Virus record (IMG/VR): IMGVR_UViG_3300049049_000055
Coordinates: 1 to 39,352 of that record
DNA length: 39,352 nt
Strand: one strand, 5' to 3'
DNA from: a virus
Lineage: Duplodnaviria; Caudoviricetes
Shown here: positions 1-39,352 of the stretch, in pieces
Layout: every line of letters starts with the position of its first letter
How positions within the stretch are numbered: the stretch's first letter is position 1
Program-made: the position numbers and the translations under genes
Notes under the pieces: model-generated
The model's input: only the letters and a program-made list of their open reading frames with translations
The model's database searches: none
Told to the model about the DNA's origin: nothing

Positions 1-181
1 TTCTGTGGCCCTGGGTCTGGGGATTTTTGCCCCTGGCGGGCTGCTGGTGGCTTTGTGCAGGATTTTCAGGCGCTGGTTGGGGCGAGGTGCTTTTGCGCAT
101 TTTTCGCGGCTTCTCAGGGGTTCGCGCAAGACCCGGCCCAGTAATCATGCGGATTATCTGTGACACGCGGTACACTTGGGT

Positions 182-697
182 ATGACCAGTTGCGTTATCT
201 GTGGCCTCTCGTTGCTTACGCGGCGCGCTGGATCTCGTACGTGTTCGGCTAGGTGTCGTGCTCGCCTGAGTCGGCAGAAGCTTCCGGTTGAGTTGACTTC
301 TCGTAAGCGGTGGGTGCGTTGGGCTCCGGACAAGACGCCGTTGTCTGTGCACGGCGGTGCGGGGTCTTCTACGAATCCTGCGACGTGGGCAAGTTATGAG
401 GCGGCGCGGGCATCGTCTGTCGGCGTCGGTGTTGGGTTTGTTCTGAGCGGCGACGGTATCGGCTGTTACGACCTGGACCATTGCGCGGTCGACGGCGAGC
501 TCACGGAGGCCGCTCGAGAGTTCCTTGCGGGGCTGGACGCGTTCTACGTCGAGTGGTCGCCTTCTGGCGAGGGTGTGCATGCGTGGGTGTGGGCTGAGCC
601 CGGTCCCGGCTGGCGGCGAACGATCGATGGCTTGCATGTGGAGTTCTACACGCGGGGCCGGTACATGACTGTGACCGGTTCGCGCGTGTTGTTGTAG
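182..697 (+). CDS. Zn-finger plus NrS-1-like primase-polymerase (AEP) domain protein
   Basis: N-terminal CxxC...CSARC; WVRW..KTP, SSTNPATW, GVGFVL, DLDHC, EWSPSGEGVH, EFY..GRYMTVTG resemble the NrS-1-type primpol catalytic domain. ATG 182 lies 5 nt after a TACACT -10 box (171-176), so a leaderless start is preferred over TTG 176. Confidence 0.7.
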   Translation: MTSCVICGLSLLTRRAGSRTCSARCRARLSRQKLPVELTSRKRWVRWAPDKTPLSVHGGAGSSTNPATWASYEAARASSVGVGVGFVLSGDGIGCYDLDHCAVDGELTEAAREFLAGLDAFYVEWSPSGEGVHAWVWAEPGPGWRRTIDGLHVEFYTRGRYMTVTGSRVLL

Positions 698-702
698 GCG
701 TT

Positions 703-738
703 CCCGAAACGGGGCCGTTGTTGTCCCGAAACGGGAGG
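703..738 (+). promoter_or_regulatory. Two CCCGAAACGGG mini-hairpins upstream of terS, the second overlapping the RBS
   Basis: CCCGAAACGGG at 703-713 and 725-735; GGGAGG at 733-738; same motif at 6016-6026 before the scaffold gene. Confidence 0.5.
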
Positions 739-745
739 TTGTTTT

Positions 746-1228
746 ATGGCTGGTCGTGGCCCTGCGCCGAAGCCTGCCGATAAGCGGGCGGGGCATTCGA
801 AAGATCCCATTCCGCTGCGCATTGTGCAGGCTGTTGTTGCGGCTAAGCCGGAGCTCCCCGAGTTTGAGGTTGAGCGCACAAGCAAGATCAACGGCAACAC
901 CTACACGGAGATGGTTCCGTTTGAGTGGCCTGAACCGACTTTGGTGTGGTGGGCGATGCTCGATTCGCACCCGTTGTCCGCCGAGTTCACTGACATGGAC
1001 TGGTCGTACCTGCTCGACACGGCGATGCTGCATGCCGAGTTTTGGCGTGGCAACACGAAGCATGCTCCCGAGTTGCGGTTGCGAGAGGCGAAGTATGGCT
1101 TTACGCCCGAGGACCGGTTGCGGTTGCGTTTGCAGTTCGCACAGACGGATGAGGCCGAGTCGAAGGTTGTCACGCGGCGCGGTTCGCGTCAGCGGTTCCC
1201 GGTGGAAATATCTAGCGAACTGGGTTAG
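746..1228 (+). CDS. terS: terminase small subunit
   Basis: MAGRGPAPKP start, DWSYLLDTAMLH and ELRLREAKYGFTPEDRLRLR typical of actinophage TerS; strong RBS; position before terL. Confidence 0.85.
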   Translation: MAGRGPAPKPADKRAGHSKDPIPLRIVQAVVAAKPELPEFEVERTSKINGNTYTEMVPFEWPEPTLVWWAMLDSHPLSAEFTDMDWSYLLDTAMLHAEFWRGNTKHAPELRLREAKYGFTPEDRLRLRLQFAQTDEAESKVVTRRGSRQRFPVEISSELG

Positions 1229-1272
1229 CGCCCATTACAAATCCGAGCGACTAGGCTAGAGAAAACTTTAGA

Positions 1273-1326
1273 CCCCCGCGACTGCGTCAACAGTCCGGGG
1301 GCGTGACCAACTCGGATGAGGAGTTG
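1273..1326 (+). promoter_or_regulatory. Structured leader of the HNH gene with an RBS-sequestering hairpin
   Basis: CCCCCG-C-GACTG/CAGTC-CGGGGG hairpin (1273-1301), then CAACTC(1308-1313)/GAGTTG(1321-1326) stem covering SD GAGGAG (1318-1323). Confidence 0.55.
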
Positions 1327-1328
1327 AT

Positions 1329-1925
1329 GTGACCCAGCGTACATGCAAGGCGTGCCCCAGCGACATAAGCCACAGGCACGCGCAGACGGTCTACTGCAGC
1401 CAAGCCTGCCGAAGCTGGTTCGACCGGCACGGCACTCCGAGGACACGCGAGTTCCCGAACTGCCTCGAGTGCGGCAAGAGCCTTCTGCACCGCATGATCT
1501 CAGCCCGCTACTGCACCGTGCTCTGCAAGACCCGCGCGGTGGAGAAAAGACGTGAACGCGACGATGCGGCGCGGTACTTGCGCGAGAGAGAGCATCGGAT
1601 CGCCTACGCGACGCGATACGCGAAAGAAAACCCTCACGTCGGGCAGGCCACGAAGCGCAAGCGCCGTGCGGCGCAGGCGGGTGCGGGATCACACCAGTTC
1701 ACTTCTGCTGATTGGCTGCGACTTCAACGGCGTCACAACTTCTGTTGTGTGTACTGCGGAGAGCGCCGCCGCCTGACTATGGACCATGTTGTTCCGCTTG
1801 TCAGAGGCGGAACCCACTCGATCGGCAACATACTTCCGGCCTGCATGTCCTGCAATTGCAGGAAGCAGGGCCGGTTCGTCATGGAATGGAAGCTCAATAG
1901 GAGCCGGAAGATTGGGTGGAGGTGA
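1329..1925 (+). CDS. HNH endonuclease with N-terminal Zn-finger repeats (likely homing endonuclease)
   Basis: Two CxxC...YCSxxC-type repeats, then CVYCG...TMDHVVPLVRGGTHSIGNILPACMSCNCRK; inserted between terS and terL. Confidence 0.9.
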   Translation: MTQRTCKACPSDISHRHAQTVYCSQACRSWFDRHGTPRTREFPNCLECGKSLLHRMISARYCTVLCKTRAVEKRRERDDAARYLREREHRIAYATRYAKENPHVGQATKRKRRAAQAGAGSHQFTSADWLRLQRRHNFCCVYCGERRRLTMDHVVPLVRGGTHSIGNILPACMSCNCRKQGRFVMEWKLNRSRKIGWR

Positions 1926-1931
1926 GCCACT

Positions 1932-2153
1932 ATCCCTTGGAAGCCAAACGGTGATCCGTTTCCTTCGCTTGGTTGGGACATTGCAGATTGGATGTCCGCA
2001 AACCTTGCATCGCCTGATAGCGATGAAGCGCAGCCGTTTGAAGTCACGCGAGAGCAGTTGGAGTTTCTTGTTCGTCTTTACGAACTGGACCCGAGCACTG
2101 GTCAGCGAGTGAAGCATCGTGCGGTGCTTCAGCGTCCAAGAGGATGGGGTTAG
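1932..2153 (+). CDS. terL: terminase large subunit, 5' segment (absent from ORF track; probable AUC start; ends at TAG inside Walker A)
   Basis: Manual translation: (I/M)PWKPNGDPFPSLGWDIADWMSANLASPDSDEAQPFEVTREQLEFLVRLYELDPSTGQRVKHRAVLQRPRGWG*. This is a typical actinophage TerL N-terminus; SD GGAGGTGA at 1918-1925. Confidence 0.85.
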   Translation: MPWKPNGDPFPSLGWDIADWMSANLASPDSDEAQPFEVTREQLEFLVRLYELDPSTGQRVKHRAVLQRPRGWG

Positions 2154-3595
2154 GTAAGTCTCCGTTCCTCGCCGCGATTGCTTGCGCCGAGGCGCTCGCC
2201 CCCGTGCTGTTTGACGGCTGGGACGCCTCGGGGCAGCCGGTGGGTCGTGAGTGGTCTACGCAGATGACGCCGCTTGTTTTGGTGACTGCTGTGACTGAGG
2301 AGCAGACGGCGAATACGTGGTCGCCGCTTCTTGAGATGTTGCGGAACGGCCCGGTGGTGGATAACTACCGGATCGATCCGATGGATACGTTTGTGGCGCT
2401 CGAGCGGGGTCGGATTGAGTCGCGTACGAGTTCGGCTCGGTCGGCTAAGGGTGCGCGTGCTGTGTGCGCGATCATGGACCAGACGGAGGAGTGGGTTGCC
2501 GGTAACGGTGGCGTCCGGTTTGCTCAGGTGTTGCGGAACAATGCGACGAAGATCGGTGGGGTGACGATTGAGTCACCTAACGCGTTCACGCCGGGTGAGA
2601 ATTCGGTGGCTGAGCAGTCTGCGGTGTTCTGGGAGCAGATCAAGTCGGGTGAGTTCGCGAAGCTGACGGAGACGCGTTCTCTGCTGTATTCGCATCGTGA
2701 AGCGCCGGCCGATACGGACCCTGCCGACTATGAGTCGCTGGTTGCGGGCCTTCGGGTGGCTTATGGGGATTCGTCGGACCACCCTGACGGGTGCGTGTTG
2801 CACGATCCGCCGTGTCCGCCTGGCTGGTCGCCGATCGCGCGTATCGCGTCGGACTTCTATGACACGTCGAACGACCCTCAGGTGATGCGGTCGGACTTCC
2901 TGAACCAGATCACGCATGCTGCGGATTCGTGGCTGTCCCAGCCCGAGCTGAGGGCGATTGAGAAGCCCGACGAGGTTGTTTCGAAGACCGACGCGGTTGT
3001 CCTCGGCTTCGACGGCTCGCGGGGTCGGTCGAAGTCGAAGCCGGACGCGACTGCCCTTGTCGGATGTCGGGTGTCTGACGGTCACCTGTTCTCGTTAGGT
3101 GTCTGGGAGCCCCCGGATGGGCCTGGTGAGGCGTCGTGGGTGTTGCCTGAGCTTGAGGTTGAGCAGGCCGTCAAGGAAGCGTTCGAGAGGTACCGCGTTG
3201 TGGGGTTCTATGCGGATCCGGCGATGTGGGAGGGCCGTGTCGCGGCGTGGGGTGCGAAATACCTTCGTCAGCTCAAGGTGAAGGCGTCGCAGGATAACCC
3301 GGTCGCTTTCAACACGCGTGCGATCTCGAAGGTGGTGCAGGGCTTTGACGCTTTGCATTCGGCGATTGTGAACGGTGAGGCGTCTTATGACGGGAACCGT
3401 GCACTCACCCGACACTTCTTGAACGCGCGGCGGCAGAAGGTTCGCTCGGGCATTGTCCTACGCAAACCGAACAACGACTATCTGGCGAAGATTGATGCCG
3501 CGTATGCGGCGATGCTCGCTTACACATGTCGCCTTGATGCCCTGGGTAAGGGTTTTGGGGCTAGTAATTCACAACGTCCGAGGCGGATCTACTAG
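2144..3595 (+). CDS. terL: terminase large subunit, 3' segment (rest of ATPase plus nuclease); homologous sequence resumes at 2156
   Basis: Begins GKSPFLAAIACAEAL; Walker B-like AIMDQTEEW; nuclease LGFDGSRG..DATALVG and KIDAAYA; followed by portal. Confidence 0.92.
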   Translation: MGLGKSPFLAAIACAEALAPVLFDGWDASGQPVGREWSTQMTPLVLVTAVTEEQTANTWSPLLEMLRNGPVVDNYRIDPMDTFVALERGRIESRTSSARSAKGARAVCAIMDQTEEWVAGNGGVRFAQVLRNNATKIGGVTIESPNAFTPGENSVAEQSAVFWEQIKSGEFAKLTETRSLLYSHREAPADTDPADYESLVAGLRVAYGDSSDHPDGCVLHDPPCPPGWSPIARIASDFYDTSNDPQVMRSDFLNQITHAADSWLSQPELRAIEKPDEVVSKTDAVVLGFDGSRGRSKSKPDATALVGCRVSDGHLFSLGVWEPPDGPGEASWVLPELEVEQAVKEAFERYRVVGFYADPAMWEGRVAAWGAKYLRQLKVKASQDNPVAFNTRAISKVVQGFDALHSAIVNGEASYDGNRALTRHFLNARRQKVRSGIVLRKPNNDYLAKIDAAYAAMLAYTCRLDALGKGFGASNSQRPRRIY

Positions 3596-3604
3596 GGGGA
3601 CCAC

Positions 3605-5005
3605 ATGGGTGCACCGGTGACGCCTGAGGACTGGCTGCCCGTGTTGACGAAGCGACTTGATGATCGTCGTCCGCGTATTGACCGGCTGCGGTCGTATGTG
3701 AATGGTGAGGCTCCTTTGCCGGAGGCTGGCGCGAATGTGCGTGCGGCGTGGCAGGAGTTTCAGGCGAAGGCGCGCACGAACTTTGGCGCGCTTGTGATTG
3801 ACGCATTGTCTGAGCGCATCGTCGTCAACGGTGTCATGGTGGGTTCGTCAAGCTCGGACGATGATCGTGTTCGTCGGATTTGGCGTGAGAACCGTTTGGA
3901 CATTGCGTTCGCGGACGCCATTCGTGACGCACTCACTGTGTCAATCGGCTACATGGTGTTGGGGCGTTCGGCTTTGGGCCGTCCGGTGATTACGGCGGAG
4001 CAGCCGGAGTTCATGTATGCGGCGACTGATCCGTTGCGGCCGTGGATTGCGCGTGCGGCGGTGAAGGTGTGGCGTGATGTTGACGCTGAGATGGACTACG
4101 CGTACGTGTGGGCGAACGGCGAGAAGGTCAAGTACGAGCGGCCCGCGTGGGTTACGCCGGAGGACACTTCTAACAAGCCGCGTCTGCGGACTGGCGCACA
4201 GTACGGCTGGAAGCTTGTTGAGGGCTCAGTCGAGCAGTACACGGGCGACGTTCCCGTGGTCGTGTTCGAGAACCACGATGGCATGGGCGAGTTCGAGCCG
4301 CACACGGACATTCTTGACCGGATCAACAAGGGCAACCTTGACCGTCTGGTGACGATGGCGATGCAGGCGTTCCGTCAGCGGGCCGTGAAGGGTGGTCTGC
4401 CTGCGGTTGACGAGAACCAGCAGCCCATCGACTACGCGGCCGTGTTCACGCCCTCGCCGGGAGCCCTGTGGGATCTGCCCGCTGGCATTGACCTGTGGGA
4501 GTCGCAGGAGTCGTCCCAGTCGATCCTTGCCATGTTGCAGTCGAACAAGGACGACATTCGCGACTTCGCCGCCGTCACTCGTACTCCGCTTGCCATGTTG
4601 GTGCCTGAGGGCGCGAACCAGTCGGCGGCGGGGTCGGAGTTCGCCAAGGAGGGTCTTGTGATGAAGGCGAAGGACCGCATCGCACGGTTCAAGCCGTCAC
4701 TGGACGAGCTCCTCGAGCGGGCGTTGCGGGTCGAGCAGCCGGACTTTGAAGACATTGTGGAGTCGGCGTTTGCTGACCCGACGAACGTGTCGACTTCGGA
4801 GAAGTATGACGCGGCGGTGAAGGCGAAGTCGGCTGATGTGCCGTTCCGTACGATCATGACCCGCATTTTGGGGTTCACGGCGGATGAGGTTGACCGTATG
4901 GAGGTTGAGCGGGCTGCGGAGCAGGTGACTATTGAGGCGTTGCTTGCGTCTCAGCCGGCCCCGCGTGAGACGCCCGTGCCGGTGACTGTCGATGCCGTCG
5001 CCTGA
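3605..5005 (+). CDS. portal protein (SPP1 gp6-like)
   Basis: 466 aa after terL; RTNFGALVIDAL, GEFEPHTDILDRIN, MQAFRQRAVKG motifs. Confidence 0.9.
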   Translation: MGAPVTPEDWLPVLTKRLDDRRPRIDRLRSYVNGEAPLPEAGANVRAAWQEFQAKARTNFGALVIDALSERIVVNGVMVGSSSSDDDRVRRIWRENRLDIAFADAIRDALTVSIGYMVLGRSALGRPVITAEQPEFMYAATDPLRPWIARAAVKVWRDVDAEMDYAYVWANGEKVKYERPAWVTPEDTSNKPRLRTGAQYGWKLVEGSVEQYTGDVPVVVFENHDGMGEFEPHTDILDRINKGNLDRLVTMAMQAFRQRAVKGGLPAVDENQQPIDYAAVFTPSPGALWDLPAGIDLWESQESSQSILAMLQSNKDDIRDFAAVTRTPLAMLVPEGANQSAAGSEFAKEGLVMKAKDRIARFKPSLDELLERALRVEQPDFEDIVESAFADPTNVSTSEKYDAAVKAKSADVPFRTIMTRILGFTADEVDRMEVERAAEQVTIEALLASQPAPRETPVPVTVDAVA

Positions 5006-5828
5006 TGAGTTCGTCGCCGGCTACCTGATCGCTGCGGAGCGTTTGCAGAATGACGCGGTGAATGCTGCGGTTCGTTCGTGGCGGGCGTTGGGCCAGTATC
5101 GGGATGAGGATGTGGCCCGGTTCAAGAGGCTGGTTGTGCCGGTGATTCAGGCGCAGCAGTCGAAGATGGCGGCGTTGACGGCGGCGTTCCATTCGCAGGT
5201 CGGCAAGGAGCGTGGCGATGACGTTCCGATGGTTCTGCTGGAACGTCAGGCTGTTGCGGAGCCTCGCGGTGTGCCTGCTGATGTGGTTTATCAGCGGCCT
5301 GCGGCAACGATTTACGCGGAGCTCGCGGCAGGTGGCACGTTCTCGTCTGCGGTGAGCAAGTCGGAGAACCGGTTGCGGCAGATCGTGTCGACGGACATGC
5401 AGCTTGTGAAGACGCGGCAGTCGGATCGTTCGTTGTCTGCGGGTGGCTTCGTCTACTACCGGCGCACGTTGACTGGTACGGAGGATTGCGCGTTGTGCGT
5501 GATCGCTTCGACGCAGCGCTACCGGGTCGGAACGTTGATGCCGATCCATCCTGGTTGTAACTGCGGCGTGGACAAGGTGGAGTCTGATTGGGAGCCGCCG
5601 CAGGTGCTCGACCCGGAGTTGTTGGATGACACTCACGGGAAGATCAGCCGCGAGCTCGGCCTCACCGATTCGGGCGCTCGGGACTTGGGCGGGGGGAAGA
5701 CGGTTCAGTACAAGGACGGTCTGCGCCAAGCCGATTTCACGGAACTCATCGTCACTCGTGAACACGGGGAGATTGGGCCGTCGCTTGTGTGGCGGTCGGA
5801 CAAGTTCACCGGCCCCTCCGCCTTGTAG
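4992..5828 (+). CDS. minor head protein (MuF-like / capsid maturation protein)
   Basis: Between portal and scaffold; YRRTLTG.EDCALC..ASTQRY...LMPIHPGCNCGV Cys/His motif. Confidence 0.75.
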   Translation: MPSPDEFVAGYLIAAERLQNDAVNAAVRSWRALGQYRDEDVARFKRLVVPVIQAQQSKMAALTAAFHSQVGKERGDDVPMVLLERQAVAEPRGVPADVVYQRPAATIYAELAAGGTFSSAVSKSENRLRQIVSTDMQLVKTRQSDRSLSAGGFVYYRRTLTGTEDCALCVIASTQRYRVGTLMPIHPGCNCGVDKVESDWEPPQVLDPELLDDTHGKISRELGLTDSGARDLGGGKTVQYKDGLRQADFTELIVTREHGEIGPSLVWRSDKFTGPSAL

Positions 5829-5982
5829 AACAGACGTTCGATAGCGCCCCCTGAAATGTGGGGGGATACCGGAGGGTCACCCGGCCCTGTTGTCGCCTCA
5901 GATCGGCGCACAGCGCCGCGCACGACACCTTTACGCGCTTCACTCGAACGCGCGTTCGAAACTTCCCGCAACCTGCGGGATC

Positions 5983-6011
5983 AAGCCTCACCGAAACGGT
6001 GGGGCTTTTTT
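5983..6011 (+). terminator. intrinsic terminator upstream of the scaffold gene
   Basis: AAGCCTCACC-GAAAC-GGTGGGGCTT followed by a T6 run. Confidence 0.7.
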
Positions 6012-6036
6012 CATACCCGAAACGGGAGACCACGTT

Positions 6037-6579
6037 ATGCCTGACAACCCCGAGATTGAGCAGCCGGCCGAAACGGTCGACGCACCTGTCGAGGAAACCA
6101 CCCCCGATCTCTCCTCCGAGTTGGAGAAGTGGAAGTCCCTCGCGCGCAAGAACGAACAGCGCGCCAAGGAGAACGCCGCGGCCGCTCAGCGGCTTGCAGA
6201 GATTGAGGACGCCAACAAGTCCGAGCTCGAGAAGTTGTCCGAGCGGGCCGCTGCAGCTGAGGCGCGCGCCGCACAGATCGAGCTTGCCGCAACCCGAAAC
6301 GAGATCGCTCTCGAGAAGGGTCTTACACCGTCGCAGGCGAAACGCCTGGTTGGTGCGACCCGTGAGGAGTTGTCGGCGGATGCGGACGAGTTGCTTGCCG
6401 ATTTGAAGGTTTCGAAGCCTTCGACTGCTCCGTCTTCGGATGCGCAGGGCAAGCAGGGCGAGCCGGTGGGTCAGGTGAAGCAGATCACATCCCGTGACCA
6501 GCTCAAGCAGATGACGCCTGAACAGATCGTGCAGGCGAAGAACGAAGGCCGTCTTGACGCGCTCATGAACGGCAACTAA
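6037..6579 (+). CDS. capsid scaffolding protein
   Basis: Acidic coiled-coil protein (EKWKSLARKNEQRAKEN, L.GATREEL.ADADELL) directly before the major capsid gene; ATG 6037 after GGGAG. Confidence 0.85.
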   Translation: MPDNPEIEQPAETVDAPVEETTPDLSSELEKWKSLARKNEQRAKENAAAAQRLAEIEDANKSELEKLSERAAAAEARAAQIELAATRNEIALEKGLTPSQAKRLVGATREELSADADELLADLKVSKPSTAPSSDAQGKQGEPVGQVKQITSRDQLKQMTPEQIVQAKNEGRLDALMNGN

Positions 6580-6600
6580 CCCACCGAAAGGACAGCAATC

Positions 6601-7461
6601 ATGGCTGTTACCAACTTCATTCCCGACATTTGGTCGGCGCAGATTCTCGTTGCCCTTCGCAAGAAGGCTGTTGCGGGTGCGCTCGTCAACCGCGACTACC
6701 AGGGCGACATCACCCGCATGGGTGACTCCGTCAAGATCACGTCGGTCAACGACGTTGCGATCGGCAACTACACCGCCCACACGGACATCACGTGGGAGGA
6801 GATTGACGACGCGACTCGTACGCTCCTCATCGATCAGGCGAAGTACTTCGCGTTCGAGCTGGACGACATTGAGGCGGCTCAGGCTGTCAACGGTGGCGCG
6901 ATCATGAACCAGGCCATCGACAACGCGACCTACCAGTTGCGTGACGTGTCCGACGCGTTCCTCCTGTCGACCATGAACACGGCCGTGCAGGGTGGCGCGA
7001 ACGACCTTGGCACGGTTGCCATTCACACCACGGGCCAGAACCTGTACGACGCGTTCGTTGACCTTGCGGTGACGCTCGATGTTGACAACGTGCCGGAGGA
7101 GGGCCGCTTCGCGGTTGTCTCGCCGTCGCTCCACGGTCGCCTGCTCAAGCTGGACACGTTCGTCACTCCTGGTGACGAGGCTGGCCCCGCCGCTCGTACG
7201 AACGGATTCATCGGTTCGATCGCGGGCCTGTCGCTGTACAAGTCGAACAACCTGCCCGCCGTCACGGACGCTGCCGCCACTGGCGGTATCGCGATTGCCG
7301 GCCACTCGAGCGCGGTTACGTTCGCCGAGCAGATCACGTCGGTTGAGGCTGTTCGTCGCGAGAACCGTTTCGCGGATGGCGTGAAGGGTCTGCACCTGTA
7401 CGGCGCTTCGGCTGTTCGCCCGACCGCCCTTGCTGTGGTCGAGTTCGACGCCACGGTCTAA
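6601..7461 (+). CDS. major capsid protein
   Basis: NFIPDIWSAQIL, NRDYQGDI..MGDSVKI, IDQAKYFAF.LDDIE, FADGVKGLHLYGA; strongly biased codon usage. Confidence 0.92.
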   Translation: MAVTNFIPDIWSAQILVALRKKAVAGALVNRDYQGDITRMGDSVKITSVNDVAIGNYTAHTDITWEEIDDATRTLLIDQAKYFAFELDDIEAAQAVNGGAIMNQAIDNATYQLRDVSDAFLLSTMNTAVQGGANDLGTVAIHTTGQNLYDAFVDLAVTLDVDNVPEEGRFAVVSPSLHGRLLKLDTFVTPGDEAGPAARTNGFIGSIAGLSLYKSNNLPAVTDAAATGGIAIAGHSSAVTFAEQITSVEAVRRENRFADGVKGLHLYGASAVRPTALAVVEFDATV

Positions 7462-7468
7462 CCCTTCT

Positions 7469-7497
7469 GGCGGGGTGCCTCACAAGGGCACCCCGCC
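7469..7497 (+). terminator. GC-rich hairpin after major capsid gene (terminator or mRNA stabiliser)
   Basis: GGCGGGGTGCC-N7-GGCACCCCGCC perfect 11-bp stem; no U-tract. Confidence 0.55.
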
Positions 7498-7526
7498 TCC
7501 CCAACTTCACAACGTAGGAGGTTCCC

Positions 7527-8081
7527 TTGTTGGCGAATCTTGCAACTCAGGCTGACGCAACCGCCTACGGGTACGGGACCATCGCCGCCGCGATGTTCGC
7601 CCGAGCATCCGCCCGCGTGCGCGGCTACATCCGTCAGGACATTACAGCGGGCACGTCAACCATCACGGTTCGTGGGCCGGTTGTGCTTCTGCCGCAGCGT
7701 CCGGTGACCGAGGTCACTTCGATTGTCGACAACGACACCGACCCGGACAACCCTTACACGCTCGAGGCCGATGAGTGGCGTTTGCGCAATGGTGGCTTCC
7801 TCGAGACGCCCAAGTTTGGCGGGAACCTCGAAGTCACTTACTCGCATGGGTACGCGACTCTTCCCGACGAACTGATCGAGCTTGTTTGCGGTGTCGCCGC
7901 GCGTCTTTCCGAAGTGAACCCTGCCGCTGCTGCGGGTGTGCAGCAGGAAACGGGGGGCTCTGAGTCGGTGACGTATGGGTTCGACTCGTACAACGCCATT
8001 TCGGAGCTTTCCACGGGTGAGAAGCGGGTTCTTGACCGCCTGTTCCCGAAGCGGGGCAACGTGGTGGTGTTGCGCCCGTGA
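7527..8081 (+). CDS. head-to-tail adaptor
   Basis: Follows MCP; ASARVRGY, LPQRPV.EV, VTYSHGY..LPDEL, ESVTY motifs. Confidence 0.8.
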   Translation: MLANLATQADATAYGYGTIAAAMFARASARVRGYIRQDITAGTSTITVRGPVVLLPQRPVTEVTSIVDNDTDPDNPYTLEADEWRLRNGGFLETPKFGGNLEVTYSHGYATLPDELIELVCGVAARLSEVNPAAAAGVQQETGGSESVTYGFDSYNAISELSTGEKRVLDRLFPKRGNVVVLRP

Positions 8082-8419
8082 GGAGCTTCTACACGGACAC
8101 GGTGACACGTCTGCGTCCACAGCTAGTTTCGGATGCGCACAACCCGGACCCGGAACCCGACTGGACGGTTGAGCCTGTTGAGGTTGACCTGACCGGGTGC
8201 CGGTTCCAGCCGATCTCATCTACCGAAGAGCTCAACCTGCGTGACGGGGTGGAAGTGAACGCGCGCTTGCTTGGACCCGTCAGCATCGACCTTGCCAAGT
8301 CTGACCGGATCAGGTTCGACGGCGACACGTTCGAGGTTGTCGGTGAGCCGTTGGCGATGCGCGGCCCGTACGGGAACACCGCCCACTCGGAGACGATGTT
8401 GAGGCGCTTCGATGGCTAA
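8078..8419 (+). CDS. head-to-tail stopper
   Basis: Size, synteny and DRIRFDGDTFEVVGEP motif. Confidence 0.75.
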   Translation: MRSFYTDTVTRLRPQLVSDAHNPDPEPDWTVEPVEVDLTGCRFQPISSTEELNLRDGVEVNARLLGPVSIDLAKSDRIRFDGDTFEVVGEPLAMRGPYGNTAHSETMLRRFDG

Positions 8420-8708
8420 CGTCGTCGTCCGGTTCGCGCGCGGCATCGGCCCGAACGCGTGGGATGTGAACGGCGCATATCAGCGGTTCCTCCGCAGCCC
8501 TGAGATTCGTGCGGCGCTAGAGGAGTTGGGTCAGAAGATCCACGAAGAGGCGGGCGGCGACGAAGCCGGGTTTGCTCTTGAGGTGCAGGCCGAGTCCGGT
8601 CGTCGCGGCACACCGCGTGTGGCGATCATCGCGGCGTCGTATGAGGCGAGAGAAGCCGAAGCGGTGGACAGGGTGTTGACGCGTGCCGTTGAGAACAACC
8701 GCGACTAG
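8412..8708 (+). CDS. neck / tail completion protein
   Basis: Synteny between stopper and tail terminator; overlapping start/stop. Confidence 0.55.
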   Translation: MANVVVRFARGIGPNAWDVNGAYQRFLRSPEIRAALEELGQKIHEEAGGDEAGFALEVQAESGRRGTPRVAIIAASYEAREAEAVDRVLTRAVENNRD

Positions 8709-8717
8709 GGGGACAGT

Positions 8718-9122
8718 GTGGAAGCAATCGAGTTCCCAGACGTTGAAGCGGTACTCGTCGGCTATCTGAACGTTGCGTTTTCGTCGGATGCGTCGTTCTC
8801 GACGGTGAGGGCGTACGTGAATGTTCCCGCGACGCGCCCCGACGAGTTCGTGCGCCTGTACCGCATTGGTGGGTCAGCGCCCGAACTGGTTGTTGAGCGG
8901 GTGACGGTCCTCGTCGACTGCTACGCGCTCAAGTCGGCTCGAGCATCCGCCCTCGCAAGGCGAACGATGGCGTATCTGCGCGCGATCGAATCTGCTGGCG
9001 GAGCGCAGTTCTACAACCCGCAAGTGTTCGCCGGTCCCGCGAATCTGCCCGACCCGAACGTGTCAACGCAGAGCCGGTACACGGCAACGGTTTCCGTGGG
9101 AGTACGCGGAACCGCTATTTAG
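8718..9122 (+). CDS. tail terminator protein
   Basis: FPDVEAVLVGYL, RPDEFVRLYRIGG, PANLPDP...RY; precedes major tail gene. Confidence 0.8.
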   Translation: MEAIEFPDVEAVLVGYLNVAFSSDASFSTVRAYVNVPATRPDEFVRLYRIGGSAPELVVERVTVLVDCYALKSARASALARRTMAYLRAIESAGGAQFYNPQVFAGPANLPDPNVSTQSRYTATVSVGVRGTAI

Positions 9123-9155
9123 ACCCGGAGTGCTGCTCGAGCTCACTCCACCAAG

Positions 9156-9179
9156 AACGCCCCGACATGGGGCGTTTTT
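9156..9179 (+). terminator. intrinsic terminator-like hairpin before major tail gene
   Basis: AACGCCCC-GACAT-GGGGCGTT then TTT. Confidence 0.55.
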
Positions 9180-9211
9180 CATTTCCCGAGGCTGATCGAA
9201 AGGTAACGACA

Positions 9212-9760
9212 ATGGCGAACACTGCCGCGAACGTCGTAGTGGGCAAGCCCAAGGCCACGGGCGGCGTGTACGCCGGCCCCGTGGGTACGGCGCTCCCTAC
9301 AGACACCACCACCGCCCTCAACGTCGCATTCGTCGGCTTGGGGTACATCTCGGAAGACGGCCTCACCATGACGAAGGGTGGCGATGTCACCACGATCCGT
9401 GCGTGGGGTGGCGATTCGGTGAAGGTCGTCAAAGCCACCGATGATTTGTCGTTCAACTGGACGTTCATCGAGTCGTCCGATGCCGTGGTCGAGGAGATCT
9501 TCGGCTCGGACAACGTGTCGGTTGGTTTGACGGACACGACCATTCAGGTGAACGGCCAGCAGGTCGGTGCCCGCGAGTGGGTGTTCGAGATTGTCGACGG
9601 CGACTACGCAATTCGCATTGTCTGCCCGAACGCCGAGCTTGCCGGTGAGGTTTCGGTCACGTTCGTTGACGGTCAGCCCGTTTCGTGGCCCGCGACGATC
9701 ACCTGCCTTCCTGACGCGTCGGGCAACAAGGCGTACATCTACAAGACCGCAGACGCGTAA
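9212..9760 (+). CDS. major tail protein
   Basis: GGVYAGPVGTALPTD, LGYISEDGLT, IRAWGG motifs; ATG 9212 after GAAAGGT. Confidence 0.9.
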   Translation: MANTAANVVVGKPKATGGVYAGPVGTALPTDTTTALNVAFVGLGYISEDGLTMTKGGDVTTIRAWGGDSVKVVKATDDLSFNWTFIESSDAVVEEIFGSDNVSVGLTDTTIQVNGQQVGAREWVFEIVDGDYAIRIVCPNAELAGEVSVTFVDGQPVSWPATITCLPDASGNKAYIYKTADA

Positions 9761-9847
9761 CAAGCCCCTGTGGGGGTTGCCGGTCACGCCTCGGGCGGTG
9801 ACCCCCACAGGTAAAACAATCCAACCCGAGGCAGACCTGAGGCGACC

Positions 9848-10135
9848 ATGACTTTTGTTGTTCCCACCGTCGATCTGAGCGACGCGGCTATCCAGTTCAC
9901 CTTCGAGCACAACGGCAAGTCGTACTCGATCCCGTTCATGCAGCACATCCCCATGCCCGTTCTCGAGGCGGCCGATAAGCGTGGCGGCATCGGCCACATT
10001 CCTGTTCTCGAGGAGTTGGGGTTGGACGATGTTGCGGATGCGTGGCGCACCATGTCACCCCATCAGATTCGTGCGCTCACTGACGCGTGGACTACCGCGT
10101 CGGCGGCAAGCCTGGGGGAATCCAAAGCCTCCTAG
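9848..10135 (+). CDS. tail assembly chaperone (G-like)
   Basis: Between major tail and tape measure genes; ends LGES at a slippery site. Confidence 0.85.
   Translation: MTFVVPTVDLSDAAIQFTFEHNGKSYSIPFMQHIPMPVLEAADKRGGIGHIPVLEELGLDDVADAWRTMSPHQIRALTDAWTTASAASLGESKAS
10114..10120 (+). other. programmed -1 frameshift site G GGG GAA
   Basis: CTG GGG GAA near the end of the chaperone ORF; the -1 frame is open to 10503. Confidence 0.8.
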
Positions 10136-10503
10136 CGCTCATACGTGAGCACAGGGAGGCAATCCAGTACGACCTGTTGTCGGCGGGGCTTCGGCTTGCC
10201 TGGTTGGGTACGCCGCTTCTCGGGTGGGACGACTTCGCCGTCTGGGTGAAGTTCCTGCCCCGGCAGTCGCAGACCGCGCAGGAAGCCCTCGGCCCTTCCT
10301 GGCCCGCCGAGCTTCACCTGCTTGCGAACGTGGCAGACCTGCTCGCTTGGTCGAACTGGCAGCGCGGCGGCGGTAAGGGTCCGAAGCCGAAGCCGACGAA
10401 GCGGCCGGGCGACAAGTCGTCGCAGACGTTTGGTCGCGCGGTTCCTATTGACGATGTTCGACAGTTCCTTACGGAGCGGAATGGGCGCGCGCCCGGAGGT
10501 TAG
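10114..10503 (+). CDS. tail assembly chaperone frameshift extension (GT-like)
   Basis: -1 frame ORF IQSLLALIREHREAIQYDLL...NWQRGGGKGPKPKP.KRPG, typical of the extended chaperone. Confidence 0.8.
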   Translation, partial: GGIQSLLALIREHREAIQYDLLSAGLRLAWLGTPLLGWDDFAVWVKFLPRQSQTAQEALGPSWPAELHLLANVADLLAWSNWQRGGGKGPKPKPTKRPGDKSSQTFGRAVPIDDVRQFLTERNGRAPGG

Positions 10504-10505
10504 AC

Positions 10506-12071
10506 ATGGCTCGCAAGGGGACCGAACTCGCAACCGCATACTACTCGTTTTTGCCTTCACTTGACGGGACGGCGGCGGCGGTCAACTCGCAGATGGGTTT
10601 GGTCACCGCTGCCGGCTCTAGGACCGGCAAGGCGGGTGGTGCGGCTCTCGGCGCGGGCCTGATCGGTGGCTTGAAGACTGCCGGTGTTGTCGGTGCCGCA
10701 TTGGGTATCGCGAACCTTGCCGGTTCGATCACGAGCTACTTCACGGACGCGGTCGGGCTGGCGTCCAACTTGCAGGAGTCGGGCAACGCTGTGCGGGTTT
10801 CCTATGGGGAGATCGCAGGCGAGATCGACAAGTTGGGTGAGACTGCGGCGAAGCGGCTTGGTTTGTCGCGGGGGGCGTTCAACGATCTTGCGGTCAGGTT
10901 CTCGAACTTTGCGGGGACGATCGCGGGTGAGGGTGGCGATGTTGTCGGCGTTATCAACGACCTGACGACGCGTGGTGCCGACTTCGCTTCCGTGTACAAC
11001 TTGGAAGTGAGTGACGCGCTCGGCCTGTTCCAGTCGGGTCTTGCCGGTGAGACGGAGCCGCTTCGGCGTTTCGGCATTGATATGTCGGCGGCGGCGGTGG
11101 AGGCGTTCGCGCTTGCTAACGGCATCGGTGATGGTACTGGGGCGCTGACGGAGGCGGAGAAGGTTCAGGCCCGCTATGGGCTGCTGCTGGAGTCGACCGA
11201 TAAGACGGCGGGCGACTTCGCCGAAACGCAGGACAGTCTGGCGAACGCGACCCGCATCTCTAACGCCAAGCTGGAGGACGCGCAGGCGAAGGTCGGCGAG
11301 GCGCTTCTCCCGGCGTTTGAGAAGTTTACGGACTTCATGCTCACTGACGGTGTGCCGCTGGTGGAAAAGCTTGTCGACGTTTTCGTTGACGCGTCCCCTG
11401 CGATTATCGCGGTCACTGACGCGGGCCTAGATTTGCTTGACTTTTTTCTGTCCAACGTTTCTTTCGTGGTGGATTTCTTTAACGCTATTGAGGACGGGAA
11501 GATTACCTCGCAGGAAGCTGCTGCGGCCATCGCTTTGCTGCCTAAGCCTCTTCGGGATCTGGGGCTTGGTATTTCTGGTTTCTTCCGTGACGCGCTTGCG
11601 GGTGTTATCAACTTCGTGTCGGGCGGTTTGAACACGTACATTGGGGTGTTGAATCGGTTCCTTGATTTGCTTGCCCCGATTATTCGCACGTTCAATCAAT
11701 TGTTCGGCGCGAACATTGCCATTCCTCGAATCAATAACTTTGCGACCGTTTCGTTCACTGGCGGTGGCGGTGGCAGTTCGCCGGCGCGTGTTGCGGGCGG
11801 TGGCCGTCGTGCGATGGCTGACGGCGGCATTGTTACTGCCCGTCCGGGTGGTATTGCGGCGACTGTTGGTGAGGGCCGCTACGACGAGGCCGTTATTCCG
11901 TTGTCGCCTGCGGTTTTGTCGCAGCTTGGTGAGGCTATTGGCGGCGGCGGTGGCGGCTTTGAGGTTGGCGTTAACCGGAATGGGCTCGAGGCGTTCTTGG
12001 ACGTGTGGGAGCGTGGCCGTGATGGGTCGATGCGCATGGTTATTGAGAATGGGAAGAAGGTACTTGCCTAA
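10506..12071 (+). CDS. tape measure protein (short, 521 aa)
   Basis: ELATAYYSFLPS start, Ala/Gly-rich helical repeats, C-terminal ADGGIV...GEGRYDEAVIPL. Confidence 0.9.
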   Translation: MARKGTELATAYYSFLPSLDGTAAAVNSQMGLVTAAGSRTGKAGGAALGAGLIGGLKTAGVVGAALGIANLAGSITSYFTDAVGLASNLQESGNAVRVSYGEIAGEIDKLGETAAKRLGLSRGAFNDLAVRFSNFAGTIAGEGGDVVGVINDLTTRGADFASVYNLEVSDALGLFQSGLAGETEPLRRFGIDMSAAAVEAFALANGIGDGTGALTEAEKVQARYGLLLESTDKTAGDFAETQDSLANATRISNAKLEDAQAKVGEALLPAFEKFTDFMLTDGVPLVEKLVDVFVDASPAIIAVTDAGLDLLDFFLSNVSFVVDFFNAIEDGKITSQEAAAAIALLPKPLRDLGLGISGFFRDALAGVINFVSGGLNTYIGVLNRFLDLLAPIIRTFNQLFGANIAIPRINNFATVSFTGGGGGSSPARVAGGGRRAMADGGIVTARPGGIAATVGEGRYDEAVIPLSPAVLSQLGEAIGGGGGGFEVGVNRNGLEAFLDVWERGRDGSMRMVIENGKKVLA

Positions 12072-12895
12072 TGTATGAGCCTTCCCTAACTCCGAGGACT
12101 GATTTTGCTCCGGTGCCGCGTGTGGAGTTCGTTTTCTCTTCTGTGCCGGTTGAGGCGGTGTCGGCGACGGTTGTTCGTGAGGTTGACGGGCAGGTTCGTC
12201 GTGTGCGCGGCGCCATTGGCGTGTTTGCTGCTGGCGGTTTTGCGGGGGTTGATACTGAGCCGCCTTATGGGGTGCTGGTTGAGTATCGGGCGGAGTTGTT
12301 TGATGCAGATGGGGAGACTCTTGGGTTTACTGATCCGGCTTCGACGGTTGTGGAGTTTGTAGGGACGACTATTCAGAATCCTTTGGATGCGAGTCGTGCC
12401 GTTCAGGTGACGTTGTTGCAGGGTTCGGCGTCTGATTTGGTTCGTGAGGATGACGGCGAGCTTGTGCAGGGTTCGGGGTCGGAGTATCCGACGTGGGTTG
12501 GTTTTGGTCGTTCTGCTTTGCGTGGCGTGGAGTTGCGTGTTTTGACTTCGACGGTTGCGGATGATGTGGCGATGCGTTCGGTGTTTGGTGATTATGGTGA
12601 CCGGCAGTTGCCGATTATCTGTTTCCGGTCGTCTTTGCCGTTGGGTTTGCCGACACCGTTTTTTGGGTTGGTTCGTGCGCCTCGCCGTCAGCAGGTTGAT
12701 GCGGCTTTGGGTGGTTCGGCTGTTCGGTGGATTCTTTTGGCTGATGAGGTTCGTCCTCCGGCTGAGGCGCTTAGTGTTGGCGTTTTGACGTATGAGGATA
12801 TGGAGAATTCGTACGCTACTTATGATGATGCTGAGGCTGCTTATGTGACGTATTTGGATGCTGAGTCTGACTTTACTTTGGCGGGGGTTAGTTGA
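12071..12895 (+). CDS. minor tail protein (distal-tail-like)
   Basis: Directly after tape measure; DTEPPYGV.VEYRAE motif. Confidence 0.7.
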   Translation: MYEPSLTPRTDFAPVPRVEFVFSSVPVEAVSATVVREVDGQVRRVRGAIGVFAAGGFAGVDTEPPYGVLVEYRAELFDADGETLGFTDPASTVVEFVGTTIQNPLDASRAVQVTLLQGSASDLVREDDGELVQGSGSEYPTWVGFGRSALRGVELRVLTSTVADDVAMRSVFGDYGDRQLPIICFRSSLPLGLPTPFFGLVRAPRRQQVDAALGGSAVRWILLADEVRPPAEALSVGVLTYEDMENSYATYDDAEAAYVTYLDAESDFTLAGVS

Positions 12896-14082
12896 TGCGT
12901 CCGGGTACTGATTTGATGCGTGAGTTGTTGGCGTCTGATTTTGAGTTGGGCTTTTCGGCTGATTTGGTTTATGGGTCGGCGCGTGTCCTTTCTGGGTTGG
13001 AGGTGGTGTCGCCGTCTTTGGTGGCTGATGCTTCTGGGCTGGTTGAGATGTCGGGTAAGTTGTCGGTGATTTGGTCGGATGATTCTGGCCGTGATGTGGA
13101 GCCGTTTGAGGCGGGGGATGTGTTTTCTCCGTTCGGTTACCGGGTGATTCTGTTTGTTGTTGTTAGGGCGGGGGCGTTTGAGTCTCGGCAGCAGATTGCG
13201 GATTTGTCGGTGACGCAGGTTCCGATGGTTGATGGGCAACCGTTTGTGTGGGGTGAGACGCAGATTTTCGCTGGGCAGCGTCTTGATCTGGTTGTGAAGG
13301 ATCGGATGGTTGAGGTTCAGCGGGATCGGTTTACGAAGTTGGAGCAGCCGGCGTCGTTGACTTCGGTGTATGACGAGATTTCGCGGCTGACTGGTTTCGT
13401 GCTGACGCGCACTTTGGATGATGTGCCGGTGACGAAGAGTGTTGTGTATGAGGAGTCCCGTGTGGACGCCGTGCAGCAGCTCGCCCAGTTGTTGGGCGGG
13501 GTTGCGTTTATGGAGTGGGACGGCACGTTGTCTGTGCGTCCTTCCGAGCCGGGTGACCCTGTTGCCGAGCTGACCTTGGGCGAGTCGGGAACGATCGTTC
13601 AAGTCGGCTCGAGCCTGTCTGCGGAGGGTGTTTACAACGGTGTTGTGATTCGTGGTGAGGGGGATTTGCAGGAGCAGATCCTTGCGGAGCTGTGGGTGAC
13701 GGATGGGCCGTTGCGTGCCACCACGTTGGATGGTGAGCGGTCGCCGTTTCACCGTGTGCCGTATTTCTATTCGTCTCCGTTTATTACGACGGCGGCGCAG
13801 GCAAACGCGTACGCGCCGACTTTGTTGGAGCGGGTGTCGTCTCCGCGTGCCGCGCGCCTTGAGGTTACGTGCGTCACTAATCCTTTGTTGCAGGTTGGTG
13901 ACGTGGTGACGGTTTCGGATTCGCGGTTTGTTTGGCTGGTCAGGTTGACGCGGGTGCCTTTGGAGCGTTCTGGGGTGATGACGGTTTCTGGTGACGTGTT
14001 GTCGCGGGTGCCGGTTGATCGTTCGCGCCCTGAGGGTTTCGGTGAAGGTTTGTACGGCATTGTGCCGAATTACGGGGAGTGA
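12892..14082 (+). CDS. minor tail protein (baseplate hub-like)
   Basis: Synteny; YNGVVIRG, PYFYSSPFITT, NPLLQVGDVV motifs. Confidence 0.75.
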   Translation: MMRPGTDLMRELLASDFELGFSADLVYGSARVLSGLEVVSPSLVADASGLVEMSGKLSVIWSDDSGRDVEPFEAGDVFSPFGYRVILFVVVRAGAFESRQQIADLSVTQVPMVDGQPFVWGETQIFAGQRLDLVVKDRMVEVQRDRFTKLEQPASLTSVYDEISRLTGFVLTRTLDDVPVTKSVVYEESRVDAVQQLAQLLGGVAFMEWDGTLSVRPSEPGDPVAELTLGESGTIVQVGSSLSAEGVYNGVVIRGEGDLQEQILAELWVTDGPLRATTLDGERSPFHRVPYFYSSPFITTAAQANAYAPTLLERVSSPRAARLEVTCVTNPLLQVGDVVTVSDSRFVWLVRLTRVPLERSGVMTVSGDVLSRVPVDRSRPEGFGEGLYGIVPNYGE

Positions 14083-15653
14083 TAATGCCTATTAACGTTG
14101 ATGACCTGAACCTCCCTCTTCGTGGCTCTAAGGGTTGGGATGTGCCGTTCAAGGCGGCCGTTGTTGAGCTGGTCGATTTGTACAACGAGCAGGAGGCCGC
14201 GACTGAGGCGGCTGTTGGTGTGATCTCGGGTGCGGTCGACGCGAACGATGCAACGGTGGCGGCGGCGGCGAGCTCGTCGGGAACGGCGACCCGCACCTAC
14301 CTGGACGGCCGCTTCGGTTTGAAACCAACCAACGGTGCCCGCGCTGTCGGTGCCGGCGAGTTGGTGTTGAACGTTGACGACTACGGCGCAACCGGTAACG
14401 GCACCACAGATGACACTACGGCGATCCAGTCCGCGTTGACCGCAGCTCGAGCGGCCAAAGCCGTGCTCACGTTCACCCGCAACAAGACATACATTGTCTC
14501 GGCAACGCTGAATCCGACCGGTGTGAACATGCAGGGCTTCGGGGCGACATTGAAGGTGAAGCCTTCGATCACGATGAACTTCAACCTGTTCCAGTCGTCG
14601 GGGGCGTTCACCGCGACGGACCTGACGTTGGATTTGAACAAGGCCAACACGACAGATCCGGGGTCGAACACTCAGGGTTGCGGCGTGTACATGTTCGCCA
14701 CTTCCGGTTGGGCGGGCGTTGCGGCGCTGACGAACGTTCGAGTGATCAACGGACATCAGGTGGGCATTCGCGCGCAGACCGCGTCTACTCCTACCGACGC
14801 GGCGACGGTGCCCGCCTCGGCGCTTATCCTTGTCGGCTGCCAGGTTGAGAACACCAAGTTTGGAACTTGGCTTTCGTACCTTTCACGTCTGCGCGTCATC
14901 GGATGCGTTGTCGACACCACGACGGCAGATGGAATGTACGACTTCGTTACGCGCGACGCACGCTACATCGCCAACACGGTCACTAACGCTGGCGGGCACG
15001 GCATTGTCACGCAATACTCCTCCGGCTTCATCGCTACCGGTAACCGCACCCGCACCACCGTTGGCGGTATCACGGTCGGTGGTGGTTCAACAACGATTAC
15101 TGAGGCGCGCGATTTTGTGATCGCCAACAACTTCATTACTGGTTCCACGTTGAATGGCATCAGCATTGACACCACCAAGATTGGTTTCGGAACTACCGTC
15201 GTTGACACGTTCGGTTCCGTTACTGGCAATGTGATTCGCGGGAACACTATCCACGGCATCTATTTGCACAATGCGGGGCACGTTTCAGTGTCGGGTAACA
15301 CTTGTCACGGAAACTTGAATGGTGGCTTGGCGATGGATGCCCGTTATGTTTCCGTTTCGGGTAATACGTTCACCGCAAATGCGTGGGGTATCAAGTTTCT
15401 TGGCAATACGGGAACTTACGGGAACTATGCGATCGGGCGAAATCTTGTCCAGTTGAACACGACGGCGCAGTTCTTTTTCGACACGGTCGGGTTCACTGAT
15501 TTGACGTTGGATTTGCAGGGTCAGGGCACCCCCGAGGGTGTCGTGGCGGCTCCTGTTGGTTCTCGGTTTTCGCGGACTGATGGTGGTGCGGGGACGTGCA
15601 TGTATGTCAAGGAGTCCGGTGGCGTTACGTCGACGGGCTGGGTTGCCAAGTAA
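14079..15653 (+). CDS. tailspike / polysaccharide depolymerase (right-handed beta-helix)
   Basis: NVDDYGATGNGTTDDTTAIQSAL pectate-lyase-3-like start, many Asn-ladder repeats (VTGNVIRGN, VSGNT), C-terminal GTPEGVVAAPVGS...YVKESG...GWVAK. Confidence 0.8.
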   Translation: MIMPINVDDLNLPLRGSKGWDVPFKAAVVELVDLYNEQEAATEAAVGVISGAVDANDATVAAAASSSGTATRTYLDGRFGLKPTNGARAVGAGELVLNVDDYGATGNGTTDDTTAIQSALTAARAAKAVLTFTRNKTYIVSATLNPTGVNMQGFGATLKVKPSITMNFNLFQSSGAFTATDLTLDLNKANTTDPGSNTQGCGVYMFATSGWAGVAALTNVRVINGHQVGIRAQTASTPTDAATVPASALILVGCQVENTKFGTWLSYLSRLRVIGCVVDTTTADGMYDFVTRDARYIANTVTNAGGHGIVTQYSSGFIATGNRTRTTVGGITVGGGSTTITEARDFVIANNFITGSTLNGISIDTTKIGFGTTVVDTFGSVTGNVIRGNTIHGIYLHNAGHVSVSGNTCHGNLNGGLAMDARYVSVSGNTFTANAWGIKFLGNTGTYGNYAIGRNLVQLNTTAQFFFDTVGFTDLTLDLQGQGTPEGVVAAPVGSRFSRTDGGAGTCMYVKESGGVTSTGWVAK

Positions 15654-15659
15654 GGGGCC

Positions 15660-16544
15660 GTGATGTCGTCTGCTGATGCGATCGCGGAGGGGTTTGGGAA
15701 GTTCAAGCCGTGGCAGGTGCTGATTGGGACGTTCGTTGACCAGTCGGGGCCGGATGGTGTTGTGGATGTGGGTGGGGCGCGCATCACTATGCCGTCGTTG
15801 GGCACCTACTTTCCGTTGCCGAACGACCCGGTAAGGGTGTTGCGTACGGATACTTCGACGTTCCTCCTAGGCCCCGCATCGCCCCGCTCGGCGGTGGGGA
15901 AGGTGACTGCGACGGGTTCGCCTCGGATCACGGTCGAGTATCCGCCCGACTCTGGGGTGGAGAAGCTGATGGGGTACCCGTCAACTGCGACACCCGCCGT
16001 GGACGATCTGGTCATCATCGACTGGGCGTCGGGTGGCACGGTGACAGCAGTGGTGACGACCACACCTGACTTCCAGCCGACCGCGCAAGCCCCCACCGCT
16101 CCGTCTGGTGGCCGTCGCACTTTGGTGTTCACTGCGTTGGATTCGGGGAACTGGAACGGCGGCTGGTGGACGAACGAAGTGTGGGCGTCGGACAACAACC
16201 ACGGCGCGTGGTGGTACGGGTCAAAGATTCGCGACACCATCCCGGATTCGGCGTCGATCGTGTCGGTTGAGATTTTCCTTCCCGCCTACTACCAGTTCGG
16301 ATCTGACCCGAACTTCCGCCTCCACGCCGACAACTCGAAACCCGGTGGAGCTCCGTCCTACACCGGCGCAGTCATGCCCCTCACCGGCGCGCGTTCCGGC
16401 TGGGTTGGTGTTCCCACAACGGTTGGCGACTACCTGAAAGCCAACGTCGGCGGAACCGGATTCCGGCAAGGCGGCTTCACCAAATATCGCGGCACACAAG
16501 CAGACGGACAATCCGGCGCGCTCCGCATCACCTTCGACTCTTAG
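15660..16544 (+). CDS. minor tail protein
   Basis: Position in tail module; GAWWYG and SGALRITF motifs. Confidence 0.65.
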   Translation: MMSSADAIAEGFGKFKPWQVLIGTFVDQSGPDGVVDVGGARITMPSLGTYFPLPNDPVRVLRTDTSTFLLGPASPRSAVGKVTATGSPRITVEYPPDSGVEKLMGYPSTATPAVDDLVIIDWASGGTVTAVVTTTPDFQPTAQAPTAPSGGRRTLVFTALDSGNWNGGWWTNEVWASDNNHGAWWYGSKIRDTIPDSASIVSVEIFLPAYYQFGSDPNFRLHADNSKPGGAPSYTGAVMPLTGARSGWVGVPTTVGDYLKANVGGTGFRQGGFTKYRGTQADGQSGALRITFDS

Positions 16545-16553
16545 GGAGACACC

Positions 16554-17120
16554 ATGACGACCACGCCAGAAGCAACCAAGGGGGTTCCCCGGCATGAAGG
16601 CAATTCGACGTTCACGCCCCGCGCCGACCACAACTCGCTCGCGGACTGGGTGCTCGCGAACACGGACACCACCGTTGCGAACGTCGCCTCACTGCCTGTC
16701 ACAGACAACTGGGTGGGTCGGGAAGTGCTCACCGAAGACCTCGGCGAGATCTACCGGTGCACTGCGCTGCCGAATACTTGGGCGCTTGTCGCATCAACCG
16801 ACCGCACCGGCACGGTCACTTCGGGCATCAACGGATGGTCAACGTCGGCGGAAATGGTTTTGTCGAAGCGCTCCGGCTGGGTGACGTTGCAGGGGTCATT
16901 TACGCATGCCTCGCACACGCCGGGAACGTCCGTGCAAATCGGCACCATCCCGCTCGGATTCCGACCCCTCAACCGTGTCGGCTCCGCCGTTGTCCTCTAC
17001 TCGGCGGGACAGCTCGGGTCGGCCGACTTCGAACCCGACGGCGACATCTTCCTCAACAACCCCGGCACCGTCACCGGTGTCACCGCCGTTCGTTTCAGCG
17101 TCCAGTGGAAGGCCGCATAG
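16554..17120 (+). CDS. minor tail / fibre protein
   Basis: Last gene before lysin; IGTIPLGFRP receptor-binding-type motif. Confidence 0.6.
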   Translation: MTTTPEATKGVPRHEGNSTFTPRADHNSLADWVLANTDTTVANVASLPVTDNWVGREVLTEDLGEIYRCTALPNTWALVASTDRTGTVTSGINGWSTSAEMVLSKRSGWVTLQGSFTHASHTPGTSVQIGTIPLGFRPLNRVGSAVVLYSAGQLGSADFEPDGDIFLNNPGTVTGVTAVRFSVQWKAA

Positions 17121-17872
17121 TGCCATCCACCAACCTGCCGAAACCTGCGGTAGGGGACTGGGGTGACGGGTACGGGTGGCGCACCCTCCCCGACGGGACA
17201 CGCAACTTCCACAACGGCCGCGACCTCACATGGTTCAACCGCGACCCCGAAGGTTCACAGAAGGTGTACTCGCCCGTCGACGGAGTAGCAGTAGTCGGGT
17301 CGAACTCGCTCATCGGCAACTTCGTCAGCCTCCCCATCGGCGACGGCTACTCCACACGCCTCTGCCACTTCGCCGAGCTCGCAATCACAAACGGGCAGAA
17401 GGTCACTCGAGGCCAATACCTCGGACGCATGGGCAACACCGGCAGCCAAGCATTCGGCATCCACCTACACGTCGACGTGTTCGGCCCCACCGGAATCCGA
17501 GTCGACCCAGCCCTCTACTACACGAACACGTTCGTCGGCACGCTCACCACAGCGGGCGGCGAAACCACACCAATCGGAGACGACGACATGCCCCTAACCG
17601 ACGAAGACAAAGACTTCATCAACCGTGCCGTCGCAGCCGGCGTGCAACAGATCAAAGGCGAAGGGGCATGGTCGGCAACACCCGGCACGATCGCCAACGT
17701 GCGCCGCGACGTGGACTGGATCAACCAGAAATCGCCCACCTCGCTGAAGGCAATCCACGACGCGATCAGCAACCTCCCCTCGGAGGCCGTGGGAGCCGAT
17801 CTGACGGGGCTGCTCGCCGCGATCAACGCCCAGCCCGCCGCGTTCATCAAGGCACTCAAAGAAGCCCTGTAA
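17120..17872 (+). CDS. endolysin, M23 peptidase domain
   Basis: HNGRD and HLH zinc motifs, G.MGNTG; GTG start overlaps the upstream TAG. Confidence 0.85.
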   Translation: MPSTNLPKPAVGDWGDGYGWRTLPDGTRNFHNGRDLTWFNRDPEGSQKVYSPVDGVAVVGSNSLIGNFVSLPIGDGYSTRLCHFAELAITNGQKVTRGQYLGRMGNTGSQAFGIHLHVDVFGPTGIRVDPALYYTNTFVGTLTTAGGETTPIGDDDMPLTDEDKDFINRAVAAGVQQIKGEGAWSATPGTIANVRRDVDWINQKSPTSLKAIHDAISNLPSEAVGADLTGLLAAINAQPAAFIKALKEAL

Positions 17873-17901
17873 CCCCTCTCAGTCCCAGGGAGGGGCAACA
17901 C

Positions 17902-18306
17902 ATGACCTGGCATGAATTCTGGGATTCCGTATCAGTCGCACAAGCCGTCGTCTGGATAGTCGGCGCGCTGGCCGTTCTCACCTTCGTCGTCAAAGCGTGG
18001 CCGTTCATCAGGAACACATTCCGCATTCTGGATGCCCTCGTGCGACTGCCCGACGTAATGGAAAAAGTGGACGACATGACCGCCCAAGTGTCAGAAATCC
18101 ACCACGAAGTTCACTACAACAACGGCTCATCCGTCAAAGACGCCGTGCGCCGCGTCGAAACGAAACTCGGCCGCGTCGAAGAGGGCGTCGCCGGCCTCTA
18201 CGAACGCGCCGACGCATCCGACCGCGCCGACGCCGACCTGCGCCGCGAACTCGAAAACACCCACCCGCCGATCAAACGGCGACCCCCGAAGAAGGAGACA
18301 CCATGA
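17902..18306 (+). CDS. membrane protein of the lysis cassette
   Basis: One N-terminal TM helix, coiled coil, NNGSSVKDAV motif; RBS GGGAGG. Confidence 0.7.
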   Translation: MTWHEFWDSVSVAQAVVWIVGALAVLTFVVKAWPFIRNTFRILDALVRLPDVMEKVDDMTAQVSEIHHEVHYNNGSSVKDAVRRVETKLGRVEEGVAGLYERADASDRADADLRRELENTHPPIKRRPPKKETP

Positions 18307-18485
18307 TCGACAAGATTGCCGAATACCGCAAGGCCGTTGCCGCGTTCCTCGTACCTGCACTGATCGTGCTCGGAGCAGCACTCGAGGATGGCGTTGTCAC
18401 GGCCCCCGAGTGGATTGCCGTTGTCATTGCCGCCCTCGGAACGTCAGCTGTTGTCGCCGCCGTCCCGAACCGGGTGGGCGAGTGA
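18303..18485 (+). CDS. holin
   Basis: 60 aa, two TM segments, YRKAVAA...VPN; RBS AAGGAG. Confidence 0.75.
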   Translation: MIDKIAEYRKAVAAFLVPALIVLGAALEDGVVTAPEWIAVVIAALGTSAVVAAVPNRVGE

Positions 18486-18556
18486 ACCCCGACGACGAAA
18501 CGTTCGACCCGTACACCGATCCTGCTGAAGCAAATATCTGCGCCGCCTGCGAGTAA
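18482..18556 (+). CDS. 24-aa acidic peptide ending CxxCE
   Basis: GTG start overlapping the holin stop; MNPDDETFDPYTDPAEANICAACE. Confidence 0.45.
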   Translation: MNPDDETFDPYTDPAEANICAACE

Positions 18557-18593
18557 CCTAGCCGCACCGGGAACCCGGTAGCGGCCCCACGCG

Positions 18594-18643
18594 AAGATGC
18601 CCCCGAACTCAAGCTCATGCTTGGGAACGGGGGCATCTTTTCT
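18594..18643. terminator. terminator between converging late and integration operons
   Basis: AAGATGCCCCCG...CGGGGGCATCTT 12-bp stem followed by TTCT. Confidence 0.7.
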
Positions 18644-18646
18644 GCG

Positions 18647-18814
18647 TTAAGCGACCTGCCTGTTCCGATGTTCCGCGTAATGCTCCGCCGAACAGAACCA
18701 CAACATCCCAGACGTGAGCACCGGATACTGACCGCCGCACACCGCGCACAACCGATCACGGGTGCCGTCATGCATTGCGTACCGCGCCCGGTCAGTACAC
18801 AACCTGCACATCAT
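18647..18814 (-). CDS. small Cys-rich protein (55 aa)
   Basis: MMCRLCTDRARYAMHDGTRDRLCAVCGGQYPVLTSGMLWFCSAEH...; GGAGG upstream; ends at the terminator. Confidence 0.45.
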   Translation of the reverse strand: MMCRLCTDRARYAMHDGTRDRLCAVCGGQYPVLTSGMLWFCSAEHYAEHRNRQVA

Positions 18815-18823
18815 TCCTCCAAG

Positions 18824-18896
18824 TGCCCCCGGCGCGGCTCGAACGCGCGACCCGATGATTAAAAGTCATCTGCTCTGCCAACTGAGCTACAGGGGC
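18824..18896 (-). tRNA. tRNA-Lys(UUU)
   Basis: GCCCCTG-TAGCTCAGTTGGCAGAGC-A-GATGA-CTTTTAA-TCATC-GGGTC-GCGCG-TTCGAGC-CGCGC-CGGGGGC-A: complete cloverleaf, no encoded CCA; abuts the integrase stop codon. Confidence 0.92.
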
Positions 18897-19856
18897 TCAA
18901 GCAGCAAGTCTGCCACGCCGCGCCGACTGCTTGCGCGCGTCAATCACCGGCATCACCGACACCGCCTGCTGCATGTCATCCTCGTCCACCTGCGTGTACA
19001 ACTGCGTCGTGGCGAGCGATGCGTGGCCGAGGTGTTCTTGGATGACGCGGATCGGTACGCCCTGTTTGAGCATCCACGTGGCACAGAAGTGACGCAGTGA
19101 GTGGCCGGTGATGTTCCTGTCCGTGACCCCTGCCTTGCGGAGAGCTCGACTGATGGAGTCGGAGGCGGACTGCATGAGAATGTGTCCCCCGCCGTTCGGG
19201 AACAGCTTCGACGGGTACGGGGAGGGGAACAGCCACCCTTGACGGGGGTAGCGGGCGAGCACGGGCAGCAGCGTCGGGGGGACGGCGATACGGTGCTCAA
19301 GGCCACCCTTACGTCGGGATTGCACGACCATGCCTTCCAGGTCGATGTCCTCCCCACGCAGCCGAACGATCTCACCCACTCGGAGTCCGGTGAGCGCCGC
19401 AATGATGATGATGTCGCGTGTGCGCGTGTATGCGCCGGAGTCGAGCATCTTCTCGATCTGGTCCATGCGCAACGGTCGGGGTGCGCGGCGCACCATCTTG
19501 ATCTTGTGCAGCCGGTCGGCGGGTGACGCGTGGAGGTAGCCTTCGTCGCGCAACCATCCGTAGAACGTTTGCAGGTACGACCGTTCGGACTGCAACGTGC
19601 CTTGTGCGAGGCGCGCACCGGTTCTGGGGTGAGGCCTACCAAGGTGTGCTTGCAGGTCTTGGAGGGTGATCTCTTGGGGGCGTTTGCCGGAGCGGTTTGC
19701 TAGGTGCCGGTAGCACGCTTCACGGTTCGCGATGGTCTTCTCTGCCAGGTTCGCGGCACGCTGGTAGTTGTTGAACTCTGCAATGGCGGCATCCCAGCTC
19801 AAGCCTTCGGAGGCGAGGTAGAGGGCCATTGGTGCGTTCAACTTTCTCCCCTTCAC
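18897..19856 (-). CDS. int: tyrosine integrase
   Basis: TGLRVGE (R), RKG (K), HSLRH, LGHASLATTQLY catalytic motifs; 319 aa; C-terminus ...RLAA. Confidence 0.93.
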   Translation of the reverse strand: MKGRKLNAPMALYLASEGLSWDAAIAEFNNYQRAANLAEKTIANREACYRHLANRSGKRPQEITLQDLQAHLGRPHPRTGARLAQGTLQSERSYLQTFYGWLRDEGYLHASPADRLHKIKMVRRAPRPLRMDQIEKMLDSGAYTRTRDIIIIAALTGLRVGEIVRLRGEDIDLEGMVVQSRRKGGLEHRIAVPPTLLPVLARYPRQGWLFPSPYPSKLFPNGGGHILMQSASDSISRALRKAGVTDRNITGHSLRHFCATWMLKQGVPIRVIQEHLGHASLATTQLYTQVDEDDMQQAVSVMPVIDARKQSARRGRLAA

Positions 19857-19985
19857 TCACACTGGCCCCACTTCGGGGGTGTGCTCATTTTGGGGTGAGG
19901 GGGTCTCGACTCGCTAGGGAAACAAACCTCTTGATATGTAGACAGGTCTGTGCACTGGGCGGGGTGTGTTCGTAAAGCGAAGGTG

Positions 19986-20339
19986 TCAAATAGCTGAACT
20001 GTGCGCGTCGCGGAGGGTGCGGAACGCGTCAAGAGAGACAATGCGGGCCGGAACAGCCGACCCATAATCCAAAGCGCGCTCATCCAAGCCGCCCTCGCGC
20101 TCCTCAAGCAGCGAGCCCGGCTTTACGCCGAAGTACTTCGCGACCTCGAAGATTTCGCTTGCCTTGAACTCTGTCGAGCCCGAGGCGCGGCGGCTGATGT
20201 ACATCTCGCTCACGCCGAGGGCGTTGGCGAGCTGCGCCTGTGTGCGCCCGTGGTATCCGAGGAGGCCACGCACGTTTGAGGCGACGATCTCGGCACCGTG
20301 GTTGCGGCGCGGGGTGGGAAGGTTTGCGACGTTCGACAT
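19986..20339 (-). CDS. immunity repressor (XRE HTH)
   Basis: TQAQLANALGVSEMYISRRASG HTH; upstream of int, divergent from cro. Confidence 0.85.
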   Translation of the reverse strand: MSNVANLPTPRRNHGAEIVASNVRGLLGYHGRTQAQLANALGVSEMYISRRASGSTEFKASEIFEVAKYFGVKPGSLLEEREGGLDERALDYGSAVPARIVSLDAFRTLRDAHSSAI

Positions 20340-20345
20340 GGTTTC

Positions 20346-20375
20346 ACCATATACCCCATTGCGTTACCGAGTCAA
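20346..20375 (-). promoter_or_regulatory. leaderless SigA-type promoter of the repressor
   Basis: Minus strand TTGACT-N18-TATGGT-N6-ATG; GCGTTACCG repeated at 20361-20369 and 20403-20411 (possible operators). Confidence 0.7.
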
Positions 20376-20436
20376 CGTATCTGCGGGTCGTATCCGCACC
20401 CAGCGTTACCGCGACACGCCGCGAATCGCTACGGTC

Positions 20437-20466
20437 TTCCGCATCTCTAACTCCTAGGAGTAGCGT
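20437..20466 (+). promoter_or_regulatory. early rightward (cro) promoter, leaderless
   Basis: TTCCGC-N18-TAGCGT-N7-ATG; palindrome ACTCCTAGGAGT (20450-20461) mostly in the spacer; CGACACGCCG upstream. Confidence 0.5.
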
Positions 20467-20473
20467 CTAACGC

Positions 20474-20695
20474 ATGGAGATAGCGACCAACGCAGATGTT
20501 GCCGGACTCGTGCGAGCAATCGCCGCCCGCAACCGCACCACTCAGCAGCAGCTCGCATCAGTGCTGAACCTATCCGAGATGGCGATCAGTCGCCGCATCA
20601 ACGGCAACACCCCGTTCAGCCCCGAAGAACTCATCCGCCTCTCGCGCCACTTCAACGTGCAGGCCGCGTACTTCTTCGGGGAGGTGGCGGCATGA
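20474..20695 (+). CDS. Cro-like HTH regulator
   Basis: TQQQLASVLNLSEMAISRRING HTH, similar to the repressor recognition helix; divergent from it. Confidence 0.85.
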   Translation: MEIATNADVAGLVRAIAARNRTTQQQLASVLNLSEMAISRRINGNTPFSPEELIRLSRHFNVQAAYFFGEVAA

Positions 20696-20862
20696 CTGCC
20701 GTGAAGCGTGCGGCTCAGTACGTGTTGGGTGTCGCGTGGCTGATCATCCTCGCGGGTGTCGCCCTGGCTGGCTTCGCTGTTCTCGTGTCTCTGCCCGTCG
20801 CCCTGATTGTCGGGTTTTGGGTTCTCGGGAATGCGGCTCTCACGTATGCGGGGGTCATCTGA
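20692..20862 (+). CDS. small membrane protein (56 aa)
   Basis: ATGA overlap with cro; long hydrophobic run. Confidence 0.55.
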   Translation: MTAVKRAAQYVLGVAWLIILAGVALAGFAVLVSLPVALIVGFWVLGNAALTYAGVI

Positions 20863-21002
20863 TGGATGCGTTCACTCTTCGTGAGCGTGCGTGGGAGCAC
20901 GTCGGTTTGGGGAACTTCGAGACGGCGGATCTTCTGATGCGTCGCGCGTTCGAGCTCGACAATGCGCCTGCTGTCACTGCTAGCACGGAGGTCGTGCTGT
21001 GA
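20862..21002 (+). CDS. hypothetical protein
   Basis: TGATG coupling; MDAFTLRERAWEH... Confidence 0.5.
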   Translation: MDAFTLRERAWEHVGLGNFETADLLMRRAFELDNAPAVTASTEVVL

Positions 21003-21118
21003 CCGCCCTGCTGGTGTTTGCGGCCCTCTGCATTCTTCTGGCCTTCTCTACGGCGCTGATCCGTTCTCTCGGGTATGTGCAGCCGCCGAAACCGCAGTAC
21101 AAGCGCACCTCCCAGTAA
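20999..21118 (+). CDS. small membrane protein (39 aa)
   Basis: GTGA overlap, GGAGG RBS, one TM helix then basic tail. Confidence 0.5.
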   Translation: MTALLVFAALCILLAFSTALIRSLGYVQPPKPQYKRTSQ

Positions 21119-21119
21119 C

Positions 21120-21455
21120 AAGCCCTCCCCGCTCTCATCGGCGGGTGGGCACTTGCAACATCACATAGCTGTTCGGACGACGCCAAACGCCAATGCGCCG
21201 AACAGTGACGAAGTAAAGGGCAGTACGGAGAACCGGCCTGGGGGTCGGTGGGGCCTGCCGATATTGAAGTACCCGGTTCTACGGGGGCCACGTTTACGTC
21301 ATTCCTTTGGGAGGCGTGGCTGCTACACGGTCGGACGAAGGCGTAGGCGCGCTGATTCGGCTAGGTAACACCGGGAGCGTCGCCCTTGGTGGGGTTTGTT
21401 CTCGTTCGATTCGAGACGGCGCACGAACGGAACTTGGCCCGAACCGGTTCCGCTC
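21120..21455 (+). ncRNA. putative structured ncRNA with a tRNA-like T-arm
   Basis: Gap in the coupled gene array filled by hairpins; TCTCG-TTCGATT-CGAGA at 21400-21416. Confidence 0.45.
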
Positions 21456-21488
21456 CTCTTTATCCGCAACGACGGAAGGAACGACGCA

Positions 21489-21743
21489 ATGGTTCACGAC
21501 AACGGAGCACCGATCACCATCTGGCCCCCGAGCACGATCCGGCAGACGGCACGCGAGCGGCTGATCGAGGCCGTGCGTATCGGCGGGATGGATTGGCACC
21601 GGGCACACAACCCGGAATGGCGGGACAAGCCGTGGATGGACGGCATCATGGTCGATCTCGATGAGGACGACGTGCTTGCGGCGATCGTGGATCGGATCAT
21701 CGCCATCGCCGACCCGGAGAGCGTGCGTGATGTTCACGTTTGA
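21489..21743 (+). CDS. hypothetical protein
   Basis: GGAAGGA RBS then ATG 21489; overlaps next gene. Confidence 0.55.
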   Translation: MVHDNGAPITIWPPSTIRQTARERLIEAVRIGGMDWHRAHNPEWRDKPWMDGIMVDLDEDDVLAAIVDRIIAIADPESVRDVHV

Positions 21744-22026
21744 GGCACGGAATCGTTCGCGCAGATCCGACCCTGCGACATCGCACGTGGCCGACGTGAA
21801 GGTGTCGGGTGCTGAGTCGCAGCGGGCCGTCTACGCAGCACTCGCAGCAGTCGACTTCGGGTTGGCCGACTTCGAGCTCGAACAGCGTTTGGCGGGCAGG
21901 TTTTCGCCGGAACGGATTCGGACTGCACGGCACGAGTTGACCGAGGCGGGGCGTGTGGAGTTTACGGGTGTGTATCGGATGACTCGTTCACGGCGGCGGG
22001 CTCGCGTGTGGAGCGCGGTTCCTTGA
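21730..22026 (+). CDS. putative winged-HTH DNA-binding protein
   Basis: RRSDPATSH, D.EL, RTARHELTEAGRV, RVW motif set common in actinophages. Confidence 0.6.
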   Translation: MFTFEARNRSRRSDPATSHVADVKVSGAESQRAVYAALAAVDFGLADFELEQRLAGRFSPERIRTARHELTEAGRVEFTGVYRMTRSRRRARVWSAVP

Positions 22027-22931
22027 GCAACCACTCGATCAAAGGGCTTCGGGAGGAGTTCCGCGCGGTCGGCAAGTTTCACACCCCGCCCGAACTGGCC
22101 CTGTTCCTGCGGTCACTGATCCCCGGCGACCCCGAACGGGTATACGACCCGACGTGCGGTGCCGGTTCTCTGCTGGCGGCGTTTCCCGATGAAGTGCCGA
22201 AGTACGGGCAAGACATAGACGCCGCAGCAGTGGAGGACGCCCGTCTTGCGCTCGAGAACTTCCACGGTCACGTGGGAGACGTACTCACAGACCCCGCGTG
22301 GATGGACGAACGCTTCGACGCGATCGTTGCCAACCCCCCGTTTAGCGTCCGGTGGGAGCCAACCGTAGACGAACGGTTCATGTCTGCGCCGACTGTCCCC
22401 ACCGGCTCACGGGCCGACTTCGCGTTCCTGCTGCACATCCTCCACATGCTCGCCCCCAGAGGGATCGCCGCAGTGCTCAGCTTTCCCGGCATCCTCTATC
22501 GGGGCGGTCGAGAGAAGATGCTCCGCGAATGGTTGGTGGAACAGAACTACATCGACCAAGTGATCTCGATTCCCGGTAGCACGTTCACTGACACCGCAAT
22601 CTCAACGGCCTGCGTTGTGCTCAAGCGGGGCCGCACAACCGATTCGATCCGCTTCATTGATAGAGAGAACGCGATCGAGCGAGACGTAGAGCTTGCGGAG
22701 ATTCGGCAGGCCGATTACACGCTGTCGGTCAGCTCATTCGTTCAGCCGCCGCCCATTGAGCGCGAGCCCTTCGATGCCTGGGCTGTTGAGCAGCAAGCAC
22801 GCGCCGACCTTATCCGGCAACTCCGCAACGGCTTGAACTTCAGTCGTCAGGTGAGCGAGTTCGAGGGGTTCCCACTAGACGGGCTGATTGATGACGCCCA
22901 GACAGTACTTGACGAGTTCCGGGCGGCTTGA
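22023..22931 (+). CDS. N6-adenine DNA methyltransferase (HsdM-like, orphan)
   Basis: GKFHTPPEL, YDPTCGAGSLL (motif I), YGQDID, IVANPPF (motif IV), PGILYRGGRE, FTDTAIST. Confidence 0.88.
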   Translation: MSNHSIKGLREEFRAVGKFHTPPELALFLRSLIPGDPERVYDPTCGAGSLLAAFPDEVPKYGQDIDAAAVEDARLALENFHGHVGDVLTDPAWMDERFDAIVANPPFSVRWEPTVDERFMSAPTVPTGSRADFAFLLHILHMLAPRGIAAVLSFPGILYRGGREKMLREWLVEQNYIDQVISIPGSTFTDTAISTACVVLKRGRTTDSIRFIDRENAIERDVELAEIRQADYTLSVSSFVQPPPIEREPFDAWAVEQQARADLIRQLRNGLNFSRQVSEFEGFPLDGLIDDAQTVLDEFRAA

Positions 22932-23087
22932 TGCCAACCATGACCGGCCGCTACTGCGTGCGCATTGGGCGGTTCGTTCCCGGAATGGTTCCGAAGTTTC
23001 GCGCCGCGTCCTACCCGGACGCTCCGCTCCATATCGATCCGCTGAGCGCAGAACTTGACGAGCTCATGCGGCAGGAAGGAAACGATC

Positions 23088-23252
23088 ATGCGTAAGCCGG
23101 TTATGCCGTTGTTGCAGGGTTCGGATGATTTGACGCGGCATGTGGTTCCGCCGTTCAAGTTTCAGATCCGCGAAAACACGGAAGCGGAAGTTGCTGCGGT
23201 GCGGCGGTTGTGCCCGGATGACGTACTCCACATTCTCGGGATGACGCAGTGA
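23088..23252 (+). CDS. hypothetical protein
   Basis: GGAAGGA RBS; overlaps next gene. Confidence 0.45.
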   Translation: MRKPVMPLLQGSDDLTRHVVPPFKFQIRENTEAEVAAVRRLCPDDVLHILGMTQ

Positions 23253-23524
23253 GAACGCATCGTGCTTTGCGGGCGCTCACCGAAACGGTGAAGACGTATC
23301 AGCCGCGCCATTGGACGTTCGACTCGTCCAAGGTCGCCTACTTCAACGCTGATACGCATAGGGAGTTCCACGAGTTGTCGGAAGCGTTCGACGCGCTCAC
23401 TGGTGGCCGGCCGATGCGGGATGACACGAAGCATCAGTGCGTCAGTCAGTGGGAGTGGCATGACTGGCGGATCAGTCTGGCCGTGTTTGTGGATGCGCCA
23501 ACCGGAGACGAGGCAACCGCATGA
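23249..23524 (+). CDS. hypothetical protein
   Basis: 4-nt overlaps with neighbours on both sides. Confidence 0.55.
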   Translation: MRTHRALRALTETVKTYQPRHWTFDSSKVAYFNADTHREFHELSEAFDALTGGRPMRDDTKHQCVSQWEWHDWRISLAVFVDAPTGDEATA

Positions 23525-23673
23525 GCTGGAACGCGAACACCTCAGATTCGGCCCGTGAGTGGCGCAAGCAACTGCATGCCGAGCTCACCGATCACGACTT
23601 CATTCAAGACCCCGACGACATACCAGGCGGCTGCCTTGTCTGCTGGGCGAGGCTCGGAGAGGAGCGGCCATGA
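23521..23673 (+). CDS. hypothetical protein
   Basis: ATGA overlaps on both sides; MSWNANTSDSAREW...CLVC. Confidence 0.5.
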   Translation: MSWNANTSDSAREWRKQLHAELTDHDFIQDPDDIPGGCLVCWARLGEERP

Positions 23674-23825
23674 ACCCCGAACAGCTATGGCAGGACTACG
23701 TCGCGCACACCGGGTTCTCGGTCAGCGCGGGCCTCGCACCCATCTTCAAGAAGATGTTCCTCGATGGCGTGGAGTGGCGGCGGCAGTTCCCCGAATCTGC
23801 CGTTCCCGGGCCGTCCGATGTCTAG
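23670..23825 (+). CDS. hypothetical protein
   Basis: GAGGAG RBS; MNPEQLWQDY... Confidence 0.5.
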   Translation: MNPEQLWQDYVAHTGFSVSAGLAPIFKKMFLDGVEWRRQFPESAVPGPSDV

Positions 23826-23985
23826 CGGTCAGATGATCCGGTGGCGCGACGACTACTACGCCCACACATGCGGATGGCAAGGAATGGCCGAGTTCGCGTT
23901 CGACCCCGAACACTCAACCTCCACAGAAACCGTCCAGTGTGTCGGCTGTCACGAGGTTGTCGAGATCCCCGTAACGGAGTGGTGA
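23818..23985 (+). CDS. small Zn-ribbon-like protein
   Basis: HTCG...CVGCH; overlaps upstream stop. Confidence 0.5.
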   Translation: MSSGQMIRWRDDYYAHTCGWQGMAEFAFDPEHSTSTETVQCVGCHEVVEIPVTEW

Positions 23986-23986
23986 C

Positions 23987-24439
23987 ATGACTGACTACAA
24001 GCCCGGCGACCGGGTGACCCTATTGCATGACGACGGCTCGCGGCTAGAGGACCGCGAGGTGGATTCCGTCTACTCGGTACTCGTTGGCAAGCGCCGCGAA
24101 TACGTGAACGATCTGACGGCAACCGGTTGGCGGATCGCGTCAATCTGTCGGGCGGTGGAGCCACTACCCACCGGCCCCGGCGCATATGCTGACGCCAACG
24201 GCACCCACTGGGTATTCGACGGCGAAGACTGGTGGGTTGGTTATACCGAGCATCACGGACTGGACAGCGGCCCATCTGGGCCACTTGTCCCCCTTGTGCC
24301 CGAGCCCTTCGCGCGTGAAAAGGCTATCCGCGACGTGCTGAAGTACATCGATGACTTCGGGTGGAAGCCCGGCCAGGTGCGCATCTTCGAGTACGGTCAC
24401 GCCGCACGAATCCTTGAGCATTTCGGGTACGCGCCGTGA
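23987..24439 (+). CDS. hypothetical protein
   Basis: 150-aa ORF with RBS; EPLPTGPGAY motif. Confidence 0.6.
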   Translation: MTDYKPGDRVTLLHDDGSRLEDREVDSVYSVLVGKRREYVNDLTATGWRIASICRAVEPLPTGPGAYADANGTHWVFDGEDWWVGYTEHHGLDSGPSGPLVPLVPEPFAREKAIRDVLKYIDDFGWKPGQVRIFEYGHAARILEHFGYAP

Positions 24440-24873
24440 TGCCGTATCCGCACATGCCAATGGAAGGTGTCGCGTTCGCGGTCAGAGGGACGCCCGCACC
24501 GCAAGGCAGTAAGCGTCATGTGGGTGGCGGTCGCATGGTCGAATCGTCCGCGAAAGTGAAGCCGTGGCGGGCAGACGTTCGCGCCGCAGCAGAAGACGCC
24601 ATGAACGGACACCTGCCCTTCGAGGGGCCACTAGAGCTCGTCGTGACGTTCACCCTCCCGAAGCCGAAAACGGTCAAGCGTGACCTGCCCTCGGTGCGGC
24701 CCGACATTGACAAGCTGACCCGCTCCACCTGCGACGCGCTCACATCGGCGGGCGTGTACATGGACGACTCACAAGTGGTCGCCCTCACTGCCCGCAAGGT
24801 GTACGGCATCGTCCCCGGCGCGTCGATCATCGTCCGCACCTACCACCCAACAGCAAAGGAAGTGGCCGCATGA
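24436..24873 (+). CDS. rusA: RusA-like Holliday junction resolvase
   Basis: GTPAPQGSKR, PDIDKLTRSTCDALT..GVYMDDSQVV. Confidence 0.9.
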   Translation: MMPYPHMPMEGVAFAVRGTPAPQGSKRHVGGGRMVESSAKVKPWRADVRAAAEDAMNGHLPFEGPLELVVTFTLPKPKTVKRDLPSVRPDIDKLTRSTCDALTSAGVYMDDSQVVALTARKVYGIVPGASIIVRTYHPTAKEVAA

Positions 24874-25430
24874 GCCGGACGTGTAGATGCGGCTGTGGCG
24901 CGGAAGTGCAGACCGACTACAAGAAGGGCCACAACCGACGCCGCCCCGCTGAGGAAAGGTTCTGGGAGAAGGTCGAAGTGGCCGACTGCTGGATCTGGAT
25001 GGGTGCGAAAACCAAAGGCTACGGCGCGTTCAACGATGGGTCGAGAATCGTTCGCGCCCACAGGTGGTCATACGAAGCCCTGGTGGGAGAACTGGACCCG
25101 AGTCTGCACATCGACCATCTGTGCCGGAACCCTTCGCGCGTCAACCCGGATCACCTAGAGGCAGTCTCCCCGCGCGAGAACACGATGCGCGGTTACGGGC
25201 AGGCGACTAGAGGAATGCGCGGCGTCGCTAAGGGCAAGAACCCGGACGCCTACTCCTACAGCGCCGAGTACCGCCGGCAGAAGCATGCCGAATACCAGGC
25301 CGACCCTGTCCGTCGTGCGCGCAAGGCAGAGCTGCAACGGCTCCGCCGAGCTCGCGCGCTGCTTCTCGAGGGTGGCCCCGACGACCGACCCGTAATCGTC
25401 CTCGACACACACACGAGGGGTGCCGCATGA
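24870..25430 (+). CDS. HNH endonuclease
   Basis: CRCGCG, RFWEKV..DCWIWMG, AHRWSYE, IDHLCRNPSRVNPDHLEAV.PREN. Confidence 0.9.
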   Translation: MSRTCRCGCGAEVQTDYKKGHNRRRPAEERFWEKVEVADCWIWMGAKTKGYGAFNDGSRIVRAHRWSYEALVGELDPSLHIDHLCRNPSRVNPDHLEAVSPRENTMRGYGQATRGMRGVAKGKNPDAYSYSAEYRRQKHAEYQADPVRRARKAELQRLRRARALLLEGGPDDRPVIVLDTHTRGAA

Positions 25431-25542
25431 GGGATTACTTCGCCTACTACTGGGCCGTCCTCTGCGACCTGTTCCACCCCGAACGGATACCGCTAGAAGA
25501 CCTCATCGAAGAAACACCGATTTCAGAGACAGGAGCAGGCTC

Positions 25543-25767
25543 ATGACGATCGACAGGACGCGCGAGGGCTGGCAAGCGGAGGGCGCGAGCACTCAGCGCC
25601 GGTGGCACTACATCCGGGGCACGGAGTCCATCTGCGGCAAGTTCGGCTTCTACTTCGGCGGCATCGTCGACGGCGGGCTCAAGGCCGGTGGCCCCGACGA
25701 CTGCGCCGAGTGCAAGCGCCGCGTGCAGCGCGAGCTCGACCGCACATCGGACGGTTCCGGGTCATGA
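25543..25767 (+). CDS. small Cys/His protein, cassette 1
   Basis: WHY...SICG...CAEC; ends RTSDGSGS in the junction repeat. Confidence 0.6.
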   Translation: MTIDRTREGWQAEGASTQRRWHYIRGTESICGKFGFYFGGIVDGGLKAGGPDDCAECKRRVQRELDRTSDGSGS

Positions 25768-26135
25768 GCCACACGATCACGATCACGCGCGTGGCCGGCG
25801 ACCAGTGGGACGACGCCGACTACACGATCGCCGGCGACTGCGACTGGCGCTGCGAGGTCTGGACGCCGTGCGAGAAGGCGTGGCACCGTCACCCGAAGAA
25901 CGAGTACGGAGAGCTGATCGAGTGGAGCACGAAGAGTGTGCCCATCGAGCACCAGTTCATCGACAACGAGTGGATGGTCCCTAGCGGCCGCTGCGCGCTC
26001 CGAGTGGCGGGCACGCTCAACGAGGCGGCTGATGATGTGTCAGAGCCTGGCACCTACGACGTCGAGGTCCATTGGGACGACTGCTGGTGGTTCACCCTCA
26101 GCCCCGTGCGCACTTCGGACGGTTCCGGGTCATGA
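25764..26135 (+). CDS. hypothetical protein, cassette 2
   Basis: ATGA overlaps; ends RTSDGSGS. Confidence 0.6.
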   Translation: MSHTITITRVAGDQWDDADYTIAGDCDWRCEVWTPCEKAWHRHPKNEYGELIEWSTKSVPIEHQFIDNEWMVPSGRCALRVAGTLNEAADDVSEPGTYDVEVHWDDCWWFTLSPVRTSDGSGS

Positions 26136-26314
26136 CAGCGCCGATTGTGTACTCCGACACCCGGCGGCCATACGACCCGCGCCACCTGGACGACCGCGCG
26201 CCCTACTTGTCTGACGCCGACCGCAGGACGCGCCGGGCTTGGCCGAGGGTTCAGGGGCAGCTCTGGTATCGCGTGCGCACGTCACCGATTTCCAGCACAG
26301 AGGAGAGCATCTGA
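26132..26314 (+). CDS. hypothetical protein, cassette 3
   Basis: ATGA overlap; ends RTSPISSTEESI. Confidence 0.55.
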   Translation: MTAPIVYSDTRRPYDPRHLDDRAPYLSDADRRTRRAWPRVQGQLWYRVRTSPISSTEESI

Positions 26315-26478
26315 TGGACGACGATCCGCTGATGTTCCACATCCCCGTGGCTGGGGACGACGTCGAGCTGCACGCCATCCAGCTTCTCGCCTACGCCGCC
26401 GAGCTCGTCGAGCCGGAAGCGCGGCCGCGCATCCTGCGGTGGGCGCTCGACCGCTATTCGGACGGTTCCGAGGCATGA
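26314..26478 (+). CDS. hypothetical protein, cassette 4
   Basis: GAGGAG RBS, TGATG coupling; ends RYSDGSEA. Confidence 0.55.
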   Translation: MDDDPLMFHIPVAGDDVELHAIQLLAYAAELVEPEARPRILRWALDRYSDGSEA

Positions 26479-26627
26479 GCTACATCATCGCCTGCAGCGA
26501 CTGCGGGGCCGAGCTAATGGCATCCAACCCGCTCGACCGCATTGAGTGCGTAGGCGACGGCTCGCACGCCTACGTCGCCGTCGTGCGCTATTCGCCCATT
26601 TCTTCGACGGCGGCGACTGATGAATGA
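26475..26627 (+). CDS. small Zn-finger-like protein, cassette 5
   Basis: CSDCG...C....H; ends RYSPISSTAATDE. Confidence 0.55.
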   Translation: MSYIIACSDCGAELMASNPLDRIECVGDGSHAYVAVVRYSPISSTAATDE

Positions 26628-26729
26628 CCAACTCGCCCACGACGACGCATGGAGAGACAAAGACAACCCGTCCGTGTGGCAGACGATCCGCGACCGCCTG
26701 TTACAGGCACGACCTTGGAGCGACGACGA

Positions 26730-27587
26730 ATGACAATCATCTATGCCCTCCCTGAGGAGGAGTACCACTCGCGCCCCGAGCTCTCATCGACCGGGGCGCG
26801 TTTGCTTCTCCCCGAATACAAGGGCAGCCCGAAGAAGTACCAGTGGTCGCTGACGCATAGGAGAACGTCTCGCGCGTTCGACCTGGGCCACGCAGTGCAC
26901 GCAAAGGTGCTCGGCGTCGGACTCGGCATCGTCACCTACCCCGACGAACACCTCACCCCCAGCGGCAACCCGTCCACGAAGAAAGAAACGCTTACGTGGG
27001 CGGATGAGCAGCGCACGGCAGGGTTCACCATTGTCAGCCCGCAGGAAGCACAGGCGGTCGACGCAATGGCCGAAGCCGTGCTCGCGCATCCGATCGCGTC
27101 GGCAATCTTCGAAGTGTCCGAGCACCGTGAGGCTTCGGTGTTCTCGGAGATCGACGGCGTACCCGTCCGAGCTCGGTTCGACGCACTCTCCGGTGAGACG
27201 AAGCGCGGCATCTACGGCGTCGACCTCAAGACGACCGACGACGCGACCCGGCTGGGTGCTGAACGGTCAGTTTCGAAGTGGGGATACGACTTCCAGCAGG
27301 CCTGGTATGAGGACGTTTACGAAGCGTCTGAGGGCCGCCCGATCGACAACTTCTACTTCGTCTGTCTCGAGAAGAGCGGCCCCTACGAGGTTGCCGTCTT
27401 TGGCGTCTCGGAGATGTGGAAGCAGATGGGCCGCACGAAGGGCGCAGAAGCGCGCCGCGTGTATCGGGAGTGCGTCGAGTCCGGGCAGTGGCCCGGTTAC
27501 GCGGAAGAGATTCAGTTCCTTGACCCGCCGGCATGGGCCGTCATCGAACACGAGATGCGTTACGAGAGTGCGGAGATCCAACTGTGA
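26730..27587 (+). CDS. recE: RecE/exonuclease VIII-like PD-(D/E)XK exonuclease
   Basis: YH....LSSTGAR, AFDLGHAVH, RARFDAL, VDLKTT, YDFQQAWY, WPGY. Confidence 0.85.
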   Translation: MTIIYALPEEEYHSRPELSSTGARLLLPEYKGSPKKYQWSLTHRRTSRAFDLGHAVHAKVLGVGLGIVTYPDEHLTPSGNPSTKKETLTWADEQRTAGFTIVSPQEAQAVDAMAEAVLAHPIASAIFEVSEHREASVFSEIDGVPVRARFDALSGETKRGIYGVDLKTTDDATRLGAERSVSKWGYDFQQAWYEDVYEASEGRPIDNFYFVCLEKSGPYEVAVFGVSEMWKQMGRTKGAEARRVYRECVESGQWPGYAEEIQFLDPPAWAVIEHEMRYESAEIQL

Positions 27588-27811
27588 TTGATGAAGAAGA
27601 CGACCGAATCCTCGCATGGCACAAGATCGCCGCGCACCCCTTCTTTGAGAAGGCCTATCAGCACGAAGCCCCGTTGATCGAGTGCATGTTGAACGAACTG
27701 GACCGCCTAGAGGAGCCCGACGAGCCTACCGAGTGGCGAGTGCTGCGGGCGTTCTCCAATGGGTACGCCGAGGGCTTGCGGCGCGGATACGAAAAGGGGC
27801 TGGACCGTTGA
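27584..27811 (+). CDS. hypothetical protein
   Basis: GTGA and TGATG coupling with neighbours. Confidence 0.5.
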   Translation: MIDEEDDRILAWHKIAAHPFFEKAYQHEAPLIECMLNELDRLEEPDEPTEWRVLRAFSNGYAEGLRRGYEKGLDR

Positions 27812-28374
27812 TGGACATAAGCAGAACGACGGAAGCAAAGTCGGATCAGCAGAACTTTGATGACTACCTGGGCGGGCCTAAGACGGTCACCGTTACGGAG
27901 GTCAAACCTGGGAGTGCTGAGCAGCCGGTGGAGATTCACCTGGCCGAGTTCCCTGGGAAGCCGTACAAGCCGTCGAAGTCGATGCGGCGTGTGCTGGTTG
28001 CCTGTTGGGGGTCGGATGCGGCGCTGTACGCGGGCCGTCGCATCACCTTGTACGGCGACCCGACGATTCGCTTCGGCAAGGACGTTGTGGGCGGGATTCG
28101 TATCGGCGCTCTCAGTCACCTTGAGAAGCCCGTAACGGTGTCTCTCACCGTCTCGCGTGGCAAGCGTGCACCGTTTGTCGTGAAGCCGCTCGTGGAGGCG
28201 CAGAAGCCGACCAAGCCCGCGCCTTCCGCGCCCGCGTGGACTGATGAAGTGGCGGCTGCGGATGACATGGCGGCGCTGTCGGAGATTCACGCTCGAGCGG
28301 TTGCCGAAGAGTGGGTTGGCCCGGAACTTCTGGCCGCGTTGACGGCTCGCAAGAACGAGCTTGGCAATGCCTGA
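27811..28374 (+). CDS. conserved phage protein, putative ssDNA-annealing partner of the exonuclease
   Basis: KSDQQNFDD, KPYKPSKSMRRVL...WG, GGIRI..LSH motif family usually found next to RecE-like genes; function inferred from position. Confidence 0.6.
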   Translation: MDISRTTEAKSDQQNFDDYLGGPKTVTVTEVKPGSAEQPVEIHLAEFPGKPYKPSKSMRRVLVACWGSDAALYAGRRITLYGDPTIRFGKDVVGGIRIGALSHLEKPVTVSLTVSRGKRAPFVVKPLVEAQKPTKPAPSAPAWTDEVAAADDMAALSEIHARAVAEEWVGPELLAALTARKNELGNA

Positions 28375-28660
28375 TCCGTCGTTTGGTCGTCATGGCCGGT
28401 CGGAGATGAAACGGAACCTGGCCGACGTTGAGGCGCAGCGGGTGGCGGATGCGGCGTTTGTTGTTGCGGCGCGTCGGAAGTTTCTGCGCATGGACGACGC
28501 GGCTGTTGACCCGTCGTTGCTGGGCGGCGCTCAGGCGGTGTTTTTGCGCGGTACGGGTTGGCGGTTCGTTGAGCGGGTGAACGCGTCCACGGTGACCGTG
28601 CAAGCCCTTTACGGGGGTACTGAGCGTGTGGCTTTGTCGAGGGTGGTGGATTACCGATGA
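28367..28660 (+). CDS. hypothetical protein
   Basis: Overlaps both neighbours; RVNASTVTV motif. Confidence 0.55.
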   Translation: MPDPSFGRHGRSEMKRNLADVEAQRVADAAFVVAARRKFLRMDDAAVDPSLLGGAQAVFLRGTGWRFVERVNASTVTVQALYGGTERVALSRVVDYR

Positions 28661-28887
28661 GCGACGAATCGTGGGGCGCCCGTGCCTTGTGCGCGGAGGT
28701 GGGTGGTGACCTTTGGCATCCGAAGAAGGGCGACCCGGCTACGAAGGCTAAGCAGATTTGCGCAGCCTGCCCGGTGGTTCACGAATGTTTGCAGTTTGCG
28801 TTGGAGTCTCGTGAGCCTTCGGGGGTGTGGGGCGGGAAGACGAGAACGGAGCGTCGGCGGATTCTGAAAAGGGGTGAGGCGGCGTGA
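28657..28887 (+). CDS. whiB: WhiB-family transcription regulator
   Basis: W...ALC, AKQICAACPV..ECL, GVWGG...ERR. Confidence 0.92.
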   Translation: MSDESWGARALCAEVGGDLWHPKKGDPATKAKQICAACPVVHECLQFALESREPSGVWGGKTRTERRRILKRGEAA

Positions 28888-29183
28888 GTGACCGGATGGT
28901 GACTGTGCAGGTTGAGGTGCCGTTGTCGACGTTTCGTGGTTTGCAGAGGGCGGCGGAACGGCGCGGGTCGAAACCTAATGAGGTGGCCGCGCAACTGATC
29001 ACGTCACGACTCGAACCCACGTTGGCGTCTAAGCGTCAGCAGGCACGCCGAATGATCGTCGCCAAGTGGATGGATTTGAACTATTCGGCGGGTGAGATTG
29101 CGGCGCGTATTGGTTGTGATGAGAAGACGGCGCGCGCGGATATGCGTGTGATTCGTGCGGCTCGAGCGAGGGATGCCGCTTAG
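28884..29183 (+). CDS. HTH DNA-binding protein
   Basis: C-terminal SAGEIAARIGCDEKTARAD HTH. Confidence 0.65.
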   Translation: MSDRMVTVQVEVPLSTFRGLQRAAERRGSKPNEVAAQLITSRLEPTLASKRQQARRMIVAKWMDLNYSAGEIAARIGCDEKTARADMRVIRAARARDAA

Positions 29184-29323
29184 TCGGTGAAGTGTTCCTC
29201 GAGCGCACGCACGAGCACGGCTGTTGCGGTCACCTGATCTCGTTCCGCTTCGGCGGCCACTCGTTCCCAGAGGGGTTCGGGGATGCGGAAGGTGCGGGCG
29301 GGCGTCTTGGGCTGGTTCGCCAC
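29180..29323 (-). CDS. ribbon-helix-helix DNA-binding protein (47 aa, absent from ORF track)
   Basis: MANQPKTPARTFRIPEPLWERVAAEAERDQVTATAVLVRALEEHFTD; GTG directly follows the upstream TAA. Confidence 0.75.
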   Translation of the reverse strand: MANQPKTPARTFRIPEPLWERVAAEAERDQVTATAVLVRALEEHFTD

Positions 29324-29551
29324 TTAGTCAACCAGAACGATCTCGTGGTCGAGGCGCGCCCAGGTGCCGTCTGCGAAGTGAACGGTCGGGTAGTGGCCGT
29401 CCCATTCGTAGGAGCCGAAGTGGGTCTTGACGGTTCCGGTGAGCGTTTCGCCTTCCCAGGTCGTGTACTGGGCGGTCTTCCCTTCGAGCGCGATGAGGTC
29501 GCGGGTGAAGGTGCGCTTGTTGATGTCGAGGGTGACCGTGTGTGTGCTCAT
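29324..29551 (-). CDS. hypothetical protein, first gene of leftward moron
   Basis: 75-aa beta-rich ORF with its own leaderless promoter. Confidence 0.7.
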   Translation of the reverse strand: MSTHTVTLDINKRTFTRDLIALEGKTAQYTTWEGETLTGTVKTHFGSYEWDGHYPTVHFADGTWARLDHEIVLVD

Positions 29552-29557
29552 GGGTTG

Positions 29558-29586
29558 AATCTAGCGGGTGTAATACACCCCGTCAA
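29558..29586 (-). promoter_or_regulatory. leaderless SigA promoter with palindromic operator
   Basis: Minus strand TTGACG-N17-TAGATT-N6-ATG; spacer contains GGGTGTA-A-TACACCC (29566-29580). Confidence 0.8.
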
Positions 29587-29598
29587 GAGGGAAGTGCA

Positions 29599-30225
29599 AT
29601 GAAGATACTGAACCTGTACTCCGGCATCGGAGGAAACCGGAAACTGTGGCCGGCCGAACACCAAGTCACGTCGGTCGAGTACGACCCCGACATTGCCGCC
29701 GTGTACGCCGACCTGTACCCGCAAGACGAACTGATCGTGGGCGACGCGCACGAATACCTGCGCGTGAACCATCGGAAGTTCGATTTCATCTGGTCGAGCC
29801 CGCCCTGTCAGACGCACTCCTCTATCCGGTTCAACCTGCAAGTGAAACTGCGTGGCGCGGAAGAGAAGTACGCCGACATGAAACTGTATGAAGAGATCCT
29901 GTTCCTGCAGCATCACTCGTCGGCTACGTGGGTGGTGGAGAACGTCGCCCCCTACTATGACGTGCTCATTCCGGCGCAGAGGATCAACCGGCACTTGTAT
30001 TGGGCGAACTTCACCCTGCCGTCGCTTCCTCAGCATCACGAGAATCTGCGGTCCATTCAGATTGCTGATCTCGAGAAGTTGCACGGGTTTGACCTGTCGA
30101 AGTACAAGCTGGCGAACAAGCGGCAGGTGCTGAGGAACTGCGTCCCGCCCTTGACGGGGTTGCGGATATTCGAAGCGGCGTTCGCGGAGGATGCGGCCGA
30201 TTTCGAGTTGGACATTCCCGCATGA
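29599..30225 (+). CDS. short C5-cytosine DNA methyltransferase (orphan)
   Basis: NLYSGIGG (motif I), WSSPPCQ (IV), VVENV (VI), LRNCV (X-like); 208 aa. Confidence 0.8.
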   Translation: MKILNLYSGIGGNRKLWPAEHQVTSVEYDPDIAAVYADLYPQDELIVGDAHEYLRVNHRKFDFIWSSPPCQTHSSIRFNLQVKLRGAEEKYADMKLYEEILFLQHHSSATWVVENVAPYYDVLIPAQRINRHLYWANFTLPSLPQHHENLRSIQIADLEKLHGFDLSKYKLANKRQVLRNCVPPLTGLRIFEAAFAEDAADFELDIPA

Positions 30226-30623
30226 CTGCTCCTACTGCGAAGGTTCGTGAGGCCGTGTACCGCCGAGACGGGCACTGCGTGAGCTGCGGCGCGTTAGACG
30301 GCTGGAACTGGCAACACAGAGCGTCGAGCGGGCACGGAGGGCGGGGGAAGAAAGCGCCCCCGTTGACTCCGGCTGACGGCGTTGTGCTTTGCGGGATCTG
30401 CAACGACCGCGCTGAGGGCGACATGCAAGAGCTCGCCCTACTCAGTGGGTGGAAGGTTCGCCGTCATTCTCGGATGCGCGCCGACGAGCTCCCATATCGG
30501 GATGCCGTTACTGGACTGTGGTGGTTGCCTGACACAGACGGTTACCGGTCGCAGGTGACGCATAAGGAAGCGGTTGGTCGGCTGTTGGCTGGCGGGAATC
30601 TGACAAGGAAGAAGGTGGCCTAG
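30222..30623 (+). CDS. HNH-like endonuclease
   Basis: VYRRDGHCVSCG...QHR...G.GG...LCGICN. Confidence 0.75.
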   Translation: MTAPTAKVREAVYRRDGHCVSCGALDGWNWQHRASSGHGGRGKKAPPLTPADGVVLCGICNDRAEGDMQELALLSGWKVRRHSRMRADELPYRDAVTGLWWLPDTDGYRSQVTHKEAVGRLLAGGNLTRKKVA

Positions 30624-31429
30624 TGGCGCGAATCAGGATGATCAAGCCTGACGTGCGCGAGTCGGAGAAAGTCGCCTCATGGCCCATCGAGGTTCGCTAC
30701 TTCTGGGTGCTGCTATGGGGTTACGTGGACGACCACGGCAAGGGTCGAGACAACCCGCTTCTCGTCAAGTCCGACTGCTTCCCACTTGATGTGGAAATCA
30801 CGGGTGACGTGGTTGACGGGTGGCTGTGGGTGCTCGCTGAGTCCGGCGTCATCGTCCGGTACGAGAACGAGGGGCAGAAGTACCTCGAGGTCGTCAACTG
30901 GAAGGAGCATCAGAAGCCGCAGCATCCGAAGCCGGACGTTTTGCCTGGTCACGCGGCCGTTGGTTCCACGCGGAGAGAGCGTCATGAAGTCCTCATGAAG
31001 TCCTCACGAAAGCCTCATGAAGTCCTCACTCCTGAGTTGGGTAGGGATGGGTTTGAGTTTGAGAGGGAGTTGGGCATGAGTGCCCCCGCAAGCGGCGGCG
31101 ATCGTGGCCCTACTGACTACTTCTCAATGGCCTATGACTCGTGGCCCAAAAAGGTCGACAAGAAGGACGCACGCGAGAAGTGGCCTCGAGCGGTGAGAGC
31201 GTTCGGCCGCTCTGAGGGCGAGCTCGTGGAGATCGTGGAGGCGCACGCTGCCGCGTATCGGGCGAACGTCGCCAAGCAGTTCATTCCGGCGTTGGCGGTG
31301 TGGCTGAACAAGGAGCGGTGGGATAACGAATTGCCGACCGCATCCGACACGAAACCTGCCGCCGTAACCCAGGCCAAAAGCGTCCTAGCACTCTACGAAG
31401 CCCGCGAGATGGGGGAGCTGACCGCATGA
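30623..31429 (+). CDS. replication initiator (lambda O / RepA-like)
   Basis: MARIRMIKP, LWGYVDDHGKG, NWKEHQK N-domain; internal iterons; WPKKVDKKDA...WLNKERWD C-domain. Confidence 0.8.
   Translation: MARIRMIKPDVRESEKVASWPIEVRYFWVLLWGYVDDHGKGRDNPLLVKSDCFPLDVEITGDVVDGWLWVLAESGVIVRYENEGQKYLEVVNWKEHQKPQHPKPDVLPGHAAVGSTRRERHEVLMKSSRKPHEVLTPELGRDGFEFERELGMSAPASGGDRGPTDYFSMAYDSWPKKVDKKDAREKWPRAVRAFGRSEGELVEIVEAHAAAYRANVAKQFIPALAVWLNKERWDNELPTASDTKPAAVTQAKSVLALYEAREMGELTA
30982..31029 (+). repeat. four tandem 11-bp iterons (candidate origin of replication)
   Basis: TCATGAAGTCC TCATGAAGTCC TCACGAAAGCC TCATGAAGTCC TCAC in the initiator linker. Confidence 0.75.
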
Positions 31430-31845
31430 ACAAGATGGAGATCGCGAGACTGCTCACCGCTGTTGCTGCTTTGGATAACCGGAAGGTGCTCGAGGAGACG
31501 GTTGAGGCTTGGTATGCGGTGTTGCACGCTTACCCGTATTCGGATGCTGCGGGGGCTGTGCGTCAGCATTTCGAGGATTCGACTGAGTATTTGATGCCGG
31601 CGCACATCAAGCAGGGCATCAAGCGGACTCGGGAGGCGCGGAACCCGTCGAACGATACGACGCCGGGCGGGTATAGGGCGTTGCATGCGGCTCCTGGTTC
31701 GGCTCCGATGCCCGCGAACTGGAACGAGTTGTGTGCGGCGTGGAATGACCCGGTGAAGTGGGCCGTGGAAACCGGCAGGTACGACGAGCAGTTGGTTGCG
31801 GCGGGTTTCCCCCCGGTTGAGCGTTGGTCTAGGAGGGCCGCATGA
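31426..31845 (+). CDS. helicase loader/inhibitor-like protein (G39P-like)
   Basis: Follows initiator; LL....ALDNR, AWYAVL, AVRQHF..STEYLMPAHI. Confidence 0.65.
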   Translation: MNKMEIARLLTAVAALDNRKVLEETVEAWYAVLHAYPYSDAAGAVRQHFEDSTEYLMPAHIKQGIKRTREARNPSNDTTPGGYRALHAAPGSAPMPANWNELCAAWNDPVKWAVETGRYDEQLVAAGFPPVERWSRRAA

Positions 31846-32081
31846 GTAGTTGGCGGGTTGATCTCGAGAAGGTTCCGCGCGGCATGACCATGAAGGTTTG
31901 GCGGGCAAGTATCCGGCCGCCCGGCTGGTATCCCGTGGCACCGTTCATGGTGGTTGAGGCTGAGCGGAAGGCGGATTGCCGTGAGCTGGCGAGGGCCTGG
32001 ATTGCGGAGTACGAGGAACGCATGGCGAGGTTCAGCCCGGACACGTTCTACGTGAAAGCAAACGGAGGTTGGCGTGAGTAG
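31842..32081 (+). CDS. hypothetical protein
   Basis: AGGAGG RBS; overlap coupling. Confidence 0.55.
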   Translation: MSSWRVDLEKVPRGMTMKVWRASIRPPGWYPVAPFMVVEAERKADCRELARAWIAEYEERMARFSPDTFYVKANGGWRE

Positions 32082-32418
32082 CGAAGCAGCAAAGAAGGCA
32101 GGAGATGGGGACATGAGCGGCGACCTTGACTGGTTCAGCGTGGCTGACACAAACCAGTTCTTTGTAGGCGAACCGCTCAACATCACGGGCGTCAGCAGCG
32201 GCTATGAGCGGTCGCTGGACTATGCGCGTGGCCTGCTTGACCGCCCGCATGATCGCTTCAACCGCGACCTTCTTACGGCCGAGTGCAACGAGCTCGCGGC
32301 GATGTTTATCGAGATCGCGAAAGAGGACGGGAACGCCCTCAGTCTCGGAGCCGCGCTTCGGGCCATGATGCTCGAGGCTGCCCGAACCTCTGAGCCTGCT
32401 TGGGGGGTGGAGCAGTGA
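32074..32418 (+). CDS. hypothetical protein
   Basis: GGAGG RBS; overlap coupling. Confidence 0.55.
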   Translation: MSSEAAKKAGDGDMSGDLDWFSVADTNQFFVGEPLNITGVSSGYERSLDYARGLLDRPHDRFNRDLLTAECNELAAMFIEIAKEDGNALSLGAALRAMMLEAARTSEPAWGVEQ

Positions 32419-32672
32419 ACGCACGAGACGAACTGGCGCGGCTTCTCGCAGTGGTGGCACTCGACGCGGCCATGACTGATGTGAGTCGCGCGGATGACCT
32501 GTACGACGCTCAGGCTGATGTTCTGATCGCTGAGGGTTGGCGGAAGATGCCGAGCCGGGAACAGTTGATCGCAGTGCTCTACGAAAGCCGCAACGAGTAT
32601 GGGGCGGGCGAGTACACGCCTGACGAGCAGGTTGCTGACGCGATTTTGGCACTCATGGGGGTTGACCGGTGA
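32415..32672 (+). CDS. hypothetical protein
   Basis: GTGA overlaps; internal AD.LIA/ADAILA repeat. Confidence 0.55.
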   Translation: MNARDELARLLAVVALDAAMTDVSRADDLYDAQADVLIAEGWRKMPSREQLIAVLYESRNEYGAGEYTPDEQVADAILALMGVDR

Positions 32673-32980
32673 GCGACTACAAGACACTCATCGCAGAAGC
32701 ACGCGCGGTGGTTCGTGATGATAAGCGTTCGTACAATTTCGTGCCGGAGCCGAGACTGCTGCTGGATTTGGCGGATGCTCTTGAGGCGGTTGCGGCTGAC
32801 CGTGCAGTGGTGGAAGCGGAAGCACTCGAAGCAGCAGCAGGCGACATGGAGCGGTCGGCGGATTGGACGGAATGCAACTTCATTCCGGGTCCGAACGGCA
32901 AGGCCCATGTTGATGCAATGCGCGGCGGCGCTGATTGGCTCCGTGCGCGTGCGTCCGAGATTCGGGAGGGACAAGCATGA
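32669..32980 (+). CDS. hypothetical protein
   Basis: Overlap coupling; LADALE, AEALEAAA, ADWLRARA motifs. Confidence 0.55.
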   Translation: MSDYKTLIAEARAVVRDDKRSYNFVPEPRLLLDLADALEAVAADRAVVEAEALEAAAGDMERSADWTECNFIPGPNGKAHVDAMRGGADWLRARASEIREGQA

Positions 32981-33315
32981 ACGACGAAAAGAAGCACACG
33001 GCCCCCGTGGGTATCGCCTACGGCTCTGTCCTCGGCCCGGTCAAGGTGCCACCGGGCGGCGATTACACGCCTAGCGCCGCCGAAATCAAGGAGGCGTACT
33101 GCTGGGAGTTCGACAGCCTTGGCGAGGCTCAGTGGAACCCGGATAGCGCCCCAGAGTTTGACCGTTGGTTCGCTGCGTATACCCGTCAGGTGAAAGCCGA
33201 CGCATGGGACGAAGGCTGGACGAAGGGTGCAGAGTCAGAGCGCATTTCGTTCGGCAGGAAAGTTTCGTGGGCGCCAAAAAGGAACCCTTACCGCATCACT
33301 GAGGAGAACAAATGA
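32977..33315 (+). CDS. hypothetical protein (YTP...FDRW family)
   Basis: YTPS..EI, EFDRWFA, ADAWDEG, NPYR. Confidence 0.6.
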   Translation: MNDEKKHTAPVGIAYGSVLGPVKVPPGGDYTPSAAEIKEAYCWEFDSLGEAQWNPDSAPEFDRWFAAYTRQVKADAWDEGWTKGAESERISFGRKVSWAPKRNPYRITEENK

Positions 33316-33439
33316 CCCTGACAACGAACACGCACCCGGTTTCGATCGAAGGCAACCGGTGTCTGAAGTGTGGGAAGCCGGTTTCGGAGTTTCGGTGGGC
33401 GACGGAAGCGTGCCCGGAGATCAACAAGGAGAACAACTA

Positions 33440-33796
33440 ATGGCCCTGGTTTCGTTGAAGCAGGTTGAGGTGGCTCGCGTGAACTCGCGCGGTCACGGTG
33501 TGCAGGTCGTGGAGAAGTGGGAGTCGAAGGGCAAGACGGGGCAGACACGGTTCACGGTGTGGTTCGACCAGCCGCACGGACTGAACGTGGGCGACAAGAT
33601 CGACGTGTCCGGGTTCCTGGGGGCGAAGGTTGGGGAGCCGTGGACTGACCGTGAGGGACAGCAGCGCACGTCGGTCGAGCTGAGTGTGAACAGCCCGCGT
33701 ATCGGGTCGCAGGGGGCTGCTCAGGGCCAGTCGGAGCCGGTGCAGGCGGACTCGTGGAACACACCCGGCACGTACTCGGACTCCACGCCCTTCTGA
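33440..33796 (+). CDS. ssb: single-stranded DNA-binding protein
   Basis: OB-fold-like (FTVW, VGDKIDVSG.L, WTDREGQQRTSVEL) with tail ending DSTPF; AAGGAG RBS. Confidence 0.8.
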   Translation: MALVSLKQVEVARVNSRGHGVQVVEKWESKGKTGQTRFTVWFDQPHGLNVGDKIDVSGFLGAKVGEPWTDREGQQRTSVELSVNSPRIGSQGAAQGQSEPVQADSWNTPGTYSDSTPF

Positions 33797-34053
33797 TGGA
33801 GAACTACACGCCGACTCTCGAAGAGGTGCGGGAGTCATTCGCGAATGACTACTACGCGACGGTCGTTTCCGGCGCGCTTCCACAGCCAACGCCGGAGGAG
33901 CGCCGAGCTGCGTTCGATCGGTTCGTTGCCGAACTTGAGGCGCAGACACTCGACAAGGGTTGGCAGCAAGGGTGGGACGCGAGGGCGAAGCACTGCCCCT
34001 GCATCGGTGCGCGTGCTGTTGAGATTCGGGAAGGACGACAGCCCAATGCCTGA
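33796..34053 (+). CDS. hypothetical protein (YTP...FDR family)
   Basis: YTPTLEEVR, AFDRFVA, KGWQQGW; paralogous to 32977-33315. Confidence 0.55.
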   Translation: MENYTPTLEEVRESFANDYYATVVSGALPQPTPEERRAAFDRFVAELEAQTLDKGWQQGWDARAKHCPCIGARAVEIREGRQPNA

Positions 34054-34264
34054 TGTGCCTAAATACCGGAAGGTCAAGACGGTTCGCCATGAATGGTCAA
34101 TCGCTGTCCCGTGTGACGCGAAGAACTTTGAGTATGCGTTACACAACATCCGACAGGCGATCGTGGAGCGCGGCCTGGACTCGGAAACGGACGACGCGTA
34201 CCACGTGCGAGCCGACGATGAGTCGATCGTGATCTACATGGACGCGCGGAAGGAGACGACGTGA
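34046..34264 (+). CDS. hypothetical protein
   Basis: Overlap coupling; DDAYHVRADDESIVI. Confidence 0.55.
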   Translation: MPDVPKYRKVKTVRHEWSIAVPCDAKNFEYALHNIRQAIVERGLDSETDDAYHVRADDESIVIYMDARKETT

Positions 34265-34323
34265 CTGCGATGAGTGAAGCCGTAGACGCGCTCACAAGGC
34301 GATGGAAGAGGAGAGGCGACTAA
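34261..34323 (+). pseudogene. 20-codon stub duplicating the N-terminus of gene 34537-35199
   Basis: MTAMSEAVDALTRRWKRRGD*; AAGGAG RBS. Confidence 0.65.
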
Positions 34324-34550
34324 TGACCACCGAGTATCGGGCGATCACGAACCGGAACGGCCGACCGCTCCCGTTCAACTACATCTTCACCAAGCCCGAC
34401 GTGAACTGGGGCGGCTACTTCCACGACCTCCGCGCGCATGAAGTCCTCTGGTGGGAGTCGCACGAAGTGAATCGCGACGGGTCTGCAACGGCCTGGAAAA
34501 AGATGGACCCCCAGCCAGACGGGAGGAAGGTTCCCAATGTCGATGAGTGA
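34323..34550 (+). CDS. hypothetical protein
   Basis: TAATG coupling; GAGGAGAGG RBS. Confidence 0.55.
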   Translation: MTTEYRAITNRNGRPLPFNYIFTKPDVNWGGYFHDLRAHEVLWWESHEVNRDGSATAWKKMDPQPDGRKVPNVDE

Positions 34551-35199
34551 AGCTGTAGATGCTTTGACCCGTCGTTGGACAGACGTGGTGACGGTCACCG
34601 ACAACGGCGACTCGAGATACGTCCCCGTGGAGCACGCGCCCTTGTTGGACATGCTGCACGACATGATCCGGTCGAACATCGGTGAACGGTCGTCGGGTGG
34701 TGGTGCGGCGAATGAGCGGAACCTGCTCGACTTGGGCGCGTTCACCCTGTACGAGACGATTGATGGTCAGTCGCGTGCGTGGTGGCGGGAACTGTCGAAG
34801 TCGCGTCCGTCTGAAGATCTGAAGGATCTCGTGCGCGAGCTCGCCGGCCTCCTCCAAGCGTTGCGCGCGTCAGGGCAGGTGGATGATGTGACGTTCGTCC
34901 GCATCAGTCAGCAGTTCCCGCAGTGGCGTGAGCAGATTTGGAACCTGTTCGACCCGCCCACGGTGAAGGAACTGATCGGCGCGTGCCCGCACTGTGAGGA
35001 ACGGTTCGTGTATGCGCCGGATGGTGGGAAGTCGTCGGCGTTGATCGTGTACTACGTGCGGTCGGAGCAGCCGGAGGCGAAGTGTCAGCGGTGTGGTGAG
35101 GTGTGGGTTGGGGCTAAGCAACTTCTGACCCTGGGCTTTCACCTTGGCGCTACGGTTGATGGTGAAGCTCTCAAGCAGATGGGAATCGAAGCAGCATGA
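34537..35199 (+). CDS. Zn-ribbon protein, possible late-transcription regulator
   Basis: CPHC...CQRCG..W; sits near the end of the early operon just before a promoter/terminator region (function inferred). Confidence 0.55.
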   Translation: MSMSEAVDALTRRWTDVVTVTDNGDSRYVPVEHAPLLDMLHDMIRSNIGERSSGGGAANERNLLDLGAFTLYETIDGQSRAWWRELSKSRPSEDLKDLVRELAGLLQALRASGQVDDVTFVRISQQFPQWREQIWNLFDPPTVKELIGACPHCEERFVYAPDGGKSSALIVYYVRSEQPEAKCQRCGEVWVGAKQLLTLGFHLGATVDGEALKQMGIEAA

Positions 35200-35480
35200 A
35201 CAACGAGACGCATGCGATCGCCCTAAAGAAAGTTCCGACTGGCTGGTTTGACGGTAATCGGTACGACGTGTTTCTCGACGGCTACCGAATCGGCTATGTG
35301 CAGTCGGGCAGGGCCCGCAACGACCCGACCGGCCGGAATCGGGGCCCGTCTACCGGCTCGAGCCATCACACGTTTTGGGGCGTTTACGCCGAAGACGGCA
35401 CCTACCTTGACCGCGACTATCAGCGGAAGTGGGCAGTAGAGAAATTGGTCGAGCATTACGGCAAACGCGACACGCCGTAG
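35196..35480 (+). CDS. hypothetical protein
   Basis: ATGA overlap; 94 aa. Confidence 0.55.
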   Translation: MNNETHAIALKKVPTGWFDGNRYDVFLDGYRIGYVQSGRARNDPTGRNRGPSTGSSHHTFWGVYAEDGTYLDRDYQRKWAVEKLVEHYGKRDTP

Positions 35481-35530
35481 TTGTGTTTTCTCGGGACTCT
35501 ATGATATTGCCCCGAAAACGTGTACTATTG
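35467..35530 (+). promoter_or_regulatory. candidate promoter region
   Basis: CGACACGCCG followed by AT-rich DNA with TATGAT and TACTAT -10-like boxes. Confidence 0.45.
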
Positions 35531-35574
35531 GGTTGCTTCCTACAACTGTCTCAAAAACCGGAAGCCCCCAAACC

Positions 35575-35610
35575 AGCCACCACCCCACGAGGGTAGGTGG
35601 CTTTCTTCTT
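35575..35610 (+). terminator. intrinsic terminator / attenuator
   Basis: AGCCACC-ACCC-CACGA-GGGT-A-GGTGGCT then TTCTTCTT. Confidence 0.6.
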
Positions 35611-35719
35611 GCCGTCGCCGGCCCCCGCTGACCACACACGCGCACATACTTAGCGAATTGCAGCGCGAGGGCCGCGACAGGCAACCCCCCAAAGTTTCAG
35701 CACACGAAATGAGGGCGCA

Positions 35720-35959
35720 ATGCCGCTCCGTGAAACCGCAAACACAATCCAAAAGCAGCGAGGCGGCAACCGGTGCGGCGTCTCGCGCATGCTCAACACC
35801 CTCGAAGGCGACGACCTCGCCTGGTTTAGGGAAAGCATCGACTCGGGTGAAGACGCAACATGGATCTCGAGAACCCTCGCCACTGAGGGCATCAGACTGT
35901 CAGAGGGCATCATCGGCCATCATCGCCGCCGACAGTGCGCCTGTTGGGACGAGAAATGA
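35720..35959 (+). CDS. small HTH/Zn protein
   Basis: C.V...ISRTL..EGI.LS...IGHHRRRQCAC. Confidence 0.6.
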   Translation: MPLRETANTIQKQRGGNRCGVSRMLNTLEGDDLAWFRESIDSGEDATWISRTLATEGIRLSEGIIGHHRRRQCACWDEK

Positions 35960-36744
35960 GTTTGCGAGCTGCGGGTACGCGGCTTGCGCGTGAGGCTAAG
36001 AACGTTCGCATCCTGACCCTCGACATCGAGTCGAAACCCATGCAGGTGTACTCGTGGGGCCTATGGGACCAGAACATCGGCATCGGTCAGATCATCGACC
36101 ACGGCGGGATGATGTGTTTCGCCGCTAAGTGGATGGGTGACAAGGAAGTTCTGTTCTACTCGGAGCAGAAGGACGGCTACGAGCAGATGGTGCGGAAGGC
36201 GCACGAACTTCTGTCAGAAGCCGACATCGTTGTGACCTATAACGGCGACCGATACGACATCAAGAAGCTCAACAACGCTTTCATGCTGTTGGGTATGGCC
36301 CCGCCTCGCCCGTTCAAGAGCATCGACCTCATCAAGACCAACAAGGGCCGCTTCGACCTGCCCTCGCGGAAGCTCGACTACCTCGTGCAGCAGTCCGGTG
36401 TGGGTGCGAAGGTCAAGCATCAGGGCTTCGACCTGTGGGTTGATTGCATGGCCGGTGACGCTAAGGCGTGGGCTGTCATGGAGAAGTACAACCGCGGCGA
36501 TGTCGTAATTACGGAGAAGGCGTATCTGCGTCTGCTGCCGTGGCTTACGAACGCCCCGCACTTGGGCATGTTCACCGGGGATGGGTTGTCGTGCCCGTAC
36601 TGCGGCTCTACGAAGCTCGAGCGGTCGGACATGGCGCATACGAACGTGCAGCGGTACCAGTTGTACGGGTGCAAGAACTGTGGCGGTTGGGTGCGGGGAA
36701 CGACCAAGTATCTCGATCCGACCCGTTCGAGGGCCATCCGCTGA
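35956..36744 (+). CDS. DEDD/RNase H-like 3'-5' exonuclease with C-terminal Zn ribbon
   Basis: LDIES, YNGDRYD, KLDYL, YNRGDV; CPYCGS...CKNCG. Confidence 0.8.
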   Translation: MSLRAAGTRLAREAKNVRILTLDIESKPMQVYSWGLWDQNIGIGQIIDHGGMMCFAAKWMGDKEVLFYSEQKDGYEQMVRKAHELLSEADIVVTYNGDRYDIKKLNNAFMLLGMAPPRPFKSIDLIKTNKGRFDLPSRKLDYLVQQSGVGAKVKHQGFDLWVDCMAGDAKAWAVMEKYNRGDVVITEKAYLRLLPWLTNAPHLGMFTGDGLSCPYCGSTKLERSDMAHTNVQRYQLYGCKNCGGWVRGTTKYLDPTRSRAIR

Positions 36745-36911
36745 TGGTGGACGTGCAGCGTCGCGAGGACCGGTTCCTTGACGAGCTCGCCCGGTTGTAT
36801 GCGCGTCGGACGATGACGCTTGTGCAGCTTGACTTGTTCGAGTACGGCCACCCGCATTTGAAGCCGTTGTTTGATGATCTGCGTGCGTGCCTGAAAGGGG
36901 CCGACGAATGA
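36744..36911 (+). CDS. hypothetical protein
   Basis: TGATG/ATGA coupling. Confidence 0.5.
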   Translation: MVDVQRREDRFLDELARLYARRTMTLVQLDLFEYGHPHLKPLFDDLRACLKGADE

Positions 36912-37135
36912 GCGAGTCAACGTCTGACGCGTTGGACTATCTGCGTAGTGAGCGTGTGCCTGCTGTCGTGCTCGAGCCGCACGTGGATGCGGATACGCAA
37001 ACGGTGATGGCGGCTGCGGATCATGTTGAGGAGCTGCTGCCTCACCCGGTGGAACGTAAGGGCTTCTCGATGCGGGAGCACCTTGACCCCATCACGTACG
37101 AGCAGATGAAGGCACTCATGCGGGCGGTCGTCTGA
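36908..37135 (+). CDS. hypothetical protein
   Basis: ATGA coupling; MSESTSDALDY... Confidence 0.5.
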   Translation: MSESTSDALDYLRSERVPAVVLEPHVDADTQTVMAAADHVEELLPHPVERKGFSMREHLDPITYEQMKALMRAVV

Positions 37136-37288
37136 TGGGTGACAAGCCGCAGACGGTGTTCGTGCCGGCGCATCATGGCGTGTTCGTGTTCCCGACGTGT
37201 TGCGGGCCGGACGGATGCGTGTGCTCGACGGTACAAGTCGGCAACAACTAGACGCCCAGGTAGTCGTTCGGGTTGACGATCTGGGTTT

Positions 37289-37362
37289 GGTTCTGTAGCT
37301 CAGTTGGTTAGAGCGCCGCCCTGTCACGGCGGAGGTCGCCGGTTCAAGTCCGGTCAGAATCG
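37289..37362 (+). tRNA. tRNA-Asp(GUC)
   Basis: GGTTCTG-TAGCTCAGTTGGTTAGAGC-G-CCGCC-CTGTCAC-GGCGG-AGGTC-GCCGG-TTCAAGT-CCGGT-CAGAATC-G. Confidence 0.93.
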
Positions 37363-37437
37363 CGCAGGGTCACCACCTTGGGGATGCTTTCACCATCCTC
37401 AGCAGGAAGCCCATACTGTGCATGCAAACGGGCACAT

Positions 37438-37509
<72 letters not shown>

Positions 37510-37569
37510 CGACGCTGGGCCTCACAAGACTGCCGGGGTTCCGGGAGGCCGTGAGGTCTGGCGGCCACC

Positions 37570-37646
37570 CGGCTACTCGCTCAACTGGCAGAAGCAACGC
37601 GCTCAAACCGCGTCCAGTCTCGGTTCGAATCCGAGGTAGCCGACCA
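37570..37646 (+). tRNA. tRNA-Leu(CAA) with short variable loop
   Basis: CGGCTAC/GTAGCCG acceptor plus ACCA; ACGCG-CTCAAAC-CGCGT anticodon arm; CCAGT variable loop; CTCGG-TTCGAAT-CCGAG. Confidence 0.8.
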
Positions 37647-37650
37647 CACA

Positions 37651-37800
37651 ATGAACGTCACTTCGGGGCTTTCGGGCTTCCAGTGCAGCGGGACACCCCA
37701 CCGCGACGGTACGGGGCAAGGCGGCGGGTAAGCCCTGAGGTGGAGGCGCTGCGGGTAAGCCGCAGTACAGAGCCGGTTCGAGTCCGGCACTCGTCGTCAT
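37651..37800 (+). ncRNA. putative structured ncRNA with tRNA-like T-arm
   Basis: GCCGG-TTCGAGT-CCGGC (37772-37788), two GCGGGTAAGCC motifs, no D or anticodon arm. Confidence 0.45.
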
Positions 37801-37942
37801 GCGGTGTGGGCCTTTGGCCTATAGCCGCGCACAACTGAATAGCGCGGGATCTTCCCGGCAAGCGCGGTCGGTGGAGGGTTGAGCCCAAGGGTTCCCCTCT
37901 GCCGCCCGCCCTATACGCACGCCCGCAAACAGAGGAGACACC

Positions 37943-38053
37943 ATGACGATCTACGCCGGCAAGACCGACACCAGCCGCGTCCGTCTGCGTGCCGACCGTT
38001 GGTTCTCCGAGATCCAGGTTGGCCGCTTCTACATCGGTGCCGCCCGAGGCTGA
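37943..38053 (+). CDS. small hypothetical protein (36 aa)
   Basis: Strong GAGGAG RBS. Confidence 0.45.
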   Translation: MTIYAGKTDTSRVRLRADRWFSEIQVGRFYIGAARG

Positions 38054-38055
38054 AA

Positions 38056-38313
38056 GTGGATGATGACGAAGCGCAGGCCGCGAAGGATCTGCTCAACGCG
38101 CAAATCAAGACCTACTACGAAACCGTGTCACCCGGCGACTACGTGAGCGATTGGGTACTCATCACCCATAGGCAGTCGATCGCCCTCGCACGGGAAGACA
38201 ACAGCGCAGTCGGCGTCTTGACCCCCACCGGTCAAAGCTTCGTCACCACGCGCGGACTGCTCGCCATAGGGCAGGAAGTCGAAACGCTGTCCTTCGAGGA
38301 AGAAGACGACTGA
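38056..38313 (+). CDS. hypothetical protein
   Basis: GTG start after previous stop; DWVLI, GQSF.TTRGLL. Confidence 0.55.
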   Translation: MDDDEAQAAKDLLNAQIKTYYETVSPGDYVSDWVLITHRQSIALAREDNSAVGVLTPTGQSFVTTRGLLAIGQEVETLSFEEEDD

Positions 38314-38452
38314 TGGACAAAGGGGAGCCGGTCACGCTTGAACAGCACGTCGCAGAGCTCTGGGACGCATACAAGCAAGCGCCGCATGAGAAGCAGAAGC
38401 GGATCGCAGCAATGTATGACAGCGCGCTAAGCCGTTTGCAGGAGACCCGCTA

Positions 38453-38644
38453 GTGGACAAGCACACCGCTGAACAGCAGCTCCTCAACCTTGACCGGGTG
38501 AAATACATGGCCGACATACAGAAGCGCATCCACGAGTCCGGTGTCGCACAAGCCGAACAACGATCAAACACTGCCGAACTCACCCGCCAAGAAATCCTCG
38601 CCGCACTCGCCGGCATGGACAACACCTGCGACTGCCCCGCATGA
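38453..38644 (+). CDS. hypothetical protein
   Basis: AGGAG RBS; coupled to a short Zn-finger ORF starting at 38641. Confidence 0.45.
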   Translation: MDKHTAEQQLLNLDRVKYMADIQKRIHESGVAQAEQRSNTAELTRQEILAALAGMDNTCDCPA

Positions 38645-38749
38645 CGGTTGATACCGCACAGATCAACCCCTGGCGGTGTAGATGGTGCGGGGAACACTTC
38701 GTCGTGCCCAGCCTTACTGAGCGGCACGAGCCGCGATGCGAACTGCGAC

Positions 38750-39067
38750 CTAATCAGCCTTGACGAACGTCGAGCAACCCGCCGCCTCAATCGTCTCACC
38801 CACGTCAAGAACAACATCACCGCTACCCGACTGACCAGGGTCACCATCCACGCCAGTCACCCACTCACAATTGGGCTGCTGCTCGAGTTGCAGATAAGTA
38901 CCCGGCTGAACATCGACCCCAGCGACGAAAGTCCCATTGCCGAACTCGGCAGGCAACATCGAATAGTTGCGCACGCCAGAAGGTTCTGACTCGGCAGGCG
39001 ACCCATCACCGCCAAGCTGAATACACCCAGCAAGCGGAACAACAAGCAGCAGCGGAAGAAACCTCAT
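38750..39067 (-). CDS. lipoprotein moron
   Basis: MRFLPLLLVVPLAG-C lipobox; GNGTFVAGVDVQPGTY...C.W...GC domain; TATGGT -10 box 6 nt before ATG (leaderless). Confidence 0.75.
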   Translation of the reverse strand: MRFLPLLLVVPLAGCIQLGGDGSPAESEPSGVRNYSMLPAEFGNGTFVAGVDVQPGTYLQLEQQPNCEWVTGVDGDPGQSGSGDVVLDVGETIEAAGCSTFVKAD

Positions 39068-39096
39068 CCGCACACCATACGCCGGAGGACGCCGCA

Positions 39097-39352
39097 ATGG
39101 TATGGGCCAACAGAACCAAGCACGTCCCAGACAAAGTACGTCGAGAATGCTTAGACCGCGACGGCCACCAATGCACCGCCACAACCCGAGACGGCGGCAG
39201 GTGCAGGGAAACCACCCAGCTCGAAGCCGCACACTACGGACGCTGGCACGCCGGCGAACAAACAACCGTAGACATGGTGCGAACCCTCTGCCACTGGCAC
39301 CACAACAGAGAAACACAGCAAGAAGCTCGAGCAGGCAGATCCCCCCTCAAAG
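39097..39352 (+). CDS. terminal HNH endonuclease (packaging-associated), truncated by window end
   Basis: Manual translation: ...VRRECLDRDGHQCTA...GRC...LEAAH...RTLCHWHHNRETQQEA; no stop before 39352. Confidence 0.75.
   Translation, partial: MVWANRTKHVPDKVRRECLDRDGHQCTATTRDGGRCRETTQLEAAHYGRWHAGEQTTVDMVRTLCHWHHNRETQQEARAGRSPLK

Follow-up and report, generated by a model that had tools for sequence, protein, structure and literature searches.

According to the accessible text of PMC5009743 and PMC10732093, natural translational bypassing is known from few genes: gene 60 of phage T4 and its relatives, the mitochondria of Magnusiomyces, and a candidate in phage Hau3. In T4, as the accessible part of bioRxiv 10.1101/2022.08.31.505936 describes it, a 50-nt gap blocks nicking by MobA 20 bases away, and some genomes have lost the nuclease and kept the gap. 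For the Hau3 g6/g7 bypass, hopping of a stop-codon variant was detected by mass spectrometry (engineered stop in E. coli, faint band), as far as the accessible text goes (Antonov 2023, PMC10732093; Smith 2013 as cited there), and in E. coli a stop can take the place of UUA in the Hau3-type bypass (PMC10732093). The published terminase cases, 3 in 100 genes with gaps of 7 to 10 nt, are all led by UUA and were read as a cell-cycle sensor (PMC10732093); a first-pass annotation of the DNA described here had pointed correctly to these Streptomyces terminase bypasses.

The window, meaning the whole stretch of DNA that was analyzed, is a linear record of 39,352 nt (CheckV 58%, 61% G+C). Its gene content (terS, HNH, terL, portal, scaffold, capsid, tape measure, and integrase, by Pfam and PHROG matches) is that of a temperate actinobacterial siphophage, and its terL relatives are found in Streptomyces, Mycobacterium, Rhodococcus, Gordonia, and Microbacterium phages. 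The listed runs that contain the window are for the most part soil metagenomes, and no RNA datasets were seen among them. The TerL P-loop is interrupted, reading GGT[TAGGT]AAG. The gap is real, and judging from sequence comparison we consider it probable that it is skipped by a short stop-codon hop and has spread with a mobile HNH-nuclease cassette. The features of the locus are as follows.

746 to 1228, + strand: terminase small subunit gene (terS), left neighbor of the cassette (Pfam PF25673, E = 4e-24).
1329 to 1925, + strand: free-standing HNH endonuclease gene between terS and terL, 198 aa with a Cys-rich N terminus (PF01844, E = 2e-10; phrog_8660, E = 1e-34).
1918 to 1925, + strand: strong Shine-Dalgarno sequence (SD) GGAGGTGA, overlapping the HNH stop codon (-15.2 kcal/mol against the anti-SD model).
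1932 to 1934, + strand: ATC, the likely noncanonical TerL start, aligned with the Met of the relatives' MPWKP.
1932 to 2150, + strand: TerL 5' part, 73 codons, ending RPRGWG (phrog_9, E = 1e-12).
2148 to 2150, + strand: take-off codon GGT (Gly), from the sequence.
2151 to 2155, + strand: 5-nt coding gap TAGGT with the stop at 2151-2153, from the sequence, relatives, and strain contigs.
2153 to 2155, + strand: landing codon GGT, from the sequence.
2156 to 3595, + strand: TerL 3' part, 479 aa, running from the lysine of Walker A through the stop codon (phrog_9, E = 2e-41).
2140 to 2170, + strand: 10-bp hairpin of the first-pass annotation, probably incidental (folding and intact-gene controls).
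1280 to 2190 (approximate limits), no strand: low-divergence tract of HNH, 5' terL, and the insert, from strain contigs; read as a co-conversion tract.

Within the ATP-binding loop of the terminase, the five bases form a genuine coding gap. The 5' frame reads CAG CGT CCA AGA GGA TGG GGT and then TAG, and the downstream TerL frame, which also holds ATG 2144, reads AAG TCT CCG TTC from 2156; the earlier description of the split Walker A motif proved exact on re-reading. Ungapped xRGxG|KSP is found in 78 of the 80 nearest viral relatives, and the other two carry inserts of 9 nt (L042) and 921 nt (L041, intein-like). Contigs from a possible source run (X1, depth 54) match the window exactly. In three other studies, diverged strains have contigs that cross 2151-2155 without an indel, with 16/616 (X4), 50/772 (X7), and 54/890 (X8) letters differing elsewhere. 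Only 2 of the 1024 5-mers start with a stop and end in GGT or GGC; because so few qualify and the geometry recurs at least 42 times, the insert is beyond chance.

In both halves of the gene, strain differences are almost all silent. Among 47 classed strain differences of those listed, 3/4 in 5' terL, 38/38 in 3' terL, and 4/5 in HNH are silent; the comparison with X4, X7, and X8 listed 40 of its 157 difference rows. Both frames thus belong to a living gene. The intact relative L001 was modeled together with 65 intact genes; the model reached a pLDDT of 88.6 (36 for a single-sequence fold) and matches the large terminases of HK97, T7, and T4 (HK97 TerL fold, E = 2e-12); sequence searches against the PDB gave no match. 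In this model the P-loop spans 67-72 and a helix begins at K73, with the break between the two, and R69, G70, G72, K73, S74, and P75 are invariant among the 65 intact genes.

The window is one member of a family. We searched viral, genome, and metagenome contigs with gapped patterns and ran an ungapped control scan, which together gave at least 257 parsed junctions; minus 29 near-duplicates, at least 228 remained, at least 42 of them interrupted and at least 186 intact. The patterns demanded AAG TC or AAG GA and missed inserts before AAG AGY or AAA. Chance pattern matches without terL, intact AAA AGT genes that fitted the gapped patterns, and L041 (intein, unparsed) were dropped, and L498, a regex artifact, was recounted as intact. 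Thirteen of the interrupted genes among the matches listed are of the window type (GWG|KS) and 29, Hau3 included, are of the Hau3 type (GWG|KD). Hau3 itself reads GGC[TTACTCCGGT]AAG, Microbacterium phage vB_MoxS-R1, whose terminase is annotated as two pieces, reads GGT[TAGC]AAG, and a distant Hau3-type gene (L281) has the identical GGT[TAGGT]. A protein search with the N-terminal fragment gave one match, which ends at RGWG. The split TerL of the Gordonia phage Nyceirae is broken at a different site, the ATPase/nuclease border.

The inserts vary in length and share a pattern at their ends. Among the matches listed, their lengths are 4 nt (1 gene), 5 (4), 6 (7), 7 (8), 8 (9), 9 (8), 10 (3), 11 (1), and 13 nt (1). 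The first codon of the listed inserts is TGA in 14, TTA in 12, TAG in 9, TAA in 3, AGA in 2, and GAT and CCA in 1 each, so that a stop or rare codon comes first in 40/42. The last codon among the matches listed is GGC (28), GGT (7), AGC (5), or GGA (2), which is Gly in 37/42. The search among relatives proposed by the first-pass annotation thus turned up interruptions at the same GWG|K codon in at least 42 genes, with take-off and landing codons that are both GGY, read by the same tRNA, in 32/42 of those listed. The exact match that it had described is present in the window (GGT/GGT) and is not a rule, with identical codons in 16 of the 42 listed genes; the landing match is imperfect in 10/42 listed, 5 landing on AGC and 5 pairing GGA with GGY. 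Among the window-type genes listed, take-off is at GGT in 12/13 interrupted versus 15/77 intact genes. An xGWG precedes all 42 listed gaps, and intact genes have it too; a role of KGWG has been proposed for Hau3 (PMC5009743, accessible text).

On both TerL trees the inserts are scattered, yet they are more clustered than in shuffles. One tree (89 rows, a quick tree, L387 left out) has 8 changes of insert state, at least 6 of them forced, and the other TerL tree (134 rows, 155 columns, FastTree, also a quick tree) has 16, at least 9 forced. Insert counts lack independence, many of the UUA-led inserts falling into one cluster (2 changes).

Interrupted genes also differ from intact ones in how they start. 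In the window there is no ATG, GTG, or TTG in the TerL frame between the HNH stop and ATC 1932. A strong SD with an ATC or ATT start was found, among the matches listed, in 22/28 interrupted versus 4/71 intact Hau3-type genes and in 7/13 interrupted versus 2/75 intact window-type genes. The SD threshold for these counts, -13 kcal/mol, was chosen after a looser call, which took the best SD and gave many weak false ATC starts in intact genes. Near pairs differ in this respect (L269 has ATC and L468 ATG; L202 has ATC and L079 ATG). We read the SD-ATC/ATT start as a replacement ribosome site brought by the cassette and as a scar left behind where nucleases were lost. By thinning ribosome traffic, a weak start might also help the hop, a suggestion whose basis is the title of O'Loughlin 2020.

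The HNH gene of the window is likely the homing endonuclease of such a cassette. Using a profile seeded from it and leaving out 47 loci with <700 nt upstream, we found an HNH gene ending ≤400 nt upstream of the gap in 8/12 interrupted versus 2/73 intact window-type loci (P = 4e-7) and in 5/28 interrupted versus 0/68 intact Hau3-type loci (P = 0.002), among the matches listed. Either HNH or the SD-ATC/ATT start is present in 32/40 interrupted versus 7/141 intact loci listed. The window HNH is 62% identical to gp70 of vB_MoxS-R1, which has the same gene position; an HNH search in viral contigs gave no match. Among the matches listed, 27/40 interrupted loci, that of Hau3 among them, have no window-family HNH beside terL (L292 has a different HNH), so HNH loss must be assumed to be common; two listed loci have HNH and an intact terL. 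We also considered a constant HNH of the packaging module (HK97 gp74 type) and rejected it: HNH is absent beside terL in 71/73 listed intact relatives, and in L051 compared with L052 it has been inserted cleanly between terS and terL.

Divergence between strains is uneven across the locus. HNH and 5' terL are ∼1% diverged (X4, 5/434; X8, 2/174 and 3/362), whereas the flanks of the tract are 6 to 11% diverged. In X4 the flanks differ at 10/177 positions at the end of terS (1103-1279) and at 16/144 and 12-16/140 in terL past the gap, and the X7 and X8 contigs have merely 3 to 4 listed differences ahead of 2156. X4 also has a second, more distant HNH allele (63/434 differences). This low-divergence tract is the trace expected of recent co-conversion, though ordinary recombination could also leave such a trace, and it suggests a mobile homing cassette like that of T4 mobA/gene 60. 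The locus pair L051 (HNH, intact terL) and L052 (no HNH) is 97.7% identical, and its mismatches number 12/150 nt at -60 to +90 relative to the Walker A codon versus 0/150 nt upstream. The cluster suggests that the putative HNH target lies near the Walker A codon and that point changes may be a second route to immunity. Three features that the first-pass annotation did not have, namely the upstream HNH, the start at ATC 1932, and the tract of low divergence, point to a homing-endonuclease cassette.

We lean toward nuclease immunity as the origin of the gap. In phages that have no HNH gene, the nuclease would cut close to the Walker A codons and so copy itself, 5' terL, and the gap into them; the gap would spoil the target in the nuclease's own genome, as the 50-nt gap does against MobA in T4. 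Later, HNH would often be lost, the gap and the SD-ATC/ATT start remaining. The leading alternative, which we judge unlikely, is that the hop is real but regulatory, limiting the dose of TerL or sensing the state of the host as proposed for the Hau3 UUA, and that HNH is a bystander at a hot spot. HNH is indeed absent from most interrupted loci, the weak ATC/ATT start that accompanies the insert would also lower TerL, and nuclease genes generally cluster near terminases (PMC10055350, accessible text). Against this stand the strong HNH enrichment in both TerL types, the tract that stops just past the insert, and the mismatch cluster in L051/L052. Furthermore, stop-led and UUA-led inserts occur in genes that are 95% identical (L288 and L277), and UUA is thus not essential. 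Limitation of the TerL level, which the first-pass annotation had proposed, is probably not how the gap arose; regulation may be a later use of it.

With regard to decoding, we consider it likely that ribosomes hop over the insert. Translation of TerL would begin at ATC 1932 behind the strong SD, and the ribosome would stall with peptidyl-tRNA-Gly (anticodon GCC) on GGT 2148 while UAG occupies the A site. In the smaller share of passes, the tRNA would release, move 5 nt, re-pair at GGT 2153, and continue at AAG 2156, giving a normal P-loop; the remaining passes would release a 73-aa fragment. Without a hop, 14 of the listed inserts would need a -1 shift, 13 a +1 shift, and 15 readthrough. Since the inserts fall in all three frames, no one frameshift, readthrough, or reinitiation event fits all of them, and a hop of peptidyl-tRNA-Gly is the one candidate mechanism that would cover every insert length. 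Among the matches listed, a stop comes first in 15/15 in-frame versus 11/27 out-of-frame inserts (P = 1e-4); two in-frame cases (L330 and L387) came from a scan that demanded a stop, and without them the count is 13/13. There is no in-frame sense insert among the matches listed, as would be expected if only the skipped product works, and none of the 186 listed intact genes has extra residues at the P-loop junction. The +5 stop-hop of the first-pass annotation is the best reading, and it gains much from the family of inserts and from Hau3 as a precedent at this codon.

The stem-loop that had been proposed along with it fared differently. It folds as described (10 bp, two G-U pairs, one bulge, -11.2 kcal/mol), with a z of -2.25 on 31 nt chosen after the fact and of -1.13 on 51 nt. 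However, when the insert was placed in 77 intact genes, 19 folded as well or better; the stem is therefore ascribed to the GWG and KSP codons, is probably incidental, and is not supported as a recoding signal. A ribosome covering the site would presumably also keep the stem from forming. Interrupted genes fold no better than controls in the window type (P = 0.22) and slightly better in the Hau3 type (P = 0.04). Comparison of interrupted with intact genes gave no enrichment of 5' structure, nor of SD strength 5' of take-off (P = 0.93 and 0.78 for the two TerL types). The window has AGAGGA 3 nt before take-off (-5.8 versus a mean of -4.2 kcal/mol in intact genes), in a group without enrichment. 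As no helper signal was found, the efficiency of the hop may be low.

Folding 9 to 60 nt past the resume codon is weaker in interrupted genes (P = 0.04 and 4e-4), but since these loci are related we give the difference no weight.

Among other ways of decoding the window, a -1 slip at the stop is improbable. By this reading tRNA-Gly would move from GGT to GGG and the ribosome would read TTA GGT AAG, giving GWGLGKS. The -1 frame is open across the site, the stop is preceded by a run of G, and the authors of vB_MoxS-R1 guessed at a -1 frameshift at their own site (PMC9030533, accessible text). The product, however, would have two residues added to an invariant P-loop, at a junction where no listed intact gene has any. 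The slip fits inserts of 5, 8, and 11 nt alone (14/42 listed), and the vB_MoxS-R1 insert, at +4, is unbridgeable by -1. It also needs TTA, a codon used for 1 of the 337 leucines in 12 window genes, and the sequence A TGG GGT TAG does not have the form of a slippery heptamer, X XXY YYZ. The move from GGT to GGG makes a third-position mismatch for tRNA-Gly(GCC).

Three further explanations are very improbable. One is a TerL of two chains, the first ending at TAG, the second reinitiated at ATG 2144 (MGLGKSPF...), and the two assembling later. ATG 2144 is in frame and 7 nt ahead of the stop, but it has no spaced SD; and while a split TerL is annotated in Nyceirae at the border of two domains, the cut here would sever the P-loop itself. 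An ATG, GTG, or TTG in the lysine frame ≤45 nt upstream occurs in 10/42 listed genes and in 0/15 of the in-frame ones.

Another is removal of the gap from the RNA (by a micro-intron, trans-splicing, or polymerase slippage) followed by normal translation. Sequences of 4 to 13 nt are too short to fold as a ribozyme, which counts against it. Stop-first inserts beside a homing nuclease do look like intron remnants, the T4 gap may come from a group I intron (PMC5009743, accessible text), and phage terminases have introns with neighboring nucleases (PMC10055350, accessible text). Yet RNA removal would favor neither a stall codon first nor a Gly codon last, and formation of the Hau3 product hinged on a slow codon in the A site.

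The third is a dead gene, in a defective prophage or in a phage packaged by a helper's terminase. This would suit a phage with an integrase, a linear record with a CheckV value of 58%, and no known particles of the window phage, but it is largely refuted by the silence of 41/42 listed differences in the terL halves. In addition, the insert recurs at one codon across many lineages, and Hau3 and vB_MoxS-R1 form particles despite it. Assembly or sequencing error has practically no chance: although the comparison was made on contigs and not on raw reads, diverged strains of three other studies have the identical five bases, which refutes error as far as contigs can.

Taken as a whole, the locus may represent a widespread minimal "recoding shield" in actinobacterial phages, a reading that we regard as about evenly balanced between right and wrong. 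HNH would have brought the SD, the AUC or AUU start, and the gap of 4 to 13 nt, and basal hopping, needing no RNA structure, would rescue terL; the UUA "cell-cycle sensor" of Hau3 would then be a late offshoot of nuclease immunity. If this is true, the family contains the first natural stop-hops. The at least 42 gaps at one codon, varied in length, stall codon, and landing match, form an allelic series from which the rules of short hops could be worked out, and the family has cultured members (vB_MoxS-R1, Hau3, and prophages of named Streptomyces and Corynebacterium strains). About 6% of Hau3-type IMG/VR terL stretches (32 versus ∼510 intact, among the matches listed) would pass as pseudogenes or split genes.

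Several described systems resemble this locus in part. The openly readable literature, including the accessible text of bioRxiv 2024.12.09.627546, PMC10055350, and PMC11194080, gave no link between terminase gaps and HNH and no stop-led terminase gaps reported as bypasses. The synthetic E. coli stop-hops (PMC5009743, accessible text) likewise have matched codons around a stop, and the seven listed 6-nt inserts (e.g., GGT TGA GGC) make exactly 9 nt for one amino acid. The family cases would differ in being natural and in an essential gene, although the gap of the window itself is not in frame; according to the accessible text of that 2016 review, no in-frame stop-hop was known from nature. The split terL of vB_MoxS-R1 (PMC9030533) shares with the window the same codon, GGT TAG, a homologous HNH upstream, and an ATC start. 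Its gap, however, is 4 nt and lands on AGC, and the accessible text presents it as a putative -1 frameshift, drawing no link to a family or to a nuclease.

To judge from the accessible text on T4 gene 60 and MobA (Bonocora 2011 as cited), the likeness to that system extends to the Gly take-off, the UAG next to it, the matched landing, the HNH gene upstream (both nucleases are HNH), the position of the gap beyond the nuclease in an essential gene, and the frequent loss of the nuclease with the gap kept. As in T4, an HNH gene is linked to the gap, and the tract and the scatter on the trees are indirect signs of joint horizontal spread. By the same accessible account, the window differs in having a gap of 5 nt rather than 20 to 50, no conserved stem-loops found, a terminase in place of a topoisomerase, a nuclease that is intergenic and does not split an ORF, and variable gap sequences. 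The word "terminase" is absent from the accessible text of bioRxiv 10.1101/2022.08.31.505936, and "HNH" and "homing" are absent from the main text of PMC10732093.

The closest likeness in decoding is to the phiHau3, StrepC.1, and S. catenulae bypass, which has the same GWG|K codon, a short gap, a slow first codon, flanking Gly codons, and an essential TerL. Like those genes, the window has an insert at TerL GWG|K that is absent from relatives, and one tRNA serves take-off and landing (GGT/GGT). The A-site UUA of the Hau3 bypass is replaced by TAG in the window, and TTA leads only 12/42 of the inserts listed. Unlike the Hau3 type, the window has a gap of 5 nt with a natural stop first, it lies in an RPRGWG|KS TerL outside the Hau3 clade, and it is linked to HNH. 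The family would unite two stories that have been separate, one of the Hau3 gaps and one of the nuclease cassette in T4, and with that the question of why coding gaps exist becomes testable.

The Walker A motif site of terL is the target of several mobile elements. In L041, a related terL locus, an intein-like insert of 921 nt (∼2080 to 3000) lies in the same TerL motif and has His-Asn codons at its end. The loci L201, L202, L207, and L238 form a single clade with 6-nt gaps, in which the HNH nuclease gene is found in two members (the L202 copy is frameshifted), a distant HNH in one, and none in one. Because nuclease content varies within this clade, these sequences suggest that the nuclease turns over while the gap stays. 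L051 and L052 are twins with and without the HNH gene, respectively, and terL is intact in both; the substitutions between them are concentrated around the Walker A codons.

Other features of the window are as follows.

176-697, stand-alone primase/polymerase-like gene (phrog_8643), immediately before terS
1918-1934, apparent TerL start region, ATC after GGAGGTGA (SD)
22008-22931, N6 methyltransferase
24870-25430, second HNH (HNH_3)
29542-30225, C5 methyltransferase

At the end of terS (window position 1226), the diverged strains X4 and X7 have 21 extra bases.

The window's TerL appears to be initiated at the ATC behind the SD. In both TerL types, insert-bearing genes are associated with an SD followed by an ATC or ATT start. 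The annotated GTG of terL in the Streptomyces phage Hau3 falls within the corresponding SD, and an in-frame ATC lies 3 codons further.

The gaps of L287, L296, L294, and L271 begin with AGA, CCA, or GAT instead of a stop codon or TTA; where AGA leads, it may be a hungry codon.

Besides Hau3, four terL genes are doubly interrupted (L273, L282, L291, and L297). Their second inserts, 7 or 10 nt long, fall between EGARS and TF, ∼290 to 320 nt past the Walker A lysine codon, with a Ser take-off codon, then TTA, and a Ser landing codon. This position is that of the Hau3 g7/g8 site.
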